IMG/VR virus record: IMGVR_UViG_3300000208_000002
Location: 1-52,420 of that record
Source of the DNA: a virus
Lineage: Duplodnaviria > Caudoviricetes
Reading direction: 5' to 3' (one strand)
Length of the DNA: 52,420 nt
Of the stretch, positions 1 to 52,420 are shown in pieces; position 1 is the stretch's first letter, and each line of letters opens with the position of its first letter. The notes under the pieces were generated by a model. The model was not told the origin of the DNA. It saw only the letters and a list, made by a program, of their open reading frames with translations, and did no database searches. The translations under genes and the position numbers were made by a program.

Positions 1-13
1 GCTAAGAGGCATA

Positions 14-79
14 CGATATAGGCTATGCATGTGATATAGGCTTTGATATATAAGCTGTGCGATATAGGCTATGCATGTG
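14..79. repeat. Short direct-repeat cluster (20-bp repeat CGATATAGGCTATGCATGTG x2 plus partial GATATAGGCT copies)
   Basis: Identical 20-mers at 14-33 and 60-79; GATATAGGCT at 33-42; variant GATATATAAGCT at 45-56. Confidence 0.8.
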
Positions 80-586
80 TGAGAAAAGGTCCTACCCCGC
101 CCACCGCCGGCGGTTGAACCACACATATGTGTTTTGCATAGTTTCCGTCAAAACATGTGGAATAGCTAATCACGTCCATGTGCAAAGAACAGCAACATCG
201 CATCATGGGTGATAAACCATTATTGTGTAAGCAAAAAGGATGCTGAATAAACAAAGCGAACGAATAGACCATATACATGTATAGGGGGTGAGCATAAGCA
301 GATCAAGCATGCACATGGACGTCACTTATAGATCACTGATTAGGGATGATGAATCATCAGTGACATCCACCGAAGGTGGAATAGGGGAGTGGCATACACG
401 GAGAATAGGGGAAGCATAACAATGGTGGATGAACAACACAAATGGGATAGCCGAAGGCTTTGATGCCTACTTAGTCGGGAGCATGATCATTATGGATCAC
501 ACTCCCTCAAAATAGACATCACATATGGACATATATGCAACAAATAAATATAATTATAGGTGAAAGCTCAAGTGGAGGAAAAGCTT

Positions 587-3500
587 TCACCATTTTACAA
601 TGCGAGAGCCTGCGATGTTGACTACATAACGGCCGGAAGTGTAGACAGCATCCAGGCTCACTTTTGCTATTGTCGAACCTAAGAAGAAATTCTCTACAAT
701 GTTTTGGAATAATACTGCTACTGGATCATATTTACCGGTAGTTGGATTAAAGACGCATACATAATAGTTGTATACGCCTTTGTCATTTCTACGGCGTGTA
801 ATCACCACACCATGTTTCTTAGTGGCTGCGATCATTTGAGCCACTTGTTCTTTTGTTAGATGTGGTGCTACATATGCTTGCATAACAAATTTCTCTGCAA
901 GCACGGTTGGTTTATCATTAGCAGTAGTAGAAGCTTCTAAATCTACTGCTTTTTGAATAGCTTTGAGTACAAAGTCACCCATCACTTTCCATGCAAAAGA
1001 AAGTGAAGGTTTGCTTGTACGATTAGCGGAGTATGTTACTAGATAAGCAACATACCCGATTGTAATATCATCATATTTTTCGATGACATCAGAGGATTTC
1101 ACTGCATGAAGTGCTTCTTCCTCTAATGCATCGAATTGTTGTTTTCTTGCTTTCTCAATAGCTTCCATGCGTTGCTCAAATACATCATGTGGAAGCTCTG
1201 CTTTCAGTAAATCTTCTTTTTGTTGTTTGTAAGAGTCTAAGATTTCTTTCTTTTTGATGTTGTAATCCGTCATGATTGGTTTCAAGACGGATGTTAATTC
1301 TTCAACTACTTCTGGTTGAACAAAGCGGCCAAGTGGTGATAAGAAAGCAACTAGATTATATTTTTCGATTTCTTTTTGAATTTGTTTAAATTCAGCTTTA
1401 AATGTGGACCACCATTCCATCATATTGACGAAATGTTGATCCAATACGGACAAGACTTTAGGAAGCTTATGTTTGTGTTCTTCATACATAGCTTCCATTT
1501 CTTCTATGGTTTGAGCTTTACGCATTACACGGAACCATAAAGGACGTTTCCATTCACGACGACCAGTTTTCTTATTAGCTAGATAAGAGCAGAATTCAGG
1601 CAAGCGAGTTTTGTCTAACACGAATGCTAATTGATCAGCAAGATGGGATTCATAAGCACCACCGTGTTTTGCACGGTCGATTTCCCATCCTTGAGCATAA
1701 CGAATCCAATCGATTTTAGCTTGGAAATCTTGTGCAAGATGATAATAGAATTTGCGTTTTTCTGGATGTAATGGAGAACCATCTACATCCATGCCTTTAC
1801 GGATGCAATATACCAGCTGACGTTTCTTGTCAGCAAGCACAGTAGCTGCATCCGTTAAATAACCGATTTTGTTTTGTTGCAGGGTGCGAATCACCCACTT
1901 TTTCTCTATTTCATGAATGCGTTCGATGAGTTCATCATTGTATTCTTCCGGTTTAAATTTGATGACAAACTCATCACCGCCAGCACCTGGCCATGGACAA
2001 CCATCTTCGAATACATACTTGCTGTTCTCATCAACAGTGAAGTAGCGGTCTAAAATAGCTGGTTTGTCCATGTTATGAACCGATTCAACAATGATCGGTT
2101 CAAATACTACGAATGAAGTATCGCCATCAGTGTCAGCTCCACCTTGACGCACTAATGTAAAGTCATGGCAGCTGACAATGACTACGTTAGAATAGAATCC
2201 TTCTTTCAAAGCGGCCGCATAATAATCATCATGTACAGCTTCTACGGCAGCCGCTTCACCTTGAGTAACAGCCGGATTGCGAAGTAATGCTACTTTGCCT
2301 TCGTAGCATACTTCATGGTTAAATTCTTCATTGTGTACCGCTACAACTACTTGACCTGGACGCAAACCAACGTGTTCAGGAACAATAATGTCCCCATCTT
2401 CATCACGTTGATTTGCTCTCAATGCTTCCAAGATTGCTTTCGGATCTTGGATTAAATATTTATAGTGACCTTCCACTGGAATTTGACCAGTCATCCAGCG
2501 GCGAATCATAATGCTGATGAAACGGAATGCAAGTCCTTTGATATAGGCATCATTGTAAGCAATGCCTTTGGAATAGAACAATGCTTTTGTAAGAGTCGTT
2601 GTGAGTGCTTTATCAAGATATTCTTGTGTTTCTGTTTCATCCATATCGGCAATATCATCATCGATGTTAGCCATACCAATATATTTCTTAATAAGATCTG
2701 CATCATGAAGCATTTGTTTAACTAAGTCTAAATGTTTCTTAACAATGTTCCACAGATCTTCCGCAGACAAGTTGAGAATGTGTATGAATTGATAAGGGAA
2801 CATTGTGTATTGTTTCATTGTTTTAGCAACTGGATTAATACGAGCAACCCGGATTTCTAGTGAATGGCCAGCTTTCAAGAACTCTTCAAGATTACCTTTG
2901 ATAGAAGACTTGAATACTATGAAATCTTCTTCATAGTATTTATGCAAGTCTGGCACTGCAACAAACATACCTTTGATGATGTTTCCAGTACGATGTTGGA
3001 AAGTAGCACCGAATTTACCGGTTTCTTGATCAATAATATGTGCCACTCTTGGTGATACGAAGCAAGTACCGTCACCCACGATCAATTTTTGTGGATGCTT
3101 AGAAGCGTCTAATTCAACTAATTTCTTGTTTTCTTTGTCTACAGCAACAAATTTGCCATCTTTAACATAAGCATATACGTCATCTACCACACGGAGTTTA
3201 AATGGTGTACGACCATAAACAATCATGTCTCCATTAGCTTCTTTACGAATTTTGTTTCCGAATAAGAAGCTAAAGAGAGGGAATGTGTTGGTTGCAGACA
3301 AACCTTTACGTTTGTCTGGTTTAGTTACGTCAAGCACATATACGCCATCTTTCAATTTAGCATATACGATTGGTTCTACACCAAGTTTTCTCAAGAAAGA
3401 AGCAATCGTATAACGGCCATCATTCAAAATAAACATAGCTTTCAAAGTACGAGCTTGAGCATTAGAACGTAATGCATAAACAAAGTGTTTTTCTACACCA

Positions 3501-4084
3501 TTTTCTTTGATGTAAAGACCTTTCTCAAAGAGTTGTTTGAGAAATTCTTCGTTTTCTTCATTGTTTTCTGGTAAGTCTACCACCATAATTTTAGTAGAAA
3601 CATTCAGTGATAAACCTTCTACAGAATAAGTTTCCAAACCTGTTTCTTCTAATAAGTCAGACACAGATGTACGCATATAACCAGATCCAACCGAATAATC
3701 AGTCATGTCTTTGAAATTTTCAGTTGCAATGAACTTTCCATCTTCAAATGTCAATTTGCGTGCATCTACTTTGCGTACAACTACTTGTGCCTTTTTAGCA
3801 GGACGGAATTTTCTTGGCACATAATATTGATTTAAAAAGCTATCCACAACAACAGAAAGCTTGCCATTGCGTTCTTTCACGATGCGTAAAGCATTACGAG
3901 CAGAACGGCCTTTCTTCACAATGCGGAGAGTTTCCTCCGCTAGAACTGGATCAAAGCTGTTTAATGCTTTGATAAATTGGCCCATCGTTTTGATGAATTC
4001 TCTCTCCATAGCACGTTTTTGTTGACGAGTCATTTTTACATCAGCTCCTTTCTCATTGTTGTTGTTCATTGCAATATTGCCCAC
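587..4084 (-). CDS. YonO-like single-subunit two-barrel RNA polymerase (cellular RdRP-like fold)
   Basis: 1165 aa. Catalytic GGADTDGD (DxDGD) preceded by LRNP. Also GDGTCFVS, FQHRTGNIIKG and IDRAKHG, matching the DG..IS, QxR...KG and D..KxG motifs of the QDE-1/YonO family. RBS AAGGGGG before the GTG start. Confidence 0.85.
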   Translation of the reverse strand: MGNIAMNNNNEKGADVKMTRQQKRAMEREFIKTMGQFIKALNSFDPVLAEETLRIVKKGRSARNALRIVKERNGKLSVVVDSFLNQYYVPRKFRPAKKAQVVVRKVDARKLTFEDGKFIATENFKDMTDYSVGSGYMRTSVSDLLEETGLETYSVEGLSLNVSTKIMVVDLPENNEENEEFLKQLFEKGLYIKENGVEKHFVYALRSNAQARTLKAMFILNDGRYTIASFLRKLGVEPIVYAKLKDGVYVLDVTKPDKRKGLSATNTFPLFSFLFGNKIRKEANGDMIVYGRTPFKLRVVDDVYAYVKDGKFVAVDKENKKLVELDASKHPQKLIVGDGTCFVSPRVAHIIDQETGKFGATFQHRTGNIIKGMFVAVPDLHKYYEEDFIVFKSSIKGNLEEFLKAGHSLEIRVARINPVAKTMKQYTMFPYQFIHILNLSAEDLWNIVKKHLDLVKQMLHDADLIKKYIGMANIDDDIADMDETETQEYLDKALTTTLTKALFYSKGIAYNDAYIKGLAFRFISIMIRRWMTGQIPVEGHYKYLIQDPKAILEALRANQRDEDGDIIVPEHVGLRPGQVVVAVHNEEFNHEVCYEGKVALLRNPAVTQGEAAAVEAVHDDYYAAALKEGFYSNVVIVSCHDFTLVRQGGADTDGDTSFVVFEPIIVESVHNMDKPAILDRYFTVDENSKYVFEDGCPWPGAGGDEFVIKFKPEEYNDELIERIHEIEKKWVIRTLQQNKIGYLTDAATVLADKKRQLVYCIRKGMDVDGSPLHPEKRKFYYHLAQDFQAKIDWIRYAQGWEIDRAKHGGAYESHLADQLAFVLDKTRLPEFCSYLANKKTGRREWKRPLWFRVMRKAQTIEEMEAMYEEHKHKLPKVLSVLDQHFVNMMEWWSTFKAEFKQIQKEIEKYNLVAFLSPLGRFVQPEVVEELTSVLKPIMTDYNIKKKEILDSYKQQKEDLLKAELPHDVFEQRMEAIEKARKQQFDALEEEALHAVKSSDVIEKYDDITIGYVAYLVTYSANRTSKPSLSFAWKVMGDFVLKAIQKAVDLEASTTANDKPTVLAEKFVMQAYVAPHLTKEQVAQMIAATKKHGVVITRRRNDKGVYNYYVCVFNPTTGKYDPVAVLFQNIVENFFLGSTIAKVSLDAVYTSGRYVVNIAGSRIVKW

Positions 4085-4218
4085 ACAAATACCCCCTTAT
4101 TTGTTCATCTTATTGTTAGAGCCATAAATCATCCCACCCAACCCTCCGCTTGTTTCGGTCCGCCGGTAACAACAATGACCAGAGCACAAGCCAACTCTAT
4201 CCGCATTGAATACACTAA

Positions 4219-4404
4219 TTAGTTTTGGTAAATGAACTTTTTAGTCCCAAAGAAAGACCGAACGTAAACAATACCACAATCAACGGTATCTTCAATACCA
4301 AATTCTGCGATATTCATATTCAGCCATTCTTCACAAAAGTCTTCAGGGAAAATATAGTTTTGAAGTGGAGCTTCTTGTTCTAGCAGTTCTCTTAACGTAA
4401 GCAT
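4219..4404 (-). CDS. Small hypothetical protein (~61 aa)
   Basis: Strong RBS AAAGGAGG precedes ATG at 4404 (MLTLRELL...), shorter than the ORF-track call. Confidence 0.65.
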   Translation of the reverse strand: MLTLRELLEQEAPLQNYIFPEDFCEEWLNMNIAEFGIEDTVDCGIVYVRSFFGTKKFIYQN

Positions 4405-4463
4405 ATAAATTAACCTCCTTTTCTTTTGCTTTTTGATTCTGTATAATAAAACCACAAGCATGC

Positions 4464-4868
4464 TTACACATGCTTGCGGTAGAGGGCAAGGATCTGATCG
4501 AAGAACTCTTTGTCGCATTCGGCTTCGATCAGATCCACTAAGTCATAAGGATCAGGGCCAATAAATGATTCAAAATACATGACTAGAACTGGTTCCTTAA
4601 AATCAAGTCTCCTATTGCCATACCGGAGCTGCACATGAATCGTGCAACCCGGAATGACAAAGGAGTCAAGATATTTGACTTTGTTTTTAACAGGCTTCAT
4701 CGTGACATCCACACGAATGCCACAAATAAAAAAGTCAGTACCTTCTTTTTGGTCCTGACTTTCATTGGCTCTAGTATATTCTTTGCCATACAAACATTTC
4801 AGCAAATACCCCATACCATCCTCGAATGCTTTTCCAATAGGGGATTTGCCATACAAATCAATTCTCAT
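4464..4868 (-). CDS. Hypothetical protein, possibly PD-(D/E)xK-like fold
   Basis: 134 aa, translationally coupled to the upstream ORF. GTDF...VDVTMK loosely resembles a PD-(D/E)xK motif. Confidence 0.55.
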   Translation of the reverse strand: MRIDLYGKSPIGKAFEDGMGYLLKCLYGKEYTRANESQDQKEGTDFFICGIRVDVTMKPVKNKVKYLDSFVIPGCTIHVQLRYGNRRLDFKEPVLVMYFESFIGPDPYDLVDLIEAECDKEFFDQILALYRKHV

Positions 4869-5041
4869 TATTTCACCCCCGTAAATTCAATGAGAAGTTG
4901 TTCTTGTCCATTTTTAACAGCATAGATGCGATAAATTTTACGGCCACGATCATCGTAGCCGCAGAATATAGAATATACATATCCCTTTTCCTCGCAATAA
5001 CCCAAATACTCGCCATTAGTAACAATGTGTTTAACAGACAT
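4868..5041 (-). CDS. Small hypothetical protein (~57 aa)
   Basis: RBS AAGGAGGTG precedes ATG at 5041 (MSVKHIVT...). Confidence 0.65.
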   Translation of the reverse strand: MSVKHIVTNGEYLGYCEEKGYVYSIFCGYDDRGRKIYRIYAVKNGQEQLLIEFTGVK

Positions 5042-5247
5042 CGTGTTCACCTCCTTGTTGTGATATGACCCCACCCCGCCCCCTACACCAACCTTGCGTG
5101 CCTCCAACCATAACGGTGCAGGGGAAGTGAGAAAAGCCGCACTGAAAGATTGGATCAACCAAGCTATCGATCCTAATCCATCAATCACCTCCTAAAAAGC
5201 AGAATAAAAATGTAACGCATTACATTGGCATAAAAGACTTTCATCTT

Positions 5248-5351
5248 ATACACCAAAACCCTAATATGGCAGGCAACCCATATTCAGTTTTGGAGTATAT
5301 AGGGGGATAAGAGGGGTATTAGGGGAGAAAAGGGGGAGTTTTGGTGTATAT
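5248..5351. repeat. Three GTTTTGGWGTATA repeats (one inverted); the two direct copies flank four phased G-tracts
   Basis: TATACACCAAAAC at ~5248-5260; AGTTTTGGAGTATAT at ~5286-5300; AGTTTTGGTGTATAT at 5337-5351; G-runs at 5302, 5313, 5322, 5332. Confidence 0.7.
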
Positions 5352-5710
5352 CAGGTCTTTTATGTTGTCCATGTTTGTTTAATCCCTCCATGGACAAAGG
5401 GAGCTGCGAATCCTGGTACGTCTTGTACGACCATGCTGAGTGGCATCTCTTTTGAAGCATGGAAGACCTATGTTTACGAGACTAAACGGCATTGCTTGCT
5501 ACCTGTTGACGTACAAGTGGCACATAGGTGAAGCCAATACGGGTCATGCTTACGTGTGCTTCTTATGACCATCCAAAGCACACGACTACCCAACCCTGCA
5601 TACTTGCCATAGTAGGTTGTGTAGTCTGTCCACCTATGGCAAGGGCTTGCTCATCGATGGCTTCATCACATCGTCATCATGCTCCACCATCCATAGCTCA
5701 CCGGTTCCTC

Positions 5711-6244
5711 TTATGCCAAGAGGAAGACAAGGCTATATGCCCAAATGTTCATAGCTAGTTTGAAAAGCAACGGAATCGTGAAGATAACCGTTTGAACACC
5801 AACAATGGCATAGCACCATGCAATGAAAGTTTCAGAAATGAAATTGACAGCATTGAATTCGTAGTGTTTATTTTCGATTTCTGCTTTGATGACAGCTTTG
5901 ATTTCTTTTACCGCACTGATCGTCAATGCCGCAGCAATAGTAGCAGAAATAAATCCAGGCATGACAACACCCCAAGCAGTGACAACAGCAGTACCAATTG
6001 CAGTGTTTTTGAAGAAAGATTTTGCGCCATCTTTGATTCCTTGATAAATCGGATTCGATTTAATGTCTTCGAAATTCGATTTGATGTCTTCCATTTTGGC
6101 TTTTACTTTGTTGACAGCTTCTACGATGAATTCTTTGATTTTGGCCCATGCTTCTTTGGCCTTTTGGATGATGGATGAGTCTTTGATTACTTCGAACACT
6201 CCTTCCTTGTTTTGTTTTGTTTCCAGCACGATGTTGTTGCTCAT
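5711..6244 (-). CDS. Hypothetical membrane protein (~177 aa)
   Basis: RBS AAAGGAGG before ATG 6244 (MSNNIV...). Amphipathic N-half, hydrophobic helices in the C-half. Confidence 0.7.
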   Translation of the reverse strand: MSNNIVLETKQNKEGVFEVIKDSSIIQKAKEAWAKIKEFIVEAVNKVKAKMEDIKSNFEDIKSNPIYQGIKDGAKSFFKNTAIGTAVVTAWGVVMPGFISATIAAALTISAVKEIKAVIKAEIENKHYEFNAVNFISETFIAWCYAIVGVQTVIFTIPLLFKLAMNIWAYSLVFLLA

Positions 6245-6384
6245 GACAATTCCTCCTTTTGGTTTTGTTGTGGCAGGGGGTGGGGCGCCGAACGCCGCCA
6301 CCAAAAGTCCTCATAAAAGGTACTACCCCTCGCAAATTTTTTATAAAATTTTCCCCTATATAGGGCGTTTCCCCAGGTTTGATA

Positions 6385-6393
6385 TGCTATAAT
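6385..6393 (+). promoter_or_regulatory. SigmaA-type extended -10 promoter
   Basis: TGCTATAAT upstream of the first plus-strand ORF. Confidence 0.6.
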
Positions 6394-6428
6394 AAAGTCG
6401 TGTAACACAATACAAAACGGGGGATTGG

Positions 6429-6647
6429 ATGATGGAAAAACAAACGATGTTTGCCAATGAGTTGTCGCAGCTATTGGAGCAAAAATATAAAGAGTTAAAA
6501 GAGATTGAAAAAGCATTAGTAGAGAAGCAAAAAGAGATTCGAGAATTGAAGAAAAAATGCACTCATTCGTATACTCCATGGCGTGTAAGAGCAGTGGACG
6601 TAGAAACCGGAGTGTGTCGTATTTGTAAGCAAAAAGTAGAGTGGTGA
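6429..6647 (+). CDS. Small coiled-coil protein with C-terminal Cys/His zinc-ribbon-like motif
   Basis: 72 aa; CTH...CRIC; RBS GGGGGA. Confidence 0.65.
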   Translation: MMEKQTMFANELSQLLEQKYKELKEIEKALVEKQKEIRELKKKCTHSYTPWRVRAVDVETGVCRICKQKVEW

Positions 6648-6705
6648 TATAGAAGTGGAATTAGTAGAGGCATATTGAAAATATGATGAATGAGAGTGAT
6701 CGTTA

Positions 6706-6927
6706 ATGGAATTGATTCAAGCTTATTTAGATAAAAAATTACAAGGAATGTATGTGTTGAAAGTAAAAGATTGTGACGAAAAAGTAATAAACGAATTTTT
6801 AGAGCAATGGAAAAATACTCCATTGACTGTGCTTCCTGATCAAGCAGAAATAGAGATTATCAATCCATGTTTAGGTCCGATATGGCAATGTGAATACTCA
6901 ACGAAAATCAGGAGATATGACAGATAG
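6706..6927 (+). CDS. Hypothetical protein
   Basis: 73 aa ORF in operon context, plausible RBS. Confidence 0.5.
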   Translation: MELIQAYLDKKLQGMYVLKVKDCDEKVINEFLEQWKNTPLTVLPDQAEIEIINPCLGPIWQCEYSTKIRRYDR

Positions 6928-6940
6928 AGGAGAGGGAAGG

Positions 6941-7528
6941 ATGGAGTTAATTGAGTATTATGTCCAAAATGTTTTACCTCATGTAGAAAGACAAAGAATA
7001 TTGAATTATTTGCGGCCAGAATATCGTTCGATTTCGGATAAATGGAAAGAATTTCATGAATCCCAAGCTTCTAGTGTTCTATGCATAGGGGGAAGACAAG
7101 TAGGGAAAACACATAATCTCTTATTAAGAGCGATTCTTCAAAATGATTTGAATGCAATTATAATAAGTCATATACCAAGAGATTTGTTATTACATTTTTT
7201 GAGTATGTTGGATAGTTCGATTCAAATTAATTATGTGAAAGAAGAAGAACATTGGGTTGCATTACGATTATTTGGGCGCGTGTTTCATTTTATACATCCG
7301 AGAAGAATTAGACGAGGAATGCGATTTGATCCTTGTGCAGTGTATTATGATGAACCAGAATTGTATGATAATGAATTATCCAATATTCGTTACATTTTGG
7401 CTCCTTTTTGTAGGCAAGAGATTGCAGTAGGATCTATTTGTAAGCCGGAATCGACATATTTTAAAAAATGGTATGAAGAAGCAGAAAAGAAAATAAGAAT
7501 ATATTATGAGATAGAATTGAGGAACTAA
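6941..7528 (+). CDS. Stand-alone terminase-like P-loop ATPase domain protein (no nuclease domain)
   Basis: Walker A GGRQVGKT, RGMRF, Walker B VYYDE, motif-III-like VGS. About 195 aa from ATG 6941 with RBS GGAGAGGGAAGG. Confidence 0.7.
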   Translation: MELIEYYVQNVLPHVERQRILNYLRPEYRSISDKWKEFHESQASSVLCIGGRQVGKTHNLLLRAILQNDLNAIIISHIPRDLLLHFLSMLDSSIQINYVKEEEHWVALRLFGRVFHFIHPRRIRRGMRFDPCAVYYDEPELYDNELSNIRYILAPFCRQEIAVGSICKPESTYFKKWYEEAEKKIRIYYEIELRN

Positions 7529-7554
7529 AAAATTAAAAAAATAAGTAAAAAGTA

Positions 7555-7582
7555 TTGCAATGTGATACAAAATATGTATAAT
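7555..7582 (+). promoter_or_regulatory. SigmaA-like promoter of the tRNA cluster
   Basis: TTGCAA-16-TATAAT with an A-rich UP-like element upstream. Confidence 0.6.
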
Positions 7583-7774
7583 AATAATCAGAAAGAACCA
7601 ACGGCCTCCTTCCATCAGGTGTTTGTGATGGTCTCCTAAATTGTGCTTCGAGTTCAGAGAATTTACAACTATGGTGTCTTTATCCATAGTTTCACCACCT
7701 CCTTAACACAACAACCATTTATTGATATGAGGTTAAATAATCTGGCTCCTCTCCATTTAACCTCATATCAACAT

Positions 7775-7849
7775 TCCGCAGTAGCTCAGTGGTAGAGCGC
7801 TCGGCTGTTAACCGAGTGGTCGTAGGTTCGAATCCTACCTGCGGAGCCA
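7775..7849 (+). tRNA. tRNA-Asn(GTT)
   Basis: Full cloverleaf, anticodon GTT, encoded CCA. Confidence 0.95.
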
Positions 7850-7854
7850 TTTAC

Positions 7855-7945
7855 GGAGAACTGTTCGAGTGGTCGAAGGAGCACGATTGGAAATCGTGTG
7901 GGCGTGAATAGTGTCTCAAGGGTTCGAATCCCTTGCTCTCCGCCA
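7855..7945 (+). tRNA. tRNA-Ser(GGA)
   Basis: Long variable arm, anticodon GGA, CCA; one A-C mismatch in the acceptor stem. Confidence 0.85.
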
Positions 7946-7959
7946 TGATCCATCAGCAT

Positions 7960-8034
7960 GGCCCGTTGGTCAAGTGGTTGAGACACTTCCCTTTCACGGC
8001 GGTAACACGGGTTCGAGTCCCGTCTTCCGCTCCA
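7960..8034 (+). pseudogene. Chimeric tRNA: Glu(TTC) 5' part fused to a Gly(GCC)-type 3' end
   Basis: 5' GGCCCGT cannot pair with 3' CTTCCGC. The 3' end CCCGTCTTCCGCTCCA is as recalled for Bacillus tRNA-Gly(GCC). Mismatch in the anticodon stem. Confidence 0.8.
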
Positions 8035-8043
8035 ATATGCCAT

Positions 8044-8129
8044 GCCGGGGTGGCGGAATTGGCAGACGCACAGGACTTAAAATCCTGCGGTAGGTGACTA
8101 CCGTGCCGGTTCGAGTCCGGCCCTCGGCA
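8044..8129 (+). tRNA. tRNA-Leu(TAA)
   Basis: Cloverleaf with long variable arm, anticodon TAA; CCA not encoded. Confidence 0.92.
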
Positions 8130-8137
8130 CTTTATAT

Positions 8138-8214
8138 GCGCCCGTAGCTCAATTGGATAGAGCATCTGATTACGGATCAGAAGGTTAGGGATTCGAATTC
8201 TCTTGGGTGCGCCA
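8138..8214 (+). tRNA. tRNA-Arg(ACG)
   Basis: Cloverleaf, anticodon ACG, CCA. T-stem closing pair is A-T instead of the usual G53-C61. Confidence 0.85.
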
Positions 8215-8218
8215 TGAT

Positions 8219-8295
8219 CGGGAAGTAGCTCAGCTTGGCAGAGCACATGATTTGGGATCATGGGGTCGCAGGTTCAAATCCTGTCTTCCCGACCA
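8219..8295 (+). tRNA. tRNA-Pro(TGG)
   Basis: Cloverleaf, anticodon TGG, CCA. Confidence 0.95.
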
Positions 8296-8303
8296 CTTTC
8301 AAG

Positions 8304-8380
8304 GGACCTTTAGCTCAGCTGGTTAGAGCAGACGGCTCATAACCGTCCGGTCGTAGGTTCGAGTCCTACAAGGTCCACCA
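8304..8380 (+). tRNA. tRNA-Ile2(CAT) (lysidine type; Met-like anticodon)
   Basis: Cloverleaf, anticodon CAT. GGACCTT acceptor typical of Bacillus Ile2; CCA. Confidence 0.88.
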
Positions 8381-8400
8381 TTATTATTGTTGCTTTTTTT

Positions 8401-8491
8401 GGAGGAGTACCCAAGTGGTTGAAGGGGGCGGTCTTGAAAACCGAGAGGCGTCGAAAGGCGTGCGGGGGTTCGAATCCCTCCTCCTCCGCCA
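8401..8491 (+). tRNA. tRNA-Ser(TGA)
   Basis: Cloverleaf, long variable arm, anticodon TGA, CCA. Confidence 0.93.
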
Positions 8492-8519
8492 TATACAGTT
8501 TCATATCGCTTTATATTAT

Positions 8520-8595
8520 GCCGGCTTAGCTCAATTGGCAGAGCAACTGATTTGTAATCAGTAGGTTGCGGGTTCAAGTCCTGCAGCCGGCACCA
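8520..8595 (+). tRNA. tRNA-Thr(TGT)
   Basis: Cloverleaf, anticodon TGT, CCA. Confidence 0.95.
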
Positions 8596-8601
8596 GAACG
8601 A

Positions 8602-8675
8602 GGCGACTATGGCGAAGTGGTTAGCGCACCAGATTGTGGCTCTGTCATGCATGAGTTCGATTCCCACTAGTCATC
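8602..8675 (+). pseudogene. Degenerate tRNA-His(GTG)
   Basis: His-like D arm and anticodon loop, but mismatches in the acceptor, anticodon and T stems; no CCA. Confidence 0.75.
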
Positions 8676-8697
8676 CTTTTCATTATATTCTATATTT

Positions 8698-8771
8698 GCG
8701 GGTGTAGTTTAGTGGTAAAACCTCAGCCTTCCAAGTTGATGTCGTAGGTTCGAGTCTTGCCTGCGGAGCCA
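8698..8771 (+). pseudogene. Chimeric tRNA: Gly(TCC) 5' part fused to an Asn-type 3' end
   Basis: 5' GCGGGTG cannot pair with 3' CTGCGGA. The 3' part GTCGTAGGTTCGA...CCTGCGGAGCCA matches the tRNA-Asn at 7775-7849. Confidence 0.8.
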
Positions 8772-9015
8772 TGAAATGCTAAACCAGCTAGCAGCGATGC
8801 ACCTCCTTTCGGTATAGATTAGGTTCACCTCTTTCGTCTCAAATGAATATTTGGTGTCGTGCAAGAATTTCATTGAATTCTTGTACGACAAGTATTAAGT
8901 GCAGGCAAAGATATCACCCTTTCATAGTGTTAATAATAAATATTAGTAATCTGGCGCATGGGTGTGGATACTTCTGTCTCTCTAAAAAGGTGAGCCATCG
9001 TCTAACCCTTGACTG

Positions 9016-9050
9016 ACAGCTAGGTTTTGATGCCTAGCTGTTTTTCTTTT
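9016..9050 (+). terminator. Rho-independent terminator after the tRNA cluster
   Basis: ACAGCTAGG / CCTAGCTGT stem followed by a T-tract. Confidence 0.8.
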
Positions 9051-9203
9051 GTGTTTTGTCGAAACAAAGGAGAAAATATTTTTTAATAAAATTAAAAAAT
9101 AAAAAAGAAAATCTTGCTAAACGGAAAAGAATATAGTAATATGATAGTAGATTTTCTATGTTAACAAATTAAACATATTTAACAAGAAGGAGAGGGAGTA
9201 TTC

Positions 9204-10415
9204 ATGCCGAAAGCGTCAGCGAAAACAAGCAGAACTGGAGTAGTAAAAAAAGAGAAAGAAGTGAAAATGCCCTATTTAGTTGCAATTGATGTTGGATTTG
9301 GAATGTTGAAGTATATCTCCAATGCAAAGCCAGAGTGGAACGTGATTCCCAGCGCAGGATTGAGGGGATATGCAAGCTCTAGTAATTTATATTCAGATGC
9401 AGAAATTAATACAAAGCGGTTGATTGTTACTACACAAGATGGTACTTGGTTTGTTGGAGAGCATGCACTCAATATGCCGACAAATAATGAATCTCCACGC
9501 ACTAAAGTAAGAGATCGTGCAAGTGATCCATTAAGCCGCGTGCTATTCCATACAGGTGTTGCTTTGGCTGTTCCAGATGAAGAAGGAGAATATGACGTGC
9601 ATATTGTGACAGGGCTTCCGAATGAAGACTATGATTTATTCTTTAAAGAAAACTTGCAGAAATTTTTAGAACAGCCATTTGAAGTGGAATTCCATTTAGG
9701 TAATCAACGTTCCTTGAAAAAGAAAATCAATGCATTAAGTGTAACAATCATTCGTCAACCAGAAGGAGCAGTTACATACAATCAATTTGTGTTTGATCCG
9801 GAACATTTCTTAGCGGTTAGTGAAAATGCCCGTGATTATATTGGTGTGATTGATATTGGACACTATACAACAGACTATGCGTTGTTCCGAGAAGGAGTTA
9901 TTATTGAGGATGTATTATTGTACGGATCAGCAGATGCTGTTAGCTTGGTATATGAAAAGCTCCGCAGAAAATTAATGATCATGTTTGCAAATGAATATGG
10001 TCTTCCAGGATTTAAAGCAACGGATAAAGAGCTGGATGAAGCAATTCGCACTGGTATCATTCGATATAATGGCGTAGAGTTTGATTGCACTGAACAAGTA
10101 CAAGAAACAGCAAAAGAAGTGGCTCAAAAAATTGCGAAAGAAGTATTAACGACTTGGTCAACAGAAACAAGTCGTTTAGATGTCATTTTAGTAACTGGTG
10201 GAGGATCTCATGTATTTGCAGAATATTTAGCAGAAGAGTTTGAACAAAATAAACGCCAAGGATTTAAAGTGCTAGAAGCTCTTCAATTCTCCAATGTTAT
10301 TGGATTCTACATGTATGGGGCTATTAGCTTAGTAGATCAATATGGAACAGATGATGTATATAAACAATACGTTGCCCCTGTTTTTCATCGAGAAGAGAAT
10401 GAGGAGATGGTCTAA
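9204..10415 (+). CDS. ParM/StbA-family actin-like ATPase
   Basis: Phosphate-1 AIDVGFGMLK, VTGLP, QPEGA, phosphate-2 VIDIGHYTTD, adenosine LVTGGGS. Confidence 0.9.
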   Translation: MPKASAKTSRTGVVKKEKEVKMPYLVAIDVGFGMLKYISNAKPEWNVIPSAGLRGYASSSNLYSDAEINTKRLIVTTQDGTWFVGEHALNMPTNNESPRTKVRDRASDPLSRVLFHTGVALAVPDEEGEYDVHIVTGLPNEDYDLFFKENLQKFLEQPFEVEFHLGNQRSLKKKINALSVTIIRQPEGAVTYNQFVFDPEHFLAVSENARDYIGVIDIGHYTTDYALFREGVIIEDVLLYGSADAVSLVYEKLRRKLMIMFANEYGLPGFKATDKELDEAIRTGIIRYNGVEFDCTEQVQETAKEVAQKIAKEVLTTWSTETSRLDVILVTGGGSHVFAEYLAEEFEQNKRQGFKVLEALQFSNVIGFYMYGAISLVDQYGTDDVYKQYVAPVFHREENEEMV

Positions 10416-10610
10416 TTGGGAGACTCCAAAATGGTGTTAGTGGCAAGAATACGAAAAGACGATGATTTGTTAAGAGAGTATTTTTCTGACATTAAGCAAA
10501 GCGATTGGCCTTATGAAATTCGCAGACTATTGGAAAAGGCCATCAAAATAGAAAGAAAAGAAAAGGAAATGGTAGAAAAAGCGAAAAAAGAACAAGTGCA
10601 GAGCCGATGA
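10416..10610 (+). CDS. Small ParR-like (ribbon-helix-helix-like) adaptor/repressor
   Basis: 64 aa immediately after parM-like gene. Strand (VLVARIRK) followed by two helices (...IRRLLEKAI). Confidence 0.6.
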   Translation: MGDSKMVLVARIRKDDDLLREYFSDIKQSDWPYEIRRLLEKAIKIERKEKEMVEKAKKEQVQSR

Positions 10611-10629
10611 TCAAGGCTCTGCTTTTTTT
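10598..10629 (+). terminator. Rho-independent terminator
   Basis: GCAGAGCC / GGCTCTGC stem + T7. Confidence 0.85.
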
Positions 10630-10790
10630 ATATTACATGAAGTTATCTGAGACAATTTTATACATTTGACAAAAAACAGTACAATGATGGATAGGGGATA
10701 CTGTCGATCCAAATAGCACCGACTGGAACATTGGTAAAGGTCAGGGAGACAGAACAGTATCCTTTATTTTTTTATAAGGAGGGAAAATAA

Positions 10791-11564
10791 ATGGGAAAAC
10801 GTGGTCCAAAAACGGAAGCTGGATTAGCTGCAGTTTCAGAAGCAGCAAAGAAATGGGATCATTCTGCTTGGACACGAAATCCTAAAGCTGTAGAAGCAAT
10901 TGAAATAGCACGTAGATTAAGAAAAACAAAACATGGATTATATGCATCTGTGCCGATTATTTGTAAAGGTCAAGGATGTCCTTATGCACATTCATGTCCA
11001 TTAGTGGAAATGGATAAAGCTCCTTATGGAGAAAAATGTCCGATTGAAATTGCGGCATTAGAAGATTTGTTCCATCGTTATTGTGAACATTTTGGAATTG
11101 ATCCAGACAATCCAAAACCTTCTGATACGGTAGATTTGATGATGATTAAAGATCTAGTAGATGCTGATATTGCACTACTTCGTTGTGACAACAAAATGGC
11201 ATGGGATGCTGACTATATTATTCATAATACTGTTGGAATGACAGAAGAAGGAGAACGAATCACGAAACAAGAGTTACACCCATTGACAGAATATAAAGAA
11301 AAACTCATAGCAAGAAAAAATAAAACATTCCAATTATTGAATTCGACACGAAAAGATAAAGAGGGTATGAAATTAACGGTAACTCACGATCCGTCCGAAC
11401 GAGCGGCAGAAATGCTAAAAGTACTTCAAGATATGAAAGAAATTGAAGCAACAGAAGAAGAAAGAAAACAGAAATACCTGGATCGATCCTCATCTATGAT
11501 GAAGGAAACAGTAACAAAAGATACGATTGAAGTAGAACCAATCGATTATTCAGAAGAAGAATAA
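10791..11564 (+). CDS. Putative terminase small subunit-like protein
   Basis: GPKTEAG...KHGLYA N-terminal motif, Cys cluster, first gene of the operon leading to terL. Strong RBS. Confidence 0.5.
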   Translation: MGKRGPKTEAGLAAVSEAAKKWDHSAWTRNPKAVEAIEIARRLRKTKHGLYASVPIICKGQGCPYAHSCPLVEMDKAPYGEKCPIEIAALEDLFHRYCEHFGIDPDNPKPSDTVDLMMIKDLVDADIALLRCDNKMAWDADYIIHNTVGMTEEGERITKQELHPLTEYKEKLIARKNKTFQLLNSTRKDKEGMKLTVTHDPSERAAEMLKVLQDMKEIEATEEERKQKYLDRSSSMMKETVTKDTIEVEPIDYSEEE

Positions 11565-11581
11565 AAGGGGGCGAATCCATC

Positions 11582-11920
11582 ATGATGAGAAGTAATTTGG
11601 CCATCAATGGATGGAATGCCATTAAACAAACATATAAGGAAATCGGCCGAGATTTAAAAAGAACTTGGTATAATGAAGTGCCATTGAGTTATGCGATTCG
11701 AACAGAAAAAGCACGAAGAGCATTTGATCAGGTAGGAGATATTCAAGCATTTAAGCAACAAGGCGGATTCGGTCCAGGCACATTAGATTGGAAACGGATC
11801 GGAATTATTGGTGGAACTGCTTATGTTGGAATTGATGGGGCATATCGTGCATTGAGTGGTGGATCGATGTATCGGAATAAAACTGGAGAAAGCGATATTG
11901 TAGGAATTCCGCTTATTTAG
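11582..11920 (+). CDS. Small Gly-rich hydrophobic protein, putative virion protein
   Basis: 112 aa, RBS, Gly-rich hydrophobic segment. Confidence 0.6.
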   Translation: MMRSNLAINGWNAIKQTYKEIGRDLKRTWYNEVPLSYAIRTEKARRAFDQVGDIQAFKQQGGFGPGTLDWKRIGIIGGTAYVGIDGAYRALSGGSMYRNKTGESDIVGIPLI

Positions 11921-11934
11921 AGATAGGGGGATTT

Positions 11935-12303
11935 ATGATGTATAAAGTAAGACGTTTTTTAAAAGGGTTAAAAAAGGAGATGGATTGGAACGACACATGG
12001 TTTAGATATACCGGTCGTCGATCCATTGATAATTTGTGGACAGGTTATGAAGCTGGCGGCAAAACCAAAGCGGTTGCAGGTGGAGCAGCTGCTATTGGTT
12101 TATTGAGTTATGGTGGATATCAGATTTACCAAACTCCACTGAATATATTGGGAGAAATAGCGAAAGAACAAGATGTGGAATCATTGCCAGGCACTAGAGG
12201 AGATATGCAAGGATACACTGCATATGGTGGAAATGTCGGCCCAGGAATAGAAGTTAGTGGTGATTTAGTATTTGCTTTGCATAAATTACGACATGGCGGG
12301 TGA
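11935..12303 (+). CDS. Small Gly/Ala-rich hydrophobic protein, putative virion protein
   Basis: 122 aa, AVAGGAAAIGLL segment, RBS. Confidence 0.6.
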   Translation: MMYKVRRFLKGLKKEMDWNDTWFRYTGRRSIDNLWTGYEAGGKTKAVAGGAAAIGLLSYGGYQIYQTPLNILGEIAKEQDVESLPGTRGDMQGYTAYGGNVGPGIEVSGDLVFALHKLRHGG

Positions 12304-12734
12304 TGAGCATGGCAACAGCAAAAGAACCAACGAATAGTAGGGGATTGATTCAACGATTAAATGGACCGTTAGGATATGCCGCAGTTGGATTAGATTCTTA
12401 TATGCGTATTAAAGAAGGAGAATCTGTTCCAGTTGCAGTTGGCAAAGCATTATTTACTAATGCATTATGGGCAATGGTTCCAGGCGGAATGGTAGGAGCA
12501 GTTGGATTAAGTCTTGGGTTTACAGCCGCTCAAGCAGTTCCTATGATCGCAAATTGGATTGATCAAAAACGAGCTGCCTTAAATCAGCAACGATCACAAT
12601 TTGGCGGTAATTTTCAATCTACACAAGCACAGCAAATGATGATGAATCATGGAATTAATCAAATTGTTAGTGCTCGTTCTCAATTAGCGGCAAGTATGGC
12701 TAATCATGCAAGAAATGCACAGCGAGTGTATTAA
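12300..12734 (+). CDS. Small membrane-like protein with Gln-rich C-terminus
   Basis: 144 aa, overlaps the upstream stop codon. Confidence 0.6.
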   Translation: MMSMATAKEPTNSRGLIQRLNGPLGYAAVGLDSYMRIKEGESVPVAVGKALFTNALWAMVPGGMVGAVGLSLGFTAAQAVPMIANWIDQKRAALNQQRSQFGGNFQSTQAQQMMMNHGINQIVSARSQLAASMANHARNAQRVY

Positions 12735-12739
12735 GGCAG

Positions 12740-13363
12740 GTGAAATACATGGCTTATTTATATGCGAATGAACCATATCAGCGTGTTGATGAAGGGATGT
12801 TAAATGGCGCATTATGGGGAGCTGGCATTGGAATTGCGGCTGGAGGAGCAACAATGGGGATTTCATATGCAATGATGAAAGGGATCCCCCAAAGAGCAGA
12901 AAGAATGAGAAACGAACTGGAAGAACGACAACAAGCAATTCGACAAAAAGTTTCTGACACAAATCAATATTTTAATCAACAAGTTGATGATCTTGTAAAT
13001 CGAATGAACTCATTGCAAAATCCTATTTCTACTCCTAATGATGGAAGATTAACACGTTTGAAAAATGCAATTATTACCCAAATGAATGAGAATCAAAGAA
13101 GACATTTGCAAAATCAATTAAATTCCATTGATAAACGTCATGAAAGAGTAATTAATAGATTGAACAAAAAATTTGATCAGCTTCAAACAAAGTATGGCAA
13201 GTATACAGATCCTAGTTATGTAGAAACAGCCATGAAAAATTCGTTCTATGCAAAGCATTTAAGCAGTTGGAAAGGAAAAGCAGGATTATTAGGTGGAGCT
13301 GCATTATTAGGAGTCGCCGCTGGCGCATTGATTGATCATTATTATGATGGAAATAGGGAGTGA
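12740..13363 (+). CDS. Glycine-zipper protein with central coiled coil (paralog A)
   Basis: NEPYQRVDEG...GA motif at the N-terminus and WKGK...GALID at the C-terminus, shared with the next ORF. Confidence 0.7.
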   Translation: MKYMAYLYANEPYQRVDEGMLNGALWGAGIGIAAGGATMGISYAMMKGIPQRAERMRNELEERQQAIRQKVSDTNQYFNQQVDDLVNRMNSLQNPISTPNDGRLTRLKNAIITQMNENQRRHLQNQLNSIDKRHERVINRLNKKFDQLQTKYGKYTDPSYVETAMKNSFYAKHLSSWKGKAGLLGGAALLGVAAGALIDHYYDGNRE

Positions 13364-13369
13364 AGTAAT

Positions 13370-13765
13370 ATGTTACAATCCAATGAGCCTTATTTTCGAG
13401 TAGATGATGGCATAGGTAATGGCATTATATATGGAGCATTAGCAGGAGCGGCAGGTATGGGGATTACACAAGGTATCATGAATGCGTCAGCAAAAAGAGA
13501 ATACAATAAAGCTCGTGATGCTTTTGTTGAGTCAAGACTGAAACCGAGATTAGCTTTACCGGCTCCTCCAGGAAGTATTAATGGAACCCCTACTACAGCA
13601 TTAGTGTCAGTGCATCAACCAGAAACTCCGAAAGTAGAATTAGGCCCAGCACAAAGAAGATACGCAAAAATGTTTAGAGGGTGGAAAGGAAAAGGATTAG
13701 CTTATGGTGGAGCAATTCTTGCTGGAGGATTGTTAGGGGCAGCAATTGATGCGGCAAACGATTAA
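13370..13765 (+). CDS. Glycine-zipper protein (paralog B)
   Basis: NEPYFRVDDG... and WKGK...GAAID termini. Confidence 0.7.
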   Translation: MLQSNEPYFRVDDGIGNGIIYGALAGAAGMGITQGIMNASAKREYNKARDAFVESRLKPRLALPAPPGSINGTPTTALVSVHQPETPKVELGPAQRRYAKMFRGWKGKGLAYGGAILAGGLLGAAIDAAND

Positions 13766-13790
13766 TGTTCAGTGATATGAAGGAGGTGAT

Positions 13791-16700
13791 TTGGTGAATC
13801 TTGCTAGTGTACGAGAAGATGACTTAGAACAATTAGAATTAGAGATACGATCCGATCCGGTAAAATGGGCGTATTGGAAGTTAAAAGATCCAAAAGGTCG
13901 GCCATGGAAAGCACGTTGGTATCAAAAGATGATTATTGACGATATTATGAAAGGTGAGCGGCGTTTAGCCATTCGCATGGGTAGACGTGTTGGAAAAACA
14001 GAGACGCTTTGTGTGTTTTGTCTATGGTATGCGTTTCATCACAAAAATGCTCGTTTATTAGTTACTGCACCTTATGAGCACCAAGTTCGATTAATTTTTA
14101 TGAGATTGAATGAGTTTATTGATGATTGTGATGAATTAACAGAAGGATTGAAATCTCGAACGAAAAACCCGTTTATTATTGAATTTCATAATGGCTCTCG
14201 AATTATGGGATTCACTGCTGGAGCTAATGATGGACAAGCTGGAGCGTCAGTACGGGGGCAAAGAGCAGATTGGATTTTTTTGGATAACATTGTTATTTCA
14301 TCAAGATAAAAAAGGAAGTGGTCAATATGTTTGGTTTTCTAAGAAGATTGCGTTCAAATCAAGCATTTAATCCAATTCATAATGCAACTAGTTATGTACA
14401 GAAACAATATGAAGCATTACATCAATTACAACAACATAACCAGCGAATGACAAGGGCTATGAAAAATATTCCAAATGTTGATGATGATATTTCTAAGATG
14501 CTTCAACAAAATCAAGATTTATTAAATCGATGGCCTTGATGAAATAACAATTGTCCCTCACATGAGTAATCATGTGTAGCAAATCGGGTGAATTCAGGGA
14601 AGGCTAAGGACATTTTGTCTATGCTAACCCTGAGCCAAGCCCACATGTCATGTCGTGAGACACGCATGTTGGGAAGGTGCAAAGACTATCCCCTTGTGGG
14701 AGTAGGGATGCAAGCGATTGGCATCTCGAAGCGCCCGACATCCTCCAGAAATGGAGAGATGATGAGATAGTCTCGTCCTCCTCGAAAGGGGAGAGTGGCG
14801 TAGCGAGCCACGCAAGGCAACGGAATGTGATTACATGTCCCGTGCTGGCATTGACGCTATTACTGCTATTGCATTAGAAGATCCGAAACGTATTGGTATT
14901 TGGTGTTCTTCCACTCCAACTGGTAAACGTGACTTTTTCTATGAAATTTGCACGAATCCTGATACTGGTTATAAAGCATATCACTTCCCATCTATGGTGA
15001 ATCCGGATTGGGATGAAAAAATGGAAGCAGAGCTTCGTGCAACAATGACAGAACAAGGTTTTATTCATGAAGTATTAGCAGAATTCGGTGAAGAAACAAT
15101 CGGTGTGTTTAATAAGCAAGCAGTTGAACGAGCAAAATCTCAATACTTATATACTTATCGTGAATTAAACGCATATGAAATAGAGATGTATAAGAAACAA
15201 GGTTATGATATGGATAAGATTGTGTATTTTGGCCCATATACACGAAAAAATCCGGCACCACCAGCTATACGTATAATAGGAGTGGATTGGGACAAATTCA
15301 GCAACGCAACTCAAATTGTTATCACAGAATTTGATGAGTTATTGAAAAAGTTTAGAGTGGCCAACCGTGTAGAAATTCCTCGTAGTGAATTCACGTATGA
15401 TAATGCAGTCAGAAAGATTATCGAGTTAAATGAGATTTATGATCCTAAGTTTATTTATGTTGATGCTGGGCATGGTAAGCAAATTGCCGTCTAATGTGGA
15501 AACACATTAGATTATGAGGGCGGAATTAAGCGGGGAAGCCTAAGTCCTTATTGGATATGGCTACCCGAACCGAAGGCTGAGCCTAAAAACTCAGTCAGGG
15601 GCAGAGCGTAGAATTGGTCGAGCATTATTAGATTTGCTTTTTAAAGGCAAAGGAAAGGATGATATAGAAATGAAATTATCTACTATAGACAAAAAATCAT
15701 TTTTAATCGGAATGGTTTTAGGTGATGGATATTTAAAGCGTGGCAAGAATGCTGTACATTACAATATTGTGTGTACTCATAACCCTGAGCAGTACGATTA
15801 TCTCATATGGAAAATGGAAATTCTGAAACAAAATCTTACTAAGAACTATTGGGTGGGCACCAAAAAATCAAGATTGGCAGGAAAGGCTATCCACAAAGGA
15901 AACGTAGGAAAGGAGTATTTAATGTATTATGCGACTTTAGGAACACATCCTTTATGTACGCAAATTTACAAAGAAATGTATATTGATGGAACTAAAAAAG
16001 TTACAAAATCTATATTAAATCAATTAACACCTATTGGATTGGCTGTTTGGTACATGGATGATGGAAGCCTTTCTTATAGAAAAAACCCCAATGGTTCAAT
16101 CAAAAGTAGAAATGTCACTCTTCATATTCAAGGTTTTGACTATGAAAGTCAATTAAATATTGTAGAATATTTTAAAGAAACTTGGGGTATTGAAACCAGA
16201 TTGCATAAAACAAGAGATAAATATAAACTTTGGATGAATACCCCTAATTCAATTAAGTTTTTAAAGATAGTTGCACCTTATGTAAATGAAGTTCCGTGTA
16301 TGAGATATAAAATTGATTTAAAATACCAAAAGAAATCCGTAGAACTGCTCGACCAAAAGGTGAACCTCTCCAATTAGAGAGAATATAACCCTTCCAAGAG
16401 GCCGCCCCACCCAAACCGTAAAGGTCGGTGGGTGAAAATGTACGCCGAGCTGCAGGGAAACCTGTAGAAGCATGGATAAAAAGCCATGCGATAACACAAC
16501 TGGAATATCAAATTGAAACGTTGCACAAATATGGACTTGAGCATCCAGAGAGTGGATTGAAACATAAAGTCAAACGTATTCAATTCTCTCAAAGCATTGA
16601 AATTCGTGATCCAGCAACTCGTGAAATTGATAAAAAAGATGCGAAAAACTTTATGGTCAATCAAACATCAATTTTATTAGAACGTGGACAAATTGTATTG

Positions 16701-17117
16701 TCTCCATTTGATGATATGATCTGGAAACAAATGATGAATTATCAAGTGATTCGTGTAACACAAAATGGAAGACCGAAATATACATCAGAAAACGAACATG
16801 CTTTAGATGCTTTTATGTTAACGATTTTAGGGTTTACTCTTGAATTTCCGAATATCACAAAAATCTTAGAAGAAGTTCATATTGCAAGAAAAGTGATTCC
16901 ATTTAAGCCGAAAACAGAAGAAAATCTAAAGGAAAAAGTGTTTGGTGGAGAACGTGACATTTATAGACCTGTAAGACCTCAAAGAGAACGTGAGCCAAGA
17001 GACAATCCACGTTGGCATTGGGTGAAAGTTCCGCTAGGATATAGTAAAAGAAAAAATAATGCATGGGGAAGAAGAGGAAGCACAAAAATGTCGTCTTTCT
17101 CTAGATCAAAATTTTAA
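13791..17117 (+). CDS. terL: Terminase large subunit, spliced: join(13791..14285,14823..15476,16503..17117), ~587 aa
   Basis: Walker A MGRRVGKT. Splicing restores Walker B WIFLD|ECD and nuclease DAGHG|EYQ. Also motif III SSTP, GVDW and C-terminal EHALDA. Confidence 0.92.
14286..14822 (+). mobile_element. Group I intron 1 in terL (537 nt)
   Basis: 5' exon ends in U (GGAU pairs with GUCC at 14553-56, G-U at the splice site); terminal G. P2 with GUAA tetraloop, P7 GACTA/TAGTC, P10-like ACATT/AATGT. Exons join in frame. Confidence 0.9.
14327..14539 (+). CDS. Intron-borne non-nuclease ORF (70 aa from ATG; 73 aa from GTG 14318), Q/N-rich helical
   Basis: RBS AAAGGAAG. The ORF fills the whole P1 loop. 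No LAGLIDADG, HNH or GIY-YIG motifs. Confidence 0.65.
   Translation: MFGFLRRLRSNQAFNPIHNATSYVQKQYEALHQLQQHNQRMTRAMKNIPNVDDDISKMLQQNQDLLNRWP
15477..16502 (+). mobile_element. Group I intron 2 in terL (1026 nt) with homing endonuclease
   Basis: Exon ends GGU, P1 pairs with GCCGT. P2 CTAATGTG-GAAA-CACATTAG, P3 GGGCGG/CCGCCC, P7 GCGTA/TACGC, terminal G. In-frame exon join. Confidence 0.88.
15670..16377 (+). CDS. LAGLIDADG homing endonuclease (intron 2)
   Basis: LIGMVLGDG and LAVWYMDDG motifs; RBS AAAGGA before ATG 15670. Confidence 0.9.
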   Translation: MKLSTIDKKSFLIGMVLGDGYLKRGKNAVHYNIVCTHNPEQYDYLIWKMEILKQNLTKNYWVGTKKSRLAGKAIHKGNVGKEYLMYYATLGTHPLCTQIYKEMYIDGTKKVTKSILNQLTPIGLAVWYMDDGSLSYRKNPNGSIKSRNVTLHIQGFDYESQLNIVEYFKETWGIETRLHKTRDKYKLWMNTPNSIKFLKIVAPYVNEVPCMRYKIDLKYQKKSVELLDQKVNLSN

Positions 17118-17132
17118 AAGGAGTTGAGCTTG

Positions 17133-17474
17133 ATGGAATTTCATTTGTGTCAAGAATGTGAAAAGAAAATGTTAGAGAATGGATTATATGGATTAACAGT
17201 AGAAGAAATGTTTGAATAACAAGTTCAATTTGATTTTGGTGTTGCAATTATACTATTTAAAGAAGGTCATGAATTAATTCGAGCAAGTAAAATGGATGAT
17301 GAATATAAAGAACTTGGTGGATATAGTTATAAGTTAGTAGTAGATGAGAATTCAAAAGAAAAACAATATCGATTTGCCATGATTTATGAAGGAAAAACAA
17401 TATCTTATCTTGAATTTGCTGTTGAAGATATTTTAGCTGAAGACTGGATGATTAAAAAATTAGCAGATAAATAA
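17133..17474 (+). pseudogene. DUF2829/Tad2-like gene interrupted by an in-frame TAA (17217-17219)
   Basis: RBS AAAGGAG + ATG 17133 in frame with ORF 17292-17474. FDFGVAIILFKEG..IR and EDILAEDW motifs. Confidence 0.6.
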
Positions 17475-17639
17475 AAATTTTGGGAATACCTGAAGTAATG
17501 CGTTGTCCCCACATGTTTTGAATTACTGGTCCGCATTATTGCGTTTTGAATTATGTTCCATGTGGGTGGAAGGCAAAAAATCAAATCCCCTATCTCCTTT
17601 ATTGGTTTGGCTCATCTTTCATCTCTTTCCTCTTATGAA

Positions 17640-17664
17640 GCGCAGCTTATGCTGCGCTATTTCT
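17640..17664 (+). terminator. Hairpin, probable weak terminator
   Basis: GCGCAGC-TTAT-GCTGCGC followed by TATTTCT. Confidence 0.5.
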
Positions 17665-17691
17665 GTTATAATATATGTGTATTGTGATACA
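17664..17691 (+). promoter_or_regulatory. Extended -10 promoter plus 14-bp operator-like site
   Basis: TGTTATAAT followed by TGTATTGTGATACA. Confidence 0.55.
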
Positions 17692-17714
17692 TATTATCAA
17701 TGGAGTGATGATAC

Positions 17715-18965
17715 ATGGATGAAATGCAAATGAAGGATGAATTTTTTGGAGATAAAGGCATTGATACGCCTTATGAACGAGAATTAATTGATCCAGAAGT
17801 TAATATTGAGTTTCCGGAAAAAACATCAGAATATCAGATACTGCCTGACACACTAAATATGATTGAGCGTTCTAGAGAATTTCGTCTTTCTAAAGCATTA
17901 ATGAATTACCAAGAATTATATGATGAAATACAGTCATTATTATCCAAAATAGAAGAACGCAATTTGAATGATTTAGCATTTAAGGAATTTGTCCAAGCTC
18001 TTCAAACATCTTCTAAAAACATTTATGAATTGTTAGAAATAGAAAATCAGCATAGTGGCCATACAGATTCAGGTGATTTTGAATTGTATGGAATGTTGTT
18101 TCGTATGGGGAAATCTATTTCTGTTCGAATAACATTTTTAGATCAATATTTTCGCACACAATTAACCGATAAAACGAATATCGATGAGATTGAACAAGCA
18201 GAGCTAGATTCAATTTCAGAATGGGAAAAGAAAGAAAATGAGATAGCGGCAATTTATTTAGAGCTTTCAGATGAAATCGATGAAGCAGCAGAGACGGAAA
18301 TTAACAGGCTAGAAGAAGAAAAGCGTGTATATGAAAGACTGCATACGACATTAGCTGATGTTTCTTTTATTCATCAAAATCGGTATCTGATGTTTTCAGA
18401 AGTAGTACAACAAGCAAAAATTCTTGTAGAACATTCTACTTCTTTGATTGATGGAGATATGCGCTATTTCCTAAAACAATTATCTATGCTCCCTGATTTA
18501 TCTGCCGCAAAAATTCATTTGCTTTTATTGTTCCGTCAGTATAAAGAAAAGCTTCAGTCATTAAAAGGGAAATACGCATTTATTGATGATATAAAAGAGA
18601 CATTTTTATCAGAGAAACACTATTTATTCCAGCGCATTACTCGCAATGCAACGGATCCTATACGTACATGGCTATATGATCAAGTAGAATCTGCAAGTAG
18701 AACATTAGACATTTTTGCAAGTTTGATGGTGAACGCTATAAAGCGAAGCAAAGAACAATATGAAGATAGCATGATGGATTTATTGAAATTTTATAGAAAA
18801 GAAGCAGTTTTCTACTATGAACAAATTGCCTATCTTCAAAAAAAGGAGCAAATTCGATTATTTTTGAGAATAATTGAGGATTTGCAAGAAACGAGTGAGA
18901 TAACAAATGAATGGATTGAAGAATATGTAAAGGCAAACGGCTATGAAGAAGGAGCGACTTCGTAA
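17715..18965 (+). CDS. Hypothetical acidic helical protein (416 aa)
   Basis: Long ORF with RBS, between terL and portal. Confidence 0.8.
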   Translation: MDEMQMKDEFFGDKGIDTPYERELIDPEVNIEFPEKTSEYQILPDTLNMIERSREFRLSKALMNYQELYDEIQSLLSKIEERNLNDLAFKEFVQALQTSSKNIYELLEIENQHSGHTDSGDFELYGMLFRMGKSISVRITFLDQYFRTQLTDKTNIDEIEQAELDSISEWEKKENEIAAIYLELSDEIDEAAETEINRLEEEKRVYERLHTTLADVSFIHQNRYLMFSEVVQQAKILVEHSTSLIDGDMRYFLKQLSMLPDLSAAKIHLLLLFRQYKEKLQSLKGKYAFIDDIKETFLSEKHYLFQRITRNATDPIRTWLYDQVESASRTLDIFASLMVNAIKRSKEQYEDSMMDLLKFYRKEAVFYYEQIAYLQKKEQIRLFLRIIEDLQETSEITNEWIEEYVKANGYEEGATS

Positions 18966-19049
18966 TATTTGCTCATCATCATGTATAATATGAATGAATC
19001 TATTTGTAATGTGTTTCATCGGATTTAGATAAGAAAGGGGGAGACATTC

Positions 19050-21260
19050 TTGGCCAAATGGTTATTTCAAGTGATAAAAAATTTGAGAGTCAAGAATGCA
19101 CCCTCTGGCGGTAGAAGTGGCGGAAAAGTAGGATCCTTTTCTAGGGACCCGAAAGCAATACAAGTTAAACGTGTTGGTTATCAGTTGACGAATGCTTCTG
19201 GCGGCGGTGGTCGAGATAACTTTGAAACTCCGGAAGTGGATTTCAATATCATCGACCAAGCCATTAAACGGGATTCATATTTAATGCAAAGCGTAATGAA
19301 ATATGAAGAACTGATTTTTAAGTCCGGTTGGTCTTTGCAAAGCAAAAATGATCAAGCGTTGCAATACATCAAATTGCGGCTTGATATGATGGCAATTGCT
19401 ACAGGAATCCCGACAGAAGAATTATTTCAAGGTATTGCGAGAGATATTGTTCGATATTCTAATTGCTTTATCGTAAAAGCGAGAGCAAAAAATGGACAAG
19501 GATTGCCACCTGGCATATCAGTGATGGCTGTTCCTCCTGCAAAAGATCCTGTTGCCGGATATTTTCGTTTACCTCCTCAAACCATGCAAATAGCAAGGGA
19601 TCAAAACGGAAATATCGTTAAGTATAGACAGGAAGTGCAAGGAGCAAGCAAACCAATTGAATTTAGGCCAGAAGATATTATTCATATCAAAGTCAATGTT
19701 CCTCCAGGAAAGGCGTTTGGCGATCCTTGGTTAGCTCCTGTATTAGAAGATGTTCGGCTTTTACGAAAAGTAGAAGAGAATGCGGCTTTATTGCTATATC
19801 GACACATCTTTCCGCTTTTGAAGTATAAAGTTGGTTTAGCCGAACCAGGATGGGAAGCAACGGATGAAGAACTGGAAGAATTGCGAGCAATTATTGAAGA
19901 TATGCCGACAGATGGTGCAATTGTATTACCTGAACGACATGACGTAGAAGCGGTTGACATTAACCCAATCGATGGAAAGCCTTATTTAGAGTATTTTGAG
20001 AACCGTGTCTTTTCAGGATTAGGTTTATCGCAAGTAGATTTTGGACGTGGAGATACAGCCAATCGATCTACTGCAGATGCAATGACTGGTATTAAAGCGG
20101 ACCGGGTAAAAGGACTTCAACAGACAATTATGATGCAAATTGACAAGTACATTATTGATGAACTTCTTGTTGAAGGTGGATTTGACCCGGTTGTGAATCC
20201 GGAATTTGATGTAAACTTTGTCTTTAATGAAATAGAGCTTGAACGCAAAATTGCTAAAGAAACTCACGAAGTCTTTAAATTCAATAACAATATTCAAACA
20301 TGGGAAGAAACTAGAATCAACATGGGTATGGATCCAGTAGCAGATGAATCAAGATTGCATTTCAATATGATTGGTGCTGCCACATCAAAAGAAGCTGATA
20401 ATAAAAATCAGCCAGAAAATCAAAATGGTAAGCGAATAGGACCAAAGCGAGCTACTGAACGTGTTCAAGAGATTCATCAAAAATATTTTTATGATAAAGA
20501 AACTCCTACTCAAGTGATCAAAGAAAACAAATCAAGTGATGATAAAAAGATTCAAGAAAATGTAATGGATCATGTTTCAGATGAAGAATATCAACATCTC
20601 ATTCAGAAACTAGAAGAAATGTATCTCGACATAGAGCAAGATACAATAGATTATTTTAAGCAACAACAAAGTAAAATGACTTACCCGTTAAAAGATACGA
20701 AAGGCTTATTTGGTTCATTGCATTTTGGTGCTAAGCAAATGGAAAGCGCAATTAGGAAATATGCAGAAGTCGTTTTTAAGCAAGGAGTTGCTAATGCAAA
20801 AGATGAGCTGGATAGAAAGAACGAGCCATCGTTTAAACATTCGTTAGCTTTGCAAACAATTCATATGTATACACAAGAATCACTGAGTAATTTAAAGAAG
20901 CAGATTATCTCATTGCTCGAAGAAAGGTTAGAAGGCGCTGAGAATTTAAGTGAAGCTACGCTGATTATTAAAGGCGTTTTTGAGTCGATGCGGTTTAAAA
21001 TTCGAACGATTGCCAAGGTATTAGTAGCTCGCAGTTACAATTACGGATATGCGTTGTCCATTATGAATTATGGAGTAAATAAAGCAAAGGTCGTATATAC
21101 AGGGGAAGAATGTTCGAGTTGCAAGGAAAAAGCAAAAGGGTTGATGGAATTGAAACAGCTTTCTGATTTAGATGAAGTTTCCGTGTTTTATAAGATACCT
21201 CCATGGCATCCAAATTGTGAATGTGAGTTAAAAGCAGTTTTAGAAGGAGGTGAAATGTGA
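19050..21260 (+). CDS. Portal protein with C-terminal MuF/SPP1-gp7-like head morphogenesis domain
   Basis: Position. Portal-like EFRPEDIIHIK...FGDPWL; C-terminal CSSC...PPWHPNCEC. Confidence 0.8.
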   Translation: MAKWLFQVIKNLRVKNAPSGGRSGGKVGSFSRDPKAIQVKRVGYQLTNASGGGGRDNFETPEVDFNIIDQAIKRDSYLMQSVMKYEELIFKSGWSLQSKNDQALQYIKLRLDMMAIATGIPTEELFQGIARDIVRYSNCFIVKARAKNGQGLPPGISVMAVPPAKDPVAGYFRLPPQTMQIARDQNGNIVKYRQEVQGASKPIEFRPEDIIHIKVNVPPGKAFGDPWLAPVLEDVRLLRKVEENAALLLYRHIFPLLKYKVGLAEPGWEATDEELEELRAIIEDMPTDGAIVLPERHDVEAVDINPIDGKPYLEYFENRVFSGLGLSQVDFGRGDTANRSTADAMTGIKADRVKGLQQTIMMQIDKYIIDELLVEGGFDPVVNPEFDVNFVFNEIELERKIAKETHEVFKFNNNIQTWEETRINMGMDPVADESRLHFNMIGAATSKEADNKNQPENQNGKRIGPKRATERVQEIHQKYFYDKETPTQVIKENKSSDDKKIQENVMDHVSDEEYQHLIQKLEEMYLDIEQDTIDYFKQQQSKMTYPLKDTKGLFGSLHFGAKQMESAIRKYAEVVFKQGVANAKDELDRKNEPSFKHSLALQTIHMYTQESLSNLKKQIISLLEERLEGAENLSEATLIIKGVFESMRFKIRTIAKVLVARSYNYGYALSIMNYGVNKAKVVYTGEECSSCKEKAKGLMELKQLSDLDEVSVFYKIPPWHPNCECELKAVLEGGEM

Positions 21261-21261
21261 G

Positions 21262-22710
21262 ATGAAATACACGCTTAAAGAGCATTTGGCCAAGAAACTG
21301 ATTCCTAAAGATGCAATTGAAGAACGAGTAAATACGGTTGCAAAGATTAGTCAAGAGAATGTCAAAATATTAAACGAATCTGCCAAAGGCAAAAAACGCA
21401 AATTGATTGTCACAATGGAAGCCATCCATGTTGGCCGCACTAAAAACTATACTTACTACACAGAAGAAGGATTAAAAGCGGGCTTATCCTCTTGGACACA
21501 TCCATATAATAAGCCGGTTTTAACACATCATAATGAATATAATGGAGAGCCAATTGGTCGTATTTTGAAAGCAGAGTACTCTGAAAAAACATTGTCAGGT
21601 AAACCAGGATTGATTTTCACTTGTGAAATTACAGATCCGGATGCTATTGAAAAAGTATTAGATGGCCGCTATCAAACGGTTTCGATTGGTGCTTCCACAG
21701 ACAAAGTAATATGCAACATTTGTGGAACGGATCGCACACAAGAATGGTGTGATCACTGGCCAGGAGAAAAATATGAAGATCAAACTTGTCACTTTATTAT
21801 TGGAACTACTTATGGTCGTGAAGTAAGTTATGTAAATACTCCTGCTGATGAGAATGCAGGAAACAGAACAGTAGAAATTGTGACGGATGATGGAGATACA
21901 CAAGAATTTGCACATGTTCAAGTGTATCAGATGGCTGAGGGTTTATATCAGAATGCACAAAATCCAGAAGTAAACTTATATGAACATTTAAATGAAGATG
22001 TGAAAAAGTTATTGGATGCAATGAGCAATGTGAAAGAGGAGAGTGGCAAACGGATGGATGGTAAAGAAAATAAAACGACAGAAAGCGTAAATGCTAATAA
22101 TCCAGAACAAATTCCAAATCAAGAAGCACCAGTTCAAGAAAATCAACAAGGTGTGCAAGATAATTCCAATAATGCTCCAGAAAATTCACCAACTCCAGTA
22201 CAAGAGAACAAAACAGTTTCTGGTGTTGCAGATTTAGAGGAAGCTAACAAGCGTATTAGTGAATTAGAGAGTAAAGTTTCTGAAATGCAAGCAACCATTA
22301 CTAAATTAGTAATGGAAAAAGTTAAATTAGAATCTCGTGTTTCTGAATTAGAATCTGAAAATAACACATTAGTTTCTGAGAATGCTCGTTTAGTTTCTGA
22401 GGCACATCGGGCATTAGCAGAAAAGGTTGTAGATCTAAAATTATCTTTGCGTAAATCTGATGTTATTGGAGTTACTCGTGAAGAAGCGATTGAGGCTCAT
22501 GTGGCAAGAACAAAAGAATCTTTAACGGATACTTACAATGATTTGTTGGCTGAAGCAAAACAAATGCGGCCAGAACCGGGTAGTGTGAAAAATCCTGGTT
22601 ATGCCCCAGAAGATAGTCAAACTAATGAATCTTTCCAAGAAGAAAAAATGACTGCAAAAGAAGCTGTAGAAACAATGATAAGCATGTTTAGTCCGAAGAA
22701 AAGACGATAA
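21262..22710 (+). CDS. Prohead protease with C-terminal coiled-coil scaffold-like region
   Basis: PVLTHH...PIGRI, VSIG, CNICG, EVSYVNTPAD motifs; directly after portal. Confidence 0.8.
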   Translation: MKYTLKEHLAKKLIPKDAIEERVNTVAKISQENVKILNESAKGKKRKLIVTMEAIHVGRTKNYTYYTEEGLKAGLSSWTHPYNKPVLTHHNEYNGEPIGRILKAEYSEKTLSGKPGLIFTCEITDPDAIEKVLDGRYQTVSIGASTDKVICNICGTDRTQEWCDHWPGEKYEDQTCHFIIGTTYGREVSYVNTPADENAGNRTVEIVTDDGDTQEFAHVQVYQMAEGLYQNAQNPEVNLYEHLNEDVKKLLDAMSNVKEESGKRMDGKENKTTESVNANNPEQIPNQEAPVQENQQGVQDNSNNAPENSPTPVQENKTVSGVADLEEANKRISELESKVSEMQATITKLVMEKVKLESRVSELESENNTLVSENARLVSEAHRALAEKVVDLKLSLRKSDVIGVTREEAIEAHVARTKESLTDTYNDLLAEAKQMRPEPGSVKNPGYAPEDSQTNESFQEEKMTAKEAVETMISMFSPKKRR

Positions 22711-22724
22711 AGGAGTGAAACACG

Positions 22725-23993
22725 ATGGCATTGTTTAAAGGTATTGCAGGTCCAATTCCAAGCACGAAAGATCAATATTTTCGCACGAACACAAAATTAC
22801 AAGCTGGTACACATGATTCGCCTGGTGAAAAGTTTTTGATTGATCCACGTTTGAAACGCCTATTCCGTTATCATTTCGGTGGTGATGGTTGGGTTGTAAT
22901 CCCGAAAGGTCGTGCAGTTGCTCCTGCAACAGATGATGGTGGTATTTTTAAAAACGGCACTATTAAAGACTTTGATGGTAATGTGTATCGTCCTGTATTA
23001 ACACTTGCAAATGGTGGCGTAGATGTACAGGATGTGGACAAAGAAGGAAATCCATACATTCGTAAAGCAAACCGTGCAATTGGTGTAGCTTATGCAAACC
23101 TTTATGAAGAAATTATCGATGGATTCAATGGATTCCAACCAACGATTGAAAACGAAATCTATATTGAATTGCCTTACATTCCTAGAAAAGAAGATGCTTA
23201 TGAAATTGAATGGGGTTCTTTTTATGATGTAGATCCATCACGTCCAGTAAAACCTGGTGACTATGTAATGTCTGATGAAACAGGACGTTTGATTAAAGCA
23301 GATTTTGAAAAAGTGCGTGAAGATATTGAAGCGGCAAAACAAAAAGCAGCAAATGCTTCTTCATTGGATGAATTGAAAGAAGCACTACAAGAATTAGCAG
23401 ATGCGGAAAAAGAATATACTCGCTTGCAAGAGCAAGTGATTGGACAAGTATGGGCGATTGAAACAAATCTGCCGCCGCAAGGTTGGTTGCAATGGGTCGG
23501 TTGGTCACAACAAGATATGGCAGAAGATGATTGGAAACAACAAACTGGTTTCCGTCCTGAAGATATTGGAGCACAAGATGGATTCCCAGGTTATCCATAT
23601 GAGAAAACATATCGTAACTGGGATACAAAAACAAATAAATACTTCCCAACAGGAATTCCGGGATTAACGAACGGTTCGAATATTGAAGTTCCATTCACTA
23701 ATGAAGTGATTGGTTATGTGCAACCTGGTCAAAAAGGTCGTCATGATTTCCGTTTGAAACACACTCCAGCAGTAGAAGGTAGTGTAGAAATCTTTGCAAA
23801 TGGAACAAAAATTGATCCGATTTATGTTCATCATGAATCTGGTCTTGTAGTGATTGATTATGACAATACAGACGGAACATCACCTGTTGAAATCACGGCA
23901 ACTTATAAAGCAACTGGTCAAATTCCTGGTGTACCTACTGGTTGGGATTGGAAAGGTTCAGTAGGTGCAGTAAGAATCTTGTTGCATAAGTAA
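22725..23993 (+). CDS. Putative head decoration / capsid-associated protein
   Basis: 422 aa between protease and MCP; VKPGDYVMSD.G beta-tulip-like motif. Confidence 0.6.
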   Translation: MALFKGIAGPIPSTKDQYFRTNTKLQAGTHDSPGEKFLIDPRLKRLFRYHFGGDGWVVIPKGRAVAPATDDGGIFKNGTIKDFDGNVYRPVLTLANGGVDVQDVDKEGNPYIRKANRAIGVAYANLYEEIIDGFNGFQPTIENEIYIELPYIPRKEDAYEIEWGSFYDVDPSRPVKPGDYVMSDETGRLIKADFEKVREDIEAAKQKAANASSLDELKEALQELADAEKEYTRLQEQVIGQVWAIETNLPPQGWLQWVGWSQQDMAEDDWKQQTGFRPEDIGAQDGFPGYPYEKTYRNWDTKTNKYFPTGIPGLTNGSNIEVPFTNEVIGYVQPGQKGRHDFRLKHTPAVEGSVEIFANGTKIDPIYVHHESGLVVIDYDNTDGTSPVEITATYKATGQIPGVPTGWDWKGSVGAVRILLHK

Positions 23994-24012
23994 TGAAAGG
24001 GGAGACAACATT

Positions 24013-26224
24013 ATGTTCGGCAATCTAGAAGAATTACAACTTTCACAAGAATCACTAAACGTGTTAAAGCGCATGAAGCGCATGTTAGATCTTTCTGAAG
24101 ACTGGACTCAAATTCCGAAAAATGAATTAGTTACGGTTCGTGAGGCATTAACCACGCAAGACGCATCGATTTTGATTCCTCGTGTAATTACCGGCATGAT
24201 GCGTGAAGCAGCTGAGCCTTTATATATCGGTACGCAATTACTTCAAAAAGTGCGCTTAACAGAGGGTCGTTCGATTGAATTCCCATCCATCGGTGCTATG
24301 CGTGCGCATGATATCGGTGAATCTCAAAGCTACCTCGAAGAACCGGTGGACTTCCAACTTCACAGAACTCAAGAAGTGAAAGTTGGTAAGTCTGGTATGG
24401 TGGTCCGTGTAACGGATGAAATGATCAATGACTCTCAATGGGATGTCATTGGTATCCTTGTTCGTAAAGCTGGAGAAGCAATGGCTCGTCTAAAAGAAGA
24501 AAAAATCTTTATCCAATTCTCTAAACATGGTCACATCGTATTTGACAACGATATTCGTCAAAAATATCCGGAAGCTGGTACAACTGGAATGGATATTGAA
24601 GGAAACTATAACAACACATTGTCAACTGAAGACTTGATTGATTTGTTTATCGCAGTTATGGCCAATGGCTACACGCCAACAGACATTATTATGCATCCAT
24701 TAACTTGGTCTGTATTCTTCAAAAATGATATTATTAACAGCTTAACACATGCAGCATTAGGCGGATCTCAAATCACAAACTTAAAAATTCAACCAGATCA
24801 AGTGCAAGGCCGTATTCCGTTTGCAATTAATATTAACTTTACGCCATTTGCTCCATTCAATTATGTAACTAAGAAATTTGATATGTATGTGGTTGACCGT
24901 AATAACATTGGTATCTTACTTGAAAAAGAGCCATTAAGTACGGAACAATTCGATGATCCAATGCGTGATATCCAAACAATTAAAGTAAAAGAGAGATATG
25001 GTAATGAAGAATTAAGCGTAGCTGCTTAATTCGGAATTGCCCCTTATGGCAGTAATGTCATAAGTGCACTCGGCTATATGCGGGGACATCCCGGGCATCC
25101 TGTAAGAGCAATCTTGCAGGTGGGGACAATCCGCAGGGAAGCTTATCTTTTGACAATTAAATACGATGTGCCTTAAATGATATTAGAGGTGTTGGAAAAA
25201 TGAATAAAAAATACCAAGTTAATGAAAACTTTTTTAAAACATGGACAGAAGAAAGTGCTTATATACTAGGATGGATTATGTCAGATGGTTGCATTAATTA
25301 CATTCCACAAAAGAAATATGAAATACGTTTTGAATTAGCTGATTTGGAGGCTATTCAAAAAATAAGAAAAGCAATGGGATCTAATCATCCAATAAGAGAA
25401 CGTAATGATAAAGGAAGCAAATTGTATGGATTATATATAAATAGCAAGAAATTAGTTAAGCAGCTTTTAGATTTAGGAGTCCATACTAATAAAGCGAAGC
25501 GTTTAAATTGGCCTAATATACCTAAAGAATATGAAAAAGATTTTATTAGAGGATTCTTTGATGGAGATGGTTCTGTAAGAATTAATAATAAGAAAAATAA
25601 TCGCAAACAACTAACTAGTTTTTTTGGATCTATATGCAAACCATTTTTAGAAAAACTGGGGCAAGTTTTAAGAGATGAAATTGAATTAATACCAAAAATT
25701 TATGAAGATACTCCAGGATTTTATAAGTTGCATTATGGAGGAAAAGAATCTCATGCACTTTATAGATACATGTACAAAGATGCAACCATATACTTAAATC
25801 GCAAAAAAGAAAAATTCGAGGAAGCAATTGAGATTAAAGCAGGAATAGGATTAGCAAAGTGTAAAAGATGTGGAGAAGAAATTGTTCGAATAAGCAATCG
25901 TCAAAAATGGTGCGCTGATTGTAAAAAGGAAGTGCTAAGAGAACAATGGAGAAAGAAATATCAGCGCCAGAAGGCACGTCGTAGTCAAAAGATATAGCCC
26001 CTCACAGACTGTACGCCGAGCATCCAATGCAAATTGGATGAAGATACAGTCGGAGCTGCATGGCGACATGCAGAGATAGGCAGAAATGACCTATCCCCCG
26101 TTGCCTTCCGGGAGTAACAACACTGATCGGTATTCTAAACGAAGGTAAAGCTGTTGCAACAGCACGCAATATTGCGTTCGAAAAATCTTATCCTGCTCCT
26201 GAAAGAATTAAAATTGTATCTTAA
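24013..26224 (+). CDS. Major capsid protein (HK97 fold), spliced: join(24013..25002,26126..26224), ~362 aa
   Basis: LIPRVI, IIMHP, and a C-terminus restored by splicing: KERYG|IGILNEGKAV...KIVS*. Strong terminator after exon 2. Confidence 0.9.
25003..26125 (+). mobile_element. Group I intron 3 in the major capsid gene (1123 nt) with homing endonuclease
   Basis: Exon ends GGU pairing with GCC. P2 CTTATGGCA-GTAA-TGTCATAAG, P3 CTCGGC/GCCGAG, P7 GACTGTA/TACAGTC, terminal G. ORF enclosed by TATCTTTTGAC/GTCAAAAGATA. Confidence 0.9.
25200..25997 (+). CDS. LAGLIDADG homing endonuclease with C-terminal C4 zinc finger (intron 3)
   Basis: YILGWIMSDG and FIRGFFDGDG motifs; CKRC...WCADC. Confidence 0.9.
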   Translation: MNKKYQVNENFFKTWTEESAYILGWIMSDGCINYIPQKKYEIRFELADLEAIQKIRKAMGSNHPIRERNDKGSKLYGLYINSKKLVKQLLDLGVHTNKAKRLNWPNIPKEYEKDFIRGFFDGDGSVRINNKKNNRKQLTSFFGSICKPFLEKLGQVLRDEIELIPKIYEDTPGFYKLHYGGKESHALYRYMYKDATIYLNRKKEKFEEAIEIKAGIGLAKCKRCGEEIVRISNRQKWCADCKKEVLREQWRKKYQRQKARRSQKI

Positions 26225-26237
26225 TTAAAATAAATAG

Positions 26238-26267
26238 GCGGGCGAAAATAAGGTCGCCCGCTTTTTT
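26238..26267 (+). terminator. Rho-independent terminator after the capsid gene
   Basis: GCGGGCGA / TCGCCCGC + T6. Confidence 0.9.
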
Positions 26268-26294
26268 GATAAAGAAAGAGAGGGGAGAAATAAT

Positions 26295-26753
26295 ATGCCT
26301 GAAATCAAAGTGGGTTTAGCTCAAGGTAAAACGAGTTACTTTGATCCAAAAACGAATACGTACATTACGTTAGATAATCCGGTTCAAAAAATTAAGTTTG
26401 ATGATAATACAGATTTATCAGGTATTTGTCATGCATTATTCTCTCAACGTCCAGTACTTGTGTTATATGAAGGGAAATTACCACAAGCGGCTATTGATGC
26501 GTGGAAAGCGAAATATGATTTGAAAGGCCTGCAAATGGCTAAGCAACGTGCAGATGAAATTCAAGCTAAAAGTGCAGATGTTGTAACACAAAACATCGAT
26601 AAAGCAGAAGAAGTAAAAATGGGAGCCATGGCAATTGAAAATGAAAAAGAAGTAGAAACAGCAGAAAAAGATGATGAAAAAACAGAAGAAAATAAGCAAG
26701 GGGAGAAAAAGACCTCTCGTAAACGTAAATCAAAAGCAGCAGATGAAGAGTAA
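26295..26753 (+). CDS. Hypothetical head-associated protein with charged low-complexity tail
   Basis: 152 aa, strong RBS, directly after MCP. Confidence 0.7.
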   Translation: MPEIKVGLAQGKTSYFDPKTNTYITLDNPVQKIKFDDNTDLSGICHALFSQRPVLVLYEGKLPQAAIDAWKAKYDLKGLQMAKQRADEIQAKSADVVTQNIDKAEEVKMGAMAIENEKEVETAEKDDEKTEENKQGEKKTSRKRKSKAADEE

Positions 26754-26762
26754 TAGGAAGAG

Positions 26763-29249
26763 GTGACACACATGCTTGAATCTAATTTCTCAAAGCAAGT
26801 TGTGGTCCCCTTCCTTAATCAATCATTTCCAATTGAACGACAAAAACGAGAAGATCGATTATTACGAAGCATAATATTTCCAAGTGACACACAAACTGCT
26901 TTGCGCTTGCATGCTATTAACCATAACTATAAAGTAGTATCTACAATTGAAAGACGAACAATAAATCTTCATATTCCAGAAGATGAATGGAACGCTGAGA
27001 CTGATAAACTTCGTATTAAAGCATATTTATCTATTCCAGTGGATGGCGTTCGAGAATCACATTGGGTAACTCAACATCATGTTGACTATGGAATGGCTCA
27101 ATCTCATAACCAATATCGAGTTCGTGGAGTTTCTATTCAAGGTTATTTAAGCGATTGGGTATATTCTGAAATACGTGACGATGAAAATGATCTCATTCTT
27201 TATGAGTTGCTATATGAAATTATTGATGTGTTGCAAACTATTAATGACAAAGACATAGCATATTTGTTGGATTACGCATTAGAAGATGTATTTAATATAG
27301 TATTTTATTCAGGAAAGCCAGTTCCAATCACTTCACTTGCTTTAAATGATGAGACAAAAACGAAAATTAATGAATTATTGCAAGTATTTTCAACCATTTT
27401 TACATCATCTTTTAAAGAAGATGTTTTTGCGTCTGCTAAAGAATTTGCTGAAATTGCGCAAACATACAAGCTGTTAGAGAAATATCAAGAAACGAAATTG
27501 GACTTTTTGGTTTTATTGATTGAACGTTATTTAGAAGAAAAATACGATGAATTAATTAAGAAAGTTGATATTGAAGTATTTTTGAAAAACGATGAAGAAA
27601 TGCAAGTTTTGCTTCAAAGCATGTATGAATTTGATATCAAGAATGAATTAATACGCTCATTGTATGATATAGAACCTCATGATCGTTTTGTCACAAGTTT
27701 GAATGATGCAGTAGAATTAATTTCAGAACCAATTGTGTTTGAGCAATTAAAAACTACCCCGAAAGAAACAATTGAACAGTTTATGAGATTGGCGTTTCAA
27801 GAGTTGTATGTCCCGTTATTGATAATGGATCAAAGAGTTGCTGAATTAACTCATGAGTTGTCTGATAATGCAGCGTTCAAATCTCAAGGTGATATTATTG
27901 AAGTGGACACTATCAATGATGAAGAGCTTTACAAATTATTATTGGCTTATGATGTACTTGAATCCTTGGCGAAGGATTTAGTGGACCCTGAAATGGATTT
28001 TCATCTTCAATTTATTGAAAAAATTATTCAAACAGCAAATCAAAAGCAATTATCTTTGTTTATTGAATATTCTCCAATTGAGTTTATTGAATTGATGGTA
28101 AACATCAAAGAAAATTTTCAAACGAAGTATTCATTATTAAATAATGCTTGGTCCTATAAAGTAAATATCAAAATAGATGATTATAGCGAGATTCATTCAT
28201 TGAAAGAAAAAAGAACATTGAAGGAAGCGTATATGGCAAAGGTAGAGGAGTTTAATGACATAAAACATACAATTGCGTCACGATCTTATCAAGAAAGAGT
28301 TATTGTAGATATCTTAGAGAAAATTTTAAATAATGAAATGATGAATAAAATGGATCATCAATATAACATGTCTTTAATAGTCAAAGAAAAGTCTCATCTT
28401 GATTCACAAGATGAAGTGTTAGTGGAACAAGCAAAGATTTCTTTAATTACTGAAGAAATGCATCAGATTTATGATCAAACAGTTCATTCAGAAAATCATG
28501 ATTTTGTATCTTTAAATTCAGAAGAACATATAGAATATGACCAGCAAAAAGCTGTCACCCAAAATTTAGATCATATTTCTTTGAAATCGGAAGAAATGTA
28601 TTACATTAAAGATCAACAAAAAGTCTTTTCAGAGAATCAGTATCATGTTTCTTTGAATTCTAAAGAATCCTATTCCATTCAAAATAAGAAAAAAGATGTT
28701 GCTAAGAATCAAGATATTCTTTCTGTAAATTCACAAGAAGCATATTTCATTCAAGATAAACAACAAGACATTTCTGAGAGTCAAGATCATATTTCTTTAA
28801 GCTCGAAAGAAGTTTATTTTGTTGAAGATAAACAAGAAGTTATTAATGAAAATCAAGATGATATTTCTTTTGTTGCAAAAGAAAAAGCATTTATTCAGGA
28901 AGACCATGAAAGTTTTCGTCATCAACTAATTCAAAAGATTTTAATGAATGAGTATGTAATAAGTCAGTTGGATAAATGGTTTGTTTCTTTAAGAGAAACA
29001 TTAAAAGGTTATCCAATCGAATCGTACTCCAATGTTTGGAGTCCTAATCTTCAATCGAATTATAATGAATTACTTCTTGAGAAAAAAGATATTGAAATTA
29101 ATCAGGAATTAACAGATGAATTCGTCATGAGTGGAAAAGAAGTAGTTCGTTATATTTTAGGTGAAATAGGTGGAGATTGGCCATTAGGACAATTCATTCT
29201 AGGAATTAATACACTAAAAGGACAAACAGGTGGAATTCAAACTGGATAA
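26763..29249 (+). CDS. Large acidic structural protein with ~24-aa tandem repeats
   Basis: 828 aa. Repeats of type SENQDHISLNSKE.Y.I.D.Q in the C-terminal third. Confidence 0.75.
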   Translation: MTHMLESNFSKQVVVPFLNQSFPIERQKREDRLLRSIIFPSDTQTALRLHAINHNYKVVSTIERRTINLHIPEDEWNAETDKLRIKAYLSIPVDGVRESHWVTQHHVDYGMAQSHNQYRVRGVSIQGYLSDWVYSEIRDDENDLILYELLYEIIDVLQTINDKDIAYLLDYALEDVFNIVFYSGKPVPITSLALNDETKTKINELLQVFSTIFTSSFKEDVFASAKEFAEIAQTYKLLEKYQETKLDFLVLLIERYLEEKYDELIKKVDIEVFLKNDEEMQVLLQSMYEFDIKNELIRSLYDIEPHDRFVTSLNDAVELISEPIVFEQLKTTPKETIEQFMRLAFQELYVPLLIMDQRVAELTHELSDNAAFKSQGDIIEVDTINDEELYKLLLAYDVLESLAKDLVDPEMDFHLQFIEKIIQTANQKQLSLFIEYSPIEFIELMVNIKENFQTKYSLLNNAWSYKVNIKIDDYSEIHSLKEKRTLKEAYMAKVEEFNDIKHTIASRSYQERVIVDILEKILNNEMMNKMDHQYNMSLIVKEKSHLDSQDEVLVEQAKISLITEEMHQIYDQTVHSENHDFVSLNSEEHIEYDQQKAVTQNLDHISLKSEEMYYIKDQQKVFSENQYHVSLNSKESYSIQNKKKDVAKNQDILSVNSQEAYFIQDKQQDISESQDHISLSSKEVYFVEDKQEVINENQDDISFVAKEKAFIQEDHESFRHQLIQKILMNEYVISQLDKWFVSLRETLKGYPIESYSNVWSPNLQSNYNELLLEKKDIEINQELTDEFVMSGKEVVRYILGEIGGDWPLGQFILGINTLKGQTGGIQTG

Positions 29250-29267
29250 AATTAAATCATTAAAGGG

Positions 29268-31355
29268 GTGTCATATATGAATGTAAAGACGTTGAAAAAA
29301 CTTATTTCTTTGCTTCCAGATGGTAATAAGAAAAATATGCTTTTAAACAAATTAGAAGCACTACAAGCAAAACAAAAAAATGATTCAAAAGGTGGTTTGT
29401 TTGATGAGTTTTCACTAAAACCAACTGGTCATATTAAGATTGAGGCAATTGATGAAAATGGGAATGTTATTGGTGTGTTAGCGGATCAATCGAATCTTGT
29501 TGTAAATGGTGCTGAAGAAATTCTGTTGCGTGCATTTAGCGGCGATCCAGATAGAATGTTGTTTAAAAACCGTATCCCTAAAGGTGGGTCTACGGGTGTA
29601 TATCATGTTGCATTAGATAAAATTATTGAAGTTGTCGATGGACGAAATGTAGTTCCTCACCATCCAAATGAATTGTGGAAAGCAGTGAATGATGAAGATT
29701 TTGATATTGATTATAGCTATTATCCTATTACAGTTTACGTAAAAGAAGAAACTTCAAAAGAGCCAGGAATGAAAGCATTTAGTATTACAACTACACCTGG
29801 TCCTAATACAGCGCCTTTAACATCTGAAGTTTACAGCACATATACAAACTTATTTATTGGAATTGGTGATGGTAAAAACTATGCTGTTCCTTTAGATGAT
29901 GAGCGTTTAACATTCTCAGCAGGATTTACAGGAGATGCTACTCGCAAAGAAACAACAACGTTAAATGATGAGGTAACATTTACAGAAAAAATAAGTCATT
30001 TTGTCGTCGAATTTATGAAACATAATAAAGGTGGACAATTAGAAATATATGTAGATGGAGTATTGAAGCAAACAATTGAAACATTTGATAGTTCATTAGC
30101 TGATGGAGTTGAAGTTCCAGGATCTGTAGAAATTCCTGTTGATTCAACAAAAGAAACTGCCGTTCGGTTAAAATTCTCTGGTGCTGATCCGAGTGTCACA
30201 AATCCAAAAATCGTTTTAACTGGCATTCGATTTGATGCATTTAGTAAAGACATGAATAGTTTAATTAGTGAAATCCCAGCTTTTATTACAAAATTTGATA
30301 CACCAGAAATTTATAACACGACAACAGTTGCGCCTTACACGATTCAATTGAAACATTATCCTGTTATTGCAGATAGTGTTGCAGTTGAATACAACGGAAA
30401 TATGTTGCAACGTGTTACAGATCTTAATGATGTAACAGAAGGAAAATTCTATGTTGATGAACTAACAGGTAAAGTTTATTTCAACCGTGCATTAACAGGA
30501 TTGTCTGTCACATACGAAATTACTGGTGAACTTCATGAAGATGAAATTGCCACTTCTTTAACTTCTGTTAAAGTTGATGTTCCTGTAAATGAAACATTAA
30601 TTCCGGATGGAAGCGAAAAAGTGTTTACTTTAGCCCATAATGATCTAGTTGCTGGTTCTGTCACTGTAAAAATGAACGATATGGAATTGAGTATGCCTGC
30701 TGATTATACAGTAAATCATTCAACAGGAACGATTACATTTACTGTAGCTCCAGCAAGTGATTCGGTAGTGACAGTTGATTACAAATATAAAGAGAATGCA
30801 TTAAAGTATAAGCTTGAAAATCCAATTAAAGATTCGGAAGTGCGCTTATTTGATCAAAACAAATTTGAATTAACACTCGCTGAAGATGCCGCAGATTTTG
30901 GCGAAACAAGTTTCTTAATTGATGAAAGCGATGCTGAACGCAAAACACTGCTTGTTCATCCAAAAACATTGAATGGTAATAGTATTACACGTTTGGATGT
31001 TTATTATAAAACGGATGCATTACCAGGACTTCCTACGAATTATAAACGGCAAGTGATTCTGAAACCGAAAACGGAAAATGGATATCCATGGTTTGAATTG
31101 GATAAAGGCTCCGTTCAGTTTGTTGCGGAATTCAAAGAAGGAATTCCTAGCTATAATGTAACGATTCGTGAAATGGGACTATTTGATGGTCCAAGAGTAG
31201 ATGATGGGGTAACAGGTTACACAGGATATCCAGTAAAAGCCTTCTCATTGGTTCGGGTAGGAGAAACAAGAAAAGAAGTGTCCACAGGTATTCGTGTAAC
31301 ATGGACAATTACTTTATTGGATGAAAATGGACAACCATTTAAAGGTGGATTTTAA
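29268..31355 (+). CDS. Structural (fibre/baseplate-like) beta-rich protein, paralog 1
   Basis: P.GH.K.E..DENG...NLVV N-motif, internal Y..D...G.I.F modules, C-terminal TG.RVTW.IT. Confidence 0.7.
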   Translation: MSYMNVKTLKKLISLLPDGNKKNMLLNKLEALQAKQKNDSKGGLFDEFSLKPTGHIKIEAIDENGNVIGVLADQSNLVVNGAEEILLRAFSGDPDRMLFKNRIPKGGSTGVYHVALDKIIEVVDGRNVVPHHPNELWKAVNDEDFDIDYSYYPITVYVKEETSKEPGMKAFSITTTPGPNTAPLTSEVYSTYTNLFIGIGDGKNYAVPLDDERLTFSAGFTGDATRKETTTLNDEVTFTEKISHFVVEFMKHNKGGQLEIYVDGVLKQTIETFDSSLADGVEVPGSVEIPVDSTKETAVRLKFSGADPSVTNPKIVLTGIRFDAFSKDMNSLISEIPAFITKFDTPEIYNTTTVAPYTIQLKHYPVIADSVAVEYNGNMLQRVTDLNDVTEGKFYVDELTGKVYFNRALTGLSVTYEITGELHEDEIATSLTSVKVDVPVNETLIPDGSEKVFTLAHNDLVAGSVTVKMNDMELSMPADYTVNHSTGTITFTVAPASDSVVTVDYKYKENALKYKLENPIKDSEVRLFDQNKFELTLAEDAADFGETSFLIDESDAERKTLLVHPKTLNGNSITRLDVYYKTDALPGLPTNYKRQVILKPKTENGYPWFELDKGSVQFVAEFKEGIPSYNVTIREMGLFDGPRVDDGVTGYTGYPVKAFSLVRVGETRKEVSTGIRVTWTITLLDENGQPFKGGF

Positions 31356-31378
31356 TTATAGGTCAGGGGTGAAGTAAC

Positions 31379-33130
31379 ATGATCCAAGATGTAGCTGCGA
31401 TGAATCCAAAAGGTCATGTAAAAGTAGAATTGTATGATGAAAATGGTGTGTTTTACACAAAAGAAAAGAAAAACCTTGTTGTATTAGATGCAAATAGTAT
31501 TGTAGCTGAAATGATGGCTAATCCATCGAAAATGATTCGGATATCTCAAACAGATAAAGGTAATACAGATTTAACAGTTAATTCGGAAGGTACTTATACC
31601 TTCCGTCTCTCCATTCAACCTGAAGTAAAAGGAACTTACGATAAAGATATTCCTTCGACAAATACAAATACAATCATTACTTTAGATGGTTTAGAAAATA
31701 TTACAGCATTGCTTTCTGTAAAAGTAGGAGCGAATGTGTTGCAAATTAACAAAGATGTGTTCTTGAAAGACGCAGAAAAAGGGATTTTGGAATTTGCGGT
31801 TGCTCCAACACAACCTATTTCGGTTACTTATCGTAAAGTAAAAGATCCAATGGTTCGAATTATTGAGGGAACAGAAGTTGTAAAAGTCGGAGCAGAAACT
31901 TGGAAGCGTGGCAATGTGGCAAGTGATGCAAACAAAACATATGTGATTGATTATAAAACAGGAGAAGTAAAATTTGAAAACACAAAAGTAAATGTAACAG
32001 TCACATATGATTATCATCGTAAATATTGTTTAGGTTTTATGGCATTAGGTGGCAAACCTGCTGGACATCCTGATTATATGCCAGTTTCATTCTCGAATAT
32101 TGATAAAAATAAAACAGATATGCCAGAAGAATTTGATGGATCTAGAGTACCAATTATGTTCCCAGCAGAAATTTCAGACGGAAAACCAGAAATCGATATT
32201 TTCCCAACGAAGCCAATTGAATTTATTGAAAAAACAGTAACGATCACAGCTGCGGATAACGATAGCGATGGAGCAGTTGATACAGTTTATGATTTAGATA
32301 ACTCTGGAAACAAATTATTAGCATTAGTTTCTGTGAAAAATTTAACTACTTCGACAGATTTAGTTGTTGGCACTGATGTAAATATTAAAGACGCAAATGC
32401 AGCTACGATTGAATTTGCAAACACACCAAACAGTGAAGATCAATTTGAAGTGAAATTCCGGTTACAAGCTAACAATAATCATCTCACTTATCAATTAACC
32501 CAAGCGCCAGTTGTAGCATTAGAAAGTGTTGTTCATGAAGATATAAACGGAAATAAAACAAATTATGTCATTCAAGATCGTGGTCTCAAATTAGGAAAAG
32601 GCGATGTTTGGTTGCTAAATCCAAATGCCGGTATTATCCAATTCAGTGCAACTCCAAGTACAGGAGTTCCTGTAAACACTCCAGGGCAATTAACGATTCA
32701 ATATCGTGTAAATGCTGGTAAAGTAGTTAAATTTATCGCTGACTTTCCGAAAGGCGTTCCAGGTCCAGTGAAATTAACAAAAACTGATACATTTACTGTA
32801 AGTGGCGGAATGACTACTTTTGCATTAACTTATCCAGCAGCTAAAGATGCAAGCGGCAAATTTATTATTGCAAGTGTAAAACGCAATGGAAATCCAGAAA
32901 GCTATACACTTTCTCCAGATGGAACTCAAATTACAGTGAATAATGCTGCGAACGGCGATGTCATTGAAGTGCAATACACATACGAAAAAACGACTCATGA
33001 AATTTATCAAGTAGCAATGTTTGATGGCAAAGATAAAGCAACAAGCAAAATGTTTAATATTTCAGGTATTGGTCCAATTACAAAAGATCAAAATACAGGA
33101 ATGCGGGTAACTTGGTCCGTAACCTTCTAA
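31379..33130 (+). CDS. Structural (fibre/baseplate-like) beta-rich protein, paralog 2
   Basis: Same N- and C-terminal motifs as 29268-31355. Confidence 0.7.
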   Translation: MIQDVAAMNPKGHVKVELYDENGVFYTKEKKNLVVLDANSIVAEMMANPSKMIRISQTDKGNTDLTVNSEGTYTFRLSIQPEVKGTYDKDIPSTNTNTIITLDGLENITALLSVKVGANVLQINKDVFLKDAEKGILEFAVAPTQPISVTYRKVKDPMVRIIEGTEVVKVGAETWKRGNVASDANKTYVIDYKTGEVKFENTKVNVTVTYDYHRKYCLGFMALGGKPAGHPDYMPVSFSNIDKNKTDMPEEFDGSRVPIMFPAEISDGKPEIDIFPTKPIEFIEKTVTITAADNDSDGAVDTVYDLDNSGNKLLALVSVKNLTTSTDLVVGTDVNIKDANAATIEFANTPNSEDQFEVKFRLQANNNHLTYQLTQAPVVALESVVHEDINGNKTNYVIQDRGLKLGKGDVWLLNPNAGIIQFSATPSTGVPVNTPGQLTIQYRVNAGKVVKFIADFPKGVPGPVKLTKTDTFTVSGGMTTFALTYPAAKDASGKFIIASVKRNGNPESYTLSPDGTQITVNNAANGDVIEVQYTYEKTTHEIYQVAMFDGKDKATSKMFNISGIGPITKDQNTGMRVTWSVTF

Positions 33131-33143
33131 GGAGGGACCATAA

Positions 33144-33656
33144 ATGGCAACACCAAACTATATGAAACGTATCACATTTTTAGATGGACAAGTATTGCAT
33201 GATTTCCATTTAAATATCATGCAAAAGAATATTGCTGAAGCTATTAAGCTTAAAACAACAATGGAGAGATACGACATGCTTTTGCTCGTATCTCCCTACA
33301 ATTATTATTTTGCAGAGCCTTTTATTGATACATCGAATCGTGATCCAAGCAGTACTGCGCAGTTAAATCCACTAACTTTCACGATTAATGCCGATTCATG
33401 GGTTACACCAGTTCTTGAGTTGCCAGTGGTGACAGATGAAATTTACTTGTTAGCTAACTTTGAAGATTATCCTAGTCAAAATAGCTTTGTGAATTTTTAC
33501 TACCGTACAAGTACAGTAAACAACTGGGTTAAAGTAGCGGTAGACACTCCAATTTATTTACCAGTCCCATCTAAATTTATTCAAGTAAAAGTGGAATGCA
33601 CGTATTCTGGGACAGTACGACCAACTGTATATGATTTTGCAATTATGGCGAAATAA
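33144..33656 (+). CDS. Putative structural protein
   Basis: 170 aa; F.DGQVL....LN N-terminus common in tail/fibre proteins. Confidence 0.65.
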   Translation: MATPNYMKRITFLDGQVLHDFHLNIMQKNIAEAIKLKTTMERYDMLLLVSPYNYYFAEPFIDTSNRDPSSTAQLNPLTFTINADSWVTPVLELPVVTDEIYLLANFEDYPSQNSFVNFYYRTSTVNNWVKVAVDTPIYLPVPSKFIQVKVECTYSGTVRPTVYDFAIMAK

Positions 33657-33669
33657 GGGGAGATTGTAT

Positions 33670-33981
33670 ATGGCAATGGTTCGTCAGCATCCAGATTATC
33701 CTAAATGGAGAATGAAAATTGGAATCATGCCAGACTTTTCTGGTTCTAAAATATCTAGTCAGGAGATTCCAATTGGTGTTTGTGATGGAGTTAATAAAGT
33801 ATTTAAATTAGCAAATAAGCCATTGAAACATAGTGAAGAAGTAGTAAAAGATGGGATGGTAATGAAACGGGATTTGGATTATACCATAGACTACGCCACT
33901 GGCACCATTACTTTTTCAGATCATCAAATTCCTCAACCAAAGTCGGTTATTCATGTCACATATAAATATATGGGGGCATAA
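33670..33981 (+). CDS. Small structural protein (single beta module)
   Basis: DGVNKVFKL...DYTIDYATGTITF, the same module as in the two preceding large proteins. Confidence 0.7.
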   Translation: MAMVRQHPDYPKWRMKIGIMPDFSGSKISSQEIPIGVCDGVNKVFKLANKPLKHSEEVVKDGMVMKRDLDYTIDYATGTITFSDHQIPQPKSVIHVTYKYMGA

Positions 33982-33983
33982 TT

Positions 33984-34874
33984 ATGGATTTTGTGTTACG
34001 AACATTTCCTAGACATTTAAGTGAAGATGTTGCTTGTGATACAGATATTCGAGTCGATTTTATGGTGGACTTGAATAGTCAATTATTAAGAGAGGAACAT
34101 ATTGTGTTATGGAATGTTACCGAACAAAAACCAGTTTCTATTCGATATGAATACCGAAGTCGAACATTAATCATAAAGCCTAGAGAATCACTATCTCCAC
34201 GAATGCATTATCAATTGCAATTAGTAGGCGGAGAAAAAGGGATTCGAGATATTATAGGAAGATACATGCCAGAAAGTTATCAAATTGAGTTTTTTACCAA
34301 AGATGTAGATGGCATTAAACCTCCTGTATTACTAACACCTACTCATTTATCTGAAGTGACAGAAAAACCTACTTTTACATGGAGTGCAGTAGAACATGCT
34401 TATGCTTATGAATTACAGATATCTTCAACTAATACGTTTCATAATGTGACTTGGCCACCTTCTTCACAATTAATATTTGGCACCAGTGTAAAGCCAGATG
34501 TGAAATATGAACGAGGAAGATATTATGCTCGAATTCGAGCTATCGCTGAAGATGGAACCAAAAGCGCATTTTCTGATGTAATTCAATTTTATGTAAATAT
34601 TAATGATTCTCAAAAACCACCAGAAACAAATTTTCCTATTCGAACGAATACGAGAATTGAGCAAAATTCACAATTAACAGTACTTAAACAATATTTCTCT
34701 CAACAAAATCAATCGAGTTCAGAAAAATTACGTATCGTTTCTAGTTCTCCAAAACATCGTTCTTCACATTTCCCTGTGGCCAAATTACAAAAAATTATTG
34801 TTGAATTCAATGAGCCGTTGGATCCGAATAGTGTGACTTCACAAAGCTGTTATATCACTGAAGAAAAAAATTAA
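33984..34874 (+). CDS. Ig-like (Big_5) / FN3 domain structural protein
   Basis: Ig-like LIIKPRESLSPRMHYQL; FN3-like FTWSAV...YELQIS...YYARIRA. Confidence 0.7.
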   Translation: MDFVLRTFPRHLSEDVACDTDIRVDFMVDLNSQLLREEHIVLWNVTEQKPVSIRYEYRSRTLIIKPRESLSPRMHYQLQLVGGEKGIRDIIGRYMPESYQIEFFTKDVDGIKPPVLLTPTHLSEVTEKPTFTWSAVEHAYAYELQISSTNTFHNVTWPPSSQLIFGTSVKPDVKYERGRYYARIRAIAEDGTKSAFSDVIQFYVNINDSQKPPETNFPIRTNTRIEQNSQLTVLKQYFSQQNQSSSEKLRIVSSSPKHRSSHFPVAKLQKIIVEFNEPLDPNSVTSQSCYITEEKN

Positions 34875-34893
34875 ATGACCGTCTCTAAAGCAG

Positions 34894-35985
34894 GTGGTAT
34901 ACGTGAAAGATTTAGGAGAATTTCATAAAAATTCAAAGATATTTTTAGAATTATTGACAATAGATAAAAAAAATATGCCAATTTCTGTGGATAGCACACC
35001 TACAGTGGCTATTGGGTATTATGGCACAGATGGCGTTCAAAACATGGATAATGTTACACTAAATACAGTAGATGGAGGCAATAGATATACTTATGTGTAC
35101 GAAATTCCTTCGAATTGGCCAGATGGGCAATATATTTTGCGATATGAAGTAATAGTGCAAGGCGTTACACATACTATAGAGGAGACATTCTCTTTATACT
35201 CTAACTCAAATACAGAACATGATTCCGGTTCAAATGAAGATGTACAAGATGAAATATTAGAAACGGATACTGATATTATGATAATGCCTCCAGAATTTCA
35301 GATACCAGTAGATATTCAGGTAAATGGTAATACAATTACGATTACACCAAAAGAAAGTGTCGCTTATAATCGCACTTATACATTAGTTTTAGATAAAAGT
35401 ATCCAGTCAGTAACCGGAAAGTCTTTATCGCAAACACAAGTAATTCAATTTACTTCTGAATACAGCCCATTATATGCAACGCCTCTAGAGTTAAGATCTA
35501 TTCTTTCTCGATTGTATTCTTATTTTACATTAGATGAAATGTATGCGGCATTGCGAGATGCTGGACAAAAAGTGCATCAATTATTAAAGAGAATTCCAGA
35601 TGCCAATAATTCACGTTTTCAATTATTAACAGATCGGGATGATGCATATTTTCCAGCAGCGAAATTTAGTGTATATGAAGCAGCTAAGAATTTATTAAAT
35701 CATTTGTTAATCAAAGTAATTGAAAGACACACTAATCCATCCAACGAGCAGATGGAAAATGGCTTCAAGTTAGGGGATTTTGAAGTACAATTTGGTGATT
35801 CATCAAACGGTTCCAATGAACAAAACAATGTTTTGGATATGATTCAAGCATTGCTTTCTAATATTGAACGAGATTGGAAATATTGGATGGATGCTTTAAT
35901 GGGTAGAAATGCTAGAGGATATGCTAAGCCAATTACGGCAGTTACAAGAAGTAGTTCTCCTAGTCCAGAAAGTAGGGATATTTAA
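34894..35985 (+). CDS. Putative head-tail adaptor/neck protein with Ig-like N-terminal domains
   Basis: Position; PLYAT..EL and FKLGDFEV motifs typical of connector proteins. Confidence 0.55.
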   Translation: MVYVKDLGEFHKNSKIFLELLTIDKKNMPISVDSTPTVAIGYYGTDGVQNMDNVTLNTVDGGNRYTYVYEIPSNWPDGQYILRYEVIVQGVTHTIEETFSLYSNSNTEHDSGSNEDVQDEILETDTDIMIMPPEFQIPVDIQVNGNTITITPKESVAYNRTYTLVLDKSIQSVTGKSLSQTQVIQFTSEYSPLYATPLELRSILSRLYSYFTLDEMYAALRDAGQKVHQLLKRIPDANNSRFQLLTDRDDAYFPAAKFSVYEAAKNLLNHLLIKVIERHTNPSNEQMENGFKLGDFEVQFGDSSNGSNEQNNVLDMIQALLSNIERDWKYWMDALMGRNARGYAKPITAVTRSSSPSPESRDI

Positions 35986-36467
35986 TGGATATACGAAAAT
36001 TGCTAAAGTCTATCTTGCAACAGTATGGGCATGATGTTGTGTATGTGGAAAAAGATAGGCGTTTTCGATGCTCTTGTTATTCAGAACGCAGTGGGGAATC
36101 AGCAGATCCTAATTGCCCTAAATGTTTTGGCACTTCATTTTATGTCACTTTCAGAAAAGTTAAGGTAAGGAGAGTTATTAGTTCTGTCCCCGAAACTCTA
36201 ATTGGAGTAAATAAACTAACAGAAAAAGGCAATGTGACTTTAAAAGCTTATGTGTATTACATGGAATATGACGCACATCCCAAAGAAGGGGACTTAATCT
36301 TAGAAGTAGATTGGAAAAATGGAATACCGGTGAATATTAAAGAAAAATTGTTTATTAGTGTTGTGGAGCCCAAATTAGGGGATCAAGGAAGGGTTGAGTT
36401 TTATCAGGTGTATTGTCGTTATACACCGAAAGGAGCGAATGACGATGATGCCCTCTCCACACATTGA
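35985..36467 (+). CDS. Putative head closure/neck protein
   Basis: 160 aa, CSC...CPKC.G, PKEGDLI; position before tail genes. Confidence 0.55.
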   Translation: MDIRKLLKSILQQYGHDVVYVEKDRRFRCSCYSERSGESADPNCPKCFGTSFYVTFRKVKVRRVISSVPETLIGVNKLTEKGNVTLKAYVYYMEYDAHPKEGDLILEVDWKNGIPVNIKEKLFISVVEPKLGDQGRVEFYQVYCRYTPKGANDDDALSTH

Positions 36468-37485
36468 GTATCAACAACACGACTCCATTTATTTATTATC
36501 CCAGGCACCGACAGGAAAGCGATTAATCATTATGGGAGAAGCCGATAATGGACCATATTATGAGCCAGTATATGCTCCTAATACTTTTGTGGCGCAATCT
36601 TACTTTCAATCTGGCCCACTTCTAGAACGTCAAAAAGATGCATTATTATTTGATCCAAATTTAGAGGTTTATTTGATGCGGATTGATAAGTATGGATTTG
36701 TTTCCGCATTAGATTATTTAAAGACCTATGAGTTTGATTTGTTGTATTGTGATACTATTCGATTTGGAGAAAATACAGAGGATATTTTGTCATTTATTGA
36801 ATTTGCGCATGAAAAAGAGCAGCAAGGAATATTAGTTCATGGCATTTTTGATTTAATGCCATTTAAGAATATCACAGAATTGGAATCAATAGAGCAACTA
36901 ATTAAGTCATTTACTTTTGATTCTTTGTTTCATATCGAAGAAGACGGAAAATATTTATCTATTGTTGTTGATCAATTTCAAGATCATAAAGCAGGAGCAG
37001 TTTATTCAGGAGTAATCGCTTCATTAGATATTGGTACAAGTCCAATGAATAAAAAAATCAATGTTCAACTAAAACAGGAATTTAATAAAAGAGAAATTCT
37101 GTATTTGGAAAAAATAGGGATTGTTTCTTTCCGGTCTAGTTTTAAAAAAGGAGTTGTTTGTGCTACTTGTCCTTGCGCCGTTCATACACCGGGAGTCCAT
37201 AAAAATATAGCGAATTTCAGAATTGCTCAATCGGTAATCTTGGATGTTTCTAGTACATTATCTTCTTTTGTGGGCCGCACTGGAATATCTATTCAAGGAC
37301 AAGAGATTCAGGAATTATTGATTTCAATTTTAGATGAATATCGTCAAAAAGAAATTATACGTGAGTACGCATTTAGTATTGTCTCCGCTTATTTAGAAGG
37401 ATCTATCTATGTGGAATTAGAGATTGTCCCTGTTTTCACTACAGAAAAAATGATTGCACACACACAAGTTCGCATTAAGCGTTAA
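36445..37485 (+). CDS. Short tail-sheath-like paralog
   Basis: N-terminal IIMGEADNGPYYEPV resembles sheath IIGTAIDGPVGEPV. C-terminal ELEIVPVF resembles sheath TLELVPQF. Confidence 0.65.
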   Translation: MMPSPHIEYQQHDSIYLLSQAPTGKRLIIMGEADNGPYYEPVYAPNTFVAQSYFQSGPLLERQKDALLFDPNLEVYLMRIDKYGFVSALDYLKTYEFDLLYCDTIRFGENTEDILSFIEFAHEKEQQGILVHGIFDLMPFKNITELESIEQLIKSFTFDSLFHIEEDGKYLSIVVDQFQDHKAGAVYSGVIASLDIGTSPMNKKINVQLKQEFNKREILYLEKIGIVSFRSSFKKGVVCATCPCAVHTPGVHKNIANFRIAQSVILDVSSTLSSFVGRTGISIQGQEIQELLISILDEYRQKEIIREYAFSIVSAYLEGSIYVELEIVPVFTTEKMIAHTQVRIKR

Positions 37486-37499
37486 TTGGGTGAGAGAGT

Positions 37500-38102
37500 A
37501 TGAAAATTCAGGATCCATATTTGGATGATCGACTACGATCTGAACGGCCTATCACATTTTTGCAATTTGTAGATGTGTTGCGGAAATTATGGAAAAGTGC
37601 GGGCAAGAAAGGAGATATTGTCCGACAATTTCCTGTTGATGAGGATGTAAAATATCCGCTAATCACATATCGATTATTAAAACGAGTTATTAATCCAAGT
37701 TTCAAAGATTATAAACCTCGTTTTCGAGATGTTATTCGCCATCCATATGCACCGGATCAATTTGTTGAATTATATGGACAAATTTTTGATGTATGGGTGG
37801 AATTTAAAATTTATTCATTAAGTCAGGAGGAAGCAGATGAATTAGTTGTTGAATTTGAAGATTTTCTTTATATGTATACTGGTTTTTTTAAGAAAAGTGG
37901 AGTGCAAAATATCCAATTTTACTCACAAGAAGAAGATGAGTTGATCACAAAAGAAAGATATCCTGTTGCAGTAAGAACACTTCAATATCAAATGCGATTA
38001 GAGAGAGTAGTGCCTCGTTTCTTAAATCAAATACACGATTTGGCTGTTCAAGCCAATATTATGCATACATCAGAAAATCCAAATGAAGAGGAGGATTACT
38101 AA
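37500..38102 (+). CDS. Putative tail terminator/completion protein
   Basis: 200 aa directly before the sheath; YPLITY...IYSLSQEEADEL. Confidence 0.55.
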   Translation: MKIQDPYLDDRLRSERPITFLQFVDVLRKLWKSAGKKGDIVRQFPVDEDVKYPLITYRLLKRVINPSFKDYKPRFRDVIRHPYAPDQFVELYGQIFDVWVEFKIYSLSQEEADELVVEFEDFLYMYTGFFKKSGVQNIQFYSQEEDELITKERYPVAVRTLQYQMRLERVVPRFLNQIHDLAVQANIMHTSENPNEEEDY

Positions 38103-40954
38103 TGGCAAACGCAATTATTGATAAATATCCAAACTTGCCTGGTGTAAAAGTAGAATATGAAGATGGTAACTTATTTTCGAATCAACAAAATTTGCAGGCG
38201 ACAACACAATCTGTTTTAATTATTGGCACAGCAATTGATGGGCCAGTAGGAGAACCAGTAAGTGTACAAGCTATTGGTGGTCCAAAAGCTGCAGAAAAAT
38301 TATTTGGTGGTATGTTGAAGAAAGAAGAAATTGAAACAGGAGAGGTAGATCCAAATACAGGTGAAAGAATTAAGAAAACCGTAAAAGTGCCGCATAAGGG
38401 TACTTTAGTGCGTAAAATGTATGAAGTATTGCGAACTGGCAATGAAGATGTGCGATTGCTTCGTATTTCTGGTCGTCGTGCAAAAACAGAATTACATGCG
38501 CAAGACATTGCAACAGAACTCACTCAGTTTTTAGGTCTATCTAAAGGTAATGTGGCTTTCTCAAAAGCATTGAATTTAGAACCAGATACACGCATTAATA
38601 GCAATGCAATTGAATATATTCGTGAATTAAAAGATGATTCAACAATTTTGAGGGAATATACTGGTAGCTCTATTAACAATGTCATTTTGAATTTAGATAC
38701 AACACCTGGTTCAGAAACTATTCATTTCGCTGCCGATAAATTCCGTCCTGGCAATAAATTAGAAGTGAAAATCAATTATAGTAAACGCAATTATCATGAA
38801 GTAATGCGCAGTGATACAGATGGTGTTCTCACGCAAGACCCTACACAAACAAACTATTTCTCTAGTGTACATGGTTTTTGGTCTGATAACGTTGCTGCTG
38901 GACACACGATCAATGTGTACGTAAATGGTATTTCTATTCCACAAATGAATGCAAATGGTCAATATTTATGGCGACCAGGTAAAGGAGATCCTGCTGTTAC
39001 GGATGAATTAACACAAGACTATACAGCAAAAGAATATGAACAAGGTGGTATTCGTTTTACAAGTGCATATCAGCAAGAAGTAACAAATGGCGTGTATCCA
39101 GCATTAACATCTTCTGTGACAGTAGTAGCAGACTATTTCTATTATGATGAAGTGATGATGAATACGGTTCAAACTTATGATGTTCCTGGTGCAGATACGA
39201 CTTATGAATTGAATTACGTTCCACAGCCAGACGCATTCCGAGTATATTATGAGTTAAATGGTAATCAATATGATTTACAACCAAAAGACGCAAGTAATCC
39301 AAATGGGCATTATACAATGATTTTCCCAGCAGCAGGAAGTAAAGAAAAAGCAAAAATAATTATATCTGCTGGTGCCACTCCAATTGGAGTAAAATTATAT
39401 GCATTGTATAAAACAAATGAAGCTTCTGTTGATAATCCAATGTTGATTGTAGAAGGTAAATATCCAGGAAGCTTGTACGGTGGAATTAAAAATGTGTATG
39501 ATCCAAATACGTTGTATGGTGTGCAAGTAGAAGTCCGGGAAGATATTACGCCAGAAGATCCTTCCGGAAAAGAAAAAATCATTGCATTTATTAAACCAGA
39601 AGATAAACGGACTTCTAATCGTGATTACGCACTAGAATATCGGACTCGTGAATTGCGTGGTATTCGTACATTAAGAGAATTTGCAAACTACGTTAACAAT
39701 GACCCACGCAACAATGTTGTACAATTGTCTGTTCCAGATGGTGCTGGTGATATTCCGGTGCAAGGATTATTGCCAACAGATCGTCCAGTATTCTTAGGAG
39801 AATGGAAAAACCCTGCAACTGGTGAATATGAGTTATTGAAAGATGATACAAAACCAGTCAATGATCCAGATTATTATCCATGGCTTGGAACAGACGGATT
39901 CTTTGATGTGACAAGCCTAAAAAGCATGAAAGAACTTTATGAGGAACTAGGTGGAGTTTATGAATTAGTTCCTGGAACAATTGATGAATATGAGTTAGTG
40001 AAACAAGGTATCTATAATAAACTAGAAAACTATGCAGTAGATATCATTATTATGGCAGAAGCGTATGCTAATACACCAATTGGTCGTGAAGTAAAAAACG
40101 AACAAACAGGAGAAATCGAAATTGTTGAAGATCCAACACGTAATTTTGCTACGCAATTGGCACAACACTGTGCAATTGTTACTGCAAAAACATGGGAAAC
40201 AATCGGTGTCATTAGTGTAGCTCCTGTAAAAAATGCAACACTATTAGACATTCAAGCTTATATTGATGAATTAACAGCTCCAGGTATGAATGAACATTAC
40301 ATGTATAATGAAGCAACTGGAGAATTGATCTTGAATGATGATGGAGAACCAATGGATATTGGTCGATACGTCAACGTAGTTTTTGGCCCAGAAGTTGGGC
40401 TAGCAAATGACAAAATTGGTACGTATGTAACAGATGGAGCACCGGTTTATGCAGGTTTAATCTCCACATTAAATCCAGAAGTTTCTACAACTAACCAACC
40501 GGTTCCAGTTCAAGGGCTTCGTTATCATTTATCAGAAGCACAACATAATCAATTGGCTGGAGCACGATATGTAACATTCGAAGAAAAAATTAACTTGAAT
40601 GGTACTCGCCGTGTAGTTGTTAAAGATGGTGTAACAGCGGCACTTCCGACTTCGGATTATCAACGCTTATCAACAGTTCGCATTGTGCATGCAACTGTAC
40701 AGCTTGTGCGTCGTAAGGCAGATCCATTCATTGGTATGCCGAATGGATTAGCACAACGTAACTCTTTAGCAACGGAAATTCAAGCTGGATTAGATAGATT
40801 GAAAGAGCTTGGTGTATTACAAGACTTCCGCTTCTCGATTTTCACAAGTGCTAAAGAACGTGTAATTGGAAATGCCTTCATCACATTAGAACTTGTGCCT
40901 CAATTTGAAACTCGCAAGATTTTTGCAAGCGTATCTTTGCGAGCTAGCTTATAA
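38102..40954 (+). CDS. Contractile tail sheath protein
   Basis: 950 aa; LPGVKVE N-terminus, GPVGEP, C-terminal RLSTVRI...FIGMPN sheath domain. Confidence 0.88.
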   Translation: MANAIIDKYPNLPGVKVEYEDGNLFSNQQNLQATTQSVLIIGTAIDGPVGEPVSVQAIGGPKAAEKLFGGMLKKEEIETGEVDPNTGERIKKTVKVPHKGTLVRKMYEVLRTGNEDVRLLRISGRRAKTELHAQDIATELTQFLGLSKGNVAFSKALNLEPDTRINSNAIEYIRELKDDSTILREYTGSSINNVILNLDTTPGSETIHFAADKFRPGNKLEVKINYSKRNYHEVMRSDTDGVLTQDPTQTNYFSSVHGFWSDNVAAGHTINVYVNGISIPQMNANGQYLWRPGKGDPAVTDELTQDYTAKEYEQGGIRFTSAYQQEVTNGVYPALTSSVTVVADYFYYDEVMMNTVQTYDVPGADTTYELNYVPQPDAFRVYYELNGNQYDLQPKDASNPNGHYTMIFPAAGSKEKAKIIISAGATPIGVKLYALYKTNEASVDNPMLIVEGKYPGSLYGGIKNVYDPNTLYGVQVEVREDITPEDPSGKEKIIAFIKPEDKRTSNRDYALEYRTRELRGIRTLREFANYVNNDPRNNVVQLSVPDGAGDIPVQGLLPTDRPVFLGEWKNPATGEYELLKDDTKPVNDPDYYPWLGTDGFFDVTSLKSMKELYEELGGVYELVPGTIDEYELVKQGIYNKLENYAVDIIIMAEAYANTPIGREVKNEQTGEIEIVEDPTRNFATQLAQHCAIVTAKTWETIGVISVAPVKNATLLDIQAYIDELTAPGMNEHYMYNEATGELILNDDGEPMDIGRYVNVVFGPEVGLANDKIGTYVTDGAPVYAGLISTLNPEVSTTNQPVPVQGLRYHLSEAQHNQLAGARYVTFEEKINLNGTRRVVVKDGVTAALPTSDYQRLSTVRIVHATVQLVRRKADPFIGMPNGLAQRNSLATEIQAGLDRLKELGVLQDFRFSIFTSAKERVIGNAFITLELVPQFETRKIFASVSLRASL

Positions 40955-41014
40955 CACCACAAACCAGCGGAGGGGTCTTTCCTCCGCTAATAAAAAACAA
41001 AGAGGTGAAGTAGC

Positions 41015-41770
41015 ATGATTCAACAAGAAGAATATACTCGCACATTTTCGAGTTTCTCTGGTGCTGACATCGTAGCTACATTTAATGGTCGTGTGATTGG
41101 AGAATTACAAGCTATTACGTATAGTATTTCTCGTGAAGTGGCTCCAATTTACACGATGGGATCTCCAGACCCACGCAGCTTTAGCCGTGGAAAACGTGGA
41201 ATTAGTGGATCTCTAGTATTTGTTCAATTCGACCGAGATGCATTGCTTGAAGAAATGAGAAAGAATTACGATAATAAAGCTCCGCAATTGCTAGGTTATC
41301 AAACATTCATTGCCAATGCGAATGGCATAGGCATGAATGGCAACATGGGGTTAGAGATGCAAATTTTGAATGGATTAAAAGCAACTCGTGGGACGACTAC
41401 TGGTTATGGTATTGAAACATGGGATGAAAAAATGACAGAACTTGGATATGGTGCTACGAATACATTTAATCCTGATAATTTAACAGACTTTTTCCTCCCT
41501 GAATACGCCGATCAGTTGATGCCATTCAATGTAACTATTACAATGGCTAACGAGTTTGGGCAACGTGCAGGAATGGAAATCTACGGAGTTCAAATTTTAA
41601 ATGAGGGATCTGGATTCTCTGTGGATGATGTTGTAACAGCAAAAGCATATACATTTGTTGCTAGAAAGATTAAACCAGTTGAACGTAAAGGTAATTTGCG
41701 CTTAGAGGGTCGAGCAAGCGGTAGCCCTGTCCAAGATAATAAACCAGTAGGCGGAGCATTAATCATATAA
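41015..41770 (+). CDS. Tail tube protein
   Basis: Follows the sheath; FSGADI...GELQAITYS...RGKRGISGSL; followed by a terminator. Confidence 0.8.
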   Translation: MIQQEEYTRTFSSFSGADIVATFNGRVIGELQAITYSISREVAPIYTMGSPDPRSFSRGKRGISGSLVFVQFDRDALLEEMRKNYDNKAPQLLGYQTFIANANGIGMNGNMGLEMQILNGLKATRGTTTGYGIETWDEKMTELGYGATNTFNPDNLTDFFLPEYADQLMPFNVTITMANEFGQRAGMEIYGVQILNEGSGFSVDDVVTAKAYTFVARKIKPVERKGNLRLEGRASGSPVQDNKPVGGALII

Positions 41771-41806
41771 GAAATAAGCCGTAAGGGTGACTATATAAGA
41801 AACAAG

Positions 41807-41839
41807 AATTGGACAGCGTATTTAGCTGTCCAATTTTTT
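41807..41839 (+). terminator. Rho-independent terminator
   Basis: AATTGGACAGC / GCTGTCCAATT + T-tract. Confidence 0.8.
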
Positions 41840-41859
41840 CAAGAAGGGAAGAAGAATAT

Positions 41860-42846
41860 ATGAGTGAATTATATATGTTCATTGCAAAATTATTGATTCA
41901 ATTTGCTAAAAGTGAAATGTTAAAGAATATTACTGCATCAGATATGCAAAGAAGTCAAATCAAACGAAGATTGTTAAGTGCTGCTCGTTATATGATGCAA
42001 CACATAGATATGTTGGATGAAATATGGACCATTAAAGGAATTTTTCAATTGTTGTATTATGAGTTAAAAACAAATGATTATTACGGATATCTTGTATGGA
42101 TTGAAAGAGAAATAACAGATTATGCTTCTCGCTTATCTATGCCAGAAAATGATCAAAGACGTTATCGTGAGCTTTTACGTGATATTCAGCAAGAAAAAGA
42201 AAAAGTCAAACAAGAATTAATACGTAAAGGGGAAGACATACAGAACATACCAATATGGAAGCCTGCTGATCTGCGCCCTCTCAAAGAAGAAGAGACACAA
42301 ATAGAATTTGAAAAACAATACCCTACACGCACATTTCATTCAAAACCTAAAGATGTCGGTTATCATTATTTGCGCCCTCAGTCTAGTTATTCTGGAACGG
42401 ATATGGTTTGTACGATTAACATTCCGGGAAAAGGGCCAATTGTGTTCGGGGAATTATCGAGTATTTCTTATTCCATTTATCGAGAAAAAGTACCGGTGCG
42501 TTCATTAGGGCGTATTAGTATGAAAGGGTATACTCGTGGCATGAGAACGATCTCTGGTATTTTAACATTTACTGTATTTGATGAGAGCATTGTTTATCGT
42601 TGCATGGAAGAACTAAGAAAACAAGGATATCGTATTTTAATGGATGAAATGCCGTTATTTGATATTACTATTACGATGGCTAACGAATATGGATCTCAAT
42701 CCATGCTAACATTATACGGCGTGACAACGTATACAGAAGGAAAAGTAATGAGTGTAGATGAGATCATGACACAAAACGTATATGAATTTTATGCATTAGA
42801 TATTGATCCGCTATCAAAAATAGCCACAAAACATCAGTTTATATAA
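41860..42846 (+). CDS. Tail tube-like paralog with helical N-terminal extension
   Basis: C-half YSGTDM...GELSSISYS...RGMRTISGIL...ITITMANEYG aligns by eye with the tube protein. Confidence 0.75.
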   Translation: MSELYMFIAKLLIQFAKSEMLKNITASDMQRSQIKRRLLSAARYMMQHIDMLDEIWTIKGIFQLLYYELKTNDYYGYLVWIEREITDYASRLSMPENDQRRYRELLRDIQQEKEKVKQELIRKGEDIQNIPIWKPADLRPLKEEETQIEFEKQYPTRTFHSKPKDVGYHYLRPQSSYSGTDMVCTINIPGKGPIVFGELSSISYSIYREKVPVRSLGRISMKGYTRGMRTISGILTFTVFDESIVYRCMEELRKQGYRILMDEMPLFDITITMANEYGSQSMLTLYGVTTYTEGKVMSVDEIMTQNVYEFYALDIDPLSKIATKHQFI

Positions 42847-42859
42847 GAGGTGAATATCG

Positions 42860-43660
42860 TTGGCACGAGTAATGTTTCATAATTACAACAACGCCTGGTC
42901 AAGATATCAACCTTTTCCTCGTAGAGATCCATATCATCGTCAAGACACTCGTGTAGAATATGAGATTTATTCAAATGAGTATTTTTCAGGCGCAGATGTG
43001 CATCTTTATATTGGCGACATTTGGGTTGATGAAGTTACTAGTATTGATTTTGTGTTAGAAGAACAAGTTTTACCGATTTATGGTTATAGCTCATATACAT
43101 TTGATACAGTTGCTAGAGGACAACGGATTGTTCGTGGACAATTCTCCATCAATTTTACATCTACCGGTTATTTACAACAAATATTAGAACATGCAGAAGC
43201 TATCCAATATGCTTTGGAAACAGGAAATAAAAAGCAAGTCATTGATCCGAAATATTATCAAAAACTAAAACTGGATCAGATTTTAAAATTGTATGGGAAA
43301 GAGAGTTTTGAGCAAATTGCAGAGGAATATGAGAAAGCTATATGGGGCGAATTAACTGATGAAGAAGGGAAGTACCTAAGTAATTGGAGATCACCATATT
43401 TTCAAAAAAATAATCCATTAGGATTGGATATTCGTATTCATTATGGTCCAGTAGAAGAAACAATTATGAATGAGCAACGTAAAGTATACAGTTCGAAAGA
43501 CCCTAATAGACGAATGCCATCACTTACTGTAGAAAGCATTAATGGCATTCAAATTACAGGTTTTTCGAAACGGGCATCTACTAGCGATCAAGGAGCACCG
43601 ATCCAAGAAGTATATACCTTTATTGCGAGAGATATTAATGGGGCTTCAATTATGAAATAA
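42860..43660 (+). CDS. Tail tube-like paralog (tube initiator-like)
   Basis: FSGADV...PIYGY...RGQRIVRG...YTFIAR. Confidence 0.7.
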   Translation: MARVMFHNYNNAWSRYQPFPRRDPYHRQDTRVEYEIYSNEYFSGADVHLYIGDIWVDEVTSIDFVLEEQVLPIYGYSSYTFDTVARGQRIVRGQFSINFTSTGYLQQILEHAEAIQYALETGNKKQVIDPKYYQKLKLDQILKLYGKESFEQIAEEYEKAIWGELTDEEGKYLSNWRSPYFQKNNPLGLDIRIHYGPVEETIMNEQRKVYSSKDPNRRMPSLTVESINGIQITGFSKRASTSDQGAPIQEVYTFIARDINGASIMK

Positions 43661-43728
43661 AAAGGATTATAATATTAATGTAACACAATACGTAATTATT
43701 CAATATTGTATCAGGAAGGGGAAGAGTT

Positions 43729-44319
43729 ATGTCACGGAAAGATGAGCAATTAGATCTGTTTTATGAGCAAGAAAAAATTGAGAAACCAATATCTTACGAG
43801 AAACCAAATTTATATGAATATGATGAAAATAAACAAGCATGGAAAAAAGTAGATCTTGAGGCACCAAGAGATGTATGTGATCCAACAGAAACAGAAGATA
43901 TAGAGAAGCCAGATGCACAAGAGCATGCAGTAGATGAGCCAGAAATGATTCAAGCACCAAGTGGCGAAATGTATACAAAAGAAGAGTGGGAATCTCCAGT
44001 ATTTGCAAATGGTCCAACTAGAAAAGAAGTAGAAGCATGGAAAGAAAAATATGGTCAAGTGTATTTTACTCCATTTGAAGATTTGATTGTTATTTGGCGT
44101 ACATTATCTCGGCCAGAATATCGAGAAATTGTCCGTAATCAGGATTTAACAATGTTAGATCGTGAAGAAATTATTGCTGATAAGTGTGTGTTATTCCCAT
44201 ATGATTTTTCGTGCAAAAAATACACAGAAAACGGACGAGCAGGTATTCCAAGTTTATTAACTGAGATGATTATGGATAAATCAGGGTTTATAGCAAAAAC
44301 AGCACCAATTAAATTGTAA
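43729..44319 (+). CDS. Putative tail assembly chaperone
   Basis: WKEKYG...WRTLSRPEY...CVLFP...AGIPSLL; position after tubes. Confidence 0.6.
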   Translation: MSRKDEQLDLFYEQEKIEKPISYEKPNLYEYDENKQAWKKVDLEAPRDVCDPTETEDIEKPDAQEHAVDEPEMIQAPSGEMYTKEEWESPVFANGPTRKEVEAWKEKYGQVYFTPFEDLIVIWRTLSRPEYREIVRNQDLTMLDREEIIADKCVLFPYDFSCKKYTENGRAGIPSLLTEMIMDKSGFIAKTAPIKL

Positions 44320-44344
44320 GCAGAACATGGTTCTGCTTTTATTT
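44318..44344 (+). terminator. Hairpin/terminator between chaperone genes
   Basis: AAGCAGAAC-ATG-GTTCTGCTT followed by TTATTT. Confidence 0.6.
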
Positions 44345-44355
44345 GTATAGAGGGG

Positions 44356-45120
44356 ATGTATATGACACCAGAACAATTGCAGCGACAAATCTTACGATGG
44401 AGACGAAAATATCCTGAACTGTATCAATTGACAATTGCCGATGAGGAAGAAGAATTTTGTTACATGTTTATATTTCGTGCTATTGGGAGAGAAGAGTATA
44501 AACGATTGTTAGAAGAAAACTTGGAGTTATGTGATTTTCAGGAGCGAATTTGCAAAGAAGCAGTGTTATACCCAAAAGATTATGATTTCTCACAAGGTTT
44601 AGCGGGGATTGCAGAAGTATTATCTAATGCTATTATTGATGCATCTGGATTACATAACAAGCAAGCGGAACAATTATTAGAAGAATATCGTCAAGAAATG
44701 AATATTTTAGATTATCAAGCGGATTGCATTATTCATGAGGCTTTTCCAGAATTTTCACTAGAAGAAATACAAAGTTGGTCGGTTCGAAAACTAATGTATT
44801 ACTTATCACGAGCTGAATGGATTTTAATGAATCTCAGAGGAGTGCCAATTGTGCCGGCATCTGCAGCACAGCCATCACCATCATCATATCAATACACATT
44901 TACAAAAGAATCAGCCAATACTCAGACCTCTCAATCATCATCTGCTTCTACACCAAAAGATCCAAATAAATTAGCAGAACAAGAAGTATTGGCCATGTTA
45001 GCAGAAAATGAAGCAAAACACGGAAGAAAAATTAACTGGCAAGGAAATAACATGGATGAAGTGTTCCCAGAACTATCTTGGTTTAAACATGAAGAAGAAT
45101 TATGGGGAGATTTTGACTGA
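44356..45120 (+). CDS. Putative tail assembly chaperone paralog
   Basis: WRRKYP...FRAIGREEY...AVLYP...AGIAEVL, paralogous to the preceding ORF. Confidence 0.6.
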   Translation: MYMTPEQLQRQILRWRRKYPELYQLTIADEEEEFCYMFIFRAIGREEYKRLLEENLELCDFQERICKEAVLYPKDYDFSQGLAGIAEVLSNAIIDASGLHNKQAEQLLEEYRQEMNILDYQADCIIHEAFPEFSLEEIQSWSVRKLMYYLSRAEWILMNLRGVPIVPASAAQPSPSSYQYTFTKESANTQTSQSSSASTPKDPNKLAEQEVLAMLAENEAKHGRKINWQGNNMDEVFPELSWFKHEEELWGDFD

Positions 45121-45270
45121 TGTTTAAATTTTGGGAATGTATAAATAGTATCATGTATGATCCACGAGTAAATCGATCATATGGTGCTGGACAAGATTGT
45201 ATTCAGACATGTTGGGCTATTTATTTTGTTCGGTCTTTAGAAATCCTTGAAGGGAAAGAGTGGGATATTC

Positions 45271-48200
45271 ATGCAAGGGTTGCAATACTATAAAAAAGAT
45301 GAGAGTTCTGATTATGCTTATCGTCGATTTTTAGCAAATGAAGAAGAACGACAAGAAATGCCACTGTATCAAAAAGCAGGACTTGCTGCTATTGCTGCTG
45401 CAGGATTGTTGGCGTTAGGTCATCGAACAGGAGCAATGCGTAAAATAGCTCAATTTTTAGATGAAGAAGCACGTATTTCATTACAGTCTATTAAAGAAGT
45501 ATTAGATGAAGAACCAGCATTGCGAAAAGAAGTATCTATGCGGCGATTAAAGAGCATTAAGGATCGGTACCAACAACGAAAGCAACAATTATTATCTGAA
45601 TATAAACAGAAAGATATTTTGTCTCGAAGAGAATTTGATATTCAACGGATATTGCGGCAACGACAAAATTTATTAGAGACAGAAATCCCTTTGCATATTG
45701 AAGAAGGATTACGTTTTGAAGCGATAATGAAAGATATTCGAAAACATGCATTGACGAAAGATATAGCGAATCAAATTGAAGATGCATTAGGGCGTGGGGA
45801 TTTTCAGATATTGAAATATGGAACAAAATCCGAGATTAATGCATTGCTTCGTTCTTCTGGTGTTCGTAATAATGATGCAATTAAAACAGTATTAGAAATT
45901 CGAGATCGACATAGAAGAACACAATTTATAAAAACTGAAGAAGGAAAAGCATGGGTTGAAGGAGTACAACGAAAATTACGAGAATTTACTGCTAAACAAA
46001 TGCAGGATATTGCAAGAAGAAATGGTGAAATTAAATCTCTTATTGTTGGCCATCGTCAAGCAACAGTAGGGGATATTCTAGAGTTGCATGAAAAAGGAAA
46101 AATTCAACTTAACACAGAATTGCATGTGCAAATTCAAGATGTGTTGAAATACAATAAAAAATTTAAAGAAGCTATTTTCGATGAAAATTTATATATTCGA
46201 ACTGTCAATGGAGAAATGCAATTAATCGATTATCAAGTATTTAGTGACATAAATCGAGGATTCATGAAATGGTTTGCTGATACGCTTCCAGGTGGATTAA
46301 TGCATATTCGAGATGCATTGAATGTGCGTTTAGCACGAGAACGTGTCAGTTTTCGTATATTTGAAAGAGGAACCATTCAGCCAGTATTAAATGCACATAT
46401 GGGAATTCATCATAAGGAACCATTGCGTCAGCCAGTTGTATATGTAAATGGTAAATTTGTTCGTTTGTTTGATGATAAAACAATAAATGAAGATGCTCCA
46501 TTGACAATTTTGAACCCAAAAAGAGATATGTATTTAACCTCTGCACGCTTTGGTACGGTTGGAAAAATTACTCGTCATATTGGCGAGTTAATGACAGAAC
46601 CAAAAGAGCGCAATAAATTATTTGAGTTATTCGATATTGGTAATCAAAGTAAAGATTCTGAGCTACGTGAATATTTAAGTGTGATCACAAAGTTTTTTGA
46701 TAAAGAATGGGAACGTAATATATTTAAACAGGCCTTTCGAAAAGGTGTAGAAAATAAAGATGCATATTATGAAATGGATAAATATTTCAAACACTTTACG
46801 GAGGGCTTTTCTCCTCGTGTTTTGTATAAAATCAAGTCATATTTACCGGAATATCTCCAAGAATTTATCGAAAAGAATCAAATTAACTTTTCAAGAGATG
46901 AAGATATCTTAAAACTGTTTAAAGAATTGCACATGAATAACGCATATCGCTTTAATAGTGAAGGTGAAGTTATTGGGAGAAAGAAACCAGCTAACTGGGA
47001 TTTGTATCGAACATATAACAAATATGAACGAAATCCAGATGAATTTTTAGGACGGGAATATCCAATTGGGGAAACTAATCCATTCATTGGCGGTAATGTT
47101 CGAGTACAAACCGGAATGGATATTATTCGCCAACAAGTAGGATTAGAATTAATTCGTCAAATGGTACAAATTAAGCCGGCTGGCGTTATTGGTGAAGAAA
47201 AGGCACTGCTAAATCTTCGAAATATGATTTCACAATGGAGACAATCCGGCGACATTTTAAAAGCAGATGCGCAAAAAGCTGAATGGCTTATTAGCTATTA
47301 TATGTTCCAACAAGCAGCCAAACCAATTTACAGCAATGAAGAAGTGGCTTTATCAAACTTGACAGCGTTATTTAGAGGAAAGGGAGAAGCAGAACAACAA
47401 TTTCAACGCAGTGTAGAAGAGATGATAAAATCCACTCATCCTATTTGGCAATCTCATAAAAGTCAGATCATCGAAAACTTAATTCGTGATGAGTACATTG
47501 CAGTAAACAAAGCGTTTAGTTCTCATACATTGCTCGGACGAATTAATGAATTTTTCACTGATTTTCCAGACAAGGCAAAACAATTAAGTTTCTTTACAGG
47601 AAGACGAAACATGGAAGATGTAACGACTTTATCGATCTTTGTAAGTTATTATCCATGGTATCGTCTCCAAGATGCATTAGCAAATGTGGGATTAGGATTT
47701 TCAGATGCTTCTATGGGAAGTCCGTTGCAATTAATGAGTTCACTGTTCTTGAAACGAATTTTTCCGGTATTTGCAGGTGTTACTGCTTATAAATATATTG
47801 ATTATGAAGTGGATAAATATACTGGTGTCGGAATTACAGAACGTTGGGAAAACTATAAAGCGTATCGCCGCTTAGAAGAAGCAGTAGCTCGTGAGCAGTT
47901 TGGAACATTGGAAGAATTGCAAAGGGAACGTATGTTGCGCCCTGGAATTGAACATTTTGATGATGCTCCATCCTTCTATATTCCAATGATCGGAGAAGTA
48001 GGTCCTGGTGATTTATTCAATCTTATTGCAGGAACTATTTCAGGAACGGGATACGCATCCATTCATAAAGAAGACACAATGGGCGTAGAAGAAACTTATG
48101 AAGATATTACTGAAGGTGTAGAAGAAATCCGCAAAGGCAGATGGTGGGCATTTGGATCAAAAAGCGCTTATCGTGGAGATCGTGTCATTCAATATGCGCC

Positions 48201-51200
48201 TAATAGTTATCGCCTTGCTCATAGTGATTGGAAATATACTGATGTCATTGGAAGTGGAGAAGAAGTATGGACGAATACGTTATTTCCAACAATTGAAAAC
48301 TGGTTTGGATTAAAACATTTGCTTGGAATGGCGGATCTATATTGGTTTGAACGAAAACATTATTATGATCGGCCATATTTATTAACAGGAGAATTATTTA
48401 ATCCAAATACGCCATTACTTGGCGATCTAGGTAATTTGATTATAGGAAATCTTATCAAGCCTGTGCGACAAATGCATATGGAATATTGGGGAGATCCAAT
48501 ACTCGTACAAGAGCAAACAGAACAATATGGAGAGCGTCCTGATTCACCGGTTATAACACGCATTTCTCCTAGTGGTCGAGTAGAATACAATGTGTATGCA
48601 TCACCAGAAGCATATGGCGGTTATGAAGTCAATCAAGAAGCACCAATATTAATTTCAGAGGATGAATTAAATCCAGAGGCACAACAAGTCATAGAACAAA
48701 AATTAGCACCATATGTGGAAAACGATACTCCACCACCAAAGCAATATATATTAATACCTCGGCAAAATGCTGAAACAGGAGAACCAACAGGAGATGTCAT
48801 TATTTACGACACAGAATCAGAAGAAGCCATTTATATGCCAGCTCGCATGCAAGGAGAATATCGAACAATTGATGAAGCATTTTCAGTTGCAAGAGCAGCG
48901 GAAAGTAAACCACCAGAAGATGTGAAAATTAAAACCAAACCAAGAGATTTATACGCACCGGTATATGAGTATCAAAAAAATGTGGATCGCAGAAAATTAA
49001 TGGAGTTGAATGATCCACGAAGCATGGAGTGGAGAGCGCAAGAATTTGCAAGCAACTGGTTAGAGCCACATGGTATTTATAACTGGTTGTTAATGGACGA
49101 ATTTTTACAACGTAATCCATATACAGGACAAATGGTTATAGAAAAAGCGGATAAAGCGTATAATGCTTCGAATGCTTTTTGGGAGATGCAATTAGGTTCA
49201 TTAGGTGGAGAGTTCTCAGAGATTTTCCGCCGTTTTATTCGCAGTGATAGCGCACAATTAGAGGGATATAATCCAATTCGGAATACAATGCCGGATTGGT
49301 TGCCTGGGGCTGATTATTTTATTAACTTCCAAATCGGAGACCCATACTCAAAAATTCCATATGGTGAATATCGTTTGCCTGGTCCAGCTTATGAAGCGTT
49401 AAATGAACTGCATCCTGACCAATTTGGCATGTATGGCGCTTTTGATCGATTCAAAATTTTAGCAGATGTTGCTCCATGGTCAGAGGAATATAAGTTCTGG
49501 AGAGACTATGTAACAAAATACATTGAAGATCCAGAATTACGAAAAGAAGCAGCAGAAATTAAACGACAAGTCGCCAAACGCAAAAAGAAATATGAATTCC
49601 AAGAATACATTTTTAAAGATGCAGAATTAGAAAAATATGAAGTAACCGTCACGAAATTTTTAGATGATTATACATTCTTAACCGAAGAATTTGGAGATAC
49701 ACCAATCCGATTAGCCGGGGTAGATACACGAGTTAAAGCAGAAGGAGTCTTGCAACAATACTTCCAAGAAGGCGATAAAATTGTCATTGGCGTAGCAAAA
49801 GATCCAAATCAGCGTATAGCAGATGACACATACGGAACGATGCGAGCTGTTGTATTCCGTGGATTGGAAAGTTTAAACCGTCAATTAATTGAACGAGGAG
49901 AAATGAAAGAAAATGTGAATGATGCTTCACCTGCTGGTGTTTGGGCACGATTTACACCAGAAGAAATTGCGAAAGGTTCTAGATGGGAATCCATTGCCCA
50001 TTTTGAATCTGCATTGAATACAAAATTTCTTCAAGTACGTACAGCTTTAGAAGAATATGAGCGTGATCAAATTTATGGAAAAGATTTTGGAACATGGGAG
50101 AATTTTGGTATTAGTGATTATTTAATTCCTGCTCTAGATAGAATGAAAGGGAATGATAATCCATTAATGGCTACGATGAGTGGAGCAGGGGTAGGTTTCT
50201 TTATTGGTCGTATTATTTTAGGTGGAGGAAAAAATACAAAATATGGAGTATATTTAGGAGCCGCTACGGGCTTATTGTTAAATCTATATGGACAATTGTA
50301 TAAAGCAATCACTGGAGAGCGATGGATCCCAGAACGAAGAAGAATTGAACATGAGATTAATGAGTATTTCGACATACTCAAGTATTTGAAATTCTCTGGT
50401 TTGTATGAGAAGGCAAAAGAAGAGCTGCGTCACATGGGATATGACGCTGATAAATTAATCCAATACATCGAAGAAAAAGAACAAGAAACCAAAGAAAGAA
50501 GACAGCGATTAGAAGCAGAAAAACGTTGGTTGTATTTGAATCAGCCAAAAGGTTGGGAAGAGCGCAGGAAAGAAATCAATAAAGAACTTGAAGAGATATC
50601 AAAAGAATGGGATACATTGATTCTTCCTGCACCAGTCGCACAAGCTTTGTATTATAAAGAACAACGAGATACAACACTATATGCAATTGATCCTTTTGAA
50701 GACCGAATGAAAATCATTGCGGCATTGCCGTATAAAGATAAGTGGTTCTTTAACGAATTCGTTAATGCTACCGAAGAAGAACGAGAAAAGATTCTAGAAT
50801 TGGTTCCAGAAAACCAAAGACGTATTTATAAGGCTCTTTGGGGATATGGATTAGAGCCTCAAAAACCAATTGAATATTATGCACGAAAATATAATATTCC
50901 AGGTCCAGATTGGCCGGGATGGAGACCAGAATTTAGTCTGGAAGACATTAAATTAAAAGTCGTGCAACAATATGGATTGGATCTAAGTGACTTTAATTAT
51001 TGGCCTGATGATGTAGAAGCAGCTCAATATGTTCCAGACTTGCCATATGAAGATATCCATGCTACTTCTGCAACATTTCGTGGTTATAAAGATGTGGAGC
51101 GCAATATTCGAGAAATCATGCAAGGACAAGGATTATATGATGTGCAAGTGTTAGTTCATCCTTCTTATGGCAACGAAACATATGTTACAATTCATTATGA

Positions 51201-51264
51201 GGAAGATCGAAGCCAAGAAATTGAAAATGAATTTAAATACAATATGGAAAAATATCTTCCATAA
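45271..51264 (+). CDS. Giant virion protein in the tape-measure position, with an SNase-like domain and hydrophobic Gly-rich helices
   Basis: ~2000 aa after chaperones. VTKFLDDYT...IRLAGVDT...DTYG...LNRQLIERG at ~49640-49900. Confidence 0.75.
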   Translation: MQGLQYYKKDESSDYAYRRFLANEEERQEMPLYQKAGLAAIAAAGLLALGHRTGAMRKIAQFLDEEARISLQSIKEVLDEEPALRKEVSMRRLKSIKDRYQQRKQQLLSEYKQKDILSRREFDIQRILRQRQNLLETEIPLHIEEGLRFEAIMKDIRKHALTKDIANQIEDALGRGDFQILKYGTKSEINALLRSSGVRNNDAIKTVLEIRDRHRRTQFIKTEEGKAWVEGVQRKLREFTAKQMQDIARRNGEIKSLIVGHRQATVGDILELHEKGKIQLNTELHVQIQDVLKYNKKFKEAIFDENLYIRTVNGEMQLIDYQVFSDINRGFMKWFADTLPGGLMHIRDALNVRLARERVSFRIFERGTIQPVLNAHMGIHHKEPLRQPVVYVNGKFVRLFDDKTINEDAPLTILNPKRDMYLTSARFGTVGKITRHIGELMTEPKERNKLFELFDIGNQSKDSELREYLSVITKFFDKEWERNIFKQAFRKGVENKDAYYEMDKYFKHFTEGFSPRVLYKIKSYLPEYLQEFIEKNQINFSRDEDILKLFKELHMNNAYRFNSEGEVIGRKKPANWDLYRTYNKYERNPDEFLGREYPIGETNPFIGGNVRVQTGMDIIRQQVGLELIRQMVQIKPAGVIGEEKALLNLRNMISQWRQSGDILKADAQKAEWLISYYMFQQAAKPIYSNEEVALSNLTALFRGKGEAEQQFQRSVEEMIKSTHPIWQSHKSQIIENLIRDEYIAVNKAFSSHTLLGRINEFFTDFPDKAKQLSFFTGRRNMEDVTTLSIFVSYYPWYRLQDALANVGLGFSDASMGSPLQLMSSLFLKRIFPVFAGVTAYKYIDYEVDKYTGVGITERWENYKAYRRLEEAVAREQFGTLEELQRERMLRPGIEHFDDAPSFYIPMIGEVGPGDLFNLIAGTISGTGYASIHKEDTMGVEETYEDITEGVEEIRKGRWWAFGSKSAYRGDRVIQYAPNSYRLAHSDWKYTDVIGSGEEVWTNTLFPTIENWFGLKHLLGMADLYWFERKHYYDRPYLLTGELFNPNTPLLGDLGNLIIGNLIKPVRQMHMEYWGDPILVQEQTEQYGERPDSPVITRISPSGRVEYNVYASPEAYGGYEVNQEAPILISEDELNPEAQQVIEQKLAPYVENDTPPPKQYILIPRQNAETGEPTGDVIIYDTESEEAIYMPARMQGEYRTIDEAFSVARAAESKPPEDVKIKTKPRDLYAPVYEYQKNVDRRKLMELNDPRSMEWRAQEFASNWLEPHGIYNWLLMDEFLQRNPYTGQMVIEKADKAYNASNAFWEMQLGSLGGEFSEIFRRFIRSDSAQLEGYNPIRNTMPDWLPGADYFINFQIGDPYSKIPYGEYRLPGPAYEALNELHPDQFGMYGAFDRFKILADVAPWSEEYKFWRDYVTKYIEDPELRKEAAEIKRQVAKRKKKYEFQEYIFKDAELEKYEVTVTKFLDDYTFLTEEFGDTPIRLAGVDTRVKAEGVLQQYFQEGDKIVIGVAKDPNQRIADDTYGTMRAVVFRGLESLNRQLIERGEMKENVNDASPAGVWARFTPEEIAKGSRWESIAHFESALNTKFLQVRTALEEYERDQIYGKDFGTWENFGISDYLIPALDRMKGNDNPLMATMSGAGVGFFIGRIILGGGKNTKYGVYLGAATGLLLNLYGQLYKAITGERWIPERRRIEHEINEYFDILKYLKFSGLYEKAKEELRHMGYDADKLIQYIEEKEQETKERRQRLEAEKRWLYLNQPKGWEERRKEINKELEEISKEWDTLILPAPVAQALYYKEQRDTTLYAIDPFEDRMKIIAALPYKDKWFFNEFVNATEEEREKILELVPENQRRIYKALWGYGLEPQKPIEYYARKYNIPGPDWPGWRPEFSLEDIKLKVVQQYGLDLSDFNYWPDDVEAAQYVPDLPYEDIHATSATFRGYKDVERNIREIMQGQGLYDVQVLVHPSYGNETYVTIHYEEDRSQEIENEFKYNMEKYLP

Positions 51265-51278
51265 GGATGTGAGAATAA

Positions 51279-52420
51279 ATGGATATGTATGAAGCGCAAA
51301 AACAATTAGAACAAGCGGGAATTCCAATGGTTCTTCCGAAAGAAGGGAATTTCCGCTTAATTGGACAATTCTATTTAATGCAACGAAATTACAAACAAGA
51401 AAATGAAGCATATGAGCGCAATGTAAATAAAATAATTTCATTATTAAATCGTTATGATGGGGAAGTATTGCCGATAGAAGAAAGCAAAATACTTTCCCAT
51501 CTTCGTACTTTTCATCGAACAAACAAAGTAAACGATGCACAACGAGTATTAAGAGAATTTACAAAGTTCACTCAAGCAACGGAGTATTTTACATTTGATA
51601 TTGAAACATTAGGAGATGCTTTGGAACGAAAATCGCCATTTGGTGTGATTGAAATTGCAATGAAAGGATATCGAAAAGATGAACGATTGAATCGTGTGGC
51701 TACGGGTAATAATTTCATTCAATTGATTGCACCGGATAAAGAATTAGAAGATGAGATACGTAAAACAATTCGTCAATTGCGTTCGGATAAATACAGCTTT
51801 CATTCTTTAGAGGAATGGAAGAAACAAACACTTGTAAACTTAATGCGTTATTCTCATTTATCAAACGGTGACACTGGAGCACAATTTATTTATGATGAAC
51901 AGGGTAATTTAATTGATTTGAAACACAATGCAGTAATTTCTCAAGTGTTAGATGAAAGCGATCAAATTATTAGCAGCAAAGTAGTTGCGAATATGTCGCA
52001 GTATTTGAATCACATGGAAGCTGGGTTGCAAATGCTAAAACAACATGGAGAGCAAATTGAAAAAGCTATTCAGCGTTATCAAGATTTTTTACAGCAACAT
52101 TCTAATGCATACTTTGTCTCTTACAATGGTGAGTATTTTGATATTCCTGTATTAGAAGAATGGGGAAAACGTCATAGCATACCAGTATCTGGACCAAGAC
52201 AACATTTAGATTACATGAAGGCAATTCGTGTTATTTCTCCAAATATACAGGATTTACATGAAGAATTGGGGCGAAACATTGAGAGAAAACCTTTTATAAC
52301 CACAATGGGAACGCTTCAAGAGTTTCGCCGCACATTAGGATTTGATACTTCCAAGGCGCATAGTGCTTTGCATGATATTGGAGATGAAGGTTTAGGAGGT
52401 TTGATTCAACGAAGCGCACC
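51279..52420 (+). CDS. DEDDh (DnaQ-like) 3'-5' exonuclease-domain protein, 3'-truncated by the window end
   Basis: Not in the ORF track. ATG 51279; in-frame ExoI FDIET (51594), ExoII YNGEYFD (52122), ExoIII HSALHD (52359). Confidence 0.85.
   Translation, partial: MDMYEAQKQLEQAGIPMVLPKEGNFRLIGQFYLMQRNYKQENEAYERNVNKIISLLNRYDGEVLPIEESKILSHLRTFHRTNKVNDAQRVLREFTKFTQATEYFTFDIETLGDALERKSPFGVIEIAMKGYRKDERLNRVATGNNFIQLIAPDKELEDEIRKTIRQLRSDKYSFHSLEEWKKQTLVNLMRYSHLSNGDTGAQFIYDEQGNLIDLKHNAVISQVLDESDQIISSKVVANMSQYLNHMEAGLQMLKQHGEQIEKAIQRYQDFLQQHSNAYFVSYNGEYFDIPVLEEWGKRHSIPVSGPRQHLDYMKAIRVISPNIQDLHEELGRNIERKPFITTMGTLQEFRRTLGFDTSKAHSALHDIGDEGLGGLIQRSA

What the first reader, a model, noticed from the sequence alone, without database searches (positions are those of the whole stretch)
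14286..14556. Group I intron carrying a non-nuclease protein gene inside its P1 splice-site helix
Seen: intron 1 splits the TerL Walker B (D|E). A perfect 17-bp inverted repeat (14289-14305 / 14535-14551) extends P1 and encloses a ~230-nt loop. The loop is filled by a 70-73 aa ORF with its own RBS, and the ORF's stop codon lies inside the 3' arm of the stem. The guide sequence GUCC comes only after the ORF. The peptide is Q/N-rich and helical, has no endonuclease motif, and weakly resembles the middle of ORF 12740-13363 (AMKNIPN vs AMMKGIPQ). Known: phage group I intron ORFs are nearly always homing endonucleases. Inference: either a domesticated intron hosting a phage cargo gene, or a switch in which ribosomes translating the cargo melt P1 and delay terminase splicing.
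Basis: partly seen in the sequence, partly recalled or inferred. Interest (0 to 1): 0.8.

Follow-up and report, generated by a model that had tools for sequence, protein, structure and literature searches.

The report
Small phage gene inside terminase intron
A self-splicing intron that interrupts a phage DNA-packaging gene carries, in the hairpin that defines its own splice site, a small conserved non-nuclease gene instead of the usual homing nuclease.

Summary
terL is split at its Walker B Asp|Glu by a complete group I intron, 14286-14822 (Rfam 95.8 bits). Its P1 helix (GGAUA/UGUCC) is extended by a perfect 17-bp stem that closes a 229-nt loop. The loop holds a Shine-Dalgarno site and a 70-codon ORF whose stop lies in the 3' arm.

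The ORF is a real gene and not a nuclease relic. It belongs to a family of 62-71 aa basic, helical proteins with no Pfam, PHROG, NCBIfam or PDB match.

- In a second lineage (42% aa identity) the gene starts 29 nt after the same splice site.
- In a related phage (L012) it stands free just upstream of terL.
- Five complete related genomes lack it, so it is an accessory gene.

Introns at the same site in other phages have P1 loops of 8 nt (4 loci) or about 90 nt (1 locus). A sister intron carries a LAGLIDADG nuclease gene in its P1 loop. The position is therefore normal for this lineage; the cargo is what is unusual.

Ribosomes ending on either arm must melt P1, so translation and splicing compete physically. 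A regulatory switch is untested. The claimed likeness to ORF 12740-13363 fails (E 7.9), but a short N-terminal motif is shared with three upstream genes.

This is a new variant of a known kind.

The parts
13791..14285 (+). terL exon 1: N-terminal ATPase part with Walker A and Walker B up to the Asp
   Evidence: ORF list. Pfam Terminase_6N, E 1.4e-5. Alignment with the uninterrupted Moorella phage TerL.
14286..14822 (+). Group I intron 1 (537 nt), inserted between the Walker B Asp and Glu codons
   Evidence: Rfam RF00028, 95.8 bits. Junctions fixed by homology. Introns at the same site in L045, L063, L065, L066 and L083 share the guide sequence and the core.
14282..14286 (+). 5' strand of P1 (GGAU of the exon plus the first intron A); the splice site follows U14285
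   Evidence: MFE fold. The same GGAU|AA...UUGUCCC is seen in the same-site introns.
14289..14305 (+). 5' arm of the 17-bp P1 extension; it is read as NIVISS by ribosomes that run on from exon 1
   Evidence: The tail NIVISSR is identical in the relatives P0020 and P0046.
14307..14309 (+). TAA that ends the exon 1 reading frame, 2 nt after the 5' arm and 17 nt before the cargo ATG
   Evidence: ORF 13791..14309 and the sequence.
14311..14321 (+). Shine-Dalgarno-like site AAAGGAAGTGG of the cargo ORF
   Evidence: Sequence. No promoter-like site in 13600-15000.
14327..14539 (+). Cargo gene: 70-aa basic helical protein (pI 10.1), member of a new family of small proteins
   Evidence: Homologues. AF2 model with three helices. 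No family match.
14535..14551 (+). 3' arm of the P1 extension; it contains the cargo stop codon TGA 14537-14539
14552..14556 (+). Internal guide sequence UGUCC, which pairs with GGAUA
   Evidence: TTGTCCC is conserved in the same-site introns.
14559..14576 (+). P2 hairpin (CACAUGA GUAA UCAUGUG)
   Evidence: Fold and alignment.
14577..14822 (+). Ribozyme core P3-P9 with an insert between the 5' strand of P7 and the 3' strand of P3; P7 = 14683-14690 / 14766-14773; terminal G14822
   Evidence: Rfam alignment, repeat I20, alignment A6.
14823..15476 (+). terL exon 2
15477..16502 (+). Intron 2 (1026 nt) with the LAGLIDADG homing endonuclease ORF 15634-16377. It is absent from near relatives that keep intron 1
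   Evidence: Pfam LAGLIDADG_2, E 1e-31. Junction GHG|EYQ. Contigs of runs X1-X3 join 15466 to 16503.
16503..17117 (+). terL exon 3

Best explanation
Intron 1 is an ordinary, complete group I ribozyme of the IA-like phage type. It must splice, because terL is otherwise broken inside its ATPase site. The loop of its P1 hairpin has been expanded: it is 8 nt in four introns at the same site in other phages, and here it holds a 229-nt insert with a phage accessory gene for a 70-aa basic, helical, non-nuclease protein.

The perfect 17-bp stem acts as a clamp. It closes the insert and brings the 5' splice site (GGAU|A) back next to the guide sequence (UGUCC) 270 nt away, so that P1 can form.

The gene has no promoter-like site of its own. 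It is read from the terL transcript, either the unspliced precursor or the excised intron, through its own Shine-Dalgarno site. Ribosomes that finish exon 1 at TAA 14307, 17 nt upstream, probably also re-initiate on it.

A ribosome ending exon 1 sits on the 5' arm, and a ribosome ending the cargo ORF sits on the 3' arm. Translation of either frame therefore excludes P1 formation for that moment. The intron has to splice in the gaps between ribosomes, as reviews describe for I-TevI in the T4 td intron.

Shown here: the intron, the stem, the ORF, the protein family, the same gene at the same intron position in a second lineage, the free-standing copy elsewhere, and its absence from complete relatives.

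Inferred: the clamp role, re-initiation, and competition between translation and splicing. Also inferred is that the gene rides in the intron, so that precise intron loss would delete it and the two are inherited together. The biochemical function is unknown. My best guess is a late, packaging- or morphogenesis-linked nucleic-acid-binding accessory protein.
For: Intron:
- Rfam 95.8 bits.
- Removing 14286-14822 restores LD|ECDYM, colinear with an uninterrupted TerL.
- Introns at exactly this site occur in 5 of 81 TerL loci examined: L045, L063, L065, L066 and L083. They share TTGTCCC, P2, P3, P4 and P7 with the window.

P1 and the clamp:
- MFE and centroid folds.
- Perfect 17-bp repeat, rare in the window.
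- The P1 loops of the same-site introns are 8 nt (L063, L065, L066, L083) or about 90 nt and structured (L045). The loop is thus a variable site, and the window's insert is derived.

The gene is real:
- 5 close sequences at 75-99% identity with an open frame.
- 8 more cluster representatives of 62-71 aa, colinear end to end, E 3e-7 to 8e-4 in 1.84 billion proteins.
- The L012 copy scores 54 bits, against a maximum of 10.2 bits in 1000 shuffles.

Same position in a second lineage:
- The exon 1 ORF P0030 (...WILMD-EKFLKGVLYICLIFFENYDQISQ) encodes, in another frame, the first 14 codons of the small protein P0008. This was the only compatible placement among all those tried for 25 x 13 protein pairs.
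- That puts its ATG 29 nt after the Asp codon.
- Both proteins list the same longest contig, 9184.
- P0016 and the D|-truncated P0023 likewise share contig 54577.

Free-standing copy: L012 3035-3244 lies between a 'SNEPY' gene and terL. That terL has no intron at D|E.

Not a nuclease:
- No Pfam, PHROG or NCBIfam hit.
- PDB by sequence: best E 0.2, a designed helical bundle.
- Foldseek: nothing at E <= 0.001.
- No Cys and no conserved acidic or His residue. The invariant residues are L8, N11, N15 and R68.

A sister intron keeps a nuclease gene in the same loop: L011 has a LAGLIDADG ORF at 4489-5190, the guide GTCCC near 5173, and a core 73.5% identical over 102 nt to the window's.

Expression: there is no promoter-like or terminator-like site in 13600-15000.

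Literature:
- Ribosome entry from intron ORFs impairs splicing, and in-frame stops follow 5' splice sites (PMC3073962 and PMC3984707, passages read).
- Intron 1 is kept in relatives that lack intron 2.
Against: - No RNA data. No RNA run was listed, so neither splicing nor translation is shown.
- No DNA could be obtained for any other in-intron copy. Covariation in the clamp and dN/dS therefore could not be measured, and the stem's conservation rests only on identical translated tails in two near relatives.
- In the 75%-identical relatives the ORF ends two codons earlier, so the stop-in-arm detail is not conserved.
- In the P0008 lineage only 29 nt separate the splice site from the ATG, which leaves no room for a 17-nt arm followed by a separate ribosome-binding site as in the window.
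- The hairpin predicted over the Shine-Dalgarno site and AUG is weak (z -1.66; 14 of 200 shuffles fold as well).
- The gene is absent from 5 complete related genomes, so it is dispensable for this phage group.
- BLASTP alone does not align the window and L012 proteins; only the profile does.
Confidence: 0.72

Rival explanations
1. Regulatory switch. Translation of the cargo ORF, or of exon 1 into the 5' arm, is used by the phage to delay or meter terL splicing, and so to time terminase production. The 17-bp stem and the stop codon in its 3' arm would be the sensor.
For: - A ribosome at TAA 14307-14309 or at TGA 14537-14539 covers an arm of the stem, so P1 cannot form while it is there.
- Precedent: de-repressed I-TevI translation causes a td splicing defect (PMC3073962, passage read).
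- The arrangement recurs in a second lineage.
Against: - Any ORF in a ribozyme loop has this side effect, so no selection for it need be assumed.
- The stop-in-arm is lost in the 75% relatives.
- Close relatives have an uninterrupted terL (L006-L009 and L080) and need no such timer.
- There are no expression data.
Confidence: 0.2
2. Intron-associated helper. The small basic protein binds the terL pre-mRNA or intron DNA and helps the introns, either as a splicing chaperone like a maturase or as a factor in intron inheritance. That would explain why it travels with intron-bearing terL genes.
For: - All 13 members are basic, pI 10.1-11.7, and the model of the window's protein is helical.
- Every context recovered has an intron-split terL: the window, the X1-type contig, L012 (two other introns), P0008/P0030 and P0016/P0023.
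- Relatives with an intron-free terL (L006-L009, L080) lack it.
Against: - Of 26 TerL loci with insertions, 25 show no family member within 4 kb. These include all five other D|E introns.
- Complete genomes G008 and G010 have a terL intron but lack the gene.
- Known group I maturases derive from LAGLIDADG proteins (recalled, not from a call).
- No RNA-binding fold was detected.
Confidence: 0.12
3. Relic. The ORF is the decayed remnant of a homing endonuclease gene, or a chance open frame in a structured RNA loop, and makes no functional protein.
For: - Phage intron ORFs are nearly always nucleases. [quoted passage not shown]
- The sister intron in L011 has a LAGLIDADG gene in this loop.
- The insert is AT-rich, 29% GC.
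Against: - The family of 62-71 aa proteins is colinear end to end at 35-44% identity, with conserved termini.
- L012 has a free-standing copy with its own ribosome-binding site.
- There is no similarity to any nuclease family.
- The loop is filled exactly by the ribosome-binding site plus the ORF.
Confidence: 0.05

Closest known systems
T4 td intron with I-TevI (phage group IA intron carrying an ORF in a peripheral loop)
   Same: A self-splicing phage intron in an essential gene. An in-frame stop lies just after the 5' splice site. The loop ORF has its own ribosome-binding site and its 3' end overlaps a helix needed for splicing. Translation of the ORF competes with ribozyme folding (PMC3073962).
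   Different: The td ORF sits in P6 and encodes a GIY-YIG homing endonuclease. Here the ORF is in the P1 loop, the product is a 70-aa non-nuclease, and the helix overlapped is a P1 extension that adjoins the splice-site pairing.
LAGLIDADG homing endonuclease genes in P1 loops: the sister terL intron in L011, and a fungal mitochondrial cox3 intron (PMC4964425)
   Same: The same loop is used as the insertion site. The L011 ribozyme core is homologous to the window's, 73.5% over 102 nt.
   Different: Their cargo is a homing endonuclease that can mobilise the intron. The window's cargo cannot cut DNA by any recognisable motif.
Fungal mitochondrial group I introns that host non-nuclease genes (rps3, aminotransferases, N-acetyltransferases)
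   Same: A group I intron serves as the home of a gene useful to the host genome rather than of a homing nuclease (PMC8393795, passage read).
   Different: These are organellar introns (the best-known case, recalled rather than read, lies in the large rRNA gene). No coupling with translation of an upstream exon is involved, and the protein family is unrelated.
terL introns of Bacillus Bastillevirinae phages (PMC11878797)
   Same: IA-like group I introns split terminase large subunit genes, sometimes two or three per gene (5 of 52 terL genes).
   Different: All loop-encoded proteins reported there are nucleases or are named as such. No small non-nuclease cargo is described in the passages I read. 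I did not read the supplementary tables.

Membership tests
Group I intron (Rfam RF00028) | Conserved catalytic core P3-P9 scoring above the curated threshold | tested here: met
   95.8 bits against a gathering score of 50, model positions 1-253 of 253.
Group I intron (Rfam RF00028) | P1 formed by the 5' exon end and an internal guide sequence, with a U-G wobble at the splice site | tested here: met
   GGAUA 14282-14286 pairs with UGUCC 14552-14556, including U14285-G14553. The same pairing is seen in the same-site introns.
Group I intron (Rfam RF00028) | The intron ends in G, and removing it restores a colinear host reading frame | tested here: met
   G14822. Joining 14285 to 14823 gives LD|ECDYM, which matches the uninterrupted TerL.
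Group I intron (Rfam RF00028) | Self-splicing activity | not testable with these tools
   No RNA run was listed. It needs RT-PCR or in vitro splicing.
Subgroup IA (phage type) | Extra P7.1/P7.2 helices between P7 and P3' | tested here: inconclusive
   A 41-nt insert at that place appears in the Rfam alignment, and it is shared with the L011, L063 and L083 introns. No subgroup-specific model was run.
Homing endonuclease (LAGLIDADG, GIY-YIG, HNH, His-Cys box, PD-(D/E)xK) | Match to a nuclease domain model or its catalytic motif | tested here: not met
   No such hit for the 70-aa ORF in Pfam, PHROGs, NCBIfam, PDB sequences or Foldseek. It has no Cys and no conserved acidic or His residue.
Mobile (homing) group I intron | The intron encodes its own endonuclease | tested here: not met
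   Intron 1 holds only the small ORF. Intron 2, 650 nt downstream, has a LAGLIDADG gene but is absent from relatives that keep intron 1.
Small-protein family of the cargo ORF (unnamed) | 62-71 aa; N-terminal M-F-x-x-(L/F)-x-K-L-R-S-N-Q-(A/P)-I-N; central L-x-Q-L-Q; C-terminal N-x-x-L-L-x-R | tested here: met
   Alignment A4 of 13 sequences. Profile hits.

The most novel reading that the evidence does not exclude
The small basic protein and the Walker-B terL intron form a stable two-part unit, and the protein acts on the intron or on terminase itself. It could be a new kind of splicing or inheritance helper, or a metering device for terminase. The intron would then persist without a homing nuclease because losing it deletes a useful gene. 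That would be the first 'domesticated' cargo-bearing group I intron described in a phage.
Probability: 0.2. Interest if true: 0.8.

Novelty: new variant of a known kind. Interest (0 to 1): 0.6.

Why it matters
Phage group I introns are usually seen as homes for homing nucleases, and introns without one are expected to decay. Here an intron without a nuclease sits in an essential packaging gene and holds a conserved accessory gene at the same spot in at least two lineages. Their cargo proteins have diverged to about 40% identity.

That offers a simple reason for an intron to persist: losing it loses the gene. It also places a translated ORF inside the helix that defines the splice site. This gives a clean natural system for testing how ribosomes and ribozyme folding compete.

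It also defines a new family of small basic phage proteins linked to terL.

Tried and rejected
Searches for DNA of other family members:
- The scans of viral, metagenome and genome contigs with the small protein or its alignments returned only the window's own contig.
- One search returned a false positive, L005, which is the N-terminus of an FtsY-like gene.

Other searches that found nothing:
- megablast of the terL region against phage records: no match.
- tblastn of the ORF against phage records: only chance hits at E >= 6. P0017: none.
- Pattern scan with a conserved core motif: 120 loci fetched, no further family member, and one terL fragment, L203.
- The search of earlier findings: nothing.
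- ESM Atlas: best score 0.75, below the level that means anything.

Sequencing runs:
- No RNA holder was listed among the runs.
- Read laying printed only 40 of 226 differing positions, none inside the intron. Variants in the stem were therefore not seen.

Weak or set-aside results:
- The hairpin over the Shine-Dalgarno site and AUG is not better than shuffles.
- BLASTP between the window and L012 proteins gives no alignment, whereas the profile does.
- The long proteins P0006, P0012, P0014 and P0015 were set aside as probable Q-rich or coiled-coil composition matches. I did not examine them.
- The L019 hit (15.7 bits) is a 13-residue motif match in a different protein.
- No complex-prediction job was sent, because the report claims no binding.

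Literature: the searches for non-nuclease cargo in phage group I introns listed nothing relevant by title or abstract. I did not open those papers.
Full report
**What is in the sequence**

The terminase large subunit gene of this phage fragment is in three pieces. The fragment is an IMG/VR virus record of 52,420 bases, estimated 27% complete.

Alignment of the three reading frames with the uninterrupted TerL of Moorella phage MTATph1 fixes both junctions to the codon (48% identity):
- ...RGQRADWIFLD|ECDYMS...
- ...YVDAGHG|EYQIETLH...

The layout is therefore:
- Exon 1 ends at T14285.
- Intron 1 is 14286-14822 (537 nt, last base G).
- Exon 2 is 14823-15476.
- Intron 2 is 15477-16502.
- Exon 3 runs to 17117.

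Rfam's group I model matches 14510-14794 over its full length at 95.8 bits, against a threshold of 50. It is the only intron match in the window at gathering threshold. Intron 2 is not recognised by Rfam, but it carries a clear LAGLIDADG_2 gene (E 1e-31).

**The P1 helix and its extension**

The perfect 17-bp inverted repeat 14289-14305 / 14535-14551 is real. Only two perfect inverted repeats of 17 nt or more within 600 nt exist in the window; the other is a hairpin in front of the tRNA array. The 17-mer has no other close copy.

Both the minimum-free-energy and the centroid folds of 14276-14835 give the same picture (z -6.2 against 100 shuffles):
- GGAUA (14282-14286) pairs with UGUCC (14552-14556), with U14285-G14553 at the splice site.
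- A14287 and C14288 bulge out.
- The 17 base pairs follow directly.

The guide sequence therefore comes only after the 229-nt loop. Rfam's printed alignment puts 'P1' and 'P2' on a local hairpin at 14514-14550. This is an artefact, because the model cannot span the insert.

Downstream lie a P2 hairpin (14559-14576), P3 to P9 with an extra insert between the 5' strand of P7 and the 3' strand of P3, an 8-bp P7 (14683-14690 / 14766-14773), and the terminal G.

**The loop ORF**

- The exon 1 frame runs into the intron, across the whole 5' arm (NIVISSR), and stops at TAA 14307-14309.
- Seventeen bases later, after AAAGGAAGTGG (14311-14321), comes ATG 14327. This opens a 70-codon frame whose TGA (14537-14539) lies inside the 3' arm.
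- No promoter-like or terminator-like site is found in 13600-15000. The ORF is therefore most simply read from the terL transcript.
- A hairpin predicted over the ribosome-binding site and AUG is no better than shuffles (z -1.66; 14 of 200 fold as well).

**Is the ORF a gene?**

Yes. The word-indexed search of 5.8 billion proteins found two clusters. Their members give five distinct sequences at 75-99% identity, all open. One lies on a 1.77-Mb NCBI contig and one on a 209-kb JGI contig.

A profile search of 1.84 billion cluster representatives found 13 proteins at E <= 0.001:
- One was P0002, already known.
- Eight were new small proteins of 62-71 aa, matched end to end at E 3e-7 to 8e-4 and 35-44% identical to the window's protein (alignment A4).
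- Four were long proteins (P0006, P0012, P0014, P0015). I set these aside as probable composition matches without examining them.

Features of the family:
- The N-terminus M-F-x-x-(L/F)-x-K-L-R-S-N-Q-(A/P)-I-N.
- A central L-x-Q-L-Q.
- The C-terminus N-x-x-L-L-x-R.
- All 13 members are basic (pI 10.1-11.7) and lack Cys.
- AlphaFold2 gives three helices at mean pLDDT 70.7.

Nothing names the family:
- Pfam, PHROGs and NCBIfam: no hit.
- PDB sequences: best E 0.2, a designed helical bundle.
- Foldseek against the PDB: no match at E <= 0.001.
- ESM Atlas: 0.75, uninformative.

No nuclease motif is present or conserved.

**Where the family sits in other phages**

I fetched 80 TerL loci from IMG/VR. 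I searched the six-frame ORFs of 84 sources with the family profile: the window and 83 loci, 7,951 ORFs in all. Three ORFs matched:
- The window's own ORF.
- L012 3035-3244 (E 1e-14).
- A 13-residue motif match in L019, discussed under the N-terminal signature below.

The L012 protein scores 54 bits against a maximum of 10.2 bits in 1000 shuffles of itself. BLASTP alone does not align it to the window's protein.

In L012 the gene stands free, with its own ribosome-binding site. It lies between a 115-aa 'SNEPY' gene and terL. That 115-aa gene is the positional counterpart of window 13370-13765: one search aligns only the N-termini, and the C-termini agree by eye. In the window, the corresponding gap between the two genes is only 25-28 nt.

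The L012 terL has no intron at D|E. It has one at Walker A and one at DWD|K.

Searches of ten related virus records found the family only in the record that contains L012. Five of these records are rated 100% complete: G001, G003, G004, G008 and G010. The gene is therefore accessory.

**A second in-intron lineage, shown from proteins alone**

Searching with the exon 1 ORF returned 25 proteins, all of which I examined. Their breaks fall as follows:
- 9 stop within 13 codons or fewer after the Walker B Asp. Their tails are NIVISSR, KTVA, KQMSLI, KNVAYC, KQIA, KLTY..., YKRH..., KHAS and, in P0030, a longer one.
- P0038 also breaks after this Asp, with a long tail.
- 7 break after RGQRAD.
- 5 break after DE-x-D.
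- 4 run on through the site.

The P0030 tail (EKFLKGVLYICLIFFENYDQISQ) encodes, in a different frame, the first 14 codons of the small protein P0008. This was the single compatible placement among all out-of-frame placements of 25 exon 1 ORFs against 13 small proteins. It puts the P0008 ATG 29 nt after the Asp codon. Both proteins list the same longest contig, 9184.

P0008 is 42% identical to the window's protein. P0030 is 73% identical to the window's exon 1. The gene therefore occupies the same place in the same intron in a well-diverged lineage.

P0016 and the D|-truncated P0023 also share a contig length, 54577. This is suggestive only.

In the near relative carried by runs X1 and X2 (about 95% nucleotide identity), one contig covers 13745-15466 without a break, so intron 1 and its ORF are kept. 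Its exon 1 ORF, P0046, has the identical NIVISSR tail.

**How unusual is the position?**

Not very, for this intron lineage. Of 81 TerL loci with both flanks of the site, 5 have an intron at exactly D|E: L045, L063, L065, L066 and L083. Four more have one 9 nt downstream (DE-x-D|Y), and L061 breaks after RGQRAD.

The five same-site introns align with the window's from TTGTCCC through P2, P3, P4 and P7 to the 3' end, with compensatory changes in the last hairpin. Their P1 loops differ:
- 8 nt (GGAT|AAGAAATT-GTCCC and variants) in L063, L065, L066 and L083.
- About 90 nt, structured and without an ORF, in L045.

The window's 266-nt insert is thus a derived expansion of a variable loop.

A sister intron sits at another terL site (DWD|K) in L010 and L011. 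Its core is 73.5% identical over 102 nt. It carries a LAGLIDADG gene from 14 nt after the splice site to beyond the guide GTCCC, which places the gene in the P1 loop.

A nuclease gene in a P1 loop is also described for a fungal mitochondrial intron (PMC4964425, passages read).

What is unusual is the cargo. [quoted passage not shown] Its supplementary tables were not read.

Non-nuclease genes such as rps3 and certain transferases are known in organellar introns (PMC8393795, passage read). My two literature searches for such cargo in phage group I introns listed nothing relevant by title or abstract.

**How it most likely works**

Shown: a complete ribozyme whose removal restores terL; a clamp-like extension of P1; a conserved small gene in the loop.

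Inferred:
1. The 17-bp stem brings the splice site and the guide sequence together across the insert.
2. The gene is translated from the precursor or from the excised intron through its own ribosome-binding site. It is probably also translated by ribosomes that terminate 17 nt upstream.
3. A ribosome at TAA 14307 sits on the 5' arm, and one at TGA 14537 sits on the 3' arm. Translation and P1 formation therefore exclude each other in time.

Reviews describe exactly this conflict for phage introns. In-frame stops just inside the intron keep ribosomes out, and de-repressed I-TevI translation causes a splicing defect (PMC3073962 and PMC3984707, passages read).

Whether the phage uses this conflict as a timer is open. 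Three observations speak against a finely tuned device:
- The 75% relatives end the ORF two codons earlier, outside the arm.
- The P0008 lineage has only 29 nt before the ATG.
- Close relatives manage with an intron-free terL (L006-L009 and L080).

**A link to the neighbouring genes**

The motif [SA]N[QEL][AP][IYF] occurs in 4 of the 121 ORFs of 60 aa or more in the window. In each case it lies within the first 13 residues, and all four are in the block next to terL: 11582, 12740, 13370 and the intron ORF. In 300 shuffles the mean was 0.05 and the maximum 1. The motif was defined after seeing it, so this statistic is inflated.

L019's homologue of the 11582 gene (likeness of the C-termini judged by eye) carries KLRSNQAINSI, the family consensus. 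The cargo therefore shares an N-terminal signature with the glycine-rich gene cluster upstream of terL. What the signature means is unknown. It fits a late, morphogenesis-linked role better than an intron-specific one.

**Verdict**

The 'cargo gene in an intron' reading is supported and extended: the gene belongs to a family, it recurs at the same intron position in a second lineage, and it stands free in another phage. The switch remains a plausible but untested side effect.

This is a new variant of a known kind, a group I intron with a loop ORF. It is interesting mainly as a nuclease-free phage intron that may persist because it houses a gene, and as a natural test bed for the conflict between ribosomes and ribozyme folding at P1.

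Noticed in passing
window 15477-16502: Intron 2, with its LAGLIDADG gene, is polymorphic. Contigs of runs X1, X2 and X3 join 15466 directly to 16503. The 10 bases between are a synonymous recoding of the A-G-H-G codons, while intron 1 is kept. This is typical of a recent or ongoing homing site.
   Followed up: partly
L006-L085 (TerL loci) and P0020-P0050: terL of this phage clade is an intron hot spot with at least six insertion sites: Walker A (about aa 69), RGQRAD|, LD|E, DE-x-D|Y, DWD|K and GHG|E. Of the 82 loci with TerL hits, 26 carry insertions longer than 60 nt. Even a relative whose exon 1 is at least 90% identical (P0045) breaks after RGQRAD instead of at D|E.
   Followed up: partly
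L063 3117-3590; L065 3458-3946; L083 3242-3616: The same-site D|E introns of more distant phages carry internal ORFs of 124-162 aa with no Pfam or PHROG match. These are possibly further non-nuclease or novel-nuclease intron cargo.
   Followed up: no
window 11582-13765 and 14327-14539: Four ORFs next to or inside terL share an N-terminal motif [SA]N[QEL][AP][IYF]: RSNLAIN, ANEPYQRVD, SNEPYFRVD and RSNQAFN. Two of them (12740-13363 and 13370-13765) are glycine-rich proteins whose C-termini end in G-x-x-I-D. The same motif is seen in relatives (L012, L019). Its function is unknown.
   Followed up: partly
window 7722-8765: An array of 11 tRNA genes (7775-8765) is preceded by a perfect 17-bp hairpin (7722-7738 / 7755-7771).
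   Followed up: no
L002 (Bacillus phage vB_BceM_WH1) 821-3745: terL is annotated as one 974-aa protein, about 390 aa longer than its relatives. The extra length lies before the match to residues 67-165, so an intein is likely. The relatives P0031 and P0044 carry the Pfam intein domain PF14890.
   Followed up: no
L008 3275-3505; L080 3263-3505: A 76-80 aa ORF directly upstream of the intron-free terL starts MF(L/M)KSNQ(S/A)LN. This recalls the N-terminus of the small-protein family, but the rest differs and the profile does not match it.
   Followed up: no
window 14510-14550: Rfam's alignment assigns P1 and P2 of the model to a local hairpin inside the cargo ORF. Automated intron boundaries taken from the covariance model would therefore be about 225 nt too short at the 5' end.
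   Followed up: yes
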